Program-made: the position numbers and the translations under genes
The notes under the pieces: model-generated
Database searches by the model: none
The model's input: only the letters and a program-made list of their open reading frames with translations
Told to the model about the DNA's origin: nothing
Assembly (NCBI GenBank): GCA_001643675.2
Contig: LSRY02000036.1
Location: 124,001 to 188,000, forward strand
Direction of reading: 5' to 3'
DNA length: 64,000 nt
DNA from: Monocercomonoides exilis PA203
Taxonomy: Eukaryota; Protista; Preaxostyla
In this document: piece by piece, positions 1 to 64,000 of the stretch
Numbering within the stretch: the stretch's first letter is position 1
How the letters are laid out: each line of letters starts with the position of its first letter

Positions 1-207
1 CTGTGGAGGAGCTGCAGGTTCTGCTGCTGGCTGTTGGCTGATTGGAGAAGAGTGGCACACAACAAGGAAACAGTGCGGAGGATGGGGAAGGCCCAGATCT
101 CGGCATAAGGGGAGGCAGAGGCAGCGGTGATGATTGCCTGGAAATGAGATGTGCGCAAAGAGATTTGGGAAGAAGAAGGTTTTGCAATGGAAGCAAATGA
201 AGAAGAG

Positions 208-372
208 GACAAAGAAGAAGAAGAAGAAGACAAAGAAGAAGAAGAAGAAGACAAAGAAGAAGAAGAAGAAGACAAAGAAGAAGAAGAAGAAGACAAAGAA
301 GAAGAAGAAGAAGACAAAGAAGAAGAAGAAGAAGAAGAAGAAGAAAGAGGAGGAGGAGGAGGAGGAAGAGGA
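208..372 (+). repeat. 21-bp tandem repeat (GACAAAGAAGAAGAAGAAGAA x6) running into GAA/GGA tracts; reads DKEEEEE in ORF 151-378
   Basis: Units start at 208, 229, 250, 271, 292, 313. All three upstream + frames are stopped, so it is probably a decayed coding remnant. Confidence 0.9.
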
Positions 373-2119
373 ACATGAAGCTGGTTGAGAGCTAGCCACC
401 AAATGCGGAATGTGCTTTATAGAGCGAGAAAATGAGAAATGCTACCAGGGAGACTCAAACGACATAGGAGGAACTTAGTCCTTGTCATATGACTCTGAAA
501 ACCGCTTTGTATCTCTTTCAACTACCTTCGGTGTTCTGCAGCTTGTTATTTCAACATGGAACAATGAATGACTTTAATGCTTATGTGAGTGTCTGCTTCA
601 TTGTTGCTTGCACAATCTTTCCAATCCTTTCAAATGGCAAATGAATATTCGACCTCTTCTTCTCCTTCTCATTCTCATTCTCTCTCTGCATCGTCCATCC
701 CAGCTTCCACTTCTCCGCTTCAATTTCTTAATTATTCATTCTCTCTCTCAGTGAACGTGCTCAAACGGATTAAAACCACAACAGAAGACAAGTGCACAAA
801 GGGTAAAAAGCAACAGGAAAGCGAGCAACTAAAGAATTTGGCAGAGAAAATTACACATACGAAGAGGAATACGAAGAAGAATGGAAAGAGGAGGTGGAAG
901 AGCTGGATGTTTGTGGGAAAGCATCAGGAAAGAGATGTGAATGAGCACAAGGCGAGCCAACTACCGACGAATAGGATGAAGAAGCGACTGAAGATTTGGA
1001 ATTATAATTGGAGATAGAAGGAGACAGATTTGAAATAGCAGAAGAAGATAAAGAAGAAGACATGCTAAAGGGCGAAGAGGAAAAGAAAAGAGGAGAAGAT
1101 CCATTATAATTCCTGTTTTGAACAATCTCATCAATTGGAGTGGAAGCATTGAAGAAGAGAGAAGAGACACAGCTGGACAGATCAGAGCTGCATTTAGCGA
1201 GTGTGTCGCGACCGATCCAAAAGGCAGTTGAAACGCACCGCTTTGGAATTCGACTGATTAACTGAGAAGAAATAAAATGGAAGAGGAAAAAGATGAAGAA
1301 GAAGACGATGATAATGATAGCGATGACGATTTTCACTTGAGTCATTCTGCTGTTTCATTTCTTCTTTTTCTTCAATATCTTCTTCTTCATCGGTTGTTGT
1401 GCTTTCATTCATTCCAATGGGAATGATGTCTGACGTGATGAGTGCTGCCCTCAAAAGCGACAGGTCGTCTTTGCTGAGAGAGAAGCAGTCGTCGATGGTG
1501 AACAGCACGAAATCTCTCAGCTGATCGCAGGAAACGAGATGGATGACTGGCTGTGGGATGAGGGGAAACATAGCAACAATCGGTGGAATGTGTGTGGGAA
1601 AGGACAATAGCTCCGTTGGTGAAGAAGAAAGTTAAAAAGAAGAAGATGGTGAAGAAGGAAAAGATGCTGTTATAGAATTGGAAATATCAATGAAGAGTTA
1701 AAATAAAATTGAAAAATCAACAAACAATAACGGAATTCAGAAAGTGAAAAGATATTCACAAAGATGTGTGGAAGACAGAATGCATGACATAGAAGATATG
1801 TTGAAAGCCATAAAAGGACTTCGAACATATTCATAGAAAAGAAGTGAGATTGTATTGAAAAGAGCAACAAACGCAACACATATTCTCCTTATCGTTTACT
1901 TCCATCACAAATATTGCTTTCAGTTTCCTCATTCAGATGTTCTTCTTTTTATTTGCTCATTGACATTAACGCTTTTCAAGAACGATCTTAAAATATGCTG
2001 TTTATTCATGAAAATATTGATTGATATTTTTGTGAAAATCAAAAAAGAAAACAGATAATTTATTGTTTTTTTTATATTTATTGAAAGTATTGTGAAATGA
2101 AAACACTTTTGTCAAAAGG

Positions 2120-4880
2120 CTAAATAGTTAAAAGAGCATTAAGAGCTTCTAATGATAGGGAATGCCTTCTGTCACCAGAGATCCTTTTCATTCTTGAAAA
2201 AATACGTTCACAGCTTGCTTCGCTGCATGGAGACGAAACTAATGAAAAACAGATGTTTGAGTATATAGTTTGAATAGGTCCTTTCTTTGTGATCTCTGCG
2301 TAAAACTTTTGTATGTCGTCTTCATATATGAAGCTTGGTGCTTCATTCAAAAATTCCAGAAACAGTTTGAAGCATATATCTCTGATTTCTTTCGATTGAT
2401 TTGATAAAACTGTTGTAATATATCTTTCAAAACTTTGTCTAATTCGTGTATCCCAGCAAGATGATATGGAACACACCACTTGATCACAAACTTCTTTCTC
2501 TTTTTCTGGTTCCAGACGGGAAATCAAACTAATCTTCTGGTTTGAAAACAGCACCTCCACATCATCTGTCCCATATTCTATTTCATCTGTTCCCTCTTCC
2601 ATTGAATCTTCAAGTGAGTCATGAGAATTATCTTCGAAAACAAGCGTTTGAGAAGATGTCAAGCATGTTGAAGAAAAACTTTCAGAAGAAGAAGAGCAGG
2701 AGGAAGCAGCTGAATGAATTGAAGAAGATTCATTCATGGTTTCATCTTTTTTCTTTTCGCTTTGTTTGAAGGGTTCGGACATAAAAAATTCATCATCTTC
2801 TGAACAATCTTCAGCCATGCATAAGCCAAACAAGTCCTCTTCACTAGACTCTGTCTCGCTTTCTTCACTTTTGCTTTCCTCTCTTGAAGTTTCTATAGTT
2901 TCAAATTCTGAACGCTTGAAATTGGACACCGTGCTGATAATGCAGTGAATTTCTTCGATAATTTCAATTGATTGAAAACTTTCATCTTCCTTGATTCCAT
3001 TTCTTATCAACTTTGTCATCGGGACACAATTGTCCTTTATTTCATGAAGTTCATCTGACACATGGTTCAATGCTTCAAAAAAACAGTCGTTTGTTAAAGA
3101 ATAACAAACAGATTGATGTTGTTGTTCCGTAAGACTTAGAGATGAATGATTTGAAACATCTTTTTCATTATGATCGGAAGAATTTGTTTTTAATTGATCC
3201 TTGAACGGTCGCTTTGAATCATTGCTTGAATTTGATATGGTTATATTTTTTTCTTTATCTAGATGATTGACGCTTGTTTCAATTGACGACGAAGATGATG
3301 GAAGTTTGGATGAAGTATTTGAAGCGCAAATGATAGGTGAACGTGTGAATGATGAATATTCCGAAGCTGAAGAGGATTGTTGTAATGAGATTAATTGCTT
3401 AGGCTCTGAATTCAACGGTAAACAAGAAATAGATTTTTCTGCTTCAAAAAAAGAAATTGAAAATTTATTTCGAATGTAATTTTGAAGTCCTGTTGGAGAC
3501 AATACATACGATAATGATATTAACTCACCAGTGTTCCCGGTTAACATGTAATTATGGAATATTATTATAAAATTAACGAAAACATTTTTCCATTCTGTTT
3601 CTTTAATAAATGAAAGATTTTTGATTCCATATAGCAAACCGAATGCATTCAGCACCTTTGGAAAGACATTTCCCATCTTTGTTCTTTCATTTTCCATTTC
3701 CAAATGTAATTTTTGAATTGGAAAAAGTAGAAGTTCTGTGATTATAATGTTTCTTATTTGATCGAATTGTAATAATTTTTCGTGAAATATCTTTTCTCTG
3801 TTTTTTCTTATAAAGCAACAAATAGAATACAAGCACAGCCATCTCGTTTGAATAAATGTCGGACATTTCCGTTTCAAGGATTTTTTCATAGAAGAAGTGC
3901 GGGCATTTTTTGCAAATTCTGTAATTATTGTTTTCTGGTTCTTCAGAAAAGGGATTTCAGAAAACGCGTGAACAATAACCAAATTCAACAAATGATTCAT
4001 ACAGTAAACGAAAAATGGAGCAGCCTTTAAATTTTCTATTAGTAATTTTTCATTATCTTCCATTGGAATTGTAATATTTTCAATTGCTTTTTTTTGAGGA
4101 CTTAAGCCATCCGAACAAAAACATCGAACATGCGCGTTGATTAGTGCCAGTTCCCGAATTACTGTCCAAGCTAGTTTTCTGTACTGCTTTGCATTGTTGC
4201 AGCATGGATATGCTTTCCAAAACACTGATGATGCATTTGGTACCAATGGAGCTATCGTAACAACTGTGCACTTCTGATTTCCCACAACACCTGAATCCAT
4301 CATAACGCACACGCCCATTCCCCTCAGTGCTGTATCACGCTTCTGTTTTGCAAATTCACTGTCCTCAATAACCATTCTTCGTATTTTCTTTCTTGTAAGG
4401 AATGGGAAAATGTTTGACGGAGACAGTCCTGGATTCATTTGAGATAAATGAATTAAGGCTGTGATAAAATTATTAAATTCTTCTGAAGACGCTGATAAGA
4501 AAGATATGTTGCAATGGCTTATTATTTTCGTAAATAAAGTCTGTAAATTGGTGGATGTGCTCTGAATCAGTGTTCTTTCTTTGCTCTCCCTTATGCGATC
4601 GATTTTTTGAAGAGCTTTCTTCTCTTTGAAAGAAAACATAATGCGATTTTCTAATAAAAAACAACGATGATTTCTTATTGCAACGTAACTGCGACGACCA
4701 CTTGTTCCACATGTTTGATTACCACGAACATTTGGGCATAAATATTGTTTATGATATTCTTTTGTTGGAGAGCCATCAATGTTAGAAGGAAAAAATGTAA
4801 TCCATATTTGATTATTGATGACCTCTAAAGATATTCTGGTTAAATATTCATTACTTTTCTTTGGGTGCTTGTAAACTTTT
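2120..4880 (-). mobile_element. hAT-superfamily DNA transposase (ORF 2120-4639 plus an open upstream frame with a putative BED-like zinc finger)
   Basis: Motifs: VMMDSG (D1), FCSDG (D2), YCMNHLLNL (CxxH), QTRWL (TRW), and C-terminal SPCSEASCERIFSRMKRI..RRHSL (catalytic E / hATC dimerisation domain). The frame stays open upstream of the ATG at 4639 to about 4880 and reads YLCPNVRGNQTCGTSGRRSYVAIRNHRC. Confidence 0.88.
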
Positions 4881-5802
4881 CTAATATTATCAAAGCAAAA
4901 AAATATTAAAGATTTAGCAACATCATACTTGCTCCTTTTTCATATGATCCCACTTGCTCCAGTTTTAGAAAACAACATCCGTGATTGTTCAATTCTTCCA
5001 TTTTTCTAGCAAAAGCCAGTTTCTGATTAAGCGACACAAAAAATCATGCTTCAATTATCAAAACAAACGAAGCTAGTTATTAAACGCACGAACTATTTGA
5101 TTATCCACCAAGGCATTCTGAAATTCACTTAAAAGATTTTCACATTCAAACATGTTGGGTTTTGACATGAAAATTTTTCAAAGTCAAAAAAAGATCGACC
5201 AGTCTGTGACTTGGGCAATTTTCAAAAAAAACTGATCCGGTCAAAACCCATAAACGGATGCTTTTTTTCTAAAAAAGTTTTTTCAGATTATTATATATTC
5301 AATAAGAATTTTTTTTTCTTTTAATCTTAATTTTTTTTTTCATTTTGAAATTATAAAGTGCATGAAAAATGAACTGTTAAACTTATGTATTATTTAAATA
5401 AAATTTAACTGTATTTTGACTTCAATCATTTTTAAAGTCAGTCAATAACAAATTTTCCAAAGTCAAAAGTCTGAAGTCACCCAGGCTTATTCCATCCATA
5501 ACTTCGATTTGAAAATATTGAATGAAATAATTGTTTAAAAAATAATCATCCATTTAAAAAAATGAATTATCTCATATTTTTTTTTTCCAAAAATGGCTGA
5601 ATTTCAATTTCTGTCATCCAATATAATTCAACAATTATCAATTTCTGAATGAAACCAGAATTTGTTGTGTACGTTGATAATTACAACTGGCAGATACTTT
5701 TTTATTAGCACAATTGCAATCATAAATAACGAATATTTTTTTTGAAAGTTGTTTATGATCATATATTGTGTAATTTAAATTGGATCATAGTTTATTCATA
5801 AA

Positions 5803-7038
5803 ATGGAAAAAGAATTGGAAGAAGTTGAAAATGCAAACATTCCACAGCAAATTTGTGAGTTTGCAAATAATTTGAATGAGAGCCAGCGAACAAAATGCAT
5901 GGACCTGTTTTCGAGATGCGCTCCTTGTTTGCCTTTGCCATCTGAATTGGAACAGTTTGGAGGAACTCTCAGTGTTTCCGAAAAGGCCGCATTTTGGCAA
6001 ACTATTTCTCGTTTGCAGAGCCAGCAGGAAAGCAATGAGCCTCCGTCAAGCTTGCCTACCTTAGAAATCGATAATTCGTCTCTTCATACCATGCCTGCAT
6101 TTGAAGAAGTGGGCAATGCACGCCCTGCTACCGCTGTCGTTGGTGCCGGAACAACTGCGGTTTCGGGAGATCCGGCTCCAAAGAATAAGTGGGAACTGAG
6201 CTTTGTTGCACCAATTATCGATGAATTAGGCGTTCCGTCTCGGAAGTATTTTTCTGATCTTGTGAAGAAGTCCCCCGTAGTTGGAGTGGATGAAAACGAT
6301 AAGACCCCTTATTCGAGCTCAACAGAAGTTCAACGCGCGGCTGCAAGGATAGCCATCGAAAATAACACTTTTCAGAGAGACAGGTTCCTGGACGAGGATC
6401 AAAAAGCTATTATTTCTGCATTCAAGCGGGAGTGGGAAAAGGACAAAAAACGAGTAGCGTGCAACAAACGATATTGCATCTGTGAGACTACATTTTACAT
6501 TTATATAAGCATTATATTTTTGATTTGTCTCATTTTCATAATGTTAGCAAGCTTAACGTTCGGAACGGAAGCGCCAGTTATCTCCTTTATTCCATTTATT
6601 GTTGTTGGGGTGTTGCTTGTTGTACTGCCTATGTCGCTGTGTGCTTGTGCTTACTTCTGTGTTGGGCCAAATTATTGGGGAAAAGTTAGAGATTTGACAT
6701 CAGATGAATTAGATTCTGTTCTGAGAGAAATCACAAGGCCGTGTGTGGAGCAGAGGGTGAAAGATTGGAGGAGGAAAAAGGAGTGGAGATGGCTGATGTC
6801 AAGGAAAGAAAGAAAGGAGGAAGAAAAAATTGACAAAGAGGAGGAAGAACAAAAGATAAAGGAAGAGAAAAGAAGAATAGAAAGAGAAACCGCAATAGAA
6901 ATGGAGATGAAGTCAAAACAGGCTCTATCAGAAAGAGGCAAAGAATCAGAGAACTTGATATTTAGTGGTTCGTATGAAGCTAATGCGGCTGCTGTGGATG
7001 TTGGAACAGGAGCATTTGACAAAAATGAAGTTTATTAA
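5803..7038 (+). CDS. Hypothetical membrane protein, two TM helices, charged C-terminal coiled coil
   Basis: 411-aa ATG ORF. Hydrophobic segments FYIYISIIFLICLIFIMLASL and VISFIPFIVVGVLLVVLPMSL are flanked by Cys clusters. Confidence 0.75.
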   Translation: MEKELEEVENANIPQQICEFANNLNESQRTKCMDLFSRCAPCLPLPSELEQFGGTLSVSEKAAFWQTISRLQSQQESNEPPSSLPTLEIDNSSLHTMPAFEEVGNARPATAVVGAGTTAVSGDPAPKNKWELSFVAPIIDELGVPSRKYFSDLVKKSPVVGVDENDKTPYSSSTEVQRAAARIAIENNTFQRDRFLDEDQKAIISAFKREWEKDKKRVACNKRYCICETTFYIYISIIFLICLIFIMLASLTFGTEAPVISFIPFIVVGVLLVVLPMSLCACAYFCVGPNYWGKVRDLTSDELDSVLREITRPCVEQRVKDWRRKKEWRWLMSRKERKEEEKIDKEEEEQKIKEEKRRIERETAIEMEMKSKQALSERGKESENLIFSGSYEANAAAVDVGTGAFDKNEVY

Positions 7039-8352
7039 AACGCATATTTTAGAGCAACGAACAATTGATCAAGAAAACTTTTTATTTTGTTTTTATGTAT
7101 GTTCGAATTAAATTCAGTTAAAAGATCAATTGGTTTTTGTGAAAAATCATGTCTTTATTTACACTTTATATGTTCAAAATTCCAAACTTGTTTTTTTTTT
7201 TTTTTAATTTTATTTTATTTTATTTTTCGACTGGAATTTAGAGATTTGATTGATTTCTTTCCTTTTTGAGGTGAATTATTTGTATGTTGAAGTATTTGAT
7301 ATATATATATATTTTTTTTCCTTTAATATTTTTTCAAAAATTTTGGTTTTTTTGTTTGTCGTACCATAATGTTGAATGTTGGAGTGTTTTTGATATGTAT
7401 AGGGTTATTGTAAATATTGTGATACGATACACGTTGACTTTATTTATGTTATGTGCTTTTCGAGCAACACGGAATAAAGTTGAGAGGGGAATAGTTTCAT
7501 TTTAAACAAGATCAAAAGAATCTATTTTGATACATAAGATATTGTTTTGTTGACTGAAAAGCAAAGCATTTTTGGATAAATATCGAAGATTACTGCAAAA
7601 TAAATTCCACTCAAGATTGAAATTTTGCTTTATATTTTGAAAAAAAGTTATGAATATGAAAACGAGAGAGATGGAAAAGCTATCACTAAACTGAATGATT
7701 TGTCTCGAAGCTTTCTTGAATTTAAGAAAGCATTTTCAAAAAGAGATTACTCTATGAAGGAAAAAAAAAATGTTATTCGATTGATTAAAGCAAAAATCAA
7801 ACCAATACGAATCAATGAAAATTGTTTCTGTTCAACATTCACCATTTTTCATTCATTTTTATTTTATTTTATTTTTTTTTCCCAAAAAAATAAACAAAAA
7901 AAGGAAGTGAACATTCTTCACAGCTCGCAATATTCAATTTCAACAATAAGTTGCATTCAGATCTATTGCAGGATCAAAATGATATTATTATTAAATGTAT
8001 GAAAAGCAAATTTCCCCTCACGCAAACATTCCGATTACAACCAAAATACAATACAAACAACACCAAAAAAGAATTAAAAAAAAAAAATAAAAAATCTATT
8101 TCATTAGAAAGTTCACAAACAATAATAATTCTTAACAGTTTCTTCTCTGTTCAATAACTTAACTTGAGTTTAAAGGCTTCAAATAAATATAGTAAATAAC
8201 AGTTGCAAAACCTGATAATTAACTTCGAACAGCAAAACAAAGAAAGCCTTAATTGAACTCATTATCGCACTCAAAAAAGCTATTAAACTTTTAAAAAATA
8301 TAAATCAAAATCAAAATAAGGCTCGTGAACAATAAAATAAAAATCATTACGT

Positions 8353-9510
8353 TTAGTCATCGTCAAGTGTCAGAGAATAATCAATCATGCACTCAATGTA
8401 AAAGGCCCTGTCAATCGTTCCATCCGGATTCTTTGGTATCTGATCGAGAACCTTTTTGGCATCTGATAACGAAACCCCAAAAGTGTTGGGAAGAAGTGTA
8501 AGTGCATGCAAAACATTAGTGGGTTCGTAAGGCTTCGAAGGATCACTTGGATGCGGAGTGGAGTGGAAGTCCAACTTCTTTCGCAGATCTTCTCTTTCTT
8601 TTTCAGATATTTTCTTTTTCGGATAAAAAGGTGAATGACTAAAGCCAAATCCTTGACTCTTCATTTTTTTACTTCCAAAATCGCTATGGCCAAAGCTATC
8701 ATGATGACTTTCGTGATGAGAGCCCCAACCTCCTGATCCAGAATTCGATCCCCATCCGTGAGATGGAGGACCAGAAGGAGGAGCACCCCATCCAGGGCCT
8801 GAAGGGCCAGCAGGTGGAGCTCCCCAGCCGGGTCCCGAAGGCCCAGATGGAGGAGCACCCCAACCAGGGCCAGATGGCCCGGATGCAGGGGCCATCCAAG
8901 CAGGAGGCGAAGGCCCAGAAGGAGGAGCCCCCCAACCAGGTCCTGAAGGTCCCGACGGTGGAGCACCCCAACCTGGAGGTGGAGGTCCGCATGGAGGTGC
9001 GCCCCAGCCAGGTCCAGACGGTCCAGTTGGTGGAACGCCACAACCAAATGGCGGTCCTCCAGTTGGAGGAGTCATCGTTAAGCTCATTCCAGGCATCCCC
9101 ATAAAGCCTCTCATTGAAATCTGTGAACCTCCTCCTGAAGTTGGTCCAGCAGAAACGCTCATTCCCGGCATTCCCATAAAACCCCCAACAGAAACTTGAG
9201 ATCCTCCATCTGAAGTTGGTCCTGCTGACATCGAAAATCCTGGCATTGTTCCCATGAAACCTTTCATCGCTGCATCAGGAGTTGGAACGGTTCCCATTGT
9301 TAGATAATACATGCACGCTCCAACAAAATCATCCTCTGAAATATTTTTATCTTGAAGGGTCAACAATCTGTGTATTGTCTCTGCATCTTGATCTGATATT
9401 TCTTTTCCACACTTTTTAATTGCCTTTGCAATGTGTTTGGGTTTTATCTCATCCCCAAGTCTCTTTTTGTACTTTCTTCTCAAAGTCTCTTCATACTGTT
9501 GCGAAGACAT
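8353..9510 (-). CDS. Protein with degenerate EF-hand/calmodulin-like lobes at both ends and a Gly/Pro/Trp-rich repeat core
   Basis: ATG at 9510 (MSSQQ). N-lobe EIKPKHIAKAIKKCGKEISDQDAETI..QDKNISEDDF; C-lobe KNPDGTIDRAFY. Central GPSGPGWGAPPS repeats and three GFMG(T)MPG repeats. Confidence 0.7.
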   Translation of the reverse strand: MSSQQYEETLRRKYKKRLGDEIKPKHIAKAIKKCGKEISDQDAETIHRLLTLQDKNISEDDFVGACMYYLTMGTVPTPDAAMKGFMGTMPGFSMSAGPTSDGGSQVSVGGFMGMPGMSVSAGPTSGGGSQISMRGFMGMPGMSLTMTPPTGGPPFGCGVPPTGPSGPGWGAPPCGPPPPGWGAPPSGPSGPGWGAPPSGPSPPAWMAPASGPSGPGWGAPPSGPSGPGWGAPPAGPSGPGWGAPPSGPPSHGWGSNSGSGGWGSHHESHHDSFGHSDFGSKKMKSQGFGFSHSPFYPKKKISEKEREDLRKKLDFHSTPHPSDPSKPYEPTNVLHALTLLPNTFGVSLSDAKKVLDQIPKNPDGTIDRAFYIECMIDYSLTLDDD

Positions 9511-10161
9511 TTTACAAATTTCTTTCAAAATAGATCCGAACCATTTGCGTAAAACAACAAAGAAAAAATAATTCTATTATTATTGGAAAAAATAAGTTAA
9601 TTCGACAAGGCAAACTATGAAAGGCAAACATTTCACTAAATTTTTTCTGATAGTGTGCATATCGTTTATTTGTGGGGATGACTGATTTTTTAATTTTTTC
9701 AAAAATTTTCAAAAAAAAGACTATTTGGTGTGAAATGATAGTTTTGGAGGGAAGAGTTTTTTTAATTGTGTGAATTAAACAAATTATATTATTATATATT
9801 GACACAAAACTCGAGTTCAATGGAACATGGGGTGAAATACTCTCATTAATGAAAAAATAACATTTGTTTCAATCTTTTTCTGCAATCATTAAATTACAAC
9901 TCTCGAATTCTCTTGCAAAAAAACGCAAAAATATTCAAAAAGCAAAAAATTTCGTCCAACATGAATGATCCTTTTAGAAACCATTCTAAGTTAATATTTT
10001 CAAAATGTTTATTGAAATAAAATGCCATTAAATAAATACTTTCATTTCACAAATATAGCCGCAATATTATTTATTGAAAAAAAACATCAAAATTTAAAGA
10101 ATATAAATAAAAATTTGGTTAATAAAAATAAAAATAAAAATTAAAAAATAAAAAATAGCTT

Positions 10162-12632
10162 TCACGTGGAAATTCTTCTTGCAAGATTTTTAATTGCGAA
10201 TGTTTTCCCTCTGTAGGCTAATTCCTTCAATTGATTTACCACAACTTCATTGCTGTTCCATCTTGCCTGAATGTTTGAATCAAAGCAAACTTCTTCACCA
10301 TTCGCAGTGGTTAAAAGAGAGAGATAAAGTGCACGCATCGTGTATATCAAGACAGATGTGTCTTTGTCTGCCAAAAGTGTTTCAAGAGTTGCTAAGCCTT
10401 CATGGTTATTGAAAAATTTTCGGTTATCTGAAGGAAATATATATAAATATCGAATAAATGAATCAAAAATCATGGAATAATATAAATGGAAAAAAATAAT
10501 GTTTAAAAAAGAAAAGGGGGAAAAAAAAAATAAAACAGAGTAAAATAAAATAAAATAAAAATAAAAATAAAATAAAATAAATAAATTCTAATTCTCAAGT
10601 TTTTTACCAAAACACACCAACACATTCGTTCAAATAGCAGAAAGCCTGTGCACAGCGCCTGCGAACACTGACGCTGTCTGAAGAAGAGCGAACAACCAAG
10701 TTCTTCAGAATTGGCATCAGATACTCATTTTTAATCTTCATTTTTTTGCTAATCAAACAAAATGCACAAGACGCCCGCTCGTCAATGCACCTCATCACTT
10801 CCTCCTCTTTCTGCGTTCGCAATTCAATCAGTTTTTCATCATTCAGCTCTGATTCTTTTCTCCGCCTGCGTTTTTCATCTCGCTCAGCCGCTGCGTCTGC
10901 ATCGATCTCTGCAGAAGAGCTGGAATTCGACTCACCAACTGCCTGATTTATTGTATCACTTGCATTTCCCTCATGTTCAGAACAGAGGCCATGGCTATCG
11001 ACTTTGTTTCCATTTCCTTTAGCTTCTTCTTCCCCATCTTCTTCCTCTTCTTCTTCTTCTTCTTCCTCTTCTCCTCCTTCCTCCACGGGCAGCCCAACCC
11101 TCCACCTGTGCACCATCTCCACCAGCCCCACCCACTGCTGCATCGATGAATCTGCCCACGTGTTGCGGAAATACACTGCATAGCTATTCACATGCAGCTG
11201 ATCCTTCTCTACATCCTTCGCATAGATCTCCAGCGTGATGTCGCTGTCTGCTCTGAAATGGTCCTTTTCATAGGCTGCCTGCTCAGCTCCCCGGAAAGCA
11301 ATGCGATGGAGACACTCAACACACAGAAGAGGCACCTCCATGTCAATCTGTGACACCGCTTTCTCTCTCCATTCCCTCCACTCCCTCTTCACACGCCCCT
11401 TCGCACTTTGCCCTCTTTCAAGTGTGTTTGCAGAGGTATTCTCTTCTTCTGACTCAACTCCATTCTCCTCTGTATATGCTTTCTTTCTTTCATCGCTTTT
11501 CATCAAACTTTTTTGTTTCTTCTCTGACTTGTACAGCGATATCCACATCCTCATCTCCTCCTTGATTCGGTCTCTGTGCGCATTGACTGTTGCCACAAGG
11601 CGGGTGACGAGGTAGCTCCGAACCATCCGCTCCAGCACCGCCTTCGAACTGGCATTGCACAGCAGAGGAATGACAAACCACATTATTGATGATATGTTCT
11701 CACCAGATCCGCTGTTGCGAATGATGTGTGAGACAAACGAGGAATCTGAAGGAGAGGAACTGAGGAGCGGGCTGCGTGAAGACTGAGAAGAAGAAGAAGA
11801 GGAAGAGGAAGAAGAAGAAGACTGTTGATTCTGTTGTTGGCGTTGGCCTTCCAATGCCAAATGGTGTTTGGGATAAGAAACAAGCATGAAAAACAGGTTA
11901 GCCAAAGAAGAATTAGCGAACGTGTCAAGATTCAGCGTCGCATCTGGCCCTCCACTTCCAAAGCACTCTCGTCTGCCTGCAAACACATTCACAAACACAA
12001 TCAGCACAAAACACACCACCTTCGCCACAACTGCATACTCCAGTGGCGATGGGAGGGAGTTTGGATCGTACTGCGGGATAGGAGGGGGGATGTGCTGCTT
12101 CGAAGGGAGCAGAAGCGACAGCGCCTCAAACACAGTTTCGGCAGTGAACTTGCGCAGGCGCTGTTCTCGAATCACCACACGCTCCTCATCCTCGTCGTTC
12201 AGCACAGCCAGCAGCATCTCTTTCTCACTCAGCGGGGCAGATGAAAGCAAAGAGCGGAATTTGGCAATCAGATCTTCAACTGCATCGTCGGCTTCTTCTT
12301 CGTCTGCAAAGTGCTCAGCAACTGCAGGCTTCAGCCCTTTTCTAAGGCGCTCTATGAGTTCATCTTCAGAAGCATTCAGTTTCTGTTCAAGTTTCATGGG
12401 CATCTTCTGTTTAAGCACGATTTCTTCGATGGTGGGCTTGTGGACAACAAGGAGGCAGTTGAAGAAGATGTTGATGGCATACAGCCGGATTTCTGGATAA
12501 TAGAAGGAAGCACCCAGAGAACTGGATATGCAGTGAAATATTGCGTTATTTTGTTGGATTTAAAAAGATAAATACATTGAAAGATTAATTTAATTTGAAA
12601 AAAAGAAGAAAATTGAGGGGTTTTTAAGTTGA

Positions 12633-12663
<31 letters not shown>

Positions 12664-13413
12664 AAGAAGAAGAAGAAGAAGAAGAAGAAGAAGAAGAAGA
12701 AGAAGAAGAAGAAGAAGAAGAAGAAGAAGAAGAAGAAGAAGAAGAAGAAGAAGAAGAAGAAGAAGAAGAATATTAAAAAAAAAGATTGAACCAACAATAA
12801 TATTGAAAGGCACACTTGAACAATGAAAAGAACATATACACAGTGCTTTCGCTGATGATGATGTCTTGATACTCTGTCAGATGCGCAAGTGAAGCAAACA
12901 AGAAAATGGATTCACAAAAAAAGACATAGAAAAATAACAATTTATATTGAAAATCGTGTTTGATAAATTACAAAAGAATACATAAAGAAATCCATTTTTT
13001 TTTAAAAAATACATACATACATACATACATACAAACACACACACACATATATATGTTTAAAAAAAAAAAGAGTGAGAAAGAGAAAGAAAGAAAGAAAGAG
13101 AAGAAAAATATTTTCCGAAACATTCACACACCTTTAAGCTCGGAAAGAGCGAACAATGCCTGGACCGCCCTCAGCCTGATGTCCATTTTAGTAAAAGTCA
13201 GCGCCGTGTTCCAGAGGGACTTCACGAGTGGCTGCATCACATCGATAGAGAGAGCATCCGGATCGAACGGGGATGAAAGCGAATAAGGAGACAGAGACAG
13301 GAGGAAAGCGAGAGAGACGCTGATGATGTCGCGGTGGACGGAAAGGAGATGGATGCTGCTCGTGACATTATCCTGGGGAAGAAGAAAAAAAATGGAGAAG
13401 TTGGGATTGAAAA

Positions 13414-13496
<83 letters not shown>

Positions 13497-14907
13497 AAAA
13501 GCAGACAGAGAAAGAGAAAAAAGGAAGAGAAAGAGAAAGAAAAAGCAAATGTATATTTATTAATATAAAGTAAAGTTAATAAAGATATATTTTTGTATTC
13601 TTCAATCCTCCACTGTCATCTCTCCAATAAGCACACATCCTTCTCTGTGCCATCCACATCTGCTGCATTTCTGTCGTATTCGGACAGAAAACAAGCTAAA
13701 AACGAAATCAAATCTAACTCCTCCATTCTTTCTCTCAAATCGATTCTCGGCCTCCTGTTAGCTCTTTTTCCATCTCCATATCCTCCTTTTTCTTTCTCTT
13801 CTTTCTCTTCTTTCTCTTTTCCCTCTTCCTCATTCTTCTTCTTCTTCTCCTCCTCCTCCTTCTCCTTCTCCTTCTCCCCTTTCTTCTCCCCTTTCCTCCT
13901 CTTTTGACACTCCTTCCACTTCGCCACACTCAAGTTCTCCACCACACCCATCACATACTGCTCCACCATAGTTAACTCCTTCAGCTTCTGCTTCTTCTGT
14001 TCTGAATTGTCCTCTACGCCATCCACATAAGACAGCTCAGCTGCCGTGCTCATGAAAGCTTGCTTAACCCTCTCCAAAAAGCGCAGCTCCTTCGCATCTG
14101 CTTTTGCCTTTGTACAGTTTTCTTCTGCTTCCTCTTCTCCTTTTCGCTCAGCTTTCTCACCTTCTGCACTTTCTTTCTGTGTGCTCCCTTCATTTTCCCC
14201 GCAAACAGCTGCTTTCAGCTCGATGCGGAGTTCCTCATCTCCACACAGGACTTCAACCAGATCTTCAGCGGTGACTCGGTCGCTTCCAGTGTAATTTGCA
14301 GCAAAGAGAGACACATTGAACATCACAGCCACAATCACCTGCATGTGCATCACTACATAATCCTGCACTCTTCTCCCGTCGAAGTAGTCGGTCATGTCCA
14401 GCAGCTGCTGCAGAGCATCGGAACACACAATTGCCGGCAGAAATTTGCGGAAATGGCACAAGTTGCACATCAGCTTCTCGGCTTCTAGCGCGCACAGCGG
14501 ATGTTCGATTGAAAGGCCTTTGGATATCACACGCAAAATATCAGACGCAGAGAATTCAGGAACTTCGGTGAGATTTGTGCTGACGTGCTTGACTATTTCG
14601 TGAAGCAAAGAATATTGCTCGCCTGAAGAAATATCATTTGACCTACAAAAAAAAAGAAAAAAAATTCATGTTTAAATTGAAAAATTATCAAAAAAATATT
14701 CTTGAAAGCAAAAACAATGTGATGAAGGTCAAACAATAAGCGAGAAATATAATGTTCAACGTCCTGAGCTGGGGTGGATGCATGCTGCGATTTAATCTAA
14801 ATGAAAAATAAATTTTTTGAATGAAGCAATTTTGTTCAAACCGCATTAATAGCAAGAAGATTTGCACAGGCAGAATCTAAACTTGCATTACTCTTTAAGG
14901 GAACCAT
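10162..14907 (-). CDS. Seven-exon ARM/HEAT-like helical protein, ~1192 aa; exons 14907-14842, 14796-14735, 14642-13637, 13372-13132, 12873-12840, 12521-10618, 10427-10162
   Basis: ORFs 13616-14608, 10604-12418 and 10162-10473 join through GT..AG introns with consistent phases; the summed exon length of 3579 nt is divisible by 3. Leu-rich helical repeats such as DIRLRAVQALFALS, SVRRRCAQAFCYL and GLATLETLLADKDTSVLIYTMRALY. The 5' end is uncertain. Confidence 0.68.
12634..12770. repeat. (GAA)n microsatellite, ~45 units, intronic
   Basis: Pure AAG/GAA run inside predicted intron 12839-12522. Confidence 0.95.
13410..13497. repeat. (TAAA)n microsatellite, intronic
   Basis: Pure tetranucleotide run inside predicted intron 13636-13373. 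Confidence 0.95.
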
Positions 14908-15497
14908 TTTCCTATGAAGAGTATATACGATAATTTCTATGTCGTTCTAAAAAAAATGTGTTCACAAAAATGAAAAAATAATAAATTGACAGTTCACGTA
15001 TCATACAATATATGGATGTGAAGGATGTTTTTTCAACACTCTTATGCAGTTTGGGATAATTTTTGTTTGTGCTAAAGTTGTAAAATCTTCCATTTCTATT
15101 GAAAAAAGCGAAAGCTTTTGCAAAATTAGGTGATGCAAAGATTTTGACAACCTTCAATTATCAAGTCTCTAAGTTGTTTTATTCGAATTCCTGATGCATT
15201 GTCTTTTGGATTTATAATATCTATTTCAAACTGCATCCATTGTAATGGCTGAAGAAAAATTATTTCAATGTCATTATAAAAAAACAATTTTCTCATCATA
15301 CAGAAATCCCGTACTGATGTTTCCCAGAGGGCTTTATATTTGCATCTTTAACCATCTAATTACACTCAAATTTCTCAAAAGATAAAAATGTTTAAAAAAA
15401 GTTGAAGGGTTTTGATCAAAAAAGGATTATTTCCTTCAAAAAACAAAATTGAAAAATCAATTAAATAAAATTAAAAGTCAAAATAAAACACTAATAA

Positions 15498-17789
15498 TTA
15501 ATAAAATGGAGAAGGTTGACGTTTTTGAGCTTGAACGTTACTTTGCCTTGAAGTTGAAGAATGTAGTGTTGAAGAGTTTGCCAACCTAGAAGACATTGGG
15601 GAAGACTCATAAAAGGATGAAGGGGAATCGAGAGAAATGGTGACGTGAGGAACTGCCGAGGGCTGTTTCTGGGGCAGTTTGTATCTCCGCCGCTTGAGTA
15701 TGTGTGGCTGAGGAGAGAAGTCAAGGGTGATGTGGATTGGCGATGGAGGCGGTGAAATGTCTGAAGGCTCATCAGCTTCAGAGGGCAAAGGAGCTGTCTG
15801 TGAAGGCAGTGATGCTTGCTTATACTCTACTGGCACTGGCTGCTGATCTCTTTGCTGAAGCAGCTCATGGTCGGCTTCATTGGAATGGAGAATTGCATGT
15901 TCTATAAAAGAAGCAGGAAGAGCTTGAGAAGTTGAAGAAGATGAAGAGGATGAAGAAGAAGAAAAAGATGATGATATTGGAGCATTTTGTTTTTCTTTGA
16001 AATCTCTTTCACTGACTCCAATCTCCTTTGAATTACTTGGCTGTGGATGCAATTCATTCTTAGCTGTTTGAGTGTTGCTTTTCTTTGTCTTAGACGAATG
16101 CTCTGAGTGTTTTCGATGCTTTGGATGCTTCTCCTTACTGCTTCTTTTGTGTCTCGTTTTTTCTGCTTTTTTCGATGATTTTTTGTTGCTATCTGCATCT
16201 TTCGTATCTTCTGCATCAGCTGGATCAACTGCGTCCGCTGCCTCAGAAGCATCTTTCGCTTCTGTCTGCTCAGCAGCTTCCACAACTCCATGTTTAGCAT
16301 CTCCCCTTTTCTTTCCCTTTGTCTCATTTTCATCAAGCAACTTGTCTTTTACACGCTCACACTCACAACCATCTTCATTATCCATTTCTTTCTTTCCTTC
16401 TATCGGCTTTTGCTCTTTTTCTGTGATTGTGGTAGCAGATGTTGAATACGATTCCTCTTGCACCAAAGGAACGGGCACAGATTCAATCTCTTCATTTTCC
16501 TGCCCATCGCATTGAACATTCAATGGTGTTGGTCTTTCAACATCTCCTTCTTCTCCTCCCTTTTCTTCTCCCCTTTCTTCTCCCCTTTCTTCTCCTCCTT
16601 CTTCTCCTTCTCCTTTCCTTTCTCCCTTTTCATTGCAAGCATCATTCCGTGTTGATGCAGTTATATCCTGCATAATTTCTCCCTCTATTTTGCTTTCATT
16701 TTTGACTTTTGCGTTCAGATCTTTCATCTTCGCCTGCTCCAAAGTGCTTGTAATTTCAAACTTTCTCAGAATCGACTGCAGAGAAGCCGACCAATCAATC
16801 CGCTCCTCAGCAGGCTTTTCTGAGTCCATAGCAAGCGAGGCGTAAAAGTCAGATTGCTCTTCTTCCGGAGAATTGAGGCCGGTGAAAGATAACTGAGATG
16901 TTGCAAGAAAGCTTGGCACTTCACTGGAATGGGAATAAGACAGACTCGAACCTGATGTCTGCTGCTTTGAAGAGGACCCAAATGTGCTTGAATACAAGCT
17001 TTGATGAGACGATACTGTTGATAGAAGAAATGACGAATTGTCGTCTGCGCAGCGATGAAACTCACTTGTCAAATCAGAATCACATTTTGGATTTGAAATT
17101 AAATTCGAAGAGTTTACCAGAGAAGAACTTGGATGATCCGTTTGAATCTTTTCTGGAACTTGCAAAGAGTTAAATTGTTTGTTGTAACAGCATGATGAAG
17201 GCTCATTTGAAATATTCGCTTGAAATTTTCTTGCTGGTGGATGTGAAAAATCATTAATGTACATTGAACCTGCGCCAAATTGATTATGCAACGAAGAAGA
17301 TGTTGCTTTAGGCATAGAATCTGACATATAATTTACGTTACTTTGTTTTGGTCTGCGTGCGGCAGCAGGAGAAATTTCTTCAAGAAGTTTAAGGGTGTGA
17401 GATTGAGAATGAAGACGAAATGGATCTAATTCTTGATGCAAAGCTTTTGAGATAGATGCCGCAAACTCTGAAGAACTTGATTTTGACAGATATTCATTTG
17501 ATGTATGGAATGCAGTTGTTGATGCAGCCATTCGAATATGTGCATCATCAACTAATGTTTGTTTCTTTTCTTCCTTCCAACGATTGAATCTATCTGAATT
17601 TGCATGTTGCTGTTCCAACTTTTTCATTCGTTCTTTTTCAGCATCGTGAACTTGTAGTTTTCTTTGAAGAGAGTTCGAAAAAAACATATCAAATTTATTA
17701 GATGGATTTGCATAAAGAGTCGGCTGTTGCAATTTGCCCTGATTGCAAAAAGGTGGAGAAGGAGAACTTTCACATATTGGCAAATTCAT
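15498..17789 (-). CDS. Hypothetical, largely disordered Ser/Glu/Lys-rich protein (763 aa)
   Basis: Long uninterrupted ATG ORF with a short N-terminal coiled coil; no recognisable domain. Confidence 0.7.
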   Translation of the reverse strand: MNLPICESSPSPPFCNQGKLQQPTLYANPSNKFDMFFSNSLQRKLQVHDAEKERMKKLEQQHANSDRFNRWKEEKKQTLVDDAHIRMAASTTAFHTSNEYLSKSSSSEFAASISKALHQELDPFRLHSQSHTLKLLEEISPAAARRPKQSNVNYMSDSMPKATSSSLHNQFGAGSMYINDFSHPPARKFQANISNEPSSCCYNKQFNSLQVPEKIQTDHPSSSLVNSSNLISNPKCDSDLTSEFHRCADDNSSFLLSTVSSHQSLYSSTFGSSSKQQTSGSSLSYSHSSEVPSFLATSQLSFTGLNSPEEEQSDFYASLAMDSEKPAEERIDWSASLQSILRKFEITSTLEQAKMKDLNAKVKNESKIEGEIMQDITASTRNDACNEKGERKGEGEEGGEERGEERGEEKGGEEGDVERPTPLNVQCDGQENEEIESVPVPLVQEESYSTSATTITEKEQKPIEGKKEMDNEDGCECERVKDKLLDENETKGKKRGDAKHGVVEAAEQTEAKDASEAADAVDPADAEDTKDADSNKKSSKKAEKTRHKRSSKEKHPKHRKHSEHSSKTKKSNTQTAKNELHPQPSNSKEIGVSERDFKEKQNAPISSSFSSSSSSSSSSTSQALPASFIEHAILHSNEADHELLQQRDQQPVPVEYKQASLPSQTAPLPSEADEPSDISPPPSPIHITLDFSPQPHILKRRRYKLPQKQPSAVPHVTISLDSPSSFYESSPMSSRLANSSTLHSSTSRQSNVQAQKRQPSPFY

Positions 17790-17893
17790 GATGGTCGTAC
17801 TCCCTCAAGAAACGTAAATAACAGATATACAAAGAGAAAAAAATTGGATCAAATTTTAATATGGCCAAGTGATCATTACAAATCAATTCATAA

Positions 17894-19099
17894 ATGATAT
17901 CTGATGGAGAAAAGAAACTCAAAACCAATGAAATCTTGCTCAACGAAATAATAAAAGATTATAACCAGAAGAATATTTCTGGTGCCATTGAAAAATTGAA
18001 AAAAAATGAATATAACACTGATTTTTCATCTTCAGATGATTCTACTGATGTTTTGCTTAAATCTATCCTAATCTACCTTTTGAATAAGTTATCAGTACAA
18101 CACGCTCATCTTTACGATGATGATAAGCCATTTCAGTTGTTTATTCAGGGGTTTGATTTCACAATTGGCAAATATTATTTTCATCTGCTTTGAAAATTTA
18201 TAAACTTAAATGAAGGGGAGGAAACGTTCTTTTGTATGAAAATGTTATCTCTTTCATTGCATCAAAATGGAAACAAATGATAAATGGTTTTTTTGGCTTA
18301 ATTGCTTATTCACTAATTTAAATACTGTTTTTAAAAATTAGATTTCCCTGAAGATCAACTTTCAGTTGCTGATATTGGAACAGGGTCAGGCGAGGTTATA
18401 TTTCCTGCGATCGAAAAAGTTGGATGCCCAATTGAAATAACTACAGTTGAGCCATCTTTGGCATTTCATTCAAAACTCGTTTCAACGTTTGAGCAATTGA
18501 AGTCTCAATCAAAGATTGCTGATGTTCATTGCTTCAACAATAAGGCGCAGAATCTTTGGGAAGAAAAGTCATTGCTCAAAGATATATCAGAAAAGAAATT
18601 TGATATTATACAAGCTACTTTTTCGATACAGAATTTATCGAAAGCTGAAGATAGGAAATCATTTTTCCTTTGGGCCAAACAGCATCTGAACACGAAAGCG
18701 CAACTGTCTTTGTCTTCTGCATCACCTTCTGCTCCTCAAAAAACAGGCCAGCTGATTGTGATCGAATTCGATGTTCCAGAAAGCGGCTCAAATCAGCTCC
18801 CTCTTTGCAGAAGTGATAGAGTGAACTTTTTCAGAGAGGCATACGAAAAAGGAATTGGAGAATACAGAAACACGCCTGCATTCATGCCTGTAACTCAAGG
18901 ATTCCTCATACCTGTCCTTTTATCCAAATTTGATGAGGACATTTTAAAGGACAGCATTGAAACGGAAAGTACTTCTATTGAGCAGTCAAAAGAAAAATGG
19001 GCACAAGAAATGAGAGAAGCAGGATTTTCACGTGTGGAAACTTGCTATCTTGCTCCGTTTTGGTGGTCGAACTGTGTTGCGATTATTGGAACTGTTTGA
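17894..19099 (+). CDS. Class I SAM-dependent methyltransferase, 361 aa; exons 17894-18150, 18216-18286, 18342-19099
   Basis: The spliced product has motif I VADIGTGSG, post-I TTVEPS, motif II KFDIIQATFSI, motif III GQLIVIEFD and terminal EMREAGFSRVE. Both introns are GT-AG and frame-consistent (1086 nt total). Confidence 0.85.
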
Positions 19100-19412
19100 T
19101 TTTGTTAAATAAAAAGAGATTTTTTTGTTTGCGGAATATTTTTTTCTAAATTGCAATTTGAACATTTATATTCACCAAACTTTCTTCGCTTTTTATTTTT
19201 AAATTCAAAGTCATCAAAAGAATAAAGAAGAATAAATAGCTAACTTTTTGAATGAATAAAGAGTAGTTTGCATGTTTGTTTTCGAATATAAAAAAAGATC
19301 ATCTGTATGAAAAGTTATTTTACAGTTGAATGTGAAAGTTATGAACGTGAATTGCAAAAACTCATCTCTCCAAAAATATGATAAAATAAAAAAACAATAG
19401 ATATGGTTCAAA

Positions 19413-20045
19413 TTAACTGGTAGGTGCTCCAACAGTGCACTTGTCTGAAAAAAAAAATTAAATGTAAGAATTCGTTTTAAATTTCTTTGTAAAAAATAAA
19501 AATCAACAAACTTGATGATCCTTTGGTTGCAAGAATAAGTCCAACGATGACACCATACAATGCAAGAGCTTCTCCGAAAATAAGAATCAAAAGCATCCCA
19601 ACAAACAATTTTGGCTGTCTTGCATTTGCTCTAACTCCTGCATCACCAACAATACCGATGGTGATCCCAGCAGCAAGAGAACTGAACCCAACGCAAAGCC
19701 CTCCAGCAAGATGAGCAAATGAGTTGTAAAGAGGGTACTCGTTTGTAATACCCATTCCAATAATAATTGCCACAATCAAACCGTAAATACCAAGAATACC
19801 TTTCAAAAAGAAATCGTGAAATACGAGAAAAGTATCTTTATAAAACGTATACCTGCCATAATTGTTGGAATTGTTGATTTGACGATGAGCTGAGGATGCA
19901 TAACGCCCATCACGCAAACACCAACACCAGCTTTAGCTGTACCATAGCACGATCCGAAGTTTGCAAAAATTAATGAAGAAGCAGCTCCCATAAATCCAAA
20001 GAATGTGGTCCAAGATGGGCAAATTTCTGAAACAACAATACTCAT
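19413..20045 (-). CDS. VMA3: V-type H+-ATPase 16 kDa proteolipid subunit c; exons 20045-19853, 19799-19512, 19444-19413
   Basis: [35 protein letters not shown]|[45 protein letters not shown] (essential Glu present). Introns of 53 and 67 nt. Confidence 0.96.
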
Positions 20046-20302
20046 TGATAATCTAAAAGAATCTGTTGATCAAATCCCAAATGTCGATAATTTTCTGAAA
20101 AATTTCTTGAAAATTTATTTTTTATCCAAGAATAGTGAAAAAAATAAAAAAATGTCTCAATTGATCGATTCAAATTCGATTTGTGAAAAAAACTTTTCAT
20201 TTAAAACATTATTCTGAATCTCAAACAAAAACACAAAATCAAATTCTTATAAAAATTGTTTAGGTTAAAAGATCAGTGAGAAATTTTTGAAGATCTGGAT
20301 TT

Positions 20303-21710
20303 ATGAGCAGTTATGTTGATGAAATCAATAGTTTACAATTTGCATTTTATACGATTGACTTGTTTTAAATTTTTGTGAGCTCTTATCTCAAGAATTCAAA
20401 TGCAGGATGTTCATTTATCCACAATAAGCACGGAAATTCTTGGGTTGATTTCAACGAAACACACATTTTATTCGCTGAAAGAGTTAATTTCTTCAGTGTT
20501 TTGTTTGAATGTTCGTGAGCTGTTGCAATCACAAAACGAAAATAGTCTTCAATATCATTTGTATGAATTAATTCGGCAATTTTCTTTTAGAGGTTCGGCA
20601 AATGAATTGGAGAAGGATGAAAATGAATTGCATGATGAAGGATTACAGTTAGAGATGAATTTTATATTAGTGAAAAAAATCATGCAGCCTCGAACAAATG
20701 GAAATGCAATTTATCATTCAGCAATGACTGCATTCCTCGCGTTACACAAGCACAGAAAAATAAATGAACTTCCCATTTCATTTGTTCAAGATTTTATGAG
20801 CTTGGTTTTGAAGCATCCATTGGACGGAAAGAATGATTTAGTTAAAGTTGAGCAATCTTTGTTTTCTTTATGGTGCACTCTTAGAATGAACGTGAATGAA
20901 ATTGAAGGAGCAAAATGGCATAAAGAAATTGAATTATATGCATCAAAGATGAAAAAGAAGCATAATATTGCAGACGACTGTTTATTAATAACAGTTGAGA
21001 TGCTAATTTTATTGTTGTCCATTGATTCAAGCTCAACAAGCATAATTACTATCTTTGAAAAATACGAATGCCCACAAGTATTTGCTCGAGCATTAGCCAT
21101 TCTTAGAGAAAAGATAGAAACTTTTTCTGACATTTTGCCAGATGAGAAGAGCATTGAAACCTTCGATGAAGCGACCATTCATCAACTATTTAGAGATATG
21201 ACCGAATTACAGCTTCTGACGCAACTCAGATTTATGATAATACGTGGATTGATGGAGATAACGTGGTACTTGACTGTTGTTCGATCAAAGACGATATCAG
21301 AGATGCAACTGCTTAGAGAGATTGTGAAATGTGGTTGTGGAGGCAGTATGCTTGATTTGACAACATCAGACTCAATGAGTGTCTTGCTTTTAGGCCGTTG
21401 GATTAAAGATGTACAGTGGAAAGAGTTTCGATTGCTTCAGGATGCGGGAGCTGTCGAGTGTGCGGCCATACGTCTGCACAAGAACAGGCTATACAAATAT
21501 GCCGAAGAATTGTATTGGACTCTTCCAATAATTGAAAACGTAATTGACAGATCCAAAAACCTAAGCAAAACTCATGCCGTGCGAAGACAAGTGCGAGATT
21601 GCTTGGAAGAGGAGGGAACTGGTGATATTCTTGACGCTCATAAATATTGCATCCTTTTTGAAGTTGCTAATAAGGTTCAAAAATTGCACATAAAATTGCA
21701 ACTGTTCTAA
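20303..21710 (+). CDS. Hypothetical helical-repeat protein, distant relative of the EEEGYED family; short first exon 20303-20330 spliced to ORF 20400-21710
   Basis: 436-aa ORF ending in LLQDAGAVE...CLEEEGTGD, echoing the family's LLKGGVVD...MEEEGYED. An upstream ATG exon joins in frame via GTTTAC..GAG. Confidence 0.65.
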
Positions 21711-22329
21711 TTATTTGTTCAATTTATTTTGGAAAAAACATGAATGTTGTTTATTTATTTTTCTTTAACAAAATCTGAAGATAAAGCCAAAACTGAAATG
21801 AAAAAGTGTTCGTAAACCTGACCCAAAAATGATTTTAAAAAAGATACAGCTTGTCCTTATAAATACAATTTTAAAAAAAAAATAGATATTAAATGAAAGA
21901 TTCAGGAAGAATTGAAATTTCTTAAGAAATAATTAGCGTTATTTTCATTCATCGTAAATATCAAAAATTTAAAAACAAAATTAAGAACATTTTCAAATAC
22001 CTTTGAAACTTGGGCTTAGCCGGGAGAATAGAAAATTCATTGGGCTGCAAAAGGAAAAGACAAACATATTTCAATCAACGCTTCAATTTGAATCAATTTT
22101 ACAGTGCTTCAATAGGATGAATCATTTATCGGAACACTTTTAATTAATTGAGACCTGGTTTTTCTGGCTCACAAGAGCACATTCAAAAATAAAAACAAAT
22201 TAAAATTGGAAAGTTTCTGCATATATATATATATATTAAGTACTCTTTTGACCAGAAAATTAAGGAATCAATTTATTTAAAGAGATCCTATTAATTCCTT
22301 TCACTATATCTTATTCTATTCATATCCAT

Positions 22330-23540
22330 TATTCATCCTTTCTTGTCTGCAATTTTATGGATATTCCTCATCCATTCAGGTGGCTCTGTTTTGATGCTTG
22401 TGATCAATATCACACCATTGTCCACGTTTCTCACTGCAAGTGTTATAGGTGAGTATTTTTATTGGCACCAGTTTTTTTATTGGCACCAAAAATTATTTTC
22501 ATTATCTTTATTTCATTAAAGCTCATAAATCTGTTTCATAACTTAAGAACAATAAACAAATAAAAATTAAGCTGTACGCCAAATATTTTTTTTAAAAACT
22601 TTCTCATAAAAACGATCTAATAATTTTTAACTTTTATATTTCGATCAATGTTTTGCTCGTATTTTCTTGACTGATTGCTGTTGCGAGTTTTTATCACGGA
22701 ATTCGCAAAAACAACTGTATTTTCAGTATTTGTTACTTATTCGTTATATTTTGAACCATTTATTTAAGTATATTTTTGCATTTCACCACTTTTGTTTAAA
22801 CATGCAAAATCAAGTGAATGTGTATGTTTTGTAAAAAAATGTCTAAGGAAATTGATAAAATAATCTTTATTGTTCATTGTACATGTTTTAAAAATTAACT
22901 TTAATTCAAAATTAAAAAGAAATCAAAGGATCATGTTTTTTAAAGAATTGCATTTATTTAAGCAACGACAAATTGGCAATTATCAAATGTCAAGAACTTT
23001 GTTCTAAATACACCTTTTATATATTTTCAATTTCATGTAAGTTAATAAAACAAACACATTCACTTGATTTTGCATGTTTAAACAAAAGTGGTGAAATGCA
23101 AAAATACACTTAAATAAATAGTTCAAAATATAACGAATAAGTAACAAATACTGAAAATACAGTTGTTTTTGCGAATTCCGTGATAAAAACTCGCAACAGC
23201 AATCAGTCAAGAAAATACGAGCAAAACATTGATCGAAATATAAAAGTTAAAAATTATTAGATCGTTTTTATGAGAAAGTTTTTAAAAAAAATATTTGGCG
23301 TACAGCTTAATTTTTATTTGTTTATTGTTCTTAAGTTATGAAACAGATTTATGAGCTTTAATGAAATAAAGATAATGAAAATAATTTTTGGTGCCAATAA
23401 AAAAACTGGTGCCAATAAAAATACTCACCTATCATGTCTCATCAATTGCGGAGGTTCATTTTTAAACCAGAAAATTGACTTCATGGATATTGTCCTCTTT
23501 TTCGATAAAAATATGTGCATCAGCTTTTCCCTCTTGACAC
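22330..23540 (-). pseudogene. Decayed paralogue of the 30-aa WMRHD-repeat gene, interrupted by the foldback element
   Basis: The minus strand reads ..WFKNEPPQLMRHD immediately right of the element and ..IKTEPPEWMRNIHK to its left. Excising the element gives CAAGTGTTATATCATGTCTCATC, close to CAAGCGTTGTATCATGTCTCATC at 34480-34503. Confidence 0.8.
22448..23429. mobile_element. Non-autonomous foldback/MITE-type DNA transposon (Tc1/mariner-pogo class), 383-bp inverted arms, 216-bp spacer, TA target duplication
   Basis: 22448-22830 is the reverse complement of 23047-23429 with about 3 mismatches. TA flanks both ends (22446-47, 23430-31). Each end has two direct repeats of TTTTTATTGGCACCA. No coding capacity. 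Confidence 0.92.
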
Positions 23541-24432
23541 AGGTAGCGTTATCTTCATATTTCATTGGAATATTTAAGCTGTGTAAAACTTCTCTTTGTA
23601 TATTTTTTACCCCTCTTTCTTTGACTTTGTTTTCAGCATAAACTGATCCTAGTTGTCAAACATCTTTCATTTTTTCGTTCCAATGAGTCTATTTCACCTG
23701 TAACTTTCTATCAGCGGTCTTTTTCAGTTCCATTGTTGACAAAGCAGTTTTCTTCCAATTAAAACTGTTTCATTTCCATCATATTGATTCATTAAGAATT
23801 CAACGTTCTCAAATGTGCTTGTCCGCAAATTACAGTTCTCCTGTTTGGTGTTCTTTTCGAAGAAGTTCACTCGATAAGTTCGTTTTATATTTCTTATTAT
23901 CGGATTTTTGTTGCTTTTGCCAGCAAGAGCTGCACATTCTTTTTTTCTTCTACGTTCAACTCTAGAGATTTGTTCAAAAAATGCAAATCTCCAAACATTT
24001 TGTTCTCCCACAGAAATGGATGAATCATCTTTAACGAAAGAATCATTCTTTTCAAAAAAAAAGAACTGATTCATCCTTTTTCACGAACCAGAAACTATTT
24101 TCATCTAAAAAAATGATATTACTCTAAAATACAGTTTGAAAAATCGATTATTGCTTCCTCAGTATTTTTCTCACAAATTGCATCAAAGACTTGAAATTTA
24201 AATAATAGGATTGATCACTTTTATTGAAAAAAAGAGTCGCTTAATTTCTGAAGCAAAGGAACAGAGACAGCTCACGCAAGTTTTTCCATTTAAAACAAAA
24301 AATATTAACCAAGAAAATCTATTTGATTTGAAATTATGGACCCAAAGCTTGTTTGAAAAACAAATATGTTTGAATTAATCAATTATCTTATTCGTGAAAT
24401 TGGTGAAATTTTTTGAATGCCCAGATTATCTG

Positions 24433-25976
24433 ATGAGCAAAATAATTCCAATATTTAACTTTGAAGATGAGAAAGACATGGAAAAAAATAATTTTAACAT
24501 CGTTGATAATTATGAAGAAAAAGGGGGAAATAAATATGATGGTTATGATATTGAAGTATTCAAATCAGAGCTAACAGAAAAGTTTTCAAGTTTGTGGTTT
24601 TTTTCTCTGATAAAATTTTCAATGATTTGAATGTTTTTGTGATTTTTGAAGAGAAGTTTTCTGAGCTGGAAGATTGCGATGAGGATGAACAGAAACAGAA
24701 AATCGAGGAAATAAGGAGAATAGTTGAGAAAATGTGCAGAAAAGAGTTTGAATCCATATTCACAATAGAAATGCTCAATAAAGCGAACAAAATGATCGAA
24801 GAAAAGAATTTGACGATGGAAAAGTCCATTTCGCTGATGAAGCACATTGGATATTGCAAAATGTTGAAAAATATGCGGATTTCTGAATTCAGAAAAACTT
24901 CGTTGAGCAAAAGATTCGAAAAGATGATTACCGACGAAAAAAGGAAAAATGAAAAAGATAAGGATGAAAAGCTTCTTGTTGATCTTTGCGAATGCAATGT
25001 CTTTCTTTTCAATGAGCTTTCATCCGAGTCTATATCGTTTTGTGTGCCTTATCTTCTGAAAGTTGCGTTGAATAAAGAGGAAAATGAGGAAGTTCAAAAA
25101 GAAACTGAATTGGCATTGTTAGCTTTGAGCAACATTGGGAAATTTGAGGTGAACTTTATTGATGAATTTATTGATTGAATGAATTGCATTTATTTTTGTT
25201 TATTGCTATAATTCTTGTTTTTTCAATAGAAAGTGAGGAAAGGATTGTTTCTGGATAAAATCAAAGAAATCATCAAATATCATCAGGAGAATTTCAATCT
25301 AACCCATCTTGCGTATCAATCAGCTTGGGATTTTTTGATTCTAAGATTATTCAGAGATCATTGCTTGAATGGCGCAATTGCTGAAGAACTGCATTTTGCG
25401 AGAGAAGCAGCAAGAGAATTAGAAGAGCTGGCAAGAAATGTGAATTGGTCGAGAAAAGAAGAAGAAACAGAAGATCTTTTTATTTTGATGAAATGGCTCC
25501 GATTATTTGACACATTTTTATCCTCCAACAAATTGTGGAACGAAAGAAATGTTGAGCTTATCAGCAGCATTATTCAACTGCTTCGAATGGCAAAGGAGAA
25601 CAATGAAGAAATCAGCCACTGGTGCATTTATTCTTTGAGAATGTTTGCGGAAAATAGAGATACACGAATTGGCGGTTTGTTGAAAGGCGGAGTTGTTGAT
25701 GTATTTTTGGAGGAAATAAGGCGAGCAACATTTAAAGATGAACATATCGGAGAATATTTTGAATTCTTTGAAGTAATTTGTGAAATGTTGAAAGGAAAGA
25801 CTGGTGATGAAACGGAAGAAGCGAAAAGAAAGGCAGCAAAAATTGAATTATTTGAAAAGATGGAAGAAGAAGGATACGAAGATTGCATTGCTGGATTGCT
25901 ATTGTTTTTTGTTAAAGAGATAATTGGAGACGATAATTTAACTTCAAATGCAGAATTCCTTCATGTGCGTCTGTAA
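24433..25976 (+). CDS. Lineage-expanded helical-repeat family (EKMEEEGYED), copy 1; exons 24433-24589, 24652-25148, 25230-25976
   Basis: Shares KFSELEDCDEDEQKQKIEE, LLVDLCEC, VPxLLKVAL, YHQExxNLTxLAYQSAW, HFAREAARELEEL and EKMEEEGYED with the other copies; phases consistent. Confidence 0.8.
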
Positions 25977-27679
25977 AGCAAATGCTCTTTTTGATTTCAT
26001 TCCTTCCATTATGCACTCAGAAAAGCTGTGAAAGAGTGGAATGAAACAGAATGAAATGGAAATTGAGATTCAGAAGATGCAGAAGACAGAAAATTAGCAG
26101 AAAAAAGAAAATGAGAAAAGTGGAGAAGAGAAAAGAAGAGAAAAGATTTTGTTCTTAAATCACATATTTTGCTTGACACAAAGAATTTTCCACAAAAATT
26201 GTTCATTCTTCATTCATTTCATTCAATTATGTTATTTTCATCTTCCACTTCGACTTCACTCACACCCTCTCCTTCATTCATTCACATATTCGCACAGCAT
26301 CTATCTTCATTTCAACAATCAATCGATCTTCTTTTTCTTCTGTTTGTTTGCTTGTGACACGGCACTTTCCATTGCATTTCAGCAAATCTCACTGAATTTT
26401 TGAAGAATCTTTCACAGCTTCACTTTGGATGCAAAATCACATCAATGTTCATAATCTCATGTGTTCCTCTTTCTCTTCCTCTTCCTTATTCCCTTTGTTA
26501 ATTATTTCTTCAAAGATGACAACTCACAACTCAGACGAACAGATATTCTGTTTCTTTCAGGCTACACATGCAAAAGCAAGTTAAAGCGCAGCAAAGCAAG
26601 ATTTGTCTGAAGTTCATTCTCAAGCAAAAATAAATGAAATCAAGTTAAAAAAGGATGGAAGAAGAGAAAGGAAAAGCTTCTTTTCTCCTTTGGAGCTTGA
26701 AGTGCTCCTTTCTTGACCTGCTTGTTTCAGTGCTTCACAATGAACTTTTTGGAGAGGAATTTACTTTTTTCGCTTGTTATTCCAGCTGAAGCCAGTTAGC
26801 GAGGCAAGATAAGCCAAAATGCAACCAATAATAACATCTTCACCTGACATGAAAGGGAACATTTTGGAAATTCATCTTCCGTCAAATTCTTTCCCTTGCG
26901 AACATCATTTCACAAATTGGAGGCTGATTGCAGAAAAAGCACAGTCATCTTCCACTTTCTTGAGTCAACTTCACAGCAAGGGAAACCAACTGCTCTTCTT
27001 CTTCTTCTTCTCTATCTTCTTCATAACCTTCAAATCCTTCAACATATTTCTTCATCACTTTGATCATTTCTATTTTATAACTTCTTCCACTTATTCATTC
27101 TTTGTGAAGTCTTCTTTTCTCTTGCTCATATGGAATTCACTGTGAATGCTTGTTCTTAATGACTGCTTGCCAAGGCGCATTGGAAGACGAAATAGAAATC
27201 GATGGAGAAAAAGAAAGAGGACATTTTTGGATGAGAAAATGCAATCAACTCTCAATCACAAAAAGAAAGCATCTTCATCTTTCCATTTGCGTTCGTCTTT
27301 GAAACTCCTTTTTTGTCTGCAGGGTTTTAATTTCTCTTCTTCAGTTTCAATGAGTTCATATGAAACAAGGAAAAGAAAGAGAAGAATCTGAAGGATAATA
27401 AACTCCTCAAAGGATCAGAAAAGAGACTTTTCAAGTTGATGAATGAACAAATGAATGCTCTTTATTTTTTCATGAAATGGATGAATGGATAAATCATTTG
27501 AAGAAGACTTTTGATGAAGAAAAAAGAGTTTTGAACCGTCAATCGAATATATTTTTCTTTTTCTTTTTTCTTTTTTGAAGTCGGGAAAAATAAACAACTA
27601 AAAATATTCACATGATTTTTTGTGATAAAATGAAAAAAGTGAAAAATTTGTTTTTTAGGGTGCAATGCATTTTGTTTCC

Positions 27680-29133
27680 TTAAACACTTATAAAATAATC
27701 AGAAATATTCAACGATAGTTCTCGATAATATTGTCTGTTAAGAATACCAAATACTTCATGAAAGCTAATGATGATATCTTCGTATCCTTCTTCTTCCATC
27801 TTTTCAAAAATCTCCTTTTTCAAAGCTTTTCTTTTTTCTTCGTCAGTTGTGCGATCTTTCTTTTGTTTCAATCGCCTTGAAACAATCAAAAGAAATGAAA
27901 GGATATCATGTGTTATTACGTTATTCAACGTTGGCCGCTGTATCTCTTCCAAAAATGCATCAAATGCTCCACCTTTTAACATGTCTTCAATTTTCACTCC
28001 TCTGAAAATTACCATTCTCTCGAAAATATCAATGCAACTGTAGCCAAATTTGCTGTAATTATCCCTTGATGCTCTGAATAACAGTGCAATGCTTTGGATA
28101 ATCCCAGAATATTCTTCATTCATCAACAGACGAAAGAGAAAATTACAACATAATAAGTCGAGCCATCTTGTTATCGCAAGCTCTTCTTTCGTTTCTTTTC
28201 TTCTTTCTTCTTTTTTTCTCTTCCATTCCACACATCTTGTCAGCTCTTCTAATTCTCTTGCTGCTTCTCTCGCAAAATGTAGTTCATTCACAACAACATC
28301 TTCCAAGCTATTGTCGCATAATAATCTGTTGATCAAAAACTCCCAAGCATATTGATACGCAAGTTGTGTAAGATTGTGATGTTCTTGATGATATTTCACA
28401 ATATCTTTGATCTCATTTAGGTAAAGTTCTTGTTCGATAAACTTATAAAAAAATGAAAAAATTCAATAACTTCAAAAAGGAAATAGAAGTGCTCATACAT
28501 AATATTTAGTATTACACAAAGCCAACAATGCCATTTCCACGTCTTTCTGGACTTCTTTGCTCTCCTCTTTCCTCAATCCAGCTTTCAGAAGGCAAGGCAC
28601 AATGATTGATATCCATTCCTTTGAGAAGTTGGATCTAAAGGAAGCATAGCATTCACAAAGATCAACCAGCAGTCTATCATTCTTATCTTCTTTTTTCTCA
28701 TTTTCATTTATAATCATCTTCTCAAATCTTTTGTTCAATGAAGAATACCAAAAACCTAAAGCCCACATATCTTTCAAAAAGATGCAATATCCAAGGTGTT
28801 TCAGCAAATAAAAAGCATTTTCAATTTTCACTTCCCCTTCTTTAATCATTTCGTCCATTTTATTGAACATTTCTTTTGTGAAGACAGATTTGAATTCTTC
28901 TTCCTCCATTTCTTTAATAATTTCATTCATTTCAAGGATTTTCTGTCTTTGTGCATTCTCATCGCAATGCCCCAGCTCATGAAGAAATTCTTCGAAAATA
29001 ATAAAATAACAAACAGAATTGGGCTTTCAAATCACAGAATCATGAACAAACCTAAAAAATGTTCGTTTGATGACTTCTTTTTGAACTCATCAATAGACTT
29101 ATCAATAGCTCTAAAATCCTTTCTGTTTGACAT
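27680..29133 (-). CDS. EKMEEEGYED family copy 2, three exons
   Basis: ORFs 28493-28930 and 27680-28399 joined by a GTATGA..TAAG intron; first exon from ATG 29133 with a GTTTGT donor; same motifs and intron positions as copy 1. Confidence 0.8.
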
Positions 29134-30767
29134 TTTCAGTTATTACATGTTCATATTCATTCTTTTCTCAACAAAATCAACGAAAAATTCAAACATCATT
29201 TATTTTCTTTCAAGAAGCAAATGCAACTTCAACACAAATTGCTTTGTTTTTTAATATAATTGTTTTTGCAATAAATGTTCAACGAGACAGCAGAGTTCGG
29301 CTGAACGAGGAAAAAACAGAAAACTTTTTGTTTCTGATTGATCAAACCAACAGAAATTCATAATGATGATATTTTCCTTTGTCTTTTTTCAATATGAAGC
29401 AAATGCATTCTGAGAATGCAATAGCAATCGCTTCTAAGATGCAAATGAAATTCTTTTTATGAGAAAATAGAAACGGGCAAATAAAACGATTCTTGAGGAA
29501 TAAATATTATTCTCATTTGGATTTATCAATTCTGACTGAAACAAGGAGAACAAATGTTTGTATGCCTTAACAATGTTATCTATTTTTAACTTGCCTTCTT
29601 TTTAATTCTTTTTTAAAAAATGACTCGTTGAACTGTTGAAGATGAAAGAATTTGACAATCAAAAAAGATAAAAAGAGCAAAAGAAAAGGGCAATTGTTTC
29701 AAAAGGATGCAAATGCAGAACAAACTAATTTGAAGAAAGAACCGAACAAAATTCGCCAAGCCCAAAATGACATTTTGGAGCTTGGAAATAAGCAAAAAAA
29801 GTTTTATTTGAGAGACCAACTCCAATAACAAAGCTTTATCATTTTGAAAATCAGACAAAGACACAACAAAAGAAGAAGCAGAAAATGACCTTTTTTTAAC
29901 TGCGAATTGTTTTGCAAATTCAACAGAAAAAGCCATTTTCCCAGATAAAACGAGACTTAAAAAAGGAAACAGCAAAAGCAACTTGGCCTTGAGAAACACA
30001 AAGATTGCGCACAAATCGCCATTTCTTATTTGGGTGAAAACAATGAACAGTCTTCAATGGAAGGAATTCATTTTTTTTTTATTTTTGGATCGCATTCAAT
30101 CTGAATGAAGGGGAACCAAATTCAATGATTCATGTTCCGATAATACCGTCAGCTCAGATGAAAGAAAAAATCGAATTATTCAATTTGTCTTGTTTGATTG
30201 AGCATTTCATGCTCAGTTGAATTCAATAGAACAGCCGAATGGATGAACAATGTTTTATCAATTGTTCCTTTTATTTCTGTATTCAACATAACTTTCCAAC
30301 AGAAAAGCCTACTTCTTCTGTGCATCTTCTTTTAATCCCACTGAATGTATTGCCAACCTCATCGTCATCGCTTTCTTCACCTTCTTCTTCCCCCTCAACT
30401 TCACTTATTTCCTTCTTTCTTCTTCTATTTCTCAATCACATCAATTCCATTTCTTCTTCTTTCTCCTTCTTCTTCAACGACTTTTCCATCAATCTCTTCG
30501 AAGATACTTCAAATTCTTCATTTTCTTCATTTTCAACAAATTCTATTTCTCCGAAGACGATTTCTCCGAACCCATTTTATAATTCTCTTCTTCATCCCTC
30601 AGAATATCCATCGGGCCATCTTTACAGTTTGCCAGCAAAAAACCCAGCAATTTTGATCGAATTTCCCATTTTTCGTCTTCTTAGCCAATTCAAAACGAAA
30701 TTGAAGAATGCAAATTTTATCCTCTTTTCGCAATCATTGTGATACCTATTTGCGTTTCATCTGTTGG

Positions 30768-31010
30768 TTCTTCTTCCTCTTCCTCTTCTTCCTCTTCTAT
30801 TTCTTCTTCCTCTTCTCCTTCTATTCCTCCTTCTTCTTCTTCTTCTTCCTTTTCTTCTTCCTCTTCTTCCTCTTCATCATCTTCTTCCTCTTCTTCCTCT
30901 TCCTCTTCTTCTTCTTCTTCTTCTTCTTCTTCTTCTTCTTCTTTTTCTTCTTCTTCTTCGCCTTCTTCGCATCCTCCTCCTCCTTCTTCTTCTTTTTCTT
31001 TTTTCATCAT
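30768..31010. repeat. (TCT/TCC)n low-complexity tract; poly-Glu on the minus strand, probable pseudogene remnant
   Basis: ORF 30717-31055(-) is nearly pure E/D; flanking frames are interrupted. Confidence 0.7.
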
Positions 31011-31154
31011 CTTTCTCATGTTCATTTTCAACATTTTGAGAATTTTAGAGAGCAAATCCTTCTCATCTGCTTGCTTCGTTTGGCGAGCAAGATGCGCTTT
31101 GACAAAGATGAAGTTTGTATCTTTGCAAAGGAATTATCCTCATCTTCTCTTCTT

Positions 31155-31189
<35 letters not shown>

Positions 31190-31899
31190 CCTCTTCTCTT
31201 CTCGAGATATCGTCATATTAACATCTTTGACAGCACCTTAACACTCCATAAAAGGAAGTATGCCGAAACAGGATGTTTCTTCTCCCTCTGAAGAAACTGT
31301 ACAAAACACAACACAAAGCAAGGAAAAGGAAGAAGAAGAAGAAGAAGAAGCGTAAAGAAAATGCGCCTTTGGCAATTTGTTTCTTCTTTCATACACATTT
31401 TGTAATTTTCCATTTGATAAGCCAAAGAAGATGGATAATGAAGAGGAAGATTGAATGCTACAGGGACTGGGGAGAGGAATGCAAATGGAAATAACATCTG
31501 GGGAAAGGAGCAGTGAACGAGCAGTTTTTGTTGACTTGTTTGCTGGAAAGATGAGTGGTTGTAGCTTTCTATCGAATTATTTGTCTTCTGCTGCGATGAG
31601 CATTCAAGATGTTGTAGAAGCACTACGAAATTGGTGTCATGGCAAACAGAAATTGAATTATGGATGTGTGGTATGATTGATGAATTCTTTCATCTGTTGC
31701 ATTTCACAAATCAAGGATTATAAGCGGAGGAAGAAGAAAAAATTGGATGTGGCTTTTATTTGAAGAAAAGAAAATGGAAATGAGGAGGAGGGAATGTTTG
31801 ATGCATATGAGGTTGCTGGTGTGCACAAGGAATGAAGAGTATTTTCATATTATAAATAATATTATTTATTTTGTTTTATTTATTTATTTATTAATTTAT

Positions 31900-31938
31900 T
31901 TATTTTTATTTTTATTTTTATTTTTATTTTTATTTTTA

Positions 31939-31988
<50 letters not shown>

Positions 31989-32340
31989 TTTATTTTTATT
32001 TTTATTTTTATTTTTATTTTTATTTTTATTTTTATTTTTATTTTTATTTTTATTTTTATTTTTATTTTTATTTTTATTTTTATTTTTATTTTTATTTTTA
32101 TTTTTATTTTTATTTTTATTTTTATTTTTATTTTTATTTTTATTTTTATTTTTATTTTTATTTTTATTTTTATTTTTATTTTTATTTTTATTTTTATTTT
32201 TATTTTTATTTTTATTTTTATTTTTATTTTTATTTTTATTTTTATTTTTATTTTTATTTTTATTTTTATTTTTATTTTTATTTTTATTTTTATTTTTATT
32301 TTTATTTTTATTTTTATTTTTATTTTTATTTTTATTTTTT
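31900..32340. repeat. (TTTTTA)n array, ~60 units, with an embedded (TTA)n block
   Basis: Directly visible; source of the spurious FL/KN ORFs. Confidence 0.97.
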
Positions 32341-33134
32341 TTTAACTCTGCAAACTGAATGAGAGTGATGGCTTGAAACACAAACATGCATTCTCAGATT
32401 GCGTAAAGACAACAATGGTTCTATTTGATATTTACACGAAAGAATTATTGGATCTTTTGGATATGAAAGTGAAGGAGATATTTTGTTGTTTGAAAAGGTG
32501 GATGCCAATCAAAATTTTATTTTCGTATTATTTTTGCGAATGAAAAAGATGCTTCTCCCTTTTCTTTTCTCATTCCTCAAATTATGTTTCTGATTGCTTT
32601 TTTTGACTTTTTTTGAAGCTTTAATATTTTTTACAACATTATGCAAATTCCAACTGTTTTTCAAAGTTTGTATTTCTAACACATCGAGTGATGAATAAAA
32701 GCACACATATCAAAAAAAAAAAAAATGAAAAATAGTATCATGAATGGAAATGTTTTCAAATTTTTGAAATATGTTTTTAGAAGATTTTTTCAGACAAAGA
32801 GAAATAACAGGTTTTGAAAGACAGCAAACTTTTAATCATCATGAAGTGATGTCTTTTGTTTGTCATCAAAGCAAAAACGTTGGAAAATGCTGAAGTGTGT
32901 CTCAAATCAACAAGCAATAAAATTAACAAACAAATACAAATTGAATGCAGAGATACAAAAATGAAAAATATCAAGCAATAAAACATCTTTAATTATTATT
33001 CTGAAAAAATGAAAAGTTGTACCAAAAAATAAGAAGAAATCAAAAAACAATTACATGACGTTCATTTCAATTGTTACATGGTATTTGTTCAGTCATCCAC
33101 ACAGCAGCCGAACAATCAAAGCAATCACTCAAAC

Positions 33135-34784
33135 TTAGTAATCCCCTTTCATCCATCCCGGAACCTCACTCTCAACATAGTTCTTCCAAAATGTCTTCAT
33201 CGTCCACCCTTCCTTGTTGCTGATGTTTGCATCGTGCCTCATCCACTCCGGAGGTTCGCTCTTAACATTCGCAATCCACAGCATCGCCATCGTCCTCCCG
33301 CTCTTGTCCACTTGTGTCGTTCTGTGCCTCATCCACTCTGGCGGTGCTGTCTTCACCCACGTAATCCAGTGCATAGCCATCGTCATTCCATTCTGGTCAA
33401 TAAATATTGCTCCGTGTCTCATCCACTCCGGAGGCTCTGTTTGCACATCCCCAATCCAATGCATCGCCATTGTCCATCCGTTCTCATCCCCAACCGTAAC
33501 CTCGTGCCGCATCCACTCTGGTGGTTCTGATTTGACGTGTCTGATCCAGTGCATCGCCATCGTCCACCCGTCCTTGTCCACTTGCATCCCCCTGTGTCGC
33601 ATCCACTCCGGCGGCTCTGTTTGCACATCCCCAATCCAGTGCATGGCCATCGTTCTCCCATACATGTCCCCACGCCCCACATCGTGCCTCATCCATTCCG
33701 GAGGTTCGCTCTTCACATTCTCTATCCACAGCATCGCCATTGTTCTTCCTTCCTCATCTCCTTCTGCCGCCTCGTGCCTCATTTCCTCTGGAGGCTCTGC
33801 TTTTTTTCCAACAATCCAGTTCATCGCCTCTGTTCTTCCATTTCTGTCATAACCTTTCGCTTTGTCCTTTCCTTCTTCACATCTTTCACATTTTCTCTCA
33901 TTTTCACAGCTCGTTCCCTCTCTTCTCTTTTCTTTATCGTGAGGTGCTTTGTCCGCCTTCATCCACTCAGGAGGGTTTGTTTTGATGTGCTTTATCCACA
34001 GCATATCCATCGTCCATCCACCATTGTTCGCAAGCGTTACGTCGTGCCTCATCCATTCCGGTGGCTCTGTTTTCACATTTTCAATCCAGATCATCGCCAT
34101 CGTCCACCCGTTCTTGTTGCGCAGAGTGATGTCATGTCTCATCCATCCCAGAACATCCGTTTTAACTTCACTTATCCACAACATGGCCATCGTCCAGCCA
34201 TCATTGTCTGCAAGTGCAGGATCGTGCCTCATCCATTCCGGTGGAGTATCTTCTTTCAAAATAATCCACTTCATTGCCATTGTTCTTCCCCAAATATCTT
34301 TAAGAGCATTATCATGTCTCATCCATTCAGGTGGTTCTGTTTTAACTTCTTGAATCCATTTCATTGCCATTGTCCATCCACAGTTATCTTTTAGTGTAAT
34401 GTCATGCCTCATCCATTCTGGAGGTTCTGTTTTGATATTCTTTATCCAACACATGGACATTGTAGATCCGTCATTATCGCCAAGCGTTGTATCATGTCTC
34501 ATCCATGCTGGTGGTTCTGTCCCTACGTTATTAATCCACTTCATTGCCATTGTCCGTCCGTCATTGCTGCCAAGTGTGACGTCGTGCCTCATCCATTCTG
34601 GCGGTTCTGTTTTTACATTATAAATCCACAACATGGCCATTGTTTCACCATAATTGTTGCGAATTGCAATATCATGTCTCATACTCTTTGGTGGTTCCGT
34701 TTCTTTGTACCTTATCCAATTCATAGCCTTGGTATTTCCATATGCATCTTTATCAGGATTCATCGCATCAACTTTATTTCCCAT
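33135..34784 (-). CDS. Tandem-repeat protein: 17 units of ~30 aa (DxxGxTMAMxWIxxVKxEPPEWMRHD), weakly ankyrin-like
   Basis: 549-aa intronless ATG ORF. Nine units, a charged linker, then eight units; 90-bp periodicity at DNA level. Confidence 0.88.
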   Translation of the reverse strand: MGNKVDAMNPDKDAYGNTKAMNWIRYKETEPPKSMRHDIAIRNNYGETMAMLWIYNVKTEPPEWMRHDVTLGSNDGRTMAMKWINNVGTEPPAWMRHDTTLGDNDGSTMSMCWIKNIKTEPPEWMRHDITLKDNCGWTMAMKWIQEVKTEPPEWMRHDNALKDIWGRTMAMKWIILKEDTPPEWMRHDPALADNDGWTMAMLWISEVKTDVLGWMRHDITLRNKNGWTMAMIWIENVKTEPPEWMRHDVTLANNGGWTMDMLWIKHIKTNPPEWMKADKAPHDKEKRREGTSCENERKCERCEEGKDKAKGYDRNGRTEAMNWIVGKKAEPPEEMRHEAAEGDEEGRTMAMLWIENVKSEPPEWMRHDVGRGDMYGRTMAMHWIGDVQTEPPEWMRHRGMQVDKDGWTMAMHWIRHVKSEPPEWMRHEVTVGDENGWTMAMHWIGDVQTEPPEWMRHGAIFIDQNGMTMAMHWITWVKTAPPEWMRHRTTQVDKSGRTMAMLWIANVKSEPPEWMRHDANISNKEGWTMKTFWKNYVESEVPGWMKGDY

Positions 34785-35024
34785 TTCCTTGTTATTTTTG
34801 AATAAACAGGCAACTGCTTGTTGCTTGCAAACAAGTGATTTAACAAAAATGTTTGATCTTTCAAGAATTCTGTTTCGTTATGGGTCTTTTGATTTTTTGG
34901 GATTGTGTTTTTGCTTTTTAAATTTTATCAACACGATGTTTGGTGATATTTTTCTCAATTTTTTGAATTTTTCTATCTTTCTTTCTTTCTGACTTTTTTT
35001 TATTTTTTAATTTTTTTTTTTTTT

Positions 35025-35082
35025 TTGTTTTGTTTTGTTTTGTTTTGTTTTGTTTTGTTTTGTTTTGTTTTGTTTTGTTTTG

Positions 35083-35113
<31 letters not shown>

Positions 35114-35136
35114 TGTTTTTGTTTTTGTTTTTGTTT
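35025..35136. repeat. (TTTTG)n followed by (TTTTTG)n
   Basis: Directly visible after a poly-T run. Confidence 0.95.
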
Positions 35137-36284
35137 CATAAACATGAAATTTCAAAATTTCATATTAAAAAAATCTTGACACTCATTACAATCAGTTTTG
35201 CAATTATAGTTTGTGTTAACAATGGTGGACACTTTCAATAACTGTGGACAGTCGCATTATCTCAACAACCATTGAAAGTTGCTTTTTGACTATAAACACA
35301 ATTATTCCTTCATTGAATATAAACCAACATGAATTGTTTTAATCATTTATCCAACACAGCGAAAAATAACAATTCTTATTTTTTATTTTCGGAGAAAATC
35401 GGAGAAATTAAATTCTTAAAGTTTCTCCGAAATTTAAAAATGTTTTATTCTTAATTCTGCAGAGCAAGTTGTTTCATTTCTGTATGTCTCACAAGTTCAT
35501 ATGGGGCAAAATATTTCACTTCAAGCATTTTCATTGAAAAATAATGCACTTTTCATTGACTTTTTTTTATCAAAAAAACTCAATAAGAATGGGTCCATTT
35601 TTTGATATTCGTGAAATGTTGGAAAACTTAATGTTTTAATTTCAACGATGCCTGTTTGCAGATTTGAAAATCAAATTTATTTTGAAATCTGAGAAAGTGT
35701 GGTAATGTAATTAGAAAAACATTTTTTTCATGCTTTGTGCATAAAAAGCTTGAAAGTCCGTATTTTCCCCCATTTGAATTAAATAGGTCGAAAGATAAGC
35801 TAACAAAAGCGTATTGTCTTAAATAATTAACGTTCTATAAGTCATCATCAGATTTATGAAATGTTTTTCAATGATAATGTGTAAAAATAAAAACAATGAA
35901 TAATATTTTTAAAACAATATTGGGAACGGAATGATCAACATTTTTTGATCATTTTCGATCTCTTTTTCAGATCAGTTAAACGTTTGTAACTTTTCCAAAA
36001 GAATGACCAATATAAGGAAAAGTCAGCAATTAGAATTTCAGATTAAATTACTATACGTAATCTCTGATGGTGGGAGATGGAAGTGTTAGCTCCTCCATCT
36101 CTGATTGGTGCCTCCACTGAGGAGATTAGGTGATACCAAGGGGTATTTCTAAGTTGGAATATTATCGAAAATTTTTTTGATTTTTTTTTCTTTTCAAACA
36201 AAAATGTTTTTACAAAATAAAAATTAGATCATTACCAGAATATTTTTGTTATGAGCGTTATCAAAAAACAAAACAGGACAAGGA

Positions 36285-37846
36285 TTGTTTAATGGAAGAA
36301 ATCAAATGATGGCATTTAACTATAGACAAATAGAAAATCGTTTGGAGCGGATTGCAACAATAGTTTTGGATGGAAAGGCAATGACAGTGGATGAAGCGAA
36401 TCTACACGAGTTCAGCCGTTCAGCCATAAATAGAGCAATTGCAGCTTTGGAAAACAAAAGAAAAGTCGGCAAAATTGGTCACACAGAGTTGCTAACAGAC
36501 GAAGAAAAGAAAACAGTTGAGGATGATATTGGCTGCGAAAGTTCAAGTGGAGTGAGCATTTCTGTTTCTCAAATGAAACAATTTGTTTGTTTTTTCTTAT
36601 ATCAACAAACATTTTTTTTGTTGTCTTATTTTAGATGAAATCTGTCATTTCTGATAGAAAAAAAAATCTATTTGAAGAAGAAAAAGAAAAAATTGAAAAT
36701 TTGAAGTCAACGCTCTTCTCATTCATTAAAAGGAATCCACACATTTAATTGTCTCTTCTAAGAAACGTTGATATTCAACGATTAACTGTTTCAAATAAAC
36801 AAACACTCCAGCCTTTCTTCGAACTTCTTCAACATCTTCATTATACTTACAAATATTCTTCTTCATTGATATTCAATACTGACGAATCTTGCCTTCGCCT
36901 CTCAGATACAACCAAAAAGCTTGTTGTGCATCCTTTTAATTCACCAGCTGGATTTAACAGAACACACACGAACATGCCAAACGCCACATTGTGCGTTGCA
37001 GCTGCTGCAGATGGTTATTCTTTGAAAAGTATCGTTTTATGGCCTTCGAAGAAGATTTCAGCCGAACTGCGTGTGATGCTCAGCTCGTCAATAAATATCT
37101 GGGAAGACAACGATGGCTGGACGACCGACGTAATATTAAGAAGATATGCAAAAGATATTCTCCTTCCAAGAATCGTGGAAAGACGAACTCTTTTAGACAA
37201 AGATGAAGAAAGATGCCTTCTTCTGTTGGATTCTCATCCATCGAGAGCACAGCCAGACATTTGGAAAAAATTCGCCGATGCCTCCATCAATGTGGTGACT
37301 TTCATCCCTCACAGCACACATTTCGCTCAGTCTCTCGACCGTGGAGTATTTACCGTCCACAAAAAATGTTTTAACACAAAATATGTCGTTCCTTCTTCTT
37401 CTTCTGTCTCTCTTCGAAGAAAAGCAATTGCAGATGCCCTTCCTCAGGCTCTGCAAACAGCATAATTGCCTGAAACAATTGTTTCTTCGTTTGTCAAAAG
37501 TGGAGTGTTTTCAAATGAATGGAATGCTGTTCTTTCCTCTTTACATGATGAGCCTACTGTGACACTGAAGAATAAGAACCACAGATTTGATTTTCATGGG
37601 AAAATGATTACCGACCAAGATTTTTTGGATGAACGGAGAAATCAAAAGAAAATGAAAGAAGAGAAGATAAGGAATGATGATAATGAAAAAAAACTGTGGA
37701 AAAAATTGTTTGAGGATGATAAACCAAAGAAAAAGAAAATTCCACGAAAAAAAGTGTTTATTGATGATTATTCTGGTGATGAAAGAATACAAGAAAATTC
37801 CAGAAAAATAATCAAAAGAGAGTTAATTGACTCTATTTATTTCTAG
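36285..37846 (+). mobile_element. pogo/Fot1-like (DDE_1, CENP-B family) transposase, DD35D, interrupted by two in-frame TAA codons
   Basis: IFNTDES (D1), GWTT, LLLLDSHPSR (D2), PHSTHFAQSLD (D3, 35 residues after D2), TIVSSFVKSGVF. N-terminal HTH-like FSRSAINRAI..GH..LLTDEEK. Probable intron ~36584-36634. TAA at 36746-48 and 37463-65. Confidence 0.88.
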
Positions 37847-38398
37847 TATTTTTTATTTTAAATAGAAACAAACATGCTTTCGTGAAATTGAAATTTTTTA
37901 TTTTTTCTTTCGCATATGAAAAAAAAAACCGGATTAAAAATACCACTTTAATTAATTTCGATTGAATTGTCTGTCGACTTGTCGAGTCATATGAAGAATG
38001 TCGGTCTGCAGAGAGGTATAATTCCATGAATAAAAATATAACGGTTATTTGAGACATGAATTTAAATTTTTTGTTTTCAAAATTTTGTTCCACACTGTTC
38101 TTTCAAAGATTTTTCTCAACTTTTAAAAATTATTTAATTTGATATTTCATAAAATGTCAGTTTCGTAGTTATTCGATCACAGAAAAAGTTTGGAACTAAT
38201 TATTGAATTTAACATTAACACAAAAGTTTTGACCCGCAAAAGAATAATTGAAAAATTTGTTCGTATAAAGGTTTATCAGATCTTAAACATTCAATAATTA
38301 TTTTTTATTTAAATCAAATAAAAGATTTGAAGATAATAAAATTGCATACTAACTATAATAAAACACATTCGCACATTTATTAAAAAGAATACATATTA

Positions 38399-40285
38399 AT
38401 GACCGCTTTTTGTTCTTTATCTGATGATTATGCTGAACGTTTGAATGACAGTCACACTCCATTATTACCAACGTTAATATCATGCCAAAATATGGAAAGT
38501 TCATCAGAAAATGTTTCAAAAGGAGAAAATAATTCGGAAAACGTTATGACTGGGCGTTTGATGCCTCAGATTAATATTTCTCAATATTCTCCAAGCCCTT
38601 CTGACTTTGATGGACATTTTAGAAGAAGAGTTAGCACTGTGATTGATAGCATCGATTCATCTTCTTCACTTTTTGTTACAACACCCCGTTGCATTGATGA
38701 GAGGCGTGGATCTGCAGTGTCGCCTGTTACAGAGCTTTCTGACGATTTGGCGACAGCAGAACCGCGCATCATGATGTCAAATCAACTTTTGAAACCATAT
38801 GAGTCAGGGATAACTGAATTTCCATCGTTTATCGAAACAAATTTGAAAAATGAAGAAGATAAACAAAAAAAGAAGGGGAAAAAGAAATATAAGAGGAAGA
38901 AAAAGGCTCAGGCAGATACTGCTTCTAAAATTCAACCAACGCTCCAAATTAATTTGAAGTCTCGAAGCCAATTGCCAATATCACCTTCTTCTAGATCTTC
39001 ACCACAACTTTTATGCCAATCACCATCTTCACCATCAAAAAGCCGAATGCCATCGTCTCGCCAAGGAAACTTTGAAAATCCTGTTTCATCAAAAAATCAT
39101 GAAACTTCGCGAATCGAAAAAGTCAATTCTGCGCCTGTGACATTCCAAGGAGGGTACCAGTCTGGGTCCCAAGCAAAGGCGTCGTTCCAGTTGTCTTCAA
39201 GCCATCTTCCGCATTCGCCCAGTGCGCATTCGATGAAGCTGAGCACACACTCGCCCAGTGCAAGGCACGCCTCGTCAGGCCATCCGCTCACCCCGTCGTC
39301 GGTGGCGTCTGCCAGCAGCGTCTCCTTCACCGACACCCAAACACCCACACCTCCTCCTCCTCCCATTCATCCTCCTCATCCTCCGTCTCCTTCTCTTTCT
39401 CTGACTCTTTCTCAGCGTCCTCTTTCTGCGAAGAGCAAGAAAGGGAAGGTGCAGAAGCAGAGCGTGAAGGCTAATGCATCGGCCAATCATTCAGAAACGG
39501 GCCATGTGGAAGCAGGCGGAGCGGAAGCACACAAGAATTCAGATGCTGTTCAGGTGAAGAATATCGAAGGAAAGAGGAAGGAGAAAGAGAAAGAGAAAGA
39601 GAAAGAGAAAGAGAAAGAGAAAGAGAAAGAGAAGGAGAAAGAAAAAGGAGAAGGAGAAGGAGATGGAGATGGAAAAGGAGAAGGGAGAGGAAGAGAAGAG
39701 GAAAAGAGAAAGATTGAGAATGAAAACAAAGAGGATGTGAAAGATGAGGAAAATCAAGAGAATCACAAAGAAGAGGAAGAAGATGATGAAGAAAGAGAAA
39801 GAGAAGGAGAAAAAGAAGAAAGAGAAAGAGAAGGAGAAAATGAAGAAAAAGAACAAGAAGATGAGCCAAAACAAGAGCAAAAAGAAGAAGCAAAAGAAGA
39901 AGCAAAAGAAGAAAAGAAAGACGAGAGAAGCCGAAGGCTGTTAGAAGTGATGAAGACGTTCCCCATTGAAAATGATGATTGGAGGAATGAGAAAGAGGAA
40001 GACAGGAGAAGAGCCGAATATCGAATGAAGGCGATGGAGATAGAGAGGAAGAGGAGGGAGCAGGTGATTCGGAGAGCGAGGGAAAAGAGGGAGGCAAGGG
40101 AAGCGAAGAGGAAGGAGAGAGAGAAAGAGAAAGAGAAAGAGAAAGAGAGAGAGAAGGAGAAGGAGAAGGAGAAGAAGGAGAAGGAGAAAGAAAGGAAACA
40201 GCAAGAAAACAATACGAATGGCGAAGGAAAAGGAAAAGATAACAAAAATAATGAAGAAGATGAAGAAGAAGAAGATGATGAAGGA

Positions 40286-40318
<33 letters not shown>

Positions 40319-40985
40319 GAAGAGGAAGAAGAAGAAGCAACACAGGAAGAAGGAGAAAACGACGAAGAAGGAGAAGAAGAAAGAGAAGAAGAAGATGAAA
40401 GCAAATCCCACAAATCCAAACACAAAAAGCTTCAATCATCATCATCATCACCTTCTTCTTCTTCTTCTTCTTCTTCTTCATCTAGATATCATTCTGAAGG
40501 AGAAATACAAAACACACAAAACACACAAAACACACAAAACACACAAAACGCTCCAACAACACCTTCTTCAATTGCTTCTTCAGTTGCCTCTTTTTCTGCT
40601 TCTTTTGCTTCTTCAAACAAAATTTCCTCGCCTTCTTCGCATTCTCGTTGCTCAGTTAGCAGAAAAACAGCGAAACAAAGTAATGTGACAAACAATGGAA
40701 CAAACAATGGATTGAATGCTGGAGTTAATGGAAATTCGAATTCTTCTTCTTCTTCTTCTTCTTCACATTCTTCTTCCTCTTCTTCTCCTTCCTTCTCCTC
40801 TTCTTCATCCTCAAATTCATCATCATCATCATCATCATCAACAACAACAACAACACCTCATCCTCTTTCTCCTTCCTCTCCTTCTTCCATTTCTTCTCTT
40901 TCTTCTTCTTCTTCTCCATTTCACATCCAGTCTCACTCACACTCACATGCATTTCATTCTTATACTGGCAAGTCATCATCTTTTT

Positions 40986-41016
<31 letters not shown>

Positions 41017-44000
41017 TTCTTCCTCCTCTTCTTCCTCTTCCTCTTCTTCTTCTTCTTCTTCTTCTTCCTCCTCTTCCTCTACTCTTTCTCCTTCTCTCTC
41101 TCGTTCTGTTTCAATTCCATCTTCTCAGAGCAACACATCAAAAACACGCATTCATCAATCAAGTAATAGCAGCAATAATAATAATAATAATAACAGAGAA
41201 AGAGAAGGAGGAAGAGAAAGAGAAGGAGAAAGAGAAAGAGAAAGAGAAAGAGAAAGAGAAAGAGAAAGAGAAAGAGAAAGAGAAAGAGAAAGAGAAAGAG
41301 AAAGAGAAAAAGAAAGCAATAAACCTTCTTCTTCTTCTTCTTCTTCTGATGTGAATAAAGGGAAAGAAACATCAACATCTCAACAAACTCTTTCACCAAC
41401 AAGCACATCAAATTCTTCTTCACTTTCTTCTTCTTCACTTTCTTCTTCTTCACTTTCTTCTTCTTCTTCTTCTCATCCTCATCCTCCTCATCTTCCTTCT
41501 CTTCCTCATCTTCCTCTTCCTCTTCCTCCTGCTTCATCATCATCTTTTTCTTCTTCTTCCTCTTCTTCTTCCTCTTCCTCTTCTTCTTCTTCAGACATTC
41601 AATCTTCTCATACATTTTCTTCTCCTCTTTCTCCATCGACTCCACTCACTCCAGTCACTCCTGCTACCACATCCTCACAACAGCTCTGTATTTCTCCTTT
41701 CGCTCCTTCTTCTTCCTCTTCTTCTTCTTCCTCTTCTTCCTCTTCCTCTTCTTCTTCTTCCTCTTCTTCTTCTTCCTCATCTACTTCTTCCTCTTCTTCT
41801 TCACATTCTTCTTCCTATCCTTCGTCATCATCTTCTTCTTCCTCTTCCTCTTCCTCCTCTTCCTCTCATCCAAAGAGCTATTCCCCCCTCATTCCCAATT
41901 CGTTAGTCTATTTCACTGCACAGCAGACACAGAAAGTCAAAGAAATGTCACAAATTGCGATGCTTCAGAACGAAATGAGCCAAAATACAGAAGATTTGAA
42001 GAAGGAGGAGAAGGAGGAGAAGAGGGAGGATAGAGAGGAGAGAGAAAAAGAGAAAGAAGCGAAAGAAAAGGTGATGAAGGAGAAAGAGGAGAAAGAGGAG
42101 AAAGAAAAGGAAAAGGAGAAGATATTGAATGCTGAATTAATTACAGGAGGAGGAGAAAGAGAAAGAGAAAGAGAAAGAGAAAGAGAAAGAGAAAGAGAAA
42201 GAGAAAGAGAAGGAGAAAGAACAGAAATAACAACGAAGAAAGAAAAAGATAAAAAGAAGGAAGTTAAAGCACCGATTAAACATAAACATAAGCACAAAAA
42301 ATTGTATTTTGTTTCTTCGTCTGGAACGAAAAGGAAGATTATGAGGGTAAGGGAAGAAGAAGAAGGAGAAGGAGGAGAAGAGAAAGAAGAGAAAGAAGAA
42401 AAAATTAAAAAGAAAAGATTTGCGGATAAGAACAATAAAGAAGATGCAGAAACAGTTAAATCTAATGAACATAGAAACAACAACAACAACAATAATAATA
42501 ATAATAGCATGAAAAATAACCTTGTTTATGATTCATCAGTGAATGCATTAGAAGGAAGAAAAAGAGGAAGAGGAGAAAGAGGAGAAAGAGAAGAAGAAGA
42601 AGAAGAATTACCTTCTGGATTTTCTTTCCATCATCATCATCATCATCATCATGAACAAAATGAACAAAATGACAATGATCAAGATGAATTTGAAGAATAT
42701 CATCAACGTTATAATGAAGCATATGATAAAGATGATGATAAAGAAAGCTACAATCAGCATCATGATGATAATGAAGATGGATATGAAGAAGAAATTTTAG
42801 ATATAGATAAAAATAACGATGATCAAGAATATAACAGCCATCATCATCATTATCACCAACATAATAATAATCATGATGATGATGATGCTGCTGCTGCCGA
42901 TGTTAATGATGTTCACTATCATCAACAACATTATCAACATCATATTCGTCCAATGGAAAGAGGTATGCAAATTCATTTGCGCAAATCTCGCTCTTTCTCT
43001 CCCCCAAAAGTGAGCAATTTGATGGAGGAAGAGAGAAGAAGAGAAGAAGGAGAAGAAGGAGAAGAAGAAGAAAGGGAAGGAGAAAGAGAAAGAGAAAGAG
43101 AAAGAAGAAGAGGAAGATCAGTTTCTGTAGAGAAAAGCGATAAAACACATTTATATCCATTTAACAACACTTCATCCTCTTCTCCCTCATCATCATCATC
43201 ATCTTCTTCTTCTTCTTCCTCCTCATCTTCCTCTTCTTCTTCTCCCCTTTCCCCCAAATCTCTTTCCTTATTTTCTTCTCCCCAGAACAAGATGATTCAC
43301 AGCAAAAGAACCAAAAATTTCGCATTGCGCTTTCGTTCTCCTCTTCCTTATGCCATTCAATCGTTCTTTCCTGTTAGATCTGTGGCATATCAGGAGATGA
43401 ATAGAGAAGGAGAAGAAGAAGGAAGAAGAGGAAGAGGAAGAGGAAGAAGAGAAGGAGAAGAAGATAAAGTGGATGAAGAAATAGGAGCTTGGAAAGAGGC
43501 AGAAATAGAAGAAAGAGAAGAAAGAGAAAGAGAAAGAGGAGGAGAAAGAGGAGAAAGAGGAGAAAGAGGAGAAGGAGAAGGAGAAGAAGAACAAGCAATT
43601 AATTTCAATTCTTATGAGAATTATACATATCAGCAACATCCACACACCCCAATCATACCAAAATCTGCTTTTGTCGATGAAGAAATTGAAGTGAAAGAGA
43701 AAGAAGAAAAAAGGAACGAAGAAGAAGAAGAAGAAGGAGGAGGAGAAGGAGAAGGAAAAGAAGAAGAAGAAGAAGAATTAAAAGAGGAAAATGGAAAATT
43801 TAATGAAGATAACGAAAAATTGATAACTTCTGAGATATTGTTATCACCATATGCATCTTCTTCTTCCTCTTCTTCCTCTTCTTTTTCACCAAAAACTTCT
43901 TCTTCTTCTTCCTCTTCCTCCTCTTTCTCTTCTTCTCCTTCTCACATCACCAAACTTTCTCCTTCCCAAGTCCAAACAGACCCTCTCTTGAAAGCCTTTC

Positions 44001-44131
44001 TTTCAGGCGAAGAACTCAAATTCCTCTTAAAAGTAGCTAAGCATTCATCATCATCTTCTTCTTCATCTTCTCATTCTTCTCACTATCCTTCTTCTTCTTC
44101 TCACTATCCTTCTTCTTCTTCTCACTATCCT

Positions 44132-44163
<32 letters not shown>

Positions 44164-45511
44164 TTCTTCCAATCGTAACTCTTCTTCTCCTCAGAAACGA
44201 AGCAATTTCCGTGACGAAATAAAGAAGCTCATAGGATTTCGACAGCATCCAATGAAATTGAATGAAAAAGAGAGAAAGAAAGAGAAAGAGAAGAAAGAGA
44301 AAGAGAACAGAATGAGGGAAAGGAACATGCAGATGAAGCAATATCAACAAGAACAAAAGGATAGAGAAAGAGAAAGAGAAAGAGAAAGAGAAAGAGAAAG
44401 GGAAAGAGAAAGGGAAGGAGAAAGAAGAGAAAGAGGAGGAAGAGGAAGAGGAGAAGAAGAAGAAAGAATTGTTATGTCTTCTGTTGAAAAACATGAAGAT
44501 AACACCAAAAATAGCAACTATATTGATGATGATGCTTTCATTTCACACAACATACAAACACCTCAAAATGATTCTTCTTCTTCTTCCTCCTCTTCCTCTT
44601 CCTCTTCCTCTGTCACATCACCATCACCATCATCATCCTCCTCTTCTCCTTCACATCCATCTTCCTCTTCTTCCTCTCCATCTCATCCATCTTCTTCTTC
44701 TTCCTCCTCCTCCTCCTCTTCTTCTCTTCCCTTCTCCAACCAGAATTCACCCACTCTTTCAGACATCAGCTCTTCTGTGGCCTCATTCCACTCAACAACT
44801 GCAACAGGAGAGAAGAACGATATATTCTATGGATTGGTACATAGAGAAGGAGAAGGAGAAAGAGAAGGAGAAGGAGAAAGAGGAGAAGAAAAGGAAGAAG
44901 AAAAGGAAGAAGGAAAGGAAAGAGAAAGAGGAGAAGAAAGAGGAGAAAAGGAAGGGAAGGAAGAAAAAGAAAAAGGAGAAGGAGAAGGAGCAAAAGGAGA
45001 AGAAGGAGAAGAAAGAGAAGGAGGAGAAGAAGAAGAAGACAAGTTTTTGCCTCATCCACAGCAGATTGTCTTCTCACCAATGGCAACACGACCACTCACT
45101 CACCAAAGTTCAGCTTCTTTTCTTTCATATCAATTTCCTATTCCTCTTCCTCCTGCTTCTTCTTTATCTTCTTCTTCCTCTTCTTCTTCATTCATTTCAC
45201 CTCTGTTTTCTTCATCATCATCATCTTCTTTCTCTTCGTCTTCTTCCACATCTTCTTTAAAGCCCTGTTCTTCTGTCGGTTCGCTCGTTTTCTCACCTGC
45301 TGCCTCTCCTTCTATCACACCTTCTCTATTAACCTATGAAGTTTCACTGCTTCGTGAGGAGATATCGAAAATGGCGATGCAGATGGAAGAGCTGAGGAAG
45401 GAGAACAAGAATCACGTGATGCAGAACGAAGAGCTGAAGAAAGTGATAGAGACGCTGCAGATACAGAAGAAGGAGAAAGAGGAGATGAAAGAGGAGGACG
45501 AGAAAAAGTAA
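38399..45511 (+). CDS. Giant low-complexity protein (2370 aa): alternating poly-Ser, Glu/Lys/Arg (RE, KE) and His/Asn tracts; C-terminal coiled coil
   Basis: 7.1-kb stop-free ATG ORF with unique-sequence ends (C-terminal EVSLLREEISKMAMQMEELRKENK). Confidence 0.75.
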
Positions 45512-46648
45512 TAGGAAAAGAAGGGGATGGTGGATTTATTAGTAATTTTTGTTATTCTTGTCTTTTTCTTTTCTTTTCTTTTCTTTTTATTTATAATTCA
45601 AAAGTGAAAAGAAAAGGAAAAAATAAATAAATAAATAAAAATAAAATAAAAATAAAAAAACAAATGAAGATTTCAATTGGTTTTGGTTTTTTATATATAT
45701 TCCTATTGCACCATTCCTATTAAAATATTTAATTTTATTTAATTTTATTTTATTTAATTTTATTTTATATTTTGTTCTGTTCTGTTCTGTTTTGTTCTTC
45801 AAATATTAAAACAAACATATGAAAATGAAAATATTCATCTTTTATATGAAGTAGTTGTTTCTTTATGAATAATATTTAATAAATTTTTGTTTATTTTTTT
45901 TGTTTAAGTTTTTTTGAATAATTCGTGTAATTGTAGAAACCTGATCTTTCTCATGCATTTCATTTCATTTTTTGTAACCTTTTTTTCCACTTTTTTTTAA
46001 ATCGAATTTTGTTTCTTCTTAGTCTGTAACTAACAAGTTTAGCTTTCAAAGTTGAGTTTTCTTTTTTGATTTATTTTTTGAAATGTAATATAAAATTATT
46101 ATTATTATTATTATTGATCTTTTTTTTTTTAATTTTAAGTTTTCAATCGATAATAATCAATAAATATAGAGAACACATCCAATTAGAATTTGCATATAGA
46201 ATATTAGCAAATCATGCTTCAATAAGTTTTAAACCAATGATTTTAGAAGAAAACTTAAAACTGTTCATATTTCAAATAAAAAAAGCAAATTACTGAATAA
46301 AAATCTGAAGTAACTCAACAGAATTTAATTTTAAGTTAAAAAAAAAAGTGAAATGAAGAAAGAGAATTTGAAGAAATGATGAATACAAAGTGGATTGATT
46401 TATAAATGTGAAATGTATCATAATTCAGACAAAGATGAAAGATATCAGTTTCTCGAATTCTTTCCAGGCAGATCAGAGAAAATTGATTGGTATTTCTATA
46501 AAAAAGAATAAAATGTTCAATGTTTTATTTGCAAATTATATTGCATATGTTTAGAAAAAATTACAAAAATTATAGTTGTTCATCAAAGCAAAGCAAGAAA
46601 AAGAAAGAAAGAAAATATTTATAAATTTCAATAAAAAACCACAGAATT

Positions 46649-49600
46649 TCATACTCTGAGTGTCTGCTGTGCATCTCTGTGCTTCACAAGAAGAGAAACA
46701 TATGGCTTCAGTCTTTGAATGAGTGTTGTGTATCCCAAAGAGACAGAAAGGGAAACTGGATAAGTATCAGCTGGAAGAGAATTAAAGATGAATTTAAAAA
46801 AAATACATATGAACAAAAAATCAACATAAATTGATATAATAATTAATAATATGCAATGAATAAATATAAACACATCATAAATACATCATAAAAACATATC
46901 AAAAACATAAATAAATATTTCATAGAAAAAAATAAAATAAAATAAAATAAAAAATGTAATTTCAACAAACGTAGTCCCAGTTGTTCCATCACTCTCTTCT
47001 CCGTCTCGTTCGTCACCGGCGGAACCGGATGCAGAATGTTACTCAGCAACACTGTAGCGCTCGACACTTTCTCTTTGCTCCCAACCTCTTGCCCTTCTCT
47101 TTCTCTTTCCCTTTCTCCTCCTCCTCTTTCTCCTCCTCTCTCACTCTTCCTATTCTCCTTCCTCGCCCCAAACCCGTGGGCCCTTCCTCCCATCGCCACA
47201 ATCGCCCCCAGCGGAGCCGGCCGAACTGTCGTTGTGAGCACACAATGTGATGGCACAAGAGAAGAAGATGACTCTCCTCTCAGCACAACACAGGGAGACA
47301 GACGCGGAAGACGGCGCTGCAGATAAGTTCTGTCTGTTTGCGAGAGCTGGGCGTAGATGTTGACCGGAGGATGGGCTTCTCCCGTGAAGGAGATAGAGGC
47401 AGCTCCAAGAGAAGGGGAGAGAAGAGCCATTTCGAAAGAGGAAGAAGAAGAGGAAGAAGAAGATTTGTGGGGTGTTTTCCTTTCGTCTCCTCTCCGAATA
47501 GATCTGTCTTTCATCGGCGTTCCCCTTCTCTCCATTTCTGTCCCCTGTTCTTCCTCCGCATTGTCAAATTCTCCATCAATCTTCCTCCTTTTCCTTCCAT
47601 TCTGCACTATCTCACTCTCATTCCCCTCTCCTTCTCCCCTCTCCCTATCTCCATAATACCCACTCCCACTCCCTTCCCTTTCGCCTGCTCCACTGCCCCA
47701 CACCTCTCCCGATGCCTCCGTCTCTTCGTTGTCCTGCCGCATGCTCTCTTCCTGCCTCCTCTTCTTTCTCCTCTTCAGCCACCCGCTCCGCCCATTCATC
47801 TGATAGTCTTCGTCGCTCTCATCGTCATTCGTCTCTTCATTTCCTGAGTCTGTTGAGAACTTCGACTCATCTTTCATTCGGTCTCTTGCACTTCCTTGTT
47901 TTTGTTCTCTTCCGCTTTCACTCGGCTTCTCATTCGCAGAACTCTTCTTTGTGTCTTTCTTGTTGCTACTGCTGTTGCTCTTTAAACTGCCACTTGCATT
48001 CGAAGAAGAAGAAGAAGAAGCAGATGCTGCATTAGCAGCCTTCGCCTGCTCGCTCTCTTCCATCACCCTCCTCATCGTCTCTGGGTCTCTAATCGCCTCT
48101 CTCAGGAGTGGGTCAAACATCACCACAGGCTTCTCGCCGTATTTGATCGTCATCACTTTCTGCCGCAGCTTCGCTTTCTCCTTTCGCGACCCTACAATTG
48201 CCATCGAATCCCAGTCTTCCTTCGTGTTTTCTCCTCCTTCTTTCTCCTTCTCCTTCTCATCTTTCTTTTCCTTAGACAGCATCTCAATCTGCGGGACATC
48301 TTCTTCTGCTTCCACTTCATCCAGCATTCTGTCCACTTCTGCCGGAAACAGCGCAAAAAGCGGATCATTCTGGTTTTCGCTGCCTCCTTCAACGTCGCCC
48401 ATCCCAAGCACAGGCATTGCATAGTTCACTGCTTTTTTAATGAGCGCTGCTTCTCTCTGCTTCCACAGCGCCTCTTCCTCGCTTTCTGATGCTTCCTTCT
48501 TCGCACTCTTAGCAAACGCCATTTCTCCGCTCGCAGACTTCTTGCTGCCTGATTCATTCCGCGTCTTGCCGTTCGCTTTCTTCTCTTCCTCCTCTTTCTT
48601 CCTCGTCTCTTCCTCTTCCTTCTTCCTCTTCCTTCGGATCGCATCAGCTGCCGCCTTCCGCGCGACGTCTGTGATCTTCTTCACAAACGCTACTTTCTCC
48701 TTGAGGATGCTCTTCAGATACTCCTCCTTCACCCACGTGTTGATCCTCGCCAACTTCATTACGTCTTCTTCGCTCTGCAGACGGTGCAGAAAGACCGACG
48801 AGCCCATCAGTCGCCTCCGCTGCGATTTTGTCAGCACTGCTTTGCCCTCGCTTCCAGCTGCATTGGGTGTGTAAGAGGAGTCTGCTGCATGCGATGAAGA
48901 GGCAGAAACACGCCCTGAACTCGCAATTGCGCCTGTGTTGTCAAAGCCAATGCAGCCTTCTGCGCCTTCTTCTTCTTCGCCTTCGCCGTCTCCTTCTCCT
49001 TCTCCTCCTCTTTCTCCGTCGCTGTCGAAGTCAAAATCGAATTCGTCTGAATCAGCAAAGTCCAAATAGTCTTCAGACCAGGTATCTTCATCTTCATCGT
49101 CATCATCATCGTCATCATCATCGTCGTCGTCGTCATAATAATCCCCTCTTTCAGCATTCCCGCCTCCTGCCCCTCTTCTCGTATTCCTCGGCTTTCTCCC
49201 TCTTTTCTTTCTCCCTCTTCTGCTCGCACTCTCCTGCCTTTCTCTCGCTCCACCAGTTTTCCTCCCTTCATTCCTCCTTCCATGAGCAGCATCGTCTGCA
49301 CCTGATATTTCTCCGCTTGCTGTGTCTGTCTCTTCTCCGTCTTCTTCTTCTGCTCCTCCTCCTCCGCCTCCACCCTCTCCGCTTCCCCTTCGCGCCCTGT
49401 CGCCACTTGCCTTCCTCCCTCTTCTCGTTGCAGACGAAGAAGCAGATGCAGAAGAAGAAGAAGAAGCAGACGATGAAGCTGTTGAAGATGATTTTCCGCT
49501 TTCATCTCTTCCCTTTGCCCCTTTCTTCCATCCTCCTCCAGCTGCCCCTGCTCCTCTTCCTGCTCTCCACGCAAGCCCACCAACCTTGTCATCTCCAGCC

Positions 49601-50763
49601 AGCTCCTTTTCGTACTCTTCCTCGTCTTCCCCACTCCCCCTGCGTGTTCCGCGTGCTCTTGCCTTTATCTTCTCTCTCATCCTCGCCCTCAGCCTGTCCT
49701 TCTCCATCTCGCTCACCCTCACTCCGTAGCCCAGCAGAATCCGCGTGATCGCGTCGCGACGCTCCAGCACCTCTTCCTCCTCGCTTTCTTCTTTGCTCAC
49801 GTCTTCTTCGGCTGGCAATGACTTCTCGGTGCTTTCCTCAGCCTGCTCCATTCTTTCTTCATTGTGCTTTTTCTGCCTTGCAATCATCTTGTCAACCATT
49901 TCTCTCATCTGGGCTTTCCACCCGTCTTCCATCATCCTCCGCAATTCGCCGTCATTCAGATCCACAACTTTTCCCACCTCTCCAAGTCTCATTTCTTCGC
50001 TGTCTTCAATCATCGTTTTTTCATCTTCCATTTCATTTTCACTCATGTGATAGCACGAATCGAATGCTGCTGCTCTTTCCACACCTTCTTTATGATGAAA
50101 CGAATAACGTCCACATATGACTATGAACCTATCCAAGTGATAGATTTCTTCCAGCTTTGATAGGATAGCATCTGATGGTAATGATTTTAAAAGTGGATGA
50201 ACATTAAAAGCACAAAATGGAGGTGTCAAATTTCTATATGGATCCATTGGTAATGATTTTGCTAATTCATAAAGATAATGCTCAGTAAGCTTTTGGCAAA
50301 CTTGATAAAATCTTTTTTTAATCGAAAGAATTGACAATGCAGGCTCAAAGCGATCAGCAATCACTGGAAATATTAAATTAAATTTTGAGCACATCTCCAT
50401 CAATGATTCTGTCATTGACTTTGTCCAACCAGCTTCAGAAAGAAATTGTTCATATTCTTGTTGAGTTAAATGAGGAACTTCAAATGAATTCAATGGGATA
50501 AGTTCTTCAGAATCAAAAGAATTTTCCTTTTTTGAAGACCACAAAAATAATTGTGCATTATCAGTTCGTCCCAATGGAATGCGTGCAGTTTGTTCCCAAT
50601 GTGTATGCTCAATATTAGAAAATAATTTTTGTTTTTGTTTGATTGTGGCTTGTGGTTCTTGCTGCGGAATTTCTCCTCCAAGCTGAAGAACTTCCCTTGA
50701 TATTCCATCTGGCAATCTTCCTCTCTTTTTCTTCGAATCAGATTTAACCTTTGGAAATAACAT
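46649..50763 (-). CDS. SWC4: SWR1/NuA4 subunit SWC4/EAF2/DMAP1-like protein; exons 50763-46971, 46770-46649
   Basis: N-terminal PDGISREVLQL, GRTDNAQLFLW, and SANT domain LTQQEYEQFL..GWTKSMTESLMEMCSKFNLIFPVIADRF...IKKRFYQV. The spliced C-terminus EQLGLPDTYPVSLSVSLGYTTLIQRL resembles the DMAP1 C-terminal helix. Confidence 0.8.
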
Positions 50764-50837
50764 TTTTGTTCAAATGTTTAAAAAAATGGTTTTTCCCCAT
50801 ATCAAATTTTTTCTCATCATCCTTATTATCTTTGTTT

Positions 50838-52816
50838 ATGAAAAACTTGCAAAAAAAGACTTATTTTTTGGGTTTTGCAGCTTCAATGGCCATTTGTGCC
50901 GTTGCAGCAATTTCAATTGCTTTATACATTTCCGTGTGCTTTGAGAAATGTTTTTTATTATTAATTCAATTCACATTCAATTTGTTTCTTCAGTTGCCAA
51001 AACATTTGAGTAATTCAGGAAAAATTATTCGATCATATAAAATCACCAAGCAAGAATCAAATGGCCTTGAATTTTCACCTCAAGATCCAATTTATCCGTT
51101 TGTAACACCAAAAAAATTGGATCCAATTGTTCCCACGAAATCAAAAGTAATGATGGATGCATATGTTGACATTCCTGGAAAAGAGGCAGAAGGAAGATGG
51201 CCAAAATTGGATAATGAGACTCTTTGCCGCGAAAGGAGAGAAGCTGTAAAGCAAACATTTTTGGATGCTTGGTACGCATATAGGAAATATGCATGGGGTG
51301 CAGACGAAATTCGCCCGCTCACAAAAAGTAGAAATAATTGGCTTGGAGGGCAGGCAACAACAATCATTGATTCAATCTCCACAATTTTCGTGATGGGGCT
51401 AAAAGATGAATTGGAACAGGCTAAGGAGTTTGTCAAGGGCTACAGCGTATACCGCGGGTCATCAGTTTCTCTTTTTGAAACAGCAATTCGTATTTTGGCT
51501 GGACTTATTTCTTCATATGATTTGACAGGAGAGACTTTATTTTTGAGAAAAGCAGAAGAAATTGGGGATGTTTTAATTTCAAATTTCGAATACAATAAGG
51601 CCTCAAGCATCCCTTCGAATAACATTCATTTGACTAAGCCAAGCAAAGAGATGCCTTTCAATGTTCGTCGCGAAGCCATCCAGAGCGAGCTGGAGCACCG
51701 TGTTAAGGTAGATCTTGATCATCCAGACTTCTTCACTCCAGGCTGGCAAGACTACAATCTGTCTTTCATGTCTCAGAACAGCGATGAAGCACAGATAGAG
51801 GAAGAGCTTAGCAAGCCTTCTCCAGATAGCCAGACATATTCCATTTTTAATGCATCGAACAGTTCACTCAACATGAGTAACAGTGGTGTCAATGAAACGA
51901 ATGGAGCAAATGTGTCTAATTATGGAGCTTATCTTGCTGAGTTTGGTTTGTATCTTGAGTTTGTTGCGCTTTCTGATCGTACCGGAGATCCGCATTATGC
52001 CTATCACTCTCTGCGTGCTATGCAGGCGACACTGCATGCGAAGAGGCCAAATAAAGGTGTTGTGGGGCAGTCAATGAACTTGGACGGCAAGTCGTTTGCG
52101 TCCACCACATTCTCCATTGGTGCAATGGCAGATTCGTTCTACGAGTACATCATCAAGGAGAGCCTGTATTCGATGCCGTATGCTATCAAGATGAAAGGCG
52201 ACGAAGCGCAGGCGAAGGAAGATCTGAAGAAGTTTGGCTCAGAAGAAAAAGAGCTGGGAGAGCACTGGGTGGATGTGATGAATGCCTTTATGCGGAATGC
52301 TAGATCAGGGCCGTCTGGACACAGATACATCGCAGACAACGGATTCGGCAGGTCGTGGCAGCATCTTTCGTGCTTCTCTGGGGGAAACTACGCGCTTGGC
52401 GCGTATTACCTGAACAACTGGAAGAAGCCTGTGAAGCGCAGTTTAGATGGGCTGAACGGAGAGGATCTCTCGAACCAAGAACGAGAAAACAATCTGGCAG
52501 ATTTCCTTGATCTCGGTGCAGATTTAGCAGAAACGTGCTTTTTGATGTACAACCAGTCGAAGTCGGGTCTTTCTGGAGAAGATGTGGATATGAGCCAGAC
52601 GCTTTTTGGCAACAGCGGAGACTCGAAGTACATAATGCGCCCAGAAGTGGTGGAATCTCTGTTTTATTTGTATCGAATCACTGGAGATCCGAAGTGGCAG
52701 GAAAAAGCTTGGAGCATTTATCAAGTTTGTTGATAAAGTTATTTTTTTTTTGAAAGTTTTGAAGTTTATATGATGACTTTTGTTGCAAACACTTATTTAT
52801 TTATTTATTAATATAT

Positions 52817-52903
<87 letters not shown>

Positions 52904-53253
52904 TTCTTCTATTTATTTTTACATCAATTGATTTATTGCGCTTTCCATTTTTGTGAAATTAGAGCATTGAGAAAGTCTCCAAGTTACCGCACCATGTTGA
53001 CGACAAGGGTGTCTCATGCCCGTCTGGCTACACCAGCATATCGAATGTGCATTCAGATAATCCCAGTCACCTGGATGACATGCCATCTTTCTTCATGAGC
53101 GAGACGCTGAAGTATTTATACCTCATTTTCACTGATCCTTCTGAGGTTGTTCCTCTGGACCAGTGGGTGTTTACTACAGAGGCGCACCCAATTGCCAGAA
53201 GAAAGTTTCTGAAGAGAGTTGTTGTCCCTGCGGATGATCCAAAGCTCGCATAA
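50838..53253 (+). CDS. Class I alpha-1,2-mannosidase (glycoside hydrolase family 47), type II membrane protein; exons 50838-50933, 50994-52724, 52963-53253
   Basis: [87 protein letters not shown]; N-terminal signal anchor. Confidence 0.95.
52793..52905. repeat. (TTTA)n microsatellite in the mannosidase intron
   Basis: Directly visible within intron 52725-52962. Confidence 0.93.
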
Positions 53254-54098
53254 GTGAAAATGGAACATGGATGAAAAAAGTGCAGTTATTATGAATTTTT
53301 TTTTCTTGTTGCAATTGTTGAGGTATAATATTTTTATTTGAATTGAATAAGAATTATTAGTTTTTCAAAGAGACAGTAGTTTTTTTTTATTAATGTGCAA
53401 ATATTGAGCTTATTTTAAAGCTTGTATAGCTGTTTGATTGTTCACATTAAAGATTGCTAACAGTGCGATTTGTGAACTCGAACTCTTTCTTTTGTTTTCA
53501 ATTTTTTTCTTCTAATTTAAAAAATGTTTCAAATGTTTATGGCTTTAAAAAAATCCAGTGAAAAAGAATTTGATTTGAGTGTTTCCGAAAGAGATATTTA
53601 ATAACAACGTTGATGCGTTAAATAATTATTTTGCTTCATTGAAAAAAAATATTAATAAGTGTTCTAATTTTTATTTGATACAGTTTTTGTAAAAGAATGA
53701 ATATCTTATAAGAAAAAAGGAATTTGGATAATAAACGTATCAATATTTTAAACAAAAAAATTGTAAATTTTTCAATTTATTCAGAAATTAAATGGTTTAA
53801 ATTTATAATTTTCGATAATAGTAAGATAAGAACAGAACACAAAAAACGTTATTTTTATTTCTTTTTGTCTTCGCTTCATCTTTATAATTGAAACTTGTTC
53901 ATAAGATAACTCTTTTACAATTTTTATTCATATTTACGTTTGGAAACAAGAATTCATTTTTTGAAAATAAATCAGACATTTTTCTTCAAGATTTGCTGAG
54001 AAATGGCGGTTACCATGTCTTGCTTCTCAAACTTGTCAGACATTTTTGCACTCAAAATATGAATCTTTCCAGAAATAAGAAATTTATGCGGTTCACCA

Positions 54099-57000
54099 TC
54101 ACATTTCAACATCCCTTTGAAAGTTTAAGTTTGATTCTTCTTCTGAAAGCTTTTGATGTTTATTAGATTTCTTCTTCTTCTTCTTCTTCTTCTTTTGTAT
54201 TCTCTCTTTTTTTCCGCTTGGTGCACAAAGGCTTTCTAATTCTTCATCACTTATTATTGATTTTTCTTCGATTTGTTCTTTTTCTGCTTTTTCAATTAAT
54301 TCCTTGGACGCATCTTTTCCTGAAGAAAAAGCTATTGAATTTTCAGCAGTATTGCAATCAAATTCAGTTTGTTCATAATCCTTATCATTGAATTTTACAG
54401 GTAAATCTTCCATTGCTTTTATTTCATCTCCATAAATTGAATACGAAGTGATTGCAGTTGAAGAAGAAGCTGGAACACTCTCTGGAGACTTGTTTCTCAA
54501 TAACGCTTCAATTTCATTCACATCCACTATTTCCTGCAAAGATTCTGATGTTTCTGGAATTTTGGCATCTTCTTTTGCCTCTGTCTCATTCTTTTTCGTT
54601 GTTTCCTGATTTTCCAGTTCTTTTCTTCGCTTCTGTTTTTCTTTCTTCCATTTCTTCTTTCCTTTTTGTTGAAATGAACTTTCATCGATGTCAAATGCTT
54701 GAATGTTTGATTTATCATCCTTCTGTAACTCTGACTGATGCGAAATAGAATGTGTCTCTTCCAAGTCATCCAACAAATCTGATGAGCTATCATTTTTCGG
54801 AAGTGTTTTTTCATTTTGCAGCGAAGAATTGATATCTTTTATTGTTTCTTCCTTGTCAAACTGATTGAAATGAAAGCTAGCTTCAGTTGAATCCAAATGT
54901 TCGAAGGGAAAGTTATCCATAACATTTGCATTAACCACATTTTCGATTGAAGAATCAATTTCATCAGGAAGATGTACTTCTGTTGAAGAATTTGATGATT
55001 CTTCAGTTGAGTTTCTTTTGTGTTGAATACAAACAGGATTTTGAGCTAATGCATTATTCGGTTCAATCACTTTGAACATATCCCCATCAAATTCAAGTTC
55101 CGATCGAGTAACTTTGTCTGATTTTTTAAATTTTTCTGAATTTTCTTTTTGACAAGTTAACATATCACCATTCTGATAATTCGCGGCATCCTGATTTTCA
55201 GCATTTGAAGAGTTTCCAATCTGAGAATAAAGCTGCTGGTAATTTCCTGTTGATAATGTTTCACTTGTATTTACAGCATTTCCATACTCATCTTTTGAAT
55301 ATTCGCTTGCATTTTTCATCATGTTTCCTTCCTCGGCAGAGTCATCTATTTTTGAGATTGATAACTTTTTTAAGCGCTTTTTCTTCACAACTATAATCAC
55401 AGTTATGATTGAAGCAATGATCAAAACACCTAAAATAACTAATATTATCCACCAATGAAAGGTTTTTGATGGCAGTTCATTAAAGCCATCGTGTTGCTTT
55501 ATAATATCAAGCAATAGAATAGGCTCTGTCTTAATAACGTAATCTTTAGTTGAATGTCTCTCAGATAATGCATATTCATTCAATTTCAGTACGGCTCGTA
55601 TCCAAATCTGAGTTTTTGTCATGTCAAAAACAGATTGAAATTGAGAAATTGAAGCATTAACTGAGAATTCATTTTGATTCGTAAATGTGCACTTTGTAAA
55701 TAACAACGAAACTGCTTGCTTTTCGGAGATTGAATCGGTCGTATCCAAAGAAAAGACTTCGTATGAAACGAGGCAAGGAAGAAGATTTTCCCCAATAAAT
55801 CGGATTAATATTTCATCTTCATTCTCACCTCTCACTGATGAAGATATGTGAGGCCTGCAAAAGAGATATATTTTTTGTGTAAATTCTGTTGGAAATTCTT
55901 CTTCAGATCTGCTATCTTCTTCAAGATCCCAATCAATCAATCCCTTTATTTTGCATCCATTACTTTGAATCCAAAGTTGCAAGAATTCTCCTACAGGAAG
56001 CTTATCAGGATTTCTCAAGCCAGATTCGTCAAAATACGAATCAATTTCTAATTCTCCATTTTCGCACAATACATTCCTGCGAACAGTGGAATATCCCAAT
56101 AAGTTTAATGAATTTCCAATAAATGAGACATTTGAAAGCCTAATTTTTCCTTCGATCACACTTAAAGCTCCTATTGATGAATTTATTAGCTTCACATTCA
56201 TAAATGATGAAGAACAGTCAGTTAAAGCAATAAGAGATCCCTCAAATCTGCAACTAAAATGCTCCTCTTTTTGTTCCTCTTTGTTATACATGAAATTAAC
56301 AGGATTTCTGAGACAAAAGAAAGTGCAATTTGAAACTGTCACAACGCTTTTTGTAACATTTAGCAGATATCCATAACTGGTGCACAAATTATCAACGCAT
56401 ATATCCGAATCTTTTATCTCTAAATTAGCAGAATTGATCTGTATTAAAGAACCAATACCACTCCACGTGATATTATCTAAAGTTAGCCTTGAAACGGACA
56501 ATCTACCCATTTCAGACGAAGACCGAGGCTGAAAAAATAATGGCTGCGAAACATTCATATTCTTGATCGTAACCTCATTCATTGACAATTGATAGAATGC
56601 CATTACAAACAATGATGATGATACAGCAAACTCTTTTCCGATGCTTGATGAAATTTCAACCTCGTCCAAAGCAATTGAACCTCTTCCTCCAGAAACCACA
56701 AACATGCTTGGAGAATCGTTTCGTGATGAATCATAATCAATCGTTATAAATGAAACTTTTAGATTGCCGCTTGACGCGCTGAACAACGCACTTGAATTTG
56801 ACATGAAAAGTGATCCAAATCCAATCACAGTCAAATTTTTTCCTTTTCCGATAATCGAAACATTTTTCGCATCCACGTTAATCGTCTTTATTTCATCTTT
56901 ATGTTTTCCTTCCAATACCTTTATAACGAAGTTCATAACATCATAATTTTTATCAACTGTGCATCCAATAGTTCTGCATGGATCAGCTTCAGAAAATCCG

Positions 57001-58658
57001 CACCATTCGTTTGAATCACTTCCATTTAAAGCCACATATTTTTCCAAAATTCTAAAAGGCAGCCAATTGTTGTATATAGCACTATCCACACTTTCATTGA
57101 ACCACACTCTTTTGTCAGATGTTGTTGAATAACATTCCAAAAAGGGAGAGGATATCAGAAAGTCATCACCCAGAAAAATTGCATCATTACCTCTATCTCC
57201 CTCATCTATGTTCTTGTGAAATAAACTGAAAGTTATGAATTTGGTGTCAGTCATCCAGGAATAGATTTTTGAAAAAGTCAACGCTGCTCCACCAAAACTA
57301 TTTTCACCTTTGATCGTATTTCCAATTAAAAAACAGTCAGAAACGCTCAAAATTGCCGTTTGAGAAGGCCAGTAAAAAGAAATGGCTCCCATTGAATTTG
57401 TACCTTCGTTGTTTGAAACATAAGATTTCTCAAATAAAAACTGTCCTGTAATGTGGTGATCCAATACAAATGTTGCAAATGTTCCAACCAAAGCATTAAT
57501 CGAGCAATTGCTACAAAAGCAGCCAGATAAAATAAAAGTGCCAGATGACGCAGATTCATAAAACATTCCTCCAGCTGCATTATCGGCCAAGCATTGAGAG
57601 ATATTTGTGTTACTAATGTTTGTCACCGTTAAATCCTGAAGATATAAAGCACCACCATTCGAGGATGTGGAACAATTAAAAAATGAACAGAATGAAATGG
57701 TTATGTTGCTTTCTTCTATGTAACAAAATAAAGCACCTCCCTCGGACGTGGATTTTTGAAGATCTTTCCATTCGCACCATTGAAAAGAATGATTTCCGCT
57801 TGGAAGTTCGACTTTTTCAATCATTTGTTTTGGAATTTCCTTCGTTCCGTTTTCCTCAATGTTTGCTTTTTCTGATCGAAAGCAAATACGAAAGGATGAG
57901 TTTTGAAAATGCAGTGAAGAAGATGGTGCACGGATCGATTTCACAATACCTCCATCTATCGCATCCCCAACAGATACGAAAAGACATCCATCAACATAAG
58001 TTTTGGATGGATGAACGTTCAATTCAGCAAAGTTGTCACGCTTGTTAACTGTAACATTTGAAAAAATTGAAGTGCCAATGGTCACATGTATCGTTCTTGC
58101 TGATGAAAGAAACGGGCCTGTTAACAACGTGAAGCACGTAAATTTTGAGCACTCAACATAAATTGAACCTTCGTGAAAAACTTCCAGATCCGGTGAATGG
58201 TCAGCCACCATTGGATGTAATGAACGCGAAATATGAGGAGGATTTATGGAAATATTGAACATGCCAATCTTTCCTCCATTATTACAAATTGGTGAAAAAG
58301 AATTCTCTCCAAAAAAAGAAATTGTACAAAAACGAAAACTCAAATTACCCTCGGATAGCACTGTAAATGGAACGTGTCCTTTATTGATGGCGACACAAAT
58401 ATCCTTCAATTCAATCGATGAATTATGTAAAAGATTTACTAAATCCAAAACGCTTCCAGAATGTCTATACTTATTTTTCTGGAATTCTTCATTTGCTGCT
58501 ATTTTCATTTCTCTCATTGAAAATATGTTTCTATCAGTTTCTGATAAATTATAAAAACTTATTTTTTGTTTTTCGATATTCAAAAAAGTTGCTTCATCTA
58601 GAATAACAAGATTTAAACAAATCATCGCCAAAGTTAATTTAAATGTAATGCATTTCAT
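54099..58658 (-). CDS. Type I transmembrane surface protein with a right-handed beta-helix / Pmp-like (GGA(L/I), FxxC/N) ectodomain and an acidic disordered tail
   Basis: Hydrophobic N-terminus; EGGALF, NGGALY, AAGGMF, MGAISF, FGGAAL repeats; YVALNGSDSNEWCG..DPCRTI motif; TM WWIILVILGVLIIASIITVIIVV followed by KKKR. Confidence 0.8.
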   Translation of the reverse strand: MKCITFKLTLAMICLNLVILDEATFLNIEKQKISFYNLSETDRNIFSMREMKIAANEEFQKNKYRHSGSVLDLVNLLHNSSIELKDICVAINKGHVPFTVLSEGNLSFRFCTISFFGENSFSPICNNGGKIGMFNISINPPHISRSLHPMVADHSPDLEVFHEGSIYVECSKFTCFTLLTGPFLSSARTIHVTIGTSIFSNVTVNKRDNFAELNVHPSKTYVDGCLFVSVGDAIDGGIVKSIRAPSSSLHFQNSSFRICFRSEKANIEENGTKEIPKQMIEKVELPSGNHSFQWCEWKDLQKSTSEGGALFCYIEESNITISFCSFFNCSTSSNGGALYLQDLTVTNISNTNISQCLADNAAGGMFYESASSGTFILSGCFCSNCSINALVGTFATFVLDHHITGQFLFEKSYVSNNEGTNSMGAISFYWPSQTAILSVSDCFLIGNTIKGENSFGGAALTFSKIYSWMTDTKFITFSLFHKNIDEGDRGNDAIFLGDDFLISSPFLECYSTTSDKRVWFNESVDSAIYNNWLPFRILEKYVALNGSDSNEWCGFSEADPCRTIGCTVDKNYDVMNFVIKVLEGKHKDEIKTINVDAKNVSIIGKGKNLTVIGFGSLFMSNSSALFSASSGNLKVSFITIDYDSSRNDSPSMFVVSGGRGSIALDEVEISSSIGKEFAVSSSLFVMAFYQLSMNEVTIKNMNVSQPLFFQPRSSSEMGRLSVSRLTLDNITWSGIGSLIQINSANLEIKDSDICVDNLCTSYGYLLNVTKSVVTVSNCTFFCLRNPVNFMYNKEEQKEEHFSCRFEGSLIALTDCSSSFMNVKLINSSIGALSVIEGKIRLSNVSFIGNSLNLLGYSTVRRNVLCENGELEIDSYFDESGLRNPDKLPVGEFLQLWIQSNGCKIKGLIDWDLEEDSRSEEEFPTEFTQKIYLFCRPHISSSVRGENEDEILIRFIGENLLPCLVSYEVFSLDTTDSISEKQAVSLLFTKCTFTNQNEFSVNASISQFQSVFDMTKTQIWIRAVLKLNEYALSERHSTKDYVIKTEPILLLDIIKQHDGFNELPSKTFHWWIILVILGVLIIASIITVIIVVKKKRLKKLSISKIDDSAEEGNMMKNASEYSKDEYGNAVNTSETLSTGNYQQLYSQIGNSSNAENQDAANYQNGDMLTCQKENSEKFKKSDKVTRSELEFDGDMFKVIEPNNALAQNPVCIQHKRNSTEESSNSSTEVHLPDEIDSSIENVVNANVMDNFPFEHLDSTEASFHFNQFDKEETIKDINSSLQNEKTLPKNDSSSDLLDDLEETHSISHQSELQKDDKSNIQAFDIDESSFQQKGKKKWKKEKQKRRKELENQETTKKNETEAKEDAKIPETSESLQEIVDVNEIEALLRNKSPESVPASSSTAITSYSIYGDEIKAMEDLPVKFNDKDYEQTEFDCNTAENSIAFSSGKDASKELIEKAEKEQIEEKSIISDEELESLCAPSGKKERIQKKKKKKKKKSNKHQKLSEEESNLNFQRDVEM

Positions 58659-59089
58659 TTTATCCAGAAAATATGTGTATAAAATGAAAATTCTCGAATA
58701 AACATAAATTGATCATTTATAACATAATATGGGAAAATGTTTTTCGAAAAAAAGTTTATGAAAGAGGAATCAAAAATCTCATTGCCAATTTATATTGTCT
58801 ATTCAATGAACCAATTTTTTCCCCAAAAGTATCATATGATGACTGTTGTTTTTTTCGATTTTAATTAAATGCCTCAATTCTGAATGAGAATTAAAAATAA
58901 AAATTTACAATTTTGAATGAAGAAATCACTCAACTCCAATTCCATCTTTTTGAAAAAGCATTTTTAAAACGTTCAGCATCATTTAACCAAAACGCAAACA
59001 ATCAGACTATTTTTTTATTTCTTCGTGAAGTGATGAAAAAAAAGAAAAAATTTATACCCTTATCACAAAACTAAATACATAGCATTTTC

Positions 59090-60604
59090 TCAAACATCAA
59101 CAAAATAATCTGACATATTCAACGATAATTCACCACAATAATAAAATTTTACTTTTAGAAAGTCCAATTGATTGCGAATGCTTATGATGAAATCTTCGAA
59201 TCCTTCTTCTTCCATCTTTTCGAGCACTTTCCTTTTCAGCTCTTTTCTTTTCGCTTCTTCCATTTTATCTTTGCTCATTTCGTCCTTTTCTTCATCCTTC
59301 TCTTCGTCTCTCTCTTCATCCTCCCCAACAAACTCCTCTTCCTCCTCTTCTTCTTCCATTTCATCATCCTCCTTTCCTTTCAATTGATATGAAACATTCA
59401 TTAAAAAATTCAAGCATTCAAATATCTTTCTATCATCAATTTCTGTTTGATGAATGGACTTCACAACAGTATCAGCAGCTCCATTTTCAATCAAATATTC
59501 AACTTTCACAGCTTTATGACTTGCCATGCGTACAAATACACGAATACAGTGATCGCTGATATTCATGTAATTATCTTTTGCTGCTCGATAAGCATGAACA
59601 ATGCTTCTTATAAGACCAACAATTTCTGTATCCCACAATTCAAATTCTTCAAAGAATAACTCCAATATTTGAATCCATCTCATTAAAATATGCTCTTCTT
59701 TCATCTCTTTTCCTTTATTCCTCTCTTCTTTTCTCTTCCAATTCGCACGTCTCGTCAGCTCTTCCAGTTCTCTTGTTGCTTCTCCAACAAAATCCAGCTC
59801 GTTCACAATTGTTCTATTCAATGCTGCTTTAAAAAATAATCTGTATATCAAAAACTGCCAAGCCGAATGATAAGCAAGTCGTGTGAGATTGCCATGCTCC
59901 TGATGGCATTGTATAATCTCTTTGATTTCGCTGATGAAGCATTCTTGCTCCTCTTTCTTGTCAAAAAGTCAGGGAAAATATCAATAGTGTCAAAAAGAAA
60001 AAAAACCATTCAAACTTTCCAATATCCAAATCTACTCAATGCAAGCAAAGCCATTTCCACTTCTTTCTGAATTTCTTCGGTCTCGTCTTTGTTCAAAGCA
60101 ACTTTTAGAAGGCAAGGCACAATAATTGAAAGAAATTCAGATGAGAAATCGTCACGAAGAAAAAGAAAACATTCGCAAAGATCAACAAAAAGCTTTTCAT
60201 CTTTTTTTCTTTCTTCTCATTTTCGTTAATCATAATCTTTTCAAAGCTATTGTTCAACGAAGATTTGCCAAAGCCATAAGCCCACATAAGTTTCAACACT
60301 CTGCAACATCCAACATGCTTCAACAAACAAATTGCATTTTCCAATGACAATTTCTTTTCTGCAATCATTTTGTCTATTTTATTGAACAGTTCTTCAGTGA
60401 TAACAGATTTGAATTCTTCTTTGCTCACGCCTTCTATCAATGCACTCATTTCTTCAATTTTCTGTTTTTGTCCTTCCTCATTGCAAAGTTCAATCTCAGA
60501 AAACAATTCTTCAATAAAAAAGGAAAGAATTGCAATAAACATGAATTCAAATGCAACAATGAATGCATACTAGTGAACTTTTTTGTGTCATCCGTCTCCT
60601 TCAT
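59090..60604 (-). pseudogene. EKMEEEGYED family copy 3, with a 1-nt frameshift in an A homopolymer near 60202-60208 (pseudogene or sequencing error)
   Basis: The ORF drifts at EKKEKK; the shifted frame resumes DEKLFVDLCECF..IVPCLLKVALNKDETEEIQKEVEMALLAL. Last exon ends EKMEEEGFED..NMSDYFVDV. Confidence 0.72.
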
Positions 60605-62429
60605 TTTTATAAGAACATTTTATGCAGAAAACAATATCATATTGACATTTCCATTGAATTCGCATATGTTTGAATAAAAGAAGCAGATGAAAAATAAAAA
60701 CTCAAAATTATCACAAAAATCTATGAGTTCACACCATATTTTTATGCGCAAGTCTTTGGGAAGGTTCTGTAAAGAGAAGAAACGTTTTATTTCTTTGTTG
60801 GTTTGTTGTTATGGATGTGTTGATCGTATCGCTTTTTTGAATAGAGATATTCCCTGTTTAAATGAAAAATTGGCGAATGAAAGATATTGTCATCATAAGA
60901 ACAATTCTTTCCTGCGACTTTATGTTTCAATGATGAAGATATGTTCGTTTTGGTTTATTGATGCGTTGAATTTCACATTTGGACAACCAAGTCGATTCAT
61001 TAAGAAAATTGTTTGGACATAAAGTATGTGCATGCTTTTTTTTCGATTATTATTCATTTTGAAGAGGTCACCTTTTGCAATCTATTCAGGAAACAGAAAT
61101 ATGACTTATTGTTTTTAGTGCCTATTTTCGCCTTTCAGGGTGGAATTTCGAGTGAGGACGAGATGTTACGTATCTTCTATGCATGAGGAAGATACTTGAC
61201 GAGTGTTGAATTATGTGTTGTTTTTCGTTGAAACAAAATGGAATTTAATAGAAATTATTGGAATTTCTATTCATCAAAAAGTCGGAACTCGACTCATCTG
61301 AGAGAGAAATGACATCTGAAAAGGATAATAAGCGAATTAGATGATGAAACAATTTAAAACCGAAGGAATAATAAATGTTTGTTTGAGGATAATAGACAGT
61401 ATCACAGGAACAAAATATTGAAAAAAGCTTAAAAAACATATTGTAAATGTTTGCTGTAACTTTAATTGAAGTGATAATTTTTTTTTGTTCAGGAAGTTGA
61501 AAGAGCGGAGTTTTCGATAAATTTAAGAAAAAAAAGAAAGGACTTGAATGAAATATGAATAAGAACCGATGAAATTCAAGATATATTGAAGATGGATATA
61601 ATCGGACTTTGAAGAAGAATTATTTTTGAGTCAAGATGGTTTTTGTGAAAGAAGGGAAACGAAAATGGAAGAAATGGAATGAAAAAGATATCGCTCAATA
61701 TTTCCTATTCTTTGTCAAAAAGATGGAAAGAGGATTGAGCTGAAAGTGAAAGGGATTCAGAGGTTTCTCTCACCAGAAGAAGATGCAGAAACGATGAAGA
61801 TAAAAACAAGAAATAGAAATTTTTCACGTAACTCTCTGTTGTTTGATGATATTTCTCTTCACAATTCTTTTCTTTCAATCATCTCATTCAATTTATTTCT
61901 TCTTCTTCTTCCAATGCAGCAATGTCAATTCATTGGTCTCCTGCATTTTCACTTTTCTCCACAGAATCAAATTGAATTTCTTTTCGTTTTGCCTCAAAAT
62001 TCAGAAAATACAAGAGAAAAATGAAGAAGGAAGAAAAATCAAAAATATAAATGAGAATAAAAAGAAGAGGGGTTGGTGAATGAAGAGAAAAAGAAAAAGG
62101 AAAAGACAATGAAAGAACTTTTGATTGGATTGAAGGAGAAGACGGAGAAGGAGAAGAGGGAGAGAAAGAAGCAGGTGATGATGATGGATATGACGACAAT
62201 GTTGCAAAGAGCTCGTTCAATGGCAAATGACAAGTGGCAAGTGGCAGAGATTTTGATAGGAATCCTGAGGATGAGTGGGAAGCAGCCGGTTCCTTCGTTT
62301 TTTGAGCTGATTTGAAACATTGTTTTCCTCAATTGCCTCTTCAAATGTGTCTATTTACCAGACTTCTGATGCTGTTTGCTCGGCTCTTTCGGAGCCTTCG
62401 CTTCGAATAAAAGAGAAAATTCAAGTCAT

Positions 62430-62560
62430 TCTCTTCATCATCATCATCATCTTCTTCTTCTTCTTCCTCATCTTCTTCCTCTTCTTCTTCCTCTTCTTCT
62501 TCCTCATCTTCTTCCTCTTCCTCTTCCTCTTTTCTTTCTTCTTCGTCTTTATCTTCTTTT
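62430..62560. repeat. (CTT/CCT/CAT)n tract, acidic on the minus strand; probable gene remnant
   Basis: Directly visible; surrounding frames are fragmented. Confidence 0.65.
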
Positions 62561-63351
62561 TATTCAAAATTCTCAACTTTATTTCAATCATTTTTGATTT
62601 CCACTTTTTCTTCTTCTTTTTAAAGAAATATTTCTTATTTCAAAATCTTCGTAAAAAGTCCATCATCTCAAATGTACAATTCAATTTTGATTTTTTTTTA
62701 TTCTTCTCTCTTTCTCTTTCTCTCTCAATCTTCAAGGGATACATCAAAACTCTCATCAGAATATCTTCCTCTTCTCCGATTTTCAAATTAAACATTTTTG
62801 TTCCCAACAGATGCTGTAAACGGATTGTTTTAACTTTTGGAAATGGAAATGTTGAAAAATGAGGAAACAGGCAGAGGAAAGCGTTTGGATTGAACGTTTC
62901 TCTAAACTTGAAGCAGCATAAACGTTGTTGTTAGCTGTTTTTGTTGCATTTTCAACATTCGCTGAGGGTTTCTGATACTCCTCGAAAGCAAAGGAAGCAT
63001 TGCGAAAACACAATTTTTGTTCCAATGAGCTGAAAAGAGGTTGTTTTGAGAAAACCATGCAAAGAATGAATGAAGAATTTGAAATGGTAAATGTTTGTTA
63101 ACTCATTTTGGGAAGAACTTTGGTGAAAGAAAGAAGAAAATGGAGAAATTCATGATTTGAATTATTTTCATTTGAAAAAACAAAAATTGAATCTTTTTTT
63201 TTTTTTGTTATTTCTTCACTTCATTTTGATGAATCTGGATAATAAATCACTTTTAAAGCAAACATATGAAAATTAATTTTTGTACCGTTTTGTGAAATGA
63301 TTAAAAAAGAGAAAATTGAAAATAAAGAGTGACAAAATACAAAGAATTTCC

Positions 63352-64000
63352 TCAAATATTCACAAAATAATCTGAAATTTTCAACGATAGTCCAAGATAA
63401 TATCGTCTGTTTAAAATCTTTAAAGTTTCATGAAAGCTAATGATGGTATCTTCGTATCCTTCTTCCTCCAGCTTTTTAAATGTCTCCATTTTTGTTGCCT
63501 TTCTTTCCTCTTCTTCCTTTTCATCTTTCTCCTCTTCTTCCAATCGATTTGAAACATTCTTAAAGAATTGCAAGCATTCATTTGCCATGCCTTCATTCAA
63601 TGTTTGTCTCTGAATCCTCTCCAAAACAGCTTTCACAGCTCCTCCTTTCATCAAGTCATAAACTTTCACAACTCTATTTTCCACCGCATTTATCAAGGGA
63701 TATGTGCACCAGAGATCAATTTCTCTGTGATTATCATTTGATGCTCGAAATACATAGGAAATGCTGCTTAAAATCTCAGCAAATTCTTCATTCTGCAATT
63801 GGCACCCGCTAAAATAAACGTTCGACGTTTGCAGCCATCTCATCAATGAAAGCTCTTCTTTCCTTTCTTCTTTGCTCATTTCCTCTTTTTTCTTCTTCCA
63901 ATTCACATTTCTTGTGAGCTCTTCCAATTCTCTTGCTGCTTCTCTTCCAAAATGCAGCTCATTCACAATAGTATCTTCCAAGCTATTGTCAACAAAAAGT
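63352..64000 (-). CDS. EKMEEEGYED family copy 4, last exon only (5' part outside the window)
   Basis: ELHFGREAARELEEL, LMKGGAV, KKLEEEGYED, KISDYFVNI. Confidence 0.82.
   Translation of the reverse strand, partial: LFVDNSLEDTIVNELHFGREAARELEELTRNVNWKKKKEEMSKEERKEELSLMRWLQTSNVYFSGCQLQNEEFAEILSSISYVFRASNDNHREIDLWCTYPLINAVENRVVKVYDLMKGGAVKAVLERIQRQTLNEGMANECLQFFKNVSNRLEEEEKDEKEEEERKATKMETFKKLEEEGYEDTIISFHETLKILNRRYYLGLSLKISDYFVNI

What the first reader, a model, noticed from the sequence alone, without database searches (positions are those of the whole stretch)
33135..34784. Protein made of 17 copies of a 30-aa Trp/Met-rich repeat: a possibly undescribed solenoid family with hypervariable positions
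Seen: a highly conserved scaffold GxTMAMxWIxx(V/I)KxEPPEWMRH, with variation concentrated at the residue after MAM (N/L/K/C/I/H), the two residues after WI (RY, YN, NN, KN, QE, IL, SE, EN, KH, VG, GD, RH, TW, AN) and the loop after WMRH. Established: DxxGxT is how ankyrin repeats begin, but ankyrins are 33 aa with a TPLH helix and a second Leu-rich helix; here the second half is replaced by EPPEWMRHD. Inference: a shortened ankyrin-derived or independent repeat. A fixed scaffold with a few variable residues per unit is the layout of modular recognition proteins (TALE, PPR, LRR). There is no signal peptide, TM segment or catalytic domain.
Basis: partly seen in the sequence, partly recalled or inferred. 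Interest (0 to 1): 0.8.

Follow-up and report, generated by a model that had tools for sequence, protein, structure and literature searches.

The report
Shortened 30-residue ankyrin-type repeat protein
This intact gene encodes a 65-kDa protein made of 17 very regular 30-residue repeats that are a shortened, Met/Trp-rich form of the common ankyrin protein-binding repeat; it is one of roughly 100 such genes in this gut protist, an unusual variant of a familiar fold and not a new recognition code.

Summary
Window 33135-34784 (minus strand) is an intact 549-aa ORF with 17 units in exact 30-residue phase: 9 units, a disordered charged linker of exactly 30 residues, then 8 units.

Pfam, NCBIfam and PDB sequence searches find nothing for this protein. 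The AlphaFold model (pLDDT 86) matches only ankyrin solenoids, unit for unit: Foldseek E 1e-15, VIA Z 16.4, Atlas TM 0.71. Helix 1 is kept and helix 2 is cut to one turn.

Weak sequence links agree:
- Profile-profile comparison gives P 0.0015, above all controls.
- Of 110 outside relatives, 8 reach Pfam Ank_2 at E<=0.001 and 11 carry a RING finger. No other repeat family is hit.

The variable positions fall on ankyrin's own variable, binding-face columns. They show no TALE-like code (107 residue pairs at two positions), and the protein is acidic.

Nine close paralogues share the linker and units 6-17 under purifying selection (dN/dS 0.24). Units 2-5 differ between all of them.

The genome's size and contig count match the published Monocercomonoides exilis assembly. 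It holds 1159 exact PPEWMRH-coding sites.

This scan had already found the family on other DNA of this genome and read it the same way. Expression could not be tested. Verdict: a new variant of a known kind, of modest interest.

The parts
33135..34784 (-). Whole coding sequence, 549 aa plus stop, no intron needed
   Evidence: ORF list. Translation and unit phase. 100% self-match with no internal stop in the genome search.
34752..34784 (-). N-terminal 11 residues beginning MGN, conserved in the subfamily and in other family members
   Evidence: Alignment A1. N-termini of 30 paralogous ORFs.
34662..34751 (-). Unit 1 (res 12-41), N-terminal cap-like unit (G-x-T-K-A-M-N-W-I)
   Evidence: Its best DNA match is 88%, to unit 1 of paralogue L007. 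Conserved in A1.
34302..34661 (-). Units 2-5 (res 42-161), the variable cassette: unit number and sequence differ between all close paralogues
   Evidence: dS about 1.1 between paralogues. Best DNA matches are 77-83% inside the subfamily and 82-89% to units of other family genes. A1 shows indels of about one or more whole units, though not all cleanly unit-sized.
33942..34301 (-). Units 6-9 (res 162-281), conserved between paralogues
   Evidence: 96-99% DNA identity to subfamily counterparts. dS 0.31, dN/dS 0.24. pLDDT mostly 84-96.
33852..33941 (-). Linker (res 282-311), K/E/R/C-rich, exactly one unit long, predicted disordered
   Evidence: 60-residue anchor gap. pLDDT 24-32. Conserved in all ten subfamily members, dN/dS 0.47.
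33138..33851 (-). Units 10-17 (res 312-549), the conserved C-terminal array ending in a cap unit (T-M-K-T-F-W-K ... V-P-x-W-M-K)
   Evidence: 93-100% DNA identity to subfamily counterparts for units 10-16. dN/dS 0.12-0.34. GC3 0.63 against 0.36 in the N-part. Aligns to ankyrin domains at Z 12-14, rmsd 2.8-4 A.
32761..33134 (-). 3' flank shared with the close paralogues (probable 3' UTR)
   Evidence: blastn of window 30000-38000 against the paralogue loci: similarity runs about 380 bp past the stop.
34785..34885 (-). 5' flank shared with the close paralogues (probable promoter/5' UTR)
   Evidence: blastn similarity starts about 100 bp before the ATG in most paralogues.

Best explanation
The gene encodes a cytosolic alpha-solenoid built from a shortened ankyrin-type repeat of 30 residues instead of 33. 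Each unit keeps the ankyrin finger loop (D-x-x-G-x-T) and the inner helix (T-M-A-M-x-W-I-x-x in place of T-P-L-H-x-A-A-x-x). The outer helix is cut to a single turn (P-P-E-W-M-R-H), and the core is filled with Met and Trp instead of Leu/Ala/Val.

The units stack into two arrays, 9 and 8 units long, joined by a flexible charged linker. As in ordinary ankyrin domains, the loop tips and the exposed face of the inner helix (unit positions 1, 3, 4, 6, 11, 14, 15) most likely form a protein-binding surface.

Within a subfamily of about ten genes, units 6-17 and the linker are kept. This is probably a module that binds a shared partner. Units 2-5 are a private cassette in each gene, probably giving paralogue-specific binding.

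Shown here: the repeat anatomy, the predicted fold and its exclusive match to ankyrins, the family size, purifying selection, and the mosaic N-terminal cassette. Inferred: common descent from ankyrin, protein binding, and the two-module division of labour.
For: Fold:
- AlphaFold2 gives mean pLDDT 86.4. Every unit is an 8-9-residue helix, a 3-residue helical turn and a loop.
- The top 50 listed Foldseek PDB hits are all ankyrin or DARPin, with AnkB at E 1.2e-15; 320 hits reach E<=0.001.
- VIA-align against 48,161 chains, run without Foldseek, returns 50 listed entries, of which all titles I can place are ankyrin domains or DARPin fusions. RNase L ANK scores Z 16.4, with model residues 6-277 (9 units) on chain residues 21-322, about nine 33-residue repeats by length. 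Nas6p scores Z 13.2, rmsd 2.9 A over 191 residues.
- All ten ESM Atlas neighbours are ankyrin clusters, TM up to 0.71 over 501 residues.

Sequence:
- The nearest language-model cluster is ankyrin, score 0.92, 172 of 256 features shared.
- A family profile with Neff 7 against this genome's own canonical ankyrins gives hhalign P 0.0015-0.003, score 19.5-20.2. The maximum over 30 column shuffles is 9.5 and the reversed control gives 10.3. The 3-residue gap falls in helix 2.
- Of 110 outside relatives, the only Pfam families hit are RING (11) and Ank_2 (8, best 6e-7).
- P0006 is a strong family member (E 8e-65) and passes Pfam's Ank_2 cut-off (29.8 against 27.3 bits).

Binding face:
- hhalign pairs this family's variable positions 11, 14 and 15 with unconserved columns of the ankyrin profile.
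- Positions 11 and 14/15 sit on one face of the helix (i, i+3/4).

Selection and family:
- dN/dS is 0.24 over units 6-17: 0.14 at scaffold sites and 0.56 at variable sites.
- None of the 150 listed genomic matches has an internal stop.
- The genome has 1159 exact PPEWMRH-coding sites, against 0 for the control pattern.
Against: - This protein itself hits no Ank model at E<=1.
- A four-unit profile finds no ankyrin among PDB sequences.
- The narrow family profile against ankyrin gave only P 0.033.
- The unit is 30 residues, not 33, and the TPLH signature is absent.
- The fold is a prediction made with a shallow alignment of 24 sequences, and AlphaFold may favour ankyrin for anything carrying D-x-x-G-x-T.
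- The family profile also scored a Sel1 protein and an Ig-like repeat protein at E 1e-19 and 1e-17 by summing many stretches. Its hits on long canonical ankyrins therefore cannot be counted as proof.
- No binding partner, localisation or transcript was examined.
Confidence: 0.78

Rival explanations
1. An independent alpha-solenoid that converged on an ankyrin-like shape: a genuinely new repeat family sharing only a G-x-T turn with ankyrin.
For: There is no direct Pfam or PDB sequence match for this protein. It differs in unit length, has no TPLH, has a Met/Trp core, and its outer helix is reduced to one turn. The profile-profile signal is weak.
Against: Ank_2 is the only repeat family that any of 110 relatives reaches, and one passes the curated cut-off. 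The hhalign register is the expected one and beats all 31 controls. Model units align repeat for repeat with ankyrin domains over lengths equivalent to 5-9 units. Language-model neighbours are all ankyrin.
Confidence: 0.12
2. A programmable, TALE/PPR-like reader in which the variable residues of each unit specify one base or one residue of a linear target.
For: The units are perfectly regular, with variation confined to a few positions.
Against: There is no restricted code: 107 residue pairs at positions 14/15, the top four covering 25%, and 410 of 463 seven-position combinations distinct. The protein is acidic, pI 5.9, net charge about -12. The fold is ankyrin-like, not TALE, PPR or PUF. Relatives are fused to RING fingers, an architecture typical of E3 ligases, where repeat arrays usually recognise protein substrates (my knowledge; the fusions are).
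Confidence: 0.03
3. A non-functional, selfishly amplifying coding repeat: part of the 'unclassified repeats' of this genome, or a decaying pseudogene.
For: About 46% of the published M. exilis assembly is repetitive, mostly unclassified, and its authors suspect that expanded gene families are hidden there (PMC8767320). The gene is flanked by microsatellites, and a transposase fragment lies 2 kb away. Expression was not tested.
Against: The ORFs are intact in all 30 loci examined and none of the 150 listed matches has a stop. dN/dS is 0.12-0.34 with dS 0.15-0.3 in the C-terminal half. Unit-specific surface residues are 90% conserved between paralogues. The shared flanks are only about 100 bp at the 5' end and 380 bp at the 3' end, which is UTR-sized and not a transposon.
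Confidence: 0.05

Closest known systems
Ankyrin repeat (Pfam clan Ank: PF00023, PF12796, PF13637), especially the 'G-x-T-A-L-M-x-A' type common in protists and bacteria
   Same: It shares the D-x-x-G-x-T finger loop followed by a 7-9-residue inner helix. The units stack into a curved solenoid that superposes on ankyrin domains unit for unit. Variable positions fall on unconserved ankyrin columns. Terminal cap units are present. Relatives have a C-terminal RING, an architecture also seen in canonical ankyrin proteins such as P0066.
   Different: The unit is exactly 30 residues, not 33. The outer helix is reduced to one turn after a P-P motif. TPLH is replaced by T-M-A-M, and the core is Met/Trp instead of Leu/Ala/Val. 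The phase is exact, with no indel between unit anchors in this gene. Every Pfam Ank model misses this protein.
DARPins (designed consensus ankyrin repeat proteins)
   Same: Both have an idealised, near-identical scaffold with diversity confined to loop-tip and helix-1 surface positions. By my register mapping, positions 1, 3, 4, 6, 14 and 15 correspond to the DARPin randomised positions 33, 2, 3, 5, 13 and 14. The position list is from memory of Binz et al. 2003 and was not checked here. DARPins are among the best structural matches (Z 11.5-15.4, rmsd 2.7-3.8 A).
   Different: This is natural, not designed, and is 30 residues, not 33. It has an extra variable position inside helix 1 (position 11). 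The arrays have 9 and 8 units, against 2-3 internal repeats in a DARPin.
TALE and PPR repeat proteins
   Same: Only the general layout is shared: many near-identical units with a few variable residues.
   Different: The fold is different. There is no small repertoire of specificity residues, the surface is acidic, and there is no evidence of nucleic-acid binding.

Membership tests
Ankyrin repeat superfamily | Repeat unit of about 33 residues | tested here: not met
   All 17 units are in exact 30-residue phase. Outside relatives show 29-31-residue spacing.
Ankyrin repeat superfamily | Helix-turn-helix plus finger loop, stacked into an L-section solenoid | tested here: inconclusive
   The predicted model (pLDDT 86) has the loop and the inner helix, but the outer helix is only one turn. 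The overall shape matches ankyrin solenoids only (Z up to 16.4, TM up to 0.71). This is a prediction, not a solved structure.
Ankyrin repeat superfamily | Signature G-x-TPLH-x-A-A motif | tested here: not met
   G5 and T7 were required by the pattern used to collect units, so their invariance is by construction. The next residues, which were not required, are M-A-M-x-W-I. Only G-x-T and the hydrophobic pattern of the helix are kept.
Ankyrin repeat superfamily | Significant match to curated Ank profiles | tested here: not met
   This protein and seven M. exilis paralogues have no Ank hit at E<=1; the outside relative P0002 shows only Ank_5 at E 0.047. Ank_2 scanned over the whole genome does not touch any family locus. 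Among outside relatives, 8 of 110 hit Ank_2 at E<=0.001. In a separate scan, the relative P0006 passes the Ank_2 cut-off.
Ankyrin repeat superfamily | Profile-profile similarity in the correct register | tested here: met
   hhalign gives P 0.0015-0.003, score 19.5-20.2, against at most 10.3 in 31 controls. G-x-T and helix 1 are aligned and a 3-residue gap falls in helix 2. The signal is weak but specific.
TALE/PPR-type modular nucleic-acid readers | Small set of specificity residues forming a code, and a basic nucleic-acid-binding surface | tested here: not met
   107 residue pairs at positions 14/15, the top four covering 25%. pI 5.9, net charge about -12.
Leucine-rich repeat | LxxLxLxxN beta-strand motif forming a parallel beta-sheet | tested here: not met
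   The model has no beta-strands, only isolated bridges. There is no LRR Pfam hit, and Leu is only 2.6% of residues.

The most novel reading that the evidence does not exclude
The family is a diversified binding repertoire. About 100 genes exchange 30-residue units in register, so that each gene of a subfamily pairs a conserved C-terminal array and linker, acting as an anchoring or signalling module, with a private, shuffled N-terminal cassette acting as a recognition module. This would be functionally comparable to other cassette-shuffled receptor families, and it is built on a minimal ankyrin unit that current domain models cannot see.
Probability: 0.12. Interest if true: 0.65.

Novelty: new variant of a known kind. 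Interest (0 to 1): 0.3.

Why it matters
The result shows that a large gene family escapes every curated domain model, although it is a recognisable derivative of the commonest eukaryotic protein-binding repeat. The family has about 1,160 exact-consensus units, probably about 2,000 units in roughly 100 genes, in a model amitochondriate protist. More than 100 representative clusters of relatives occur in metagenomes. A dedicated profile would annotate these genes and account for some of the 'unclassified repeats' of this genome.

For repeat-protein engineers, a natural, exactly phased 30-residue ankyrin with a one-turn outer helix and a Met/Trp core is a possible minimal scaffold. It does not open a new mechanism or settle a long-standing question.

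Tried and rejected
- Direct sequence routes failed. Pfam, NCBIfam and phmmer against PDB gave nothing on the protein. A four-unit profile against PDB sequences returned only chance titin hits at E>0.1. The narrow M. exilis profile against the genome's own ankyrins gave P 0.033.
- The word-index search of 5.8 billion proteins returned only two relatives. The exhaustive profile search was needed to see the wider family.
- I rejected the profile's hits on long canonical ankyrins (E 1e-23 to 1e-11) as evidence. A Sel1 protein and an Ig-like repeat protein scored similarly through many summed stretches.
- Spurious Pfam 'hits' with 0 stretches on paralogues (YycE-like_C, DUF4926, ASCH) are repeat-summing noise.
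- Testing positive selection in units 2-5 between close pairs was impossible, because no pair has dS<0.5 there.
- Model coordinates are not exposed. Mapping the variable residues onto a surface therefore rests on the hhalign register and helix periodicity, not on measured solvent exposure.
- The neighbouring ORFs gave no functional link.
Full report
**1. The observation**

Window 33135-34784 on the minus strand is a single open reading frame of 549 codons with an ATG start. In the translation, G-x-T anchors recur every 30 residues exactly. There is one spacing of 60.

The layout is:
- an 11-residue N-terminus beginning MGN;
- nine units (res 12-281);
- a K/E/R/C-rich stretch of exactly 30 residues (282-311);
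- eight units (312-549), the last a 28-residue cap.

The DNA shows 90- and 180-bp periods at only 66-79% match. The repeats are therefore old and maintained at the protein level. The plus-strand ORFs across the same DNA are repeat shadows.

I collected 463 distinct units from 30 paralogous loci and wrote the unit as xDxxGxTMAMxWIxxVKTEPPEWMRHDITL. The scaffold positions have less than 0.6 bit of entropy. Positions 1, 4, 6, 11, 14 and 15 have 3.0-3.7 bits and position 3 has 2.4 bits. It missed only the variable residue between G and T. The protein has 9.7% Met and 7.5% Trp, and its pI is 5.9.

**2. The genome and the family**

The window is contig C32:124001-188000 of an assembly of 82,301,135 bases in 101 contigs. 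The published long-read assembly of Monocercomonoides exilis has 101 contigs. Its 37.83 Mb of repeats make up 45.97% of the assembly, which implies 82.3 Mb (PMC8767320). Earlier notes of this scan name the same organism. I take the identification as very likely, although it rests on assembly statistics alone.

The protein finds 241 matches in its own genome. None of the 150 listed has an internal stop. By my hand count of contig and frame length in that list, they fall in at least 59 different open frames, about 22 of them on contig C80. A degenerate DNA pattern for PPEWMRH occurs 1159 times, against 0 for the control pattern. About half of all units carry that exact heptapeptide. By my extrapolation the genome therefore holds roughly 2,000 units, or about 100 genes.

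This scan had already met the family on other DNA of this genome. Several follow-ups read it as a shortened ankyrin. I treated those notes as leads and repeated the tests.

**3. What the unit is**

Sequence-only methods fail on this protein:
- Pfam and NCBIfam give no hit at E<=1 apart from noise.
- No PDB chain is found by phmmer.
- A profile of 96 four-unit segments finds only chance titin hits.
- Pfam Ank_2, scanned over the whole genome in six frames, finds 34 canonical ankyrin stretches and none of the family loci.

The AlphaFold2 model, built with 24 family sequences, is confident: mean pLDDT 86.4, with 357 residues at 90 or above. Every unit is an 8-9-residue helix starting after the conserved Thr, then a three-residue helical turn at E-W-M, then a loop. 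The linker is disordered, pLDDT 24-32.

Three structural searches all point to ankyrin:
- Foldseek against the PDB returns 320 hits at E<=0.001, and the top 50 listed are all ankyrin or DARPin chains. The best is AnkB at 1.2e-15.
- VIA-align, run independently of Foldseek on 48,161 representatives, gives RNase L ANK at Z 16.4. Model residues 6-277 (nine units) lie on chain residues 21-322, about nine 33-residue repeats by length. Nas6p scores Z 13.2 with rmsd 2.9 A over 191 residues, and DARPins score Z 11.5-15.4. All listed titles that I can place are ankyrin domains or DARPin fusions.
- The ten nearest ESM Atlas clusters are all ankyrin, with TM by query up to 0.71 over 501 residues.

The predicted fold is therefore an ankyrin solenoid whose outer helix is cut down.

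**4. Common descent or convergence**

Four sequence-level results point to descent.

(a) Wider family. An exhaustive profile search of 1.84 billion representatives finds 281 proteins at E<=0.001 and 155 at E<=1e-10. Of the 151 proteins held (150 from this search plus P0001), 111 carry the T..M.WI...PP motif with 29-31-residue spacing. When 110 of these are scanned with Pfam, the only families hit are RING fingers (11 proteins) and Ank_2 (8 proteins, best 6e-7). No other repeat class appears. P0006 matches the family at E 8e-65 and passes Pfam's Ank_2 cut-off with 29.8 bits against 27.3. It lies on a compact eukaryotic contig next to ISCU, Rpb10, an Rce1-like protease and EF-hand genes. That contig probably comes from another organism, because M. 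exilis is described as lacking mitochondrial hallmark proteins, which by my knowledge include ISCU (PMC8767320).

(b) Profile-profile comparison. A broader family profile (146 segments, Neff 7.2) was compared with a profile of this genome's own canonical ankyrins. It gives P 0.0015-0.003 and score 19.5-20.2. The highest score over 30 column-shuffled controls is 9.5, and the reversed control gives 10.3. The alignment pairs G-x-T with G-x-T and helix 1 with TPLHxAA, and it places a three-residue gap in helix 2.

(c) Language-model features. The nearest cluster is ankyrin at 0.92 with 172 of 256 features shared, and all ten neighbours that carry a family are ankyrin.

(d) Cap unit. The terminal cap unit (T-x-x-x-aromatic-W ... 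P-x-W-M-K) is shared by M. exilis genes and the outside relatives P0001, P0003 and P0004.

Against descent:
- The narrow profile gave only P 0.033.
- The family profile also scored a Sel1 protein and an Ig-like repeat protein at 1e-19 and 1e-17 by summing many stretches. I therefore do not count its hits on long canonical ankyrins.

I put ankyrin ancestry at roughly 0.8 and convergence at about 0.12.

**5. The variable positions**

In the hhalign register, positions 11, 14 and 15 pair with unconserved columns of the ankyrin profile: the x in TPLHxAA and the two residues after AA. Positions 1, 3, 4 and 6 flank the Gly of the finger loop. By my mapping, six of the seven correspond to the positions randomised in DARPins (33, 2, 3, 5, 13, 14). 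That list is from memory of Binz et al. 2003 and was not verified here. Positions 11 and 14/15 are i and i+3/4 on one helix face. Model coordinates are not exposed by the tool, so solvent exposure could not be measured.

There is no code-like restriction. Positions 14/15 show 107 residue pairs, with the top four covering 25%. Of 463 seven-position combinations, 410 are distinct.

The positions are diverse between units but not fast-evolving. Across nine close paralogues, the 84 variable-class columns of units 6-17 keep the majority residue in 90% of sequences. dN/dS there is 0.56, against 0.14 at scaffold sites, and no position exceeds 0.7 of the overall dS. That is the pattern of a fixed, unit-specific binding surface under purifying selection.

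**6. This gene and its subfamily**

Nine paralogues at 77-87% identity, plus one at 63%, share the same build, including the linker. Most of their lengths (519, 549, 579, 609 aa) differ by multiples of 30 residues, which suggests unit gain and loss in register. The two longest (641 and 643 aa) also carry a 2-residue C-terminal extension.

Units 6-16 have 93-100% identical DNA counterparts in other subfamily members. Units 2-5 reach only 77-83% inside the subfamily and match as well or better (82-89%) to units of other family genes. Synonymous divergence is about 1.1 in units 2-5 and 0.15-0.31 in units 6-17. No pair of paralogues has dS<0.5 in the N-part.

Third-position GC is 0.63-0.71 in the C-terminal array and 0.35-0.41 in the N-part. 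The more distant member L009 has 0.37 in its C-array. This fits GC-biased gene conversion homogenising the C-terminal half, but I did not test that directly.

Similarity between paralogous loci extends only about 100 bp upstream and about 380 bp downstream of the CDS. That is the size of untranslated regions, not of a mobile element.

**7. Mechanism**

Most likely the protein is a soluble scaffold that binds other proteins through the groove formed by the loop tips and the inner helices, as ankyrin domains do. This is established knowledge for the ankyrin family and an inference here.

The conserved array and linker probably hold a partner common to the subfamily. The private cassette of units 2-5 probably confers gene-specific binding.

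In about a tenth of the outside relatives, the same array ends in a RING finger. By general knowledge of RING E3 ligases, this suggests the repeats serve as substrate-recognition modules in those organisms. No RING was found in the eight M. exilis members scanned.

**8. Surroundings**

The gene sits between a (TTTTAT)n tract at 32000-32343 and a (TTTTG)n tract at 35013-35136. A DDE_1 transposase fragment lies at 36749-37465. A 2370-codon ORF without any Pfam hit lies at 38399-45511. None of these suggests a functional link.

**9. Limits**

- The fold is predicted, not solved.
- The organism name rests on assembly statistics and on earlier notes of this scan.

**10. Verdict**

This is a new variant of a known kind: a 30-residue ankyrin subtype that curated models miss, already met repeatedly by this scan in the same genome. 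Interest is modest.

Noticed in passing
window 33138-33851 versus 34302-34751; loci L002-L010: Third-position GC is 0.63-0.71 in the C-terminal array of the nine close paralogues but 0.35-0.41 in their N-terminal part. It is 0.37 in the C-array of the more distant member L009. Together with the low dS there, this looks like GC-biased gene conversion homogenising half of the gene.
   Followed up: partly
window 34752-34784; L002-L008, L010, L012, L013, L016, L022, L030: A conserved N-terminus MGNK(V/A)(D/G)... is shared by the subfamily and several other family genes. Variants such as MGNKAGS and MGNKVGS fit the PROSITE N-myristoylation pattern as I recall it, while this gene's MGNKVDA does not. 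This raises the possibility of membrane anchoring for part of the family.
   Followed up: no
window 33852-33941: The disordered charged linker is exactly 30 residues, so the two arrays stay in unit phase. It may be a degenerated 18th unit. It contains three Cys and K/R clusters and is conserved in all ten subfamily members.
   Followed up: partly
P0001, P0003, P0004 (L031, L064; JGI metagenome 3300042618): These outside relatives consist of 29-31-residue units of the same type followed by a C-terminal RING finger. In all, 11 of 110 relatives have this architecture, which suggests E3 ligases with this array as the recognition domain.
   Followed up: partly
L032 (ENA ERZ27247346 k141_514601) and L033: The relative P0002 lies on a metagenomic contig with tightly packed, same-strand, partly overlapping ORFs that have no Pfam hits. 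The upstream ORF shows a faint Ank_2 match. The origin (virus, or a compact eukaryote) is unknown.
   Followed up: partly
G000 contig C80: By my hand count, about 22 of the 59 or more distinct family open frames in the listed matches lie on one contig, C80. They include an inverted pair of 859-codon frames at about 92 kb and 101 kb.
   Followed up: no
window 38399-45511 (+): A 2370-codon uninterrupted ORF has no Pfam family at E<=0.001.
   Followed up: no
window 36749-37465 (+): A fragment of a DDE_1 (pogo/Tc1-type) transposase, E 5e-12. Another first-stage note records a foldback element at 22446-23431.
   Followed up: no
P0093, P0111: The four-unit family profile scored a Sel1/TPR protein (E 1e-19, 8 stretches) and an Ig-like repeat protein (E 1.5e-17, 14 stretches). 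Whole-sequence E-values of repeat profiles on long repeat proteins are therefore not trustworthy.
   Followed up: yes
window 33230-33740 and 34048-34702: A 180-bp (two-unit) higher-order period is seen in the DNA. Units 12 and 14 are each other's best intra-gene match, at 77% DNA identity, which suggests growth by two-unit duplications.
   Followed up: partly
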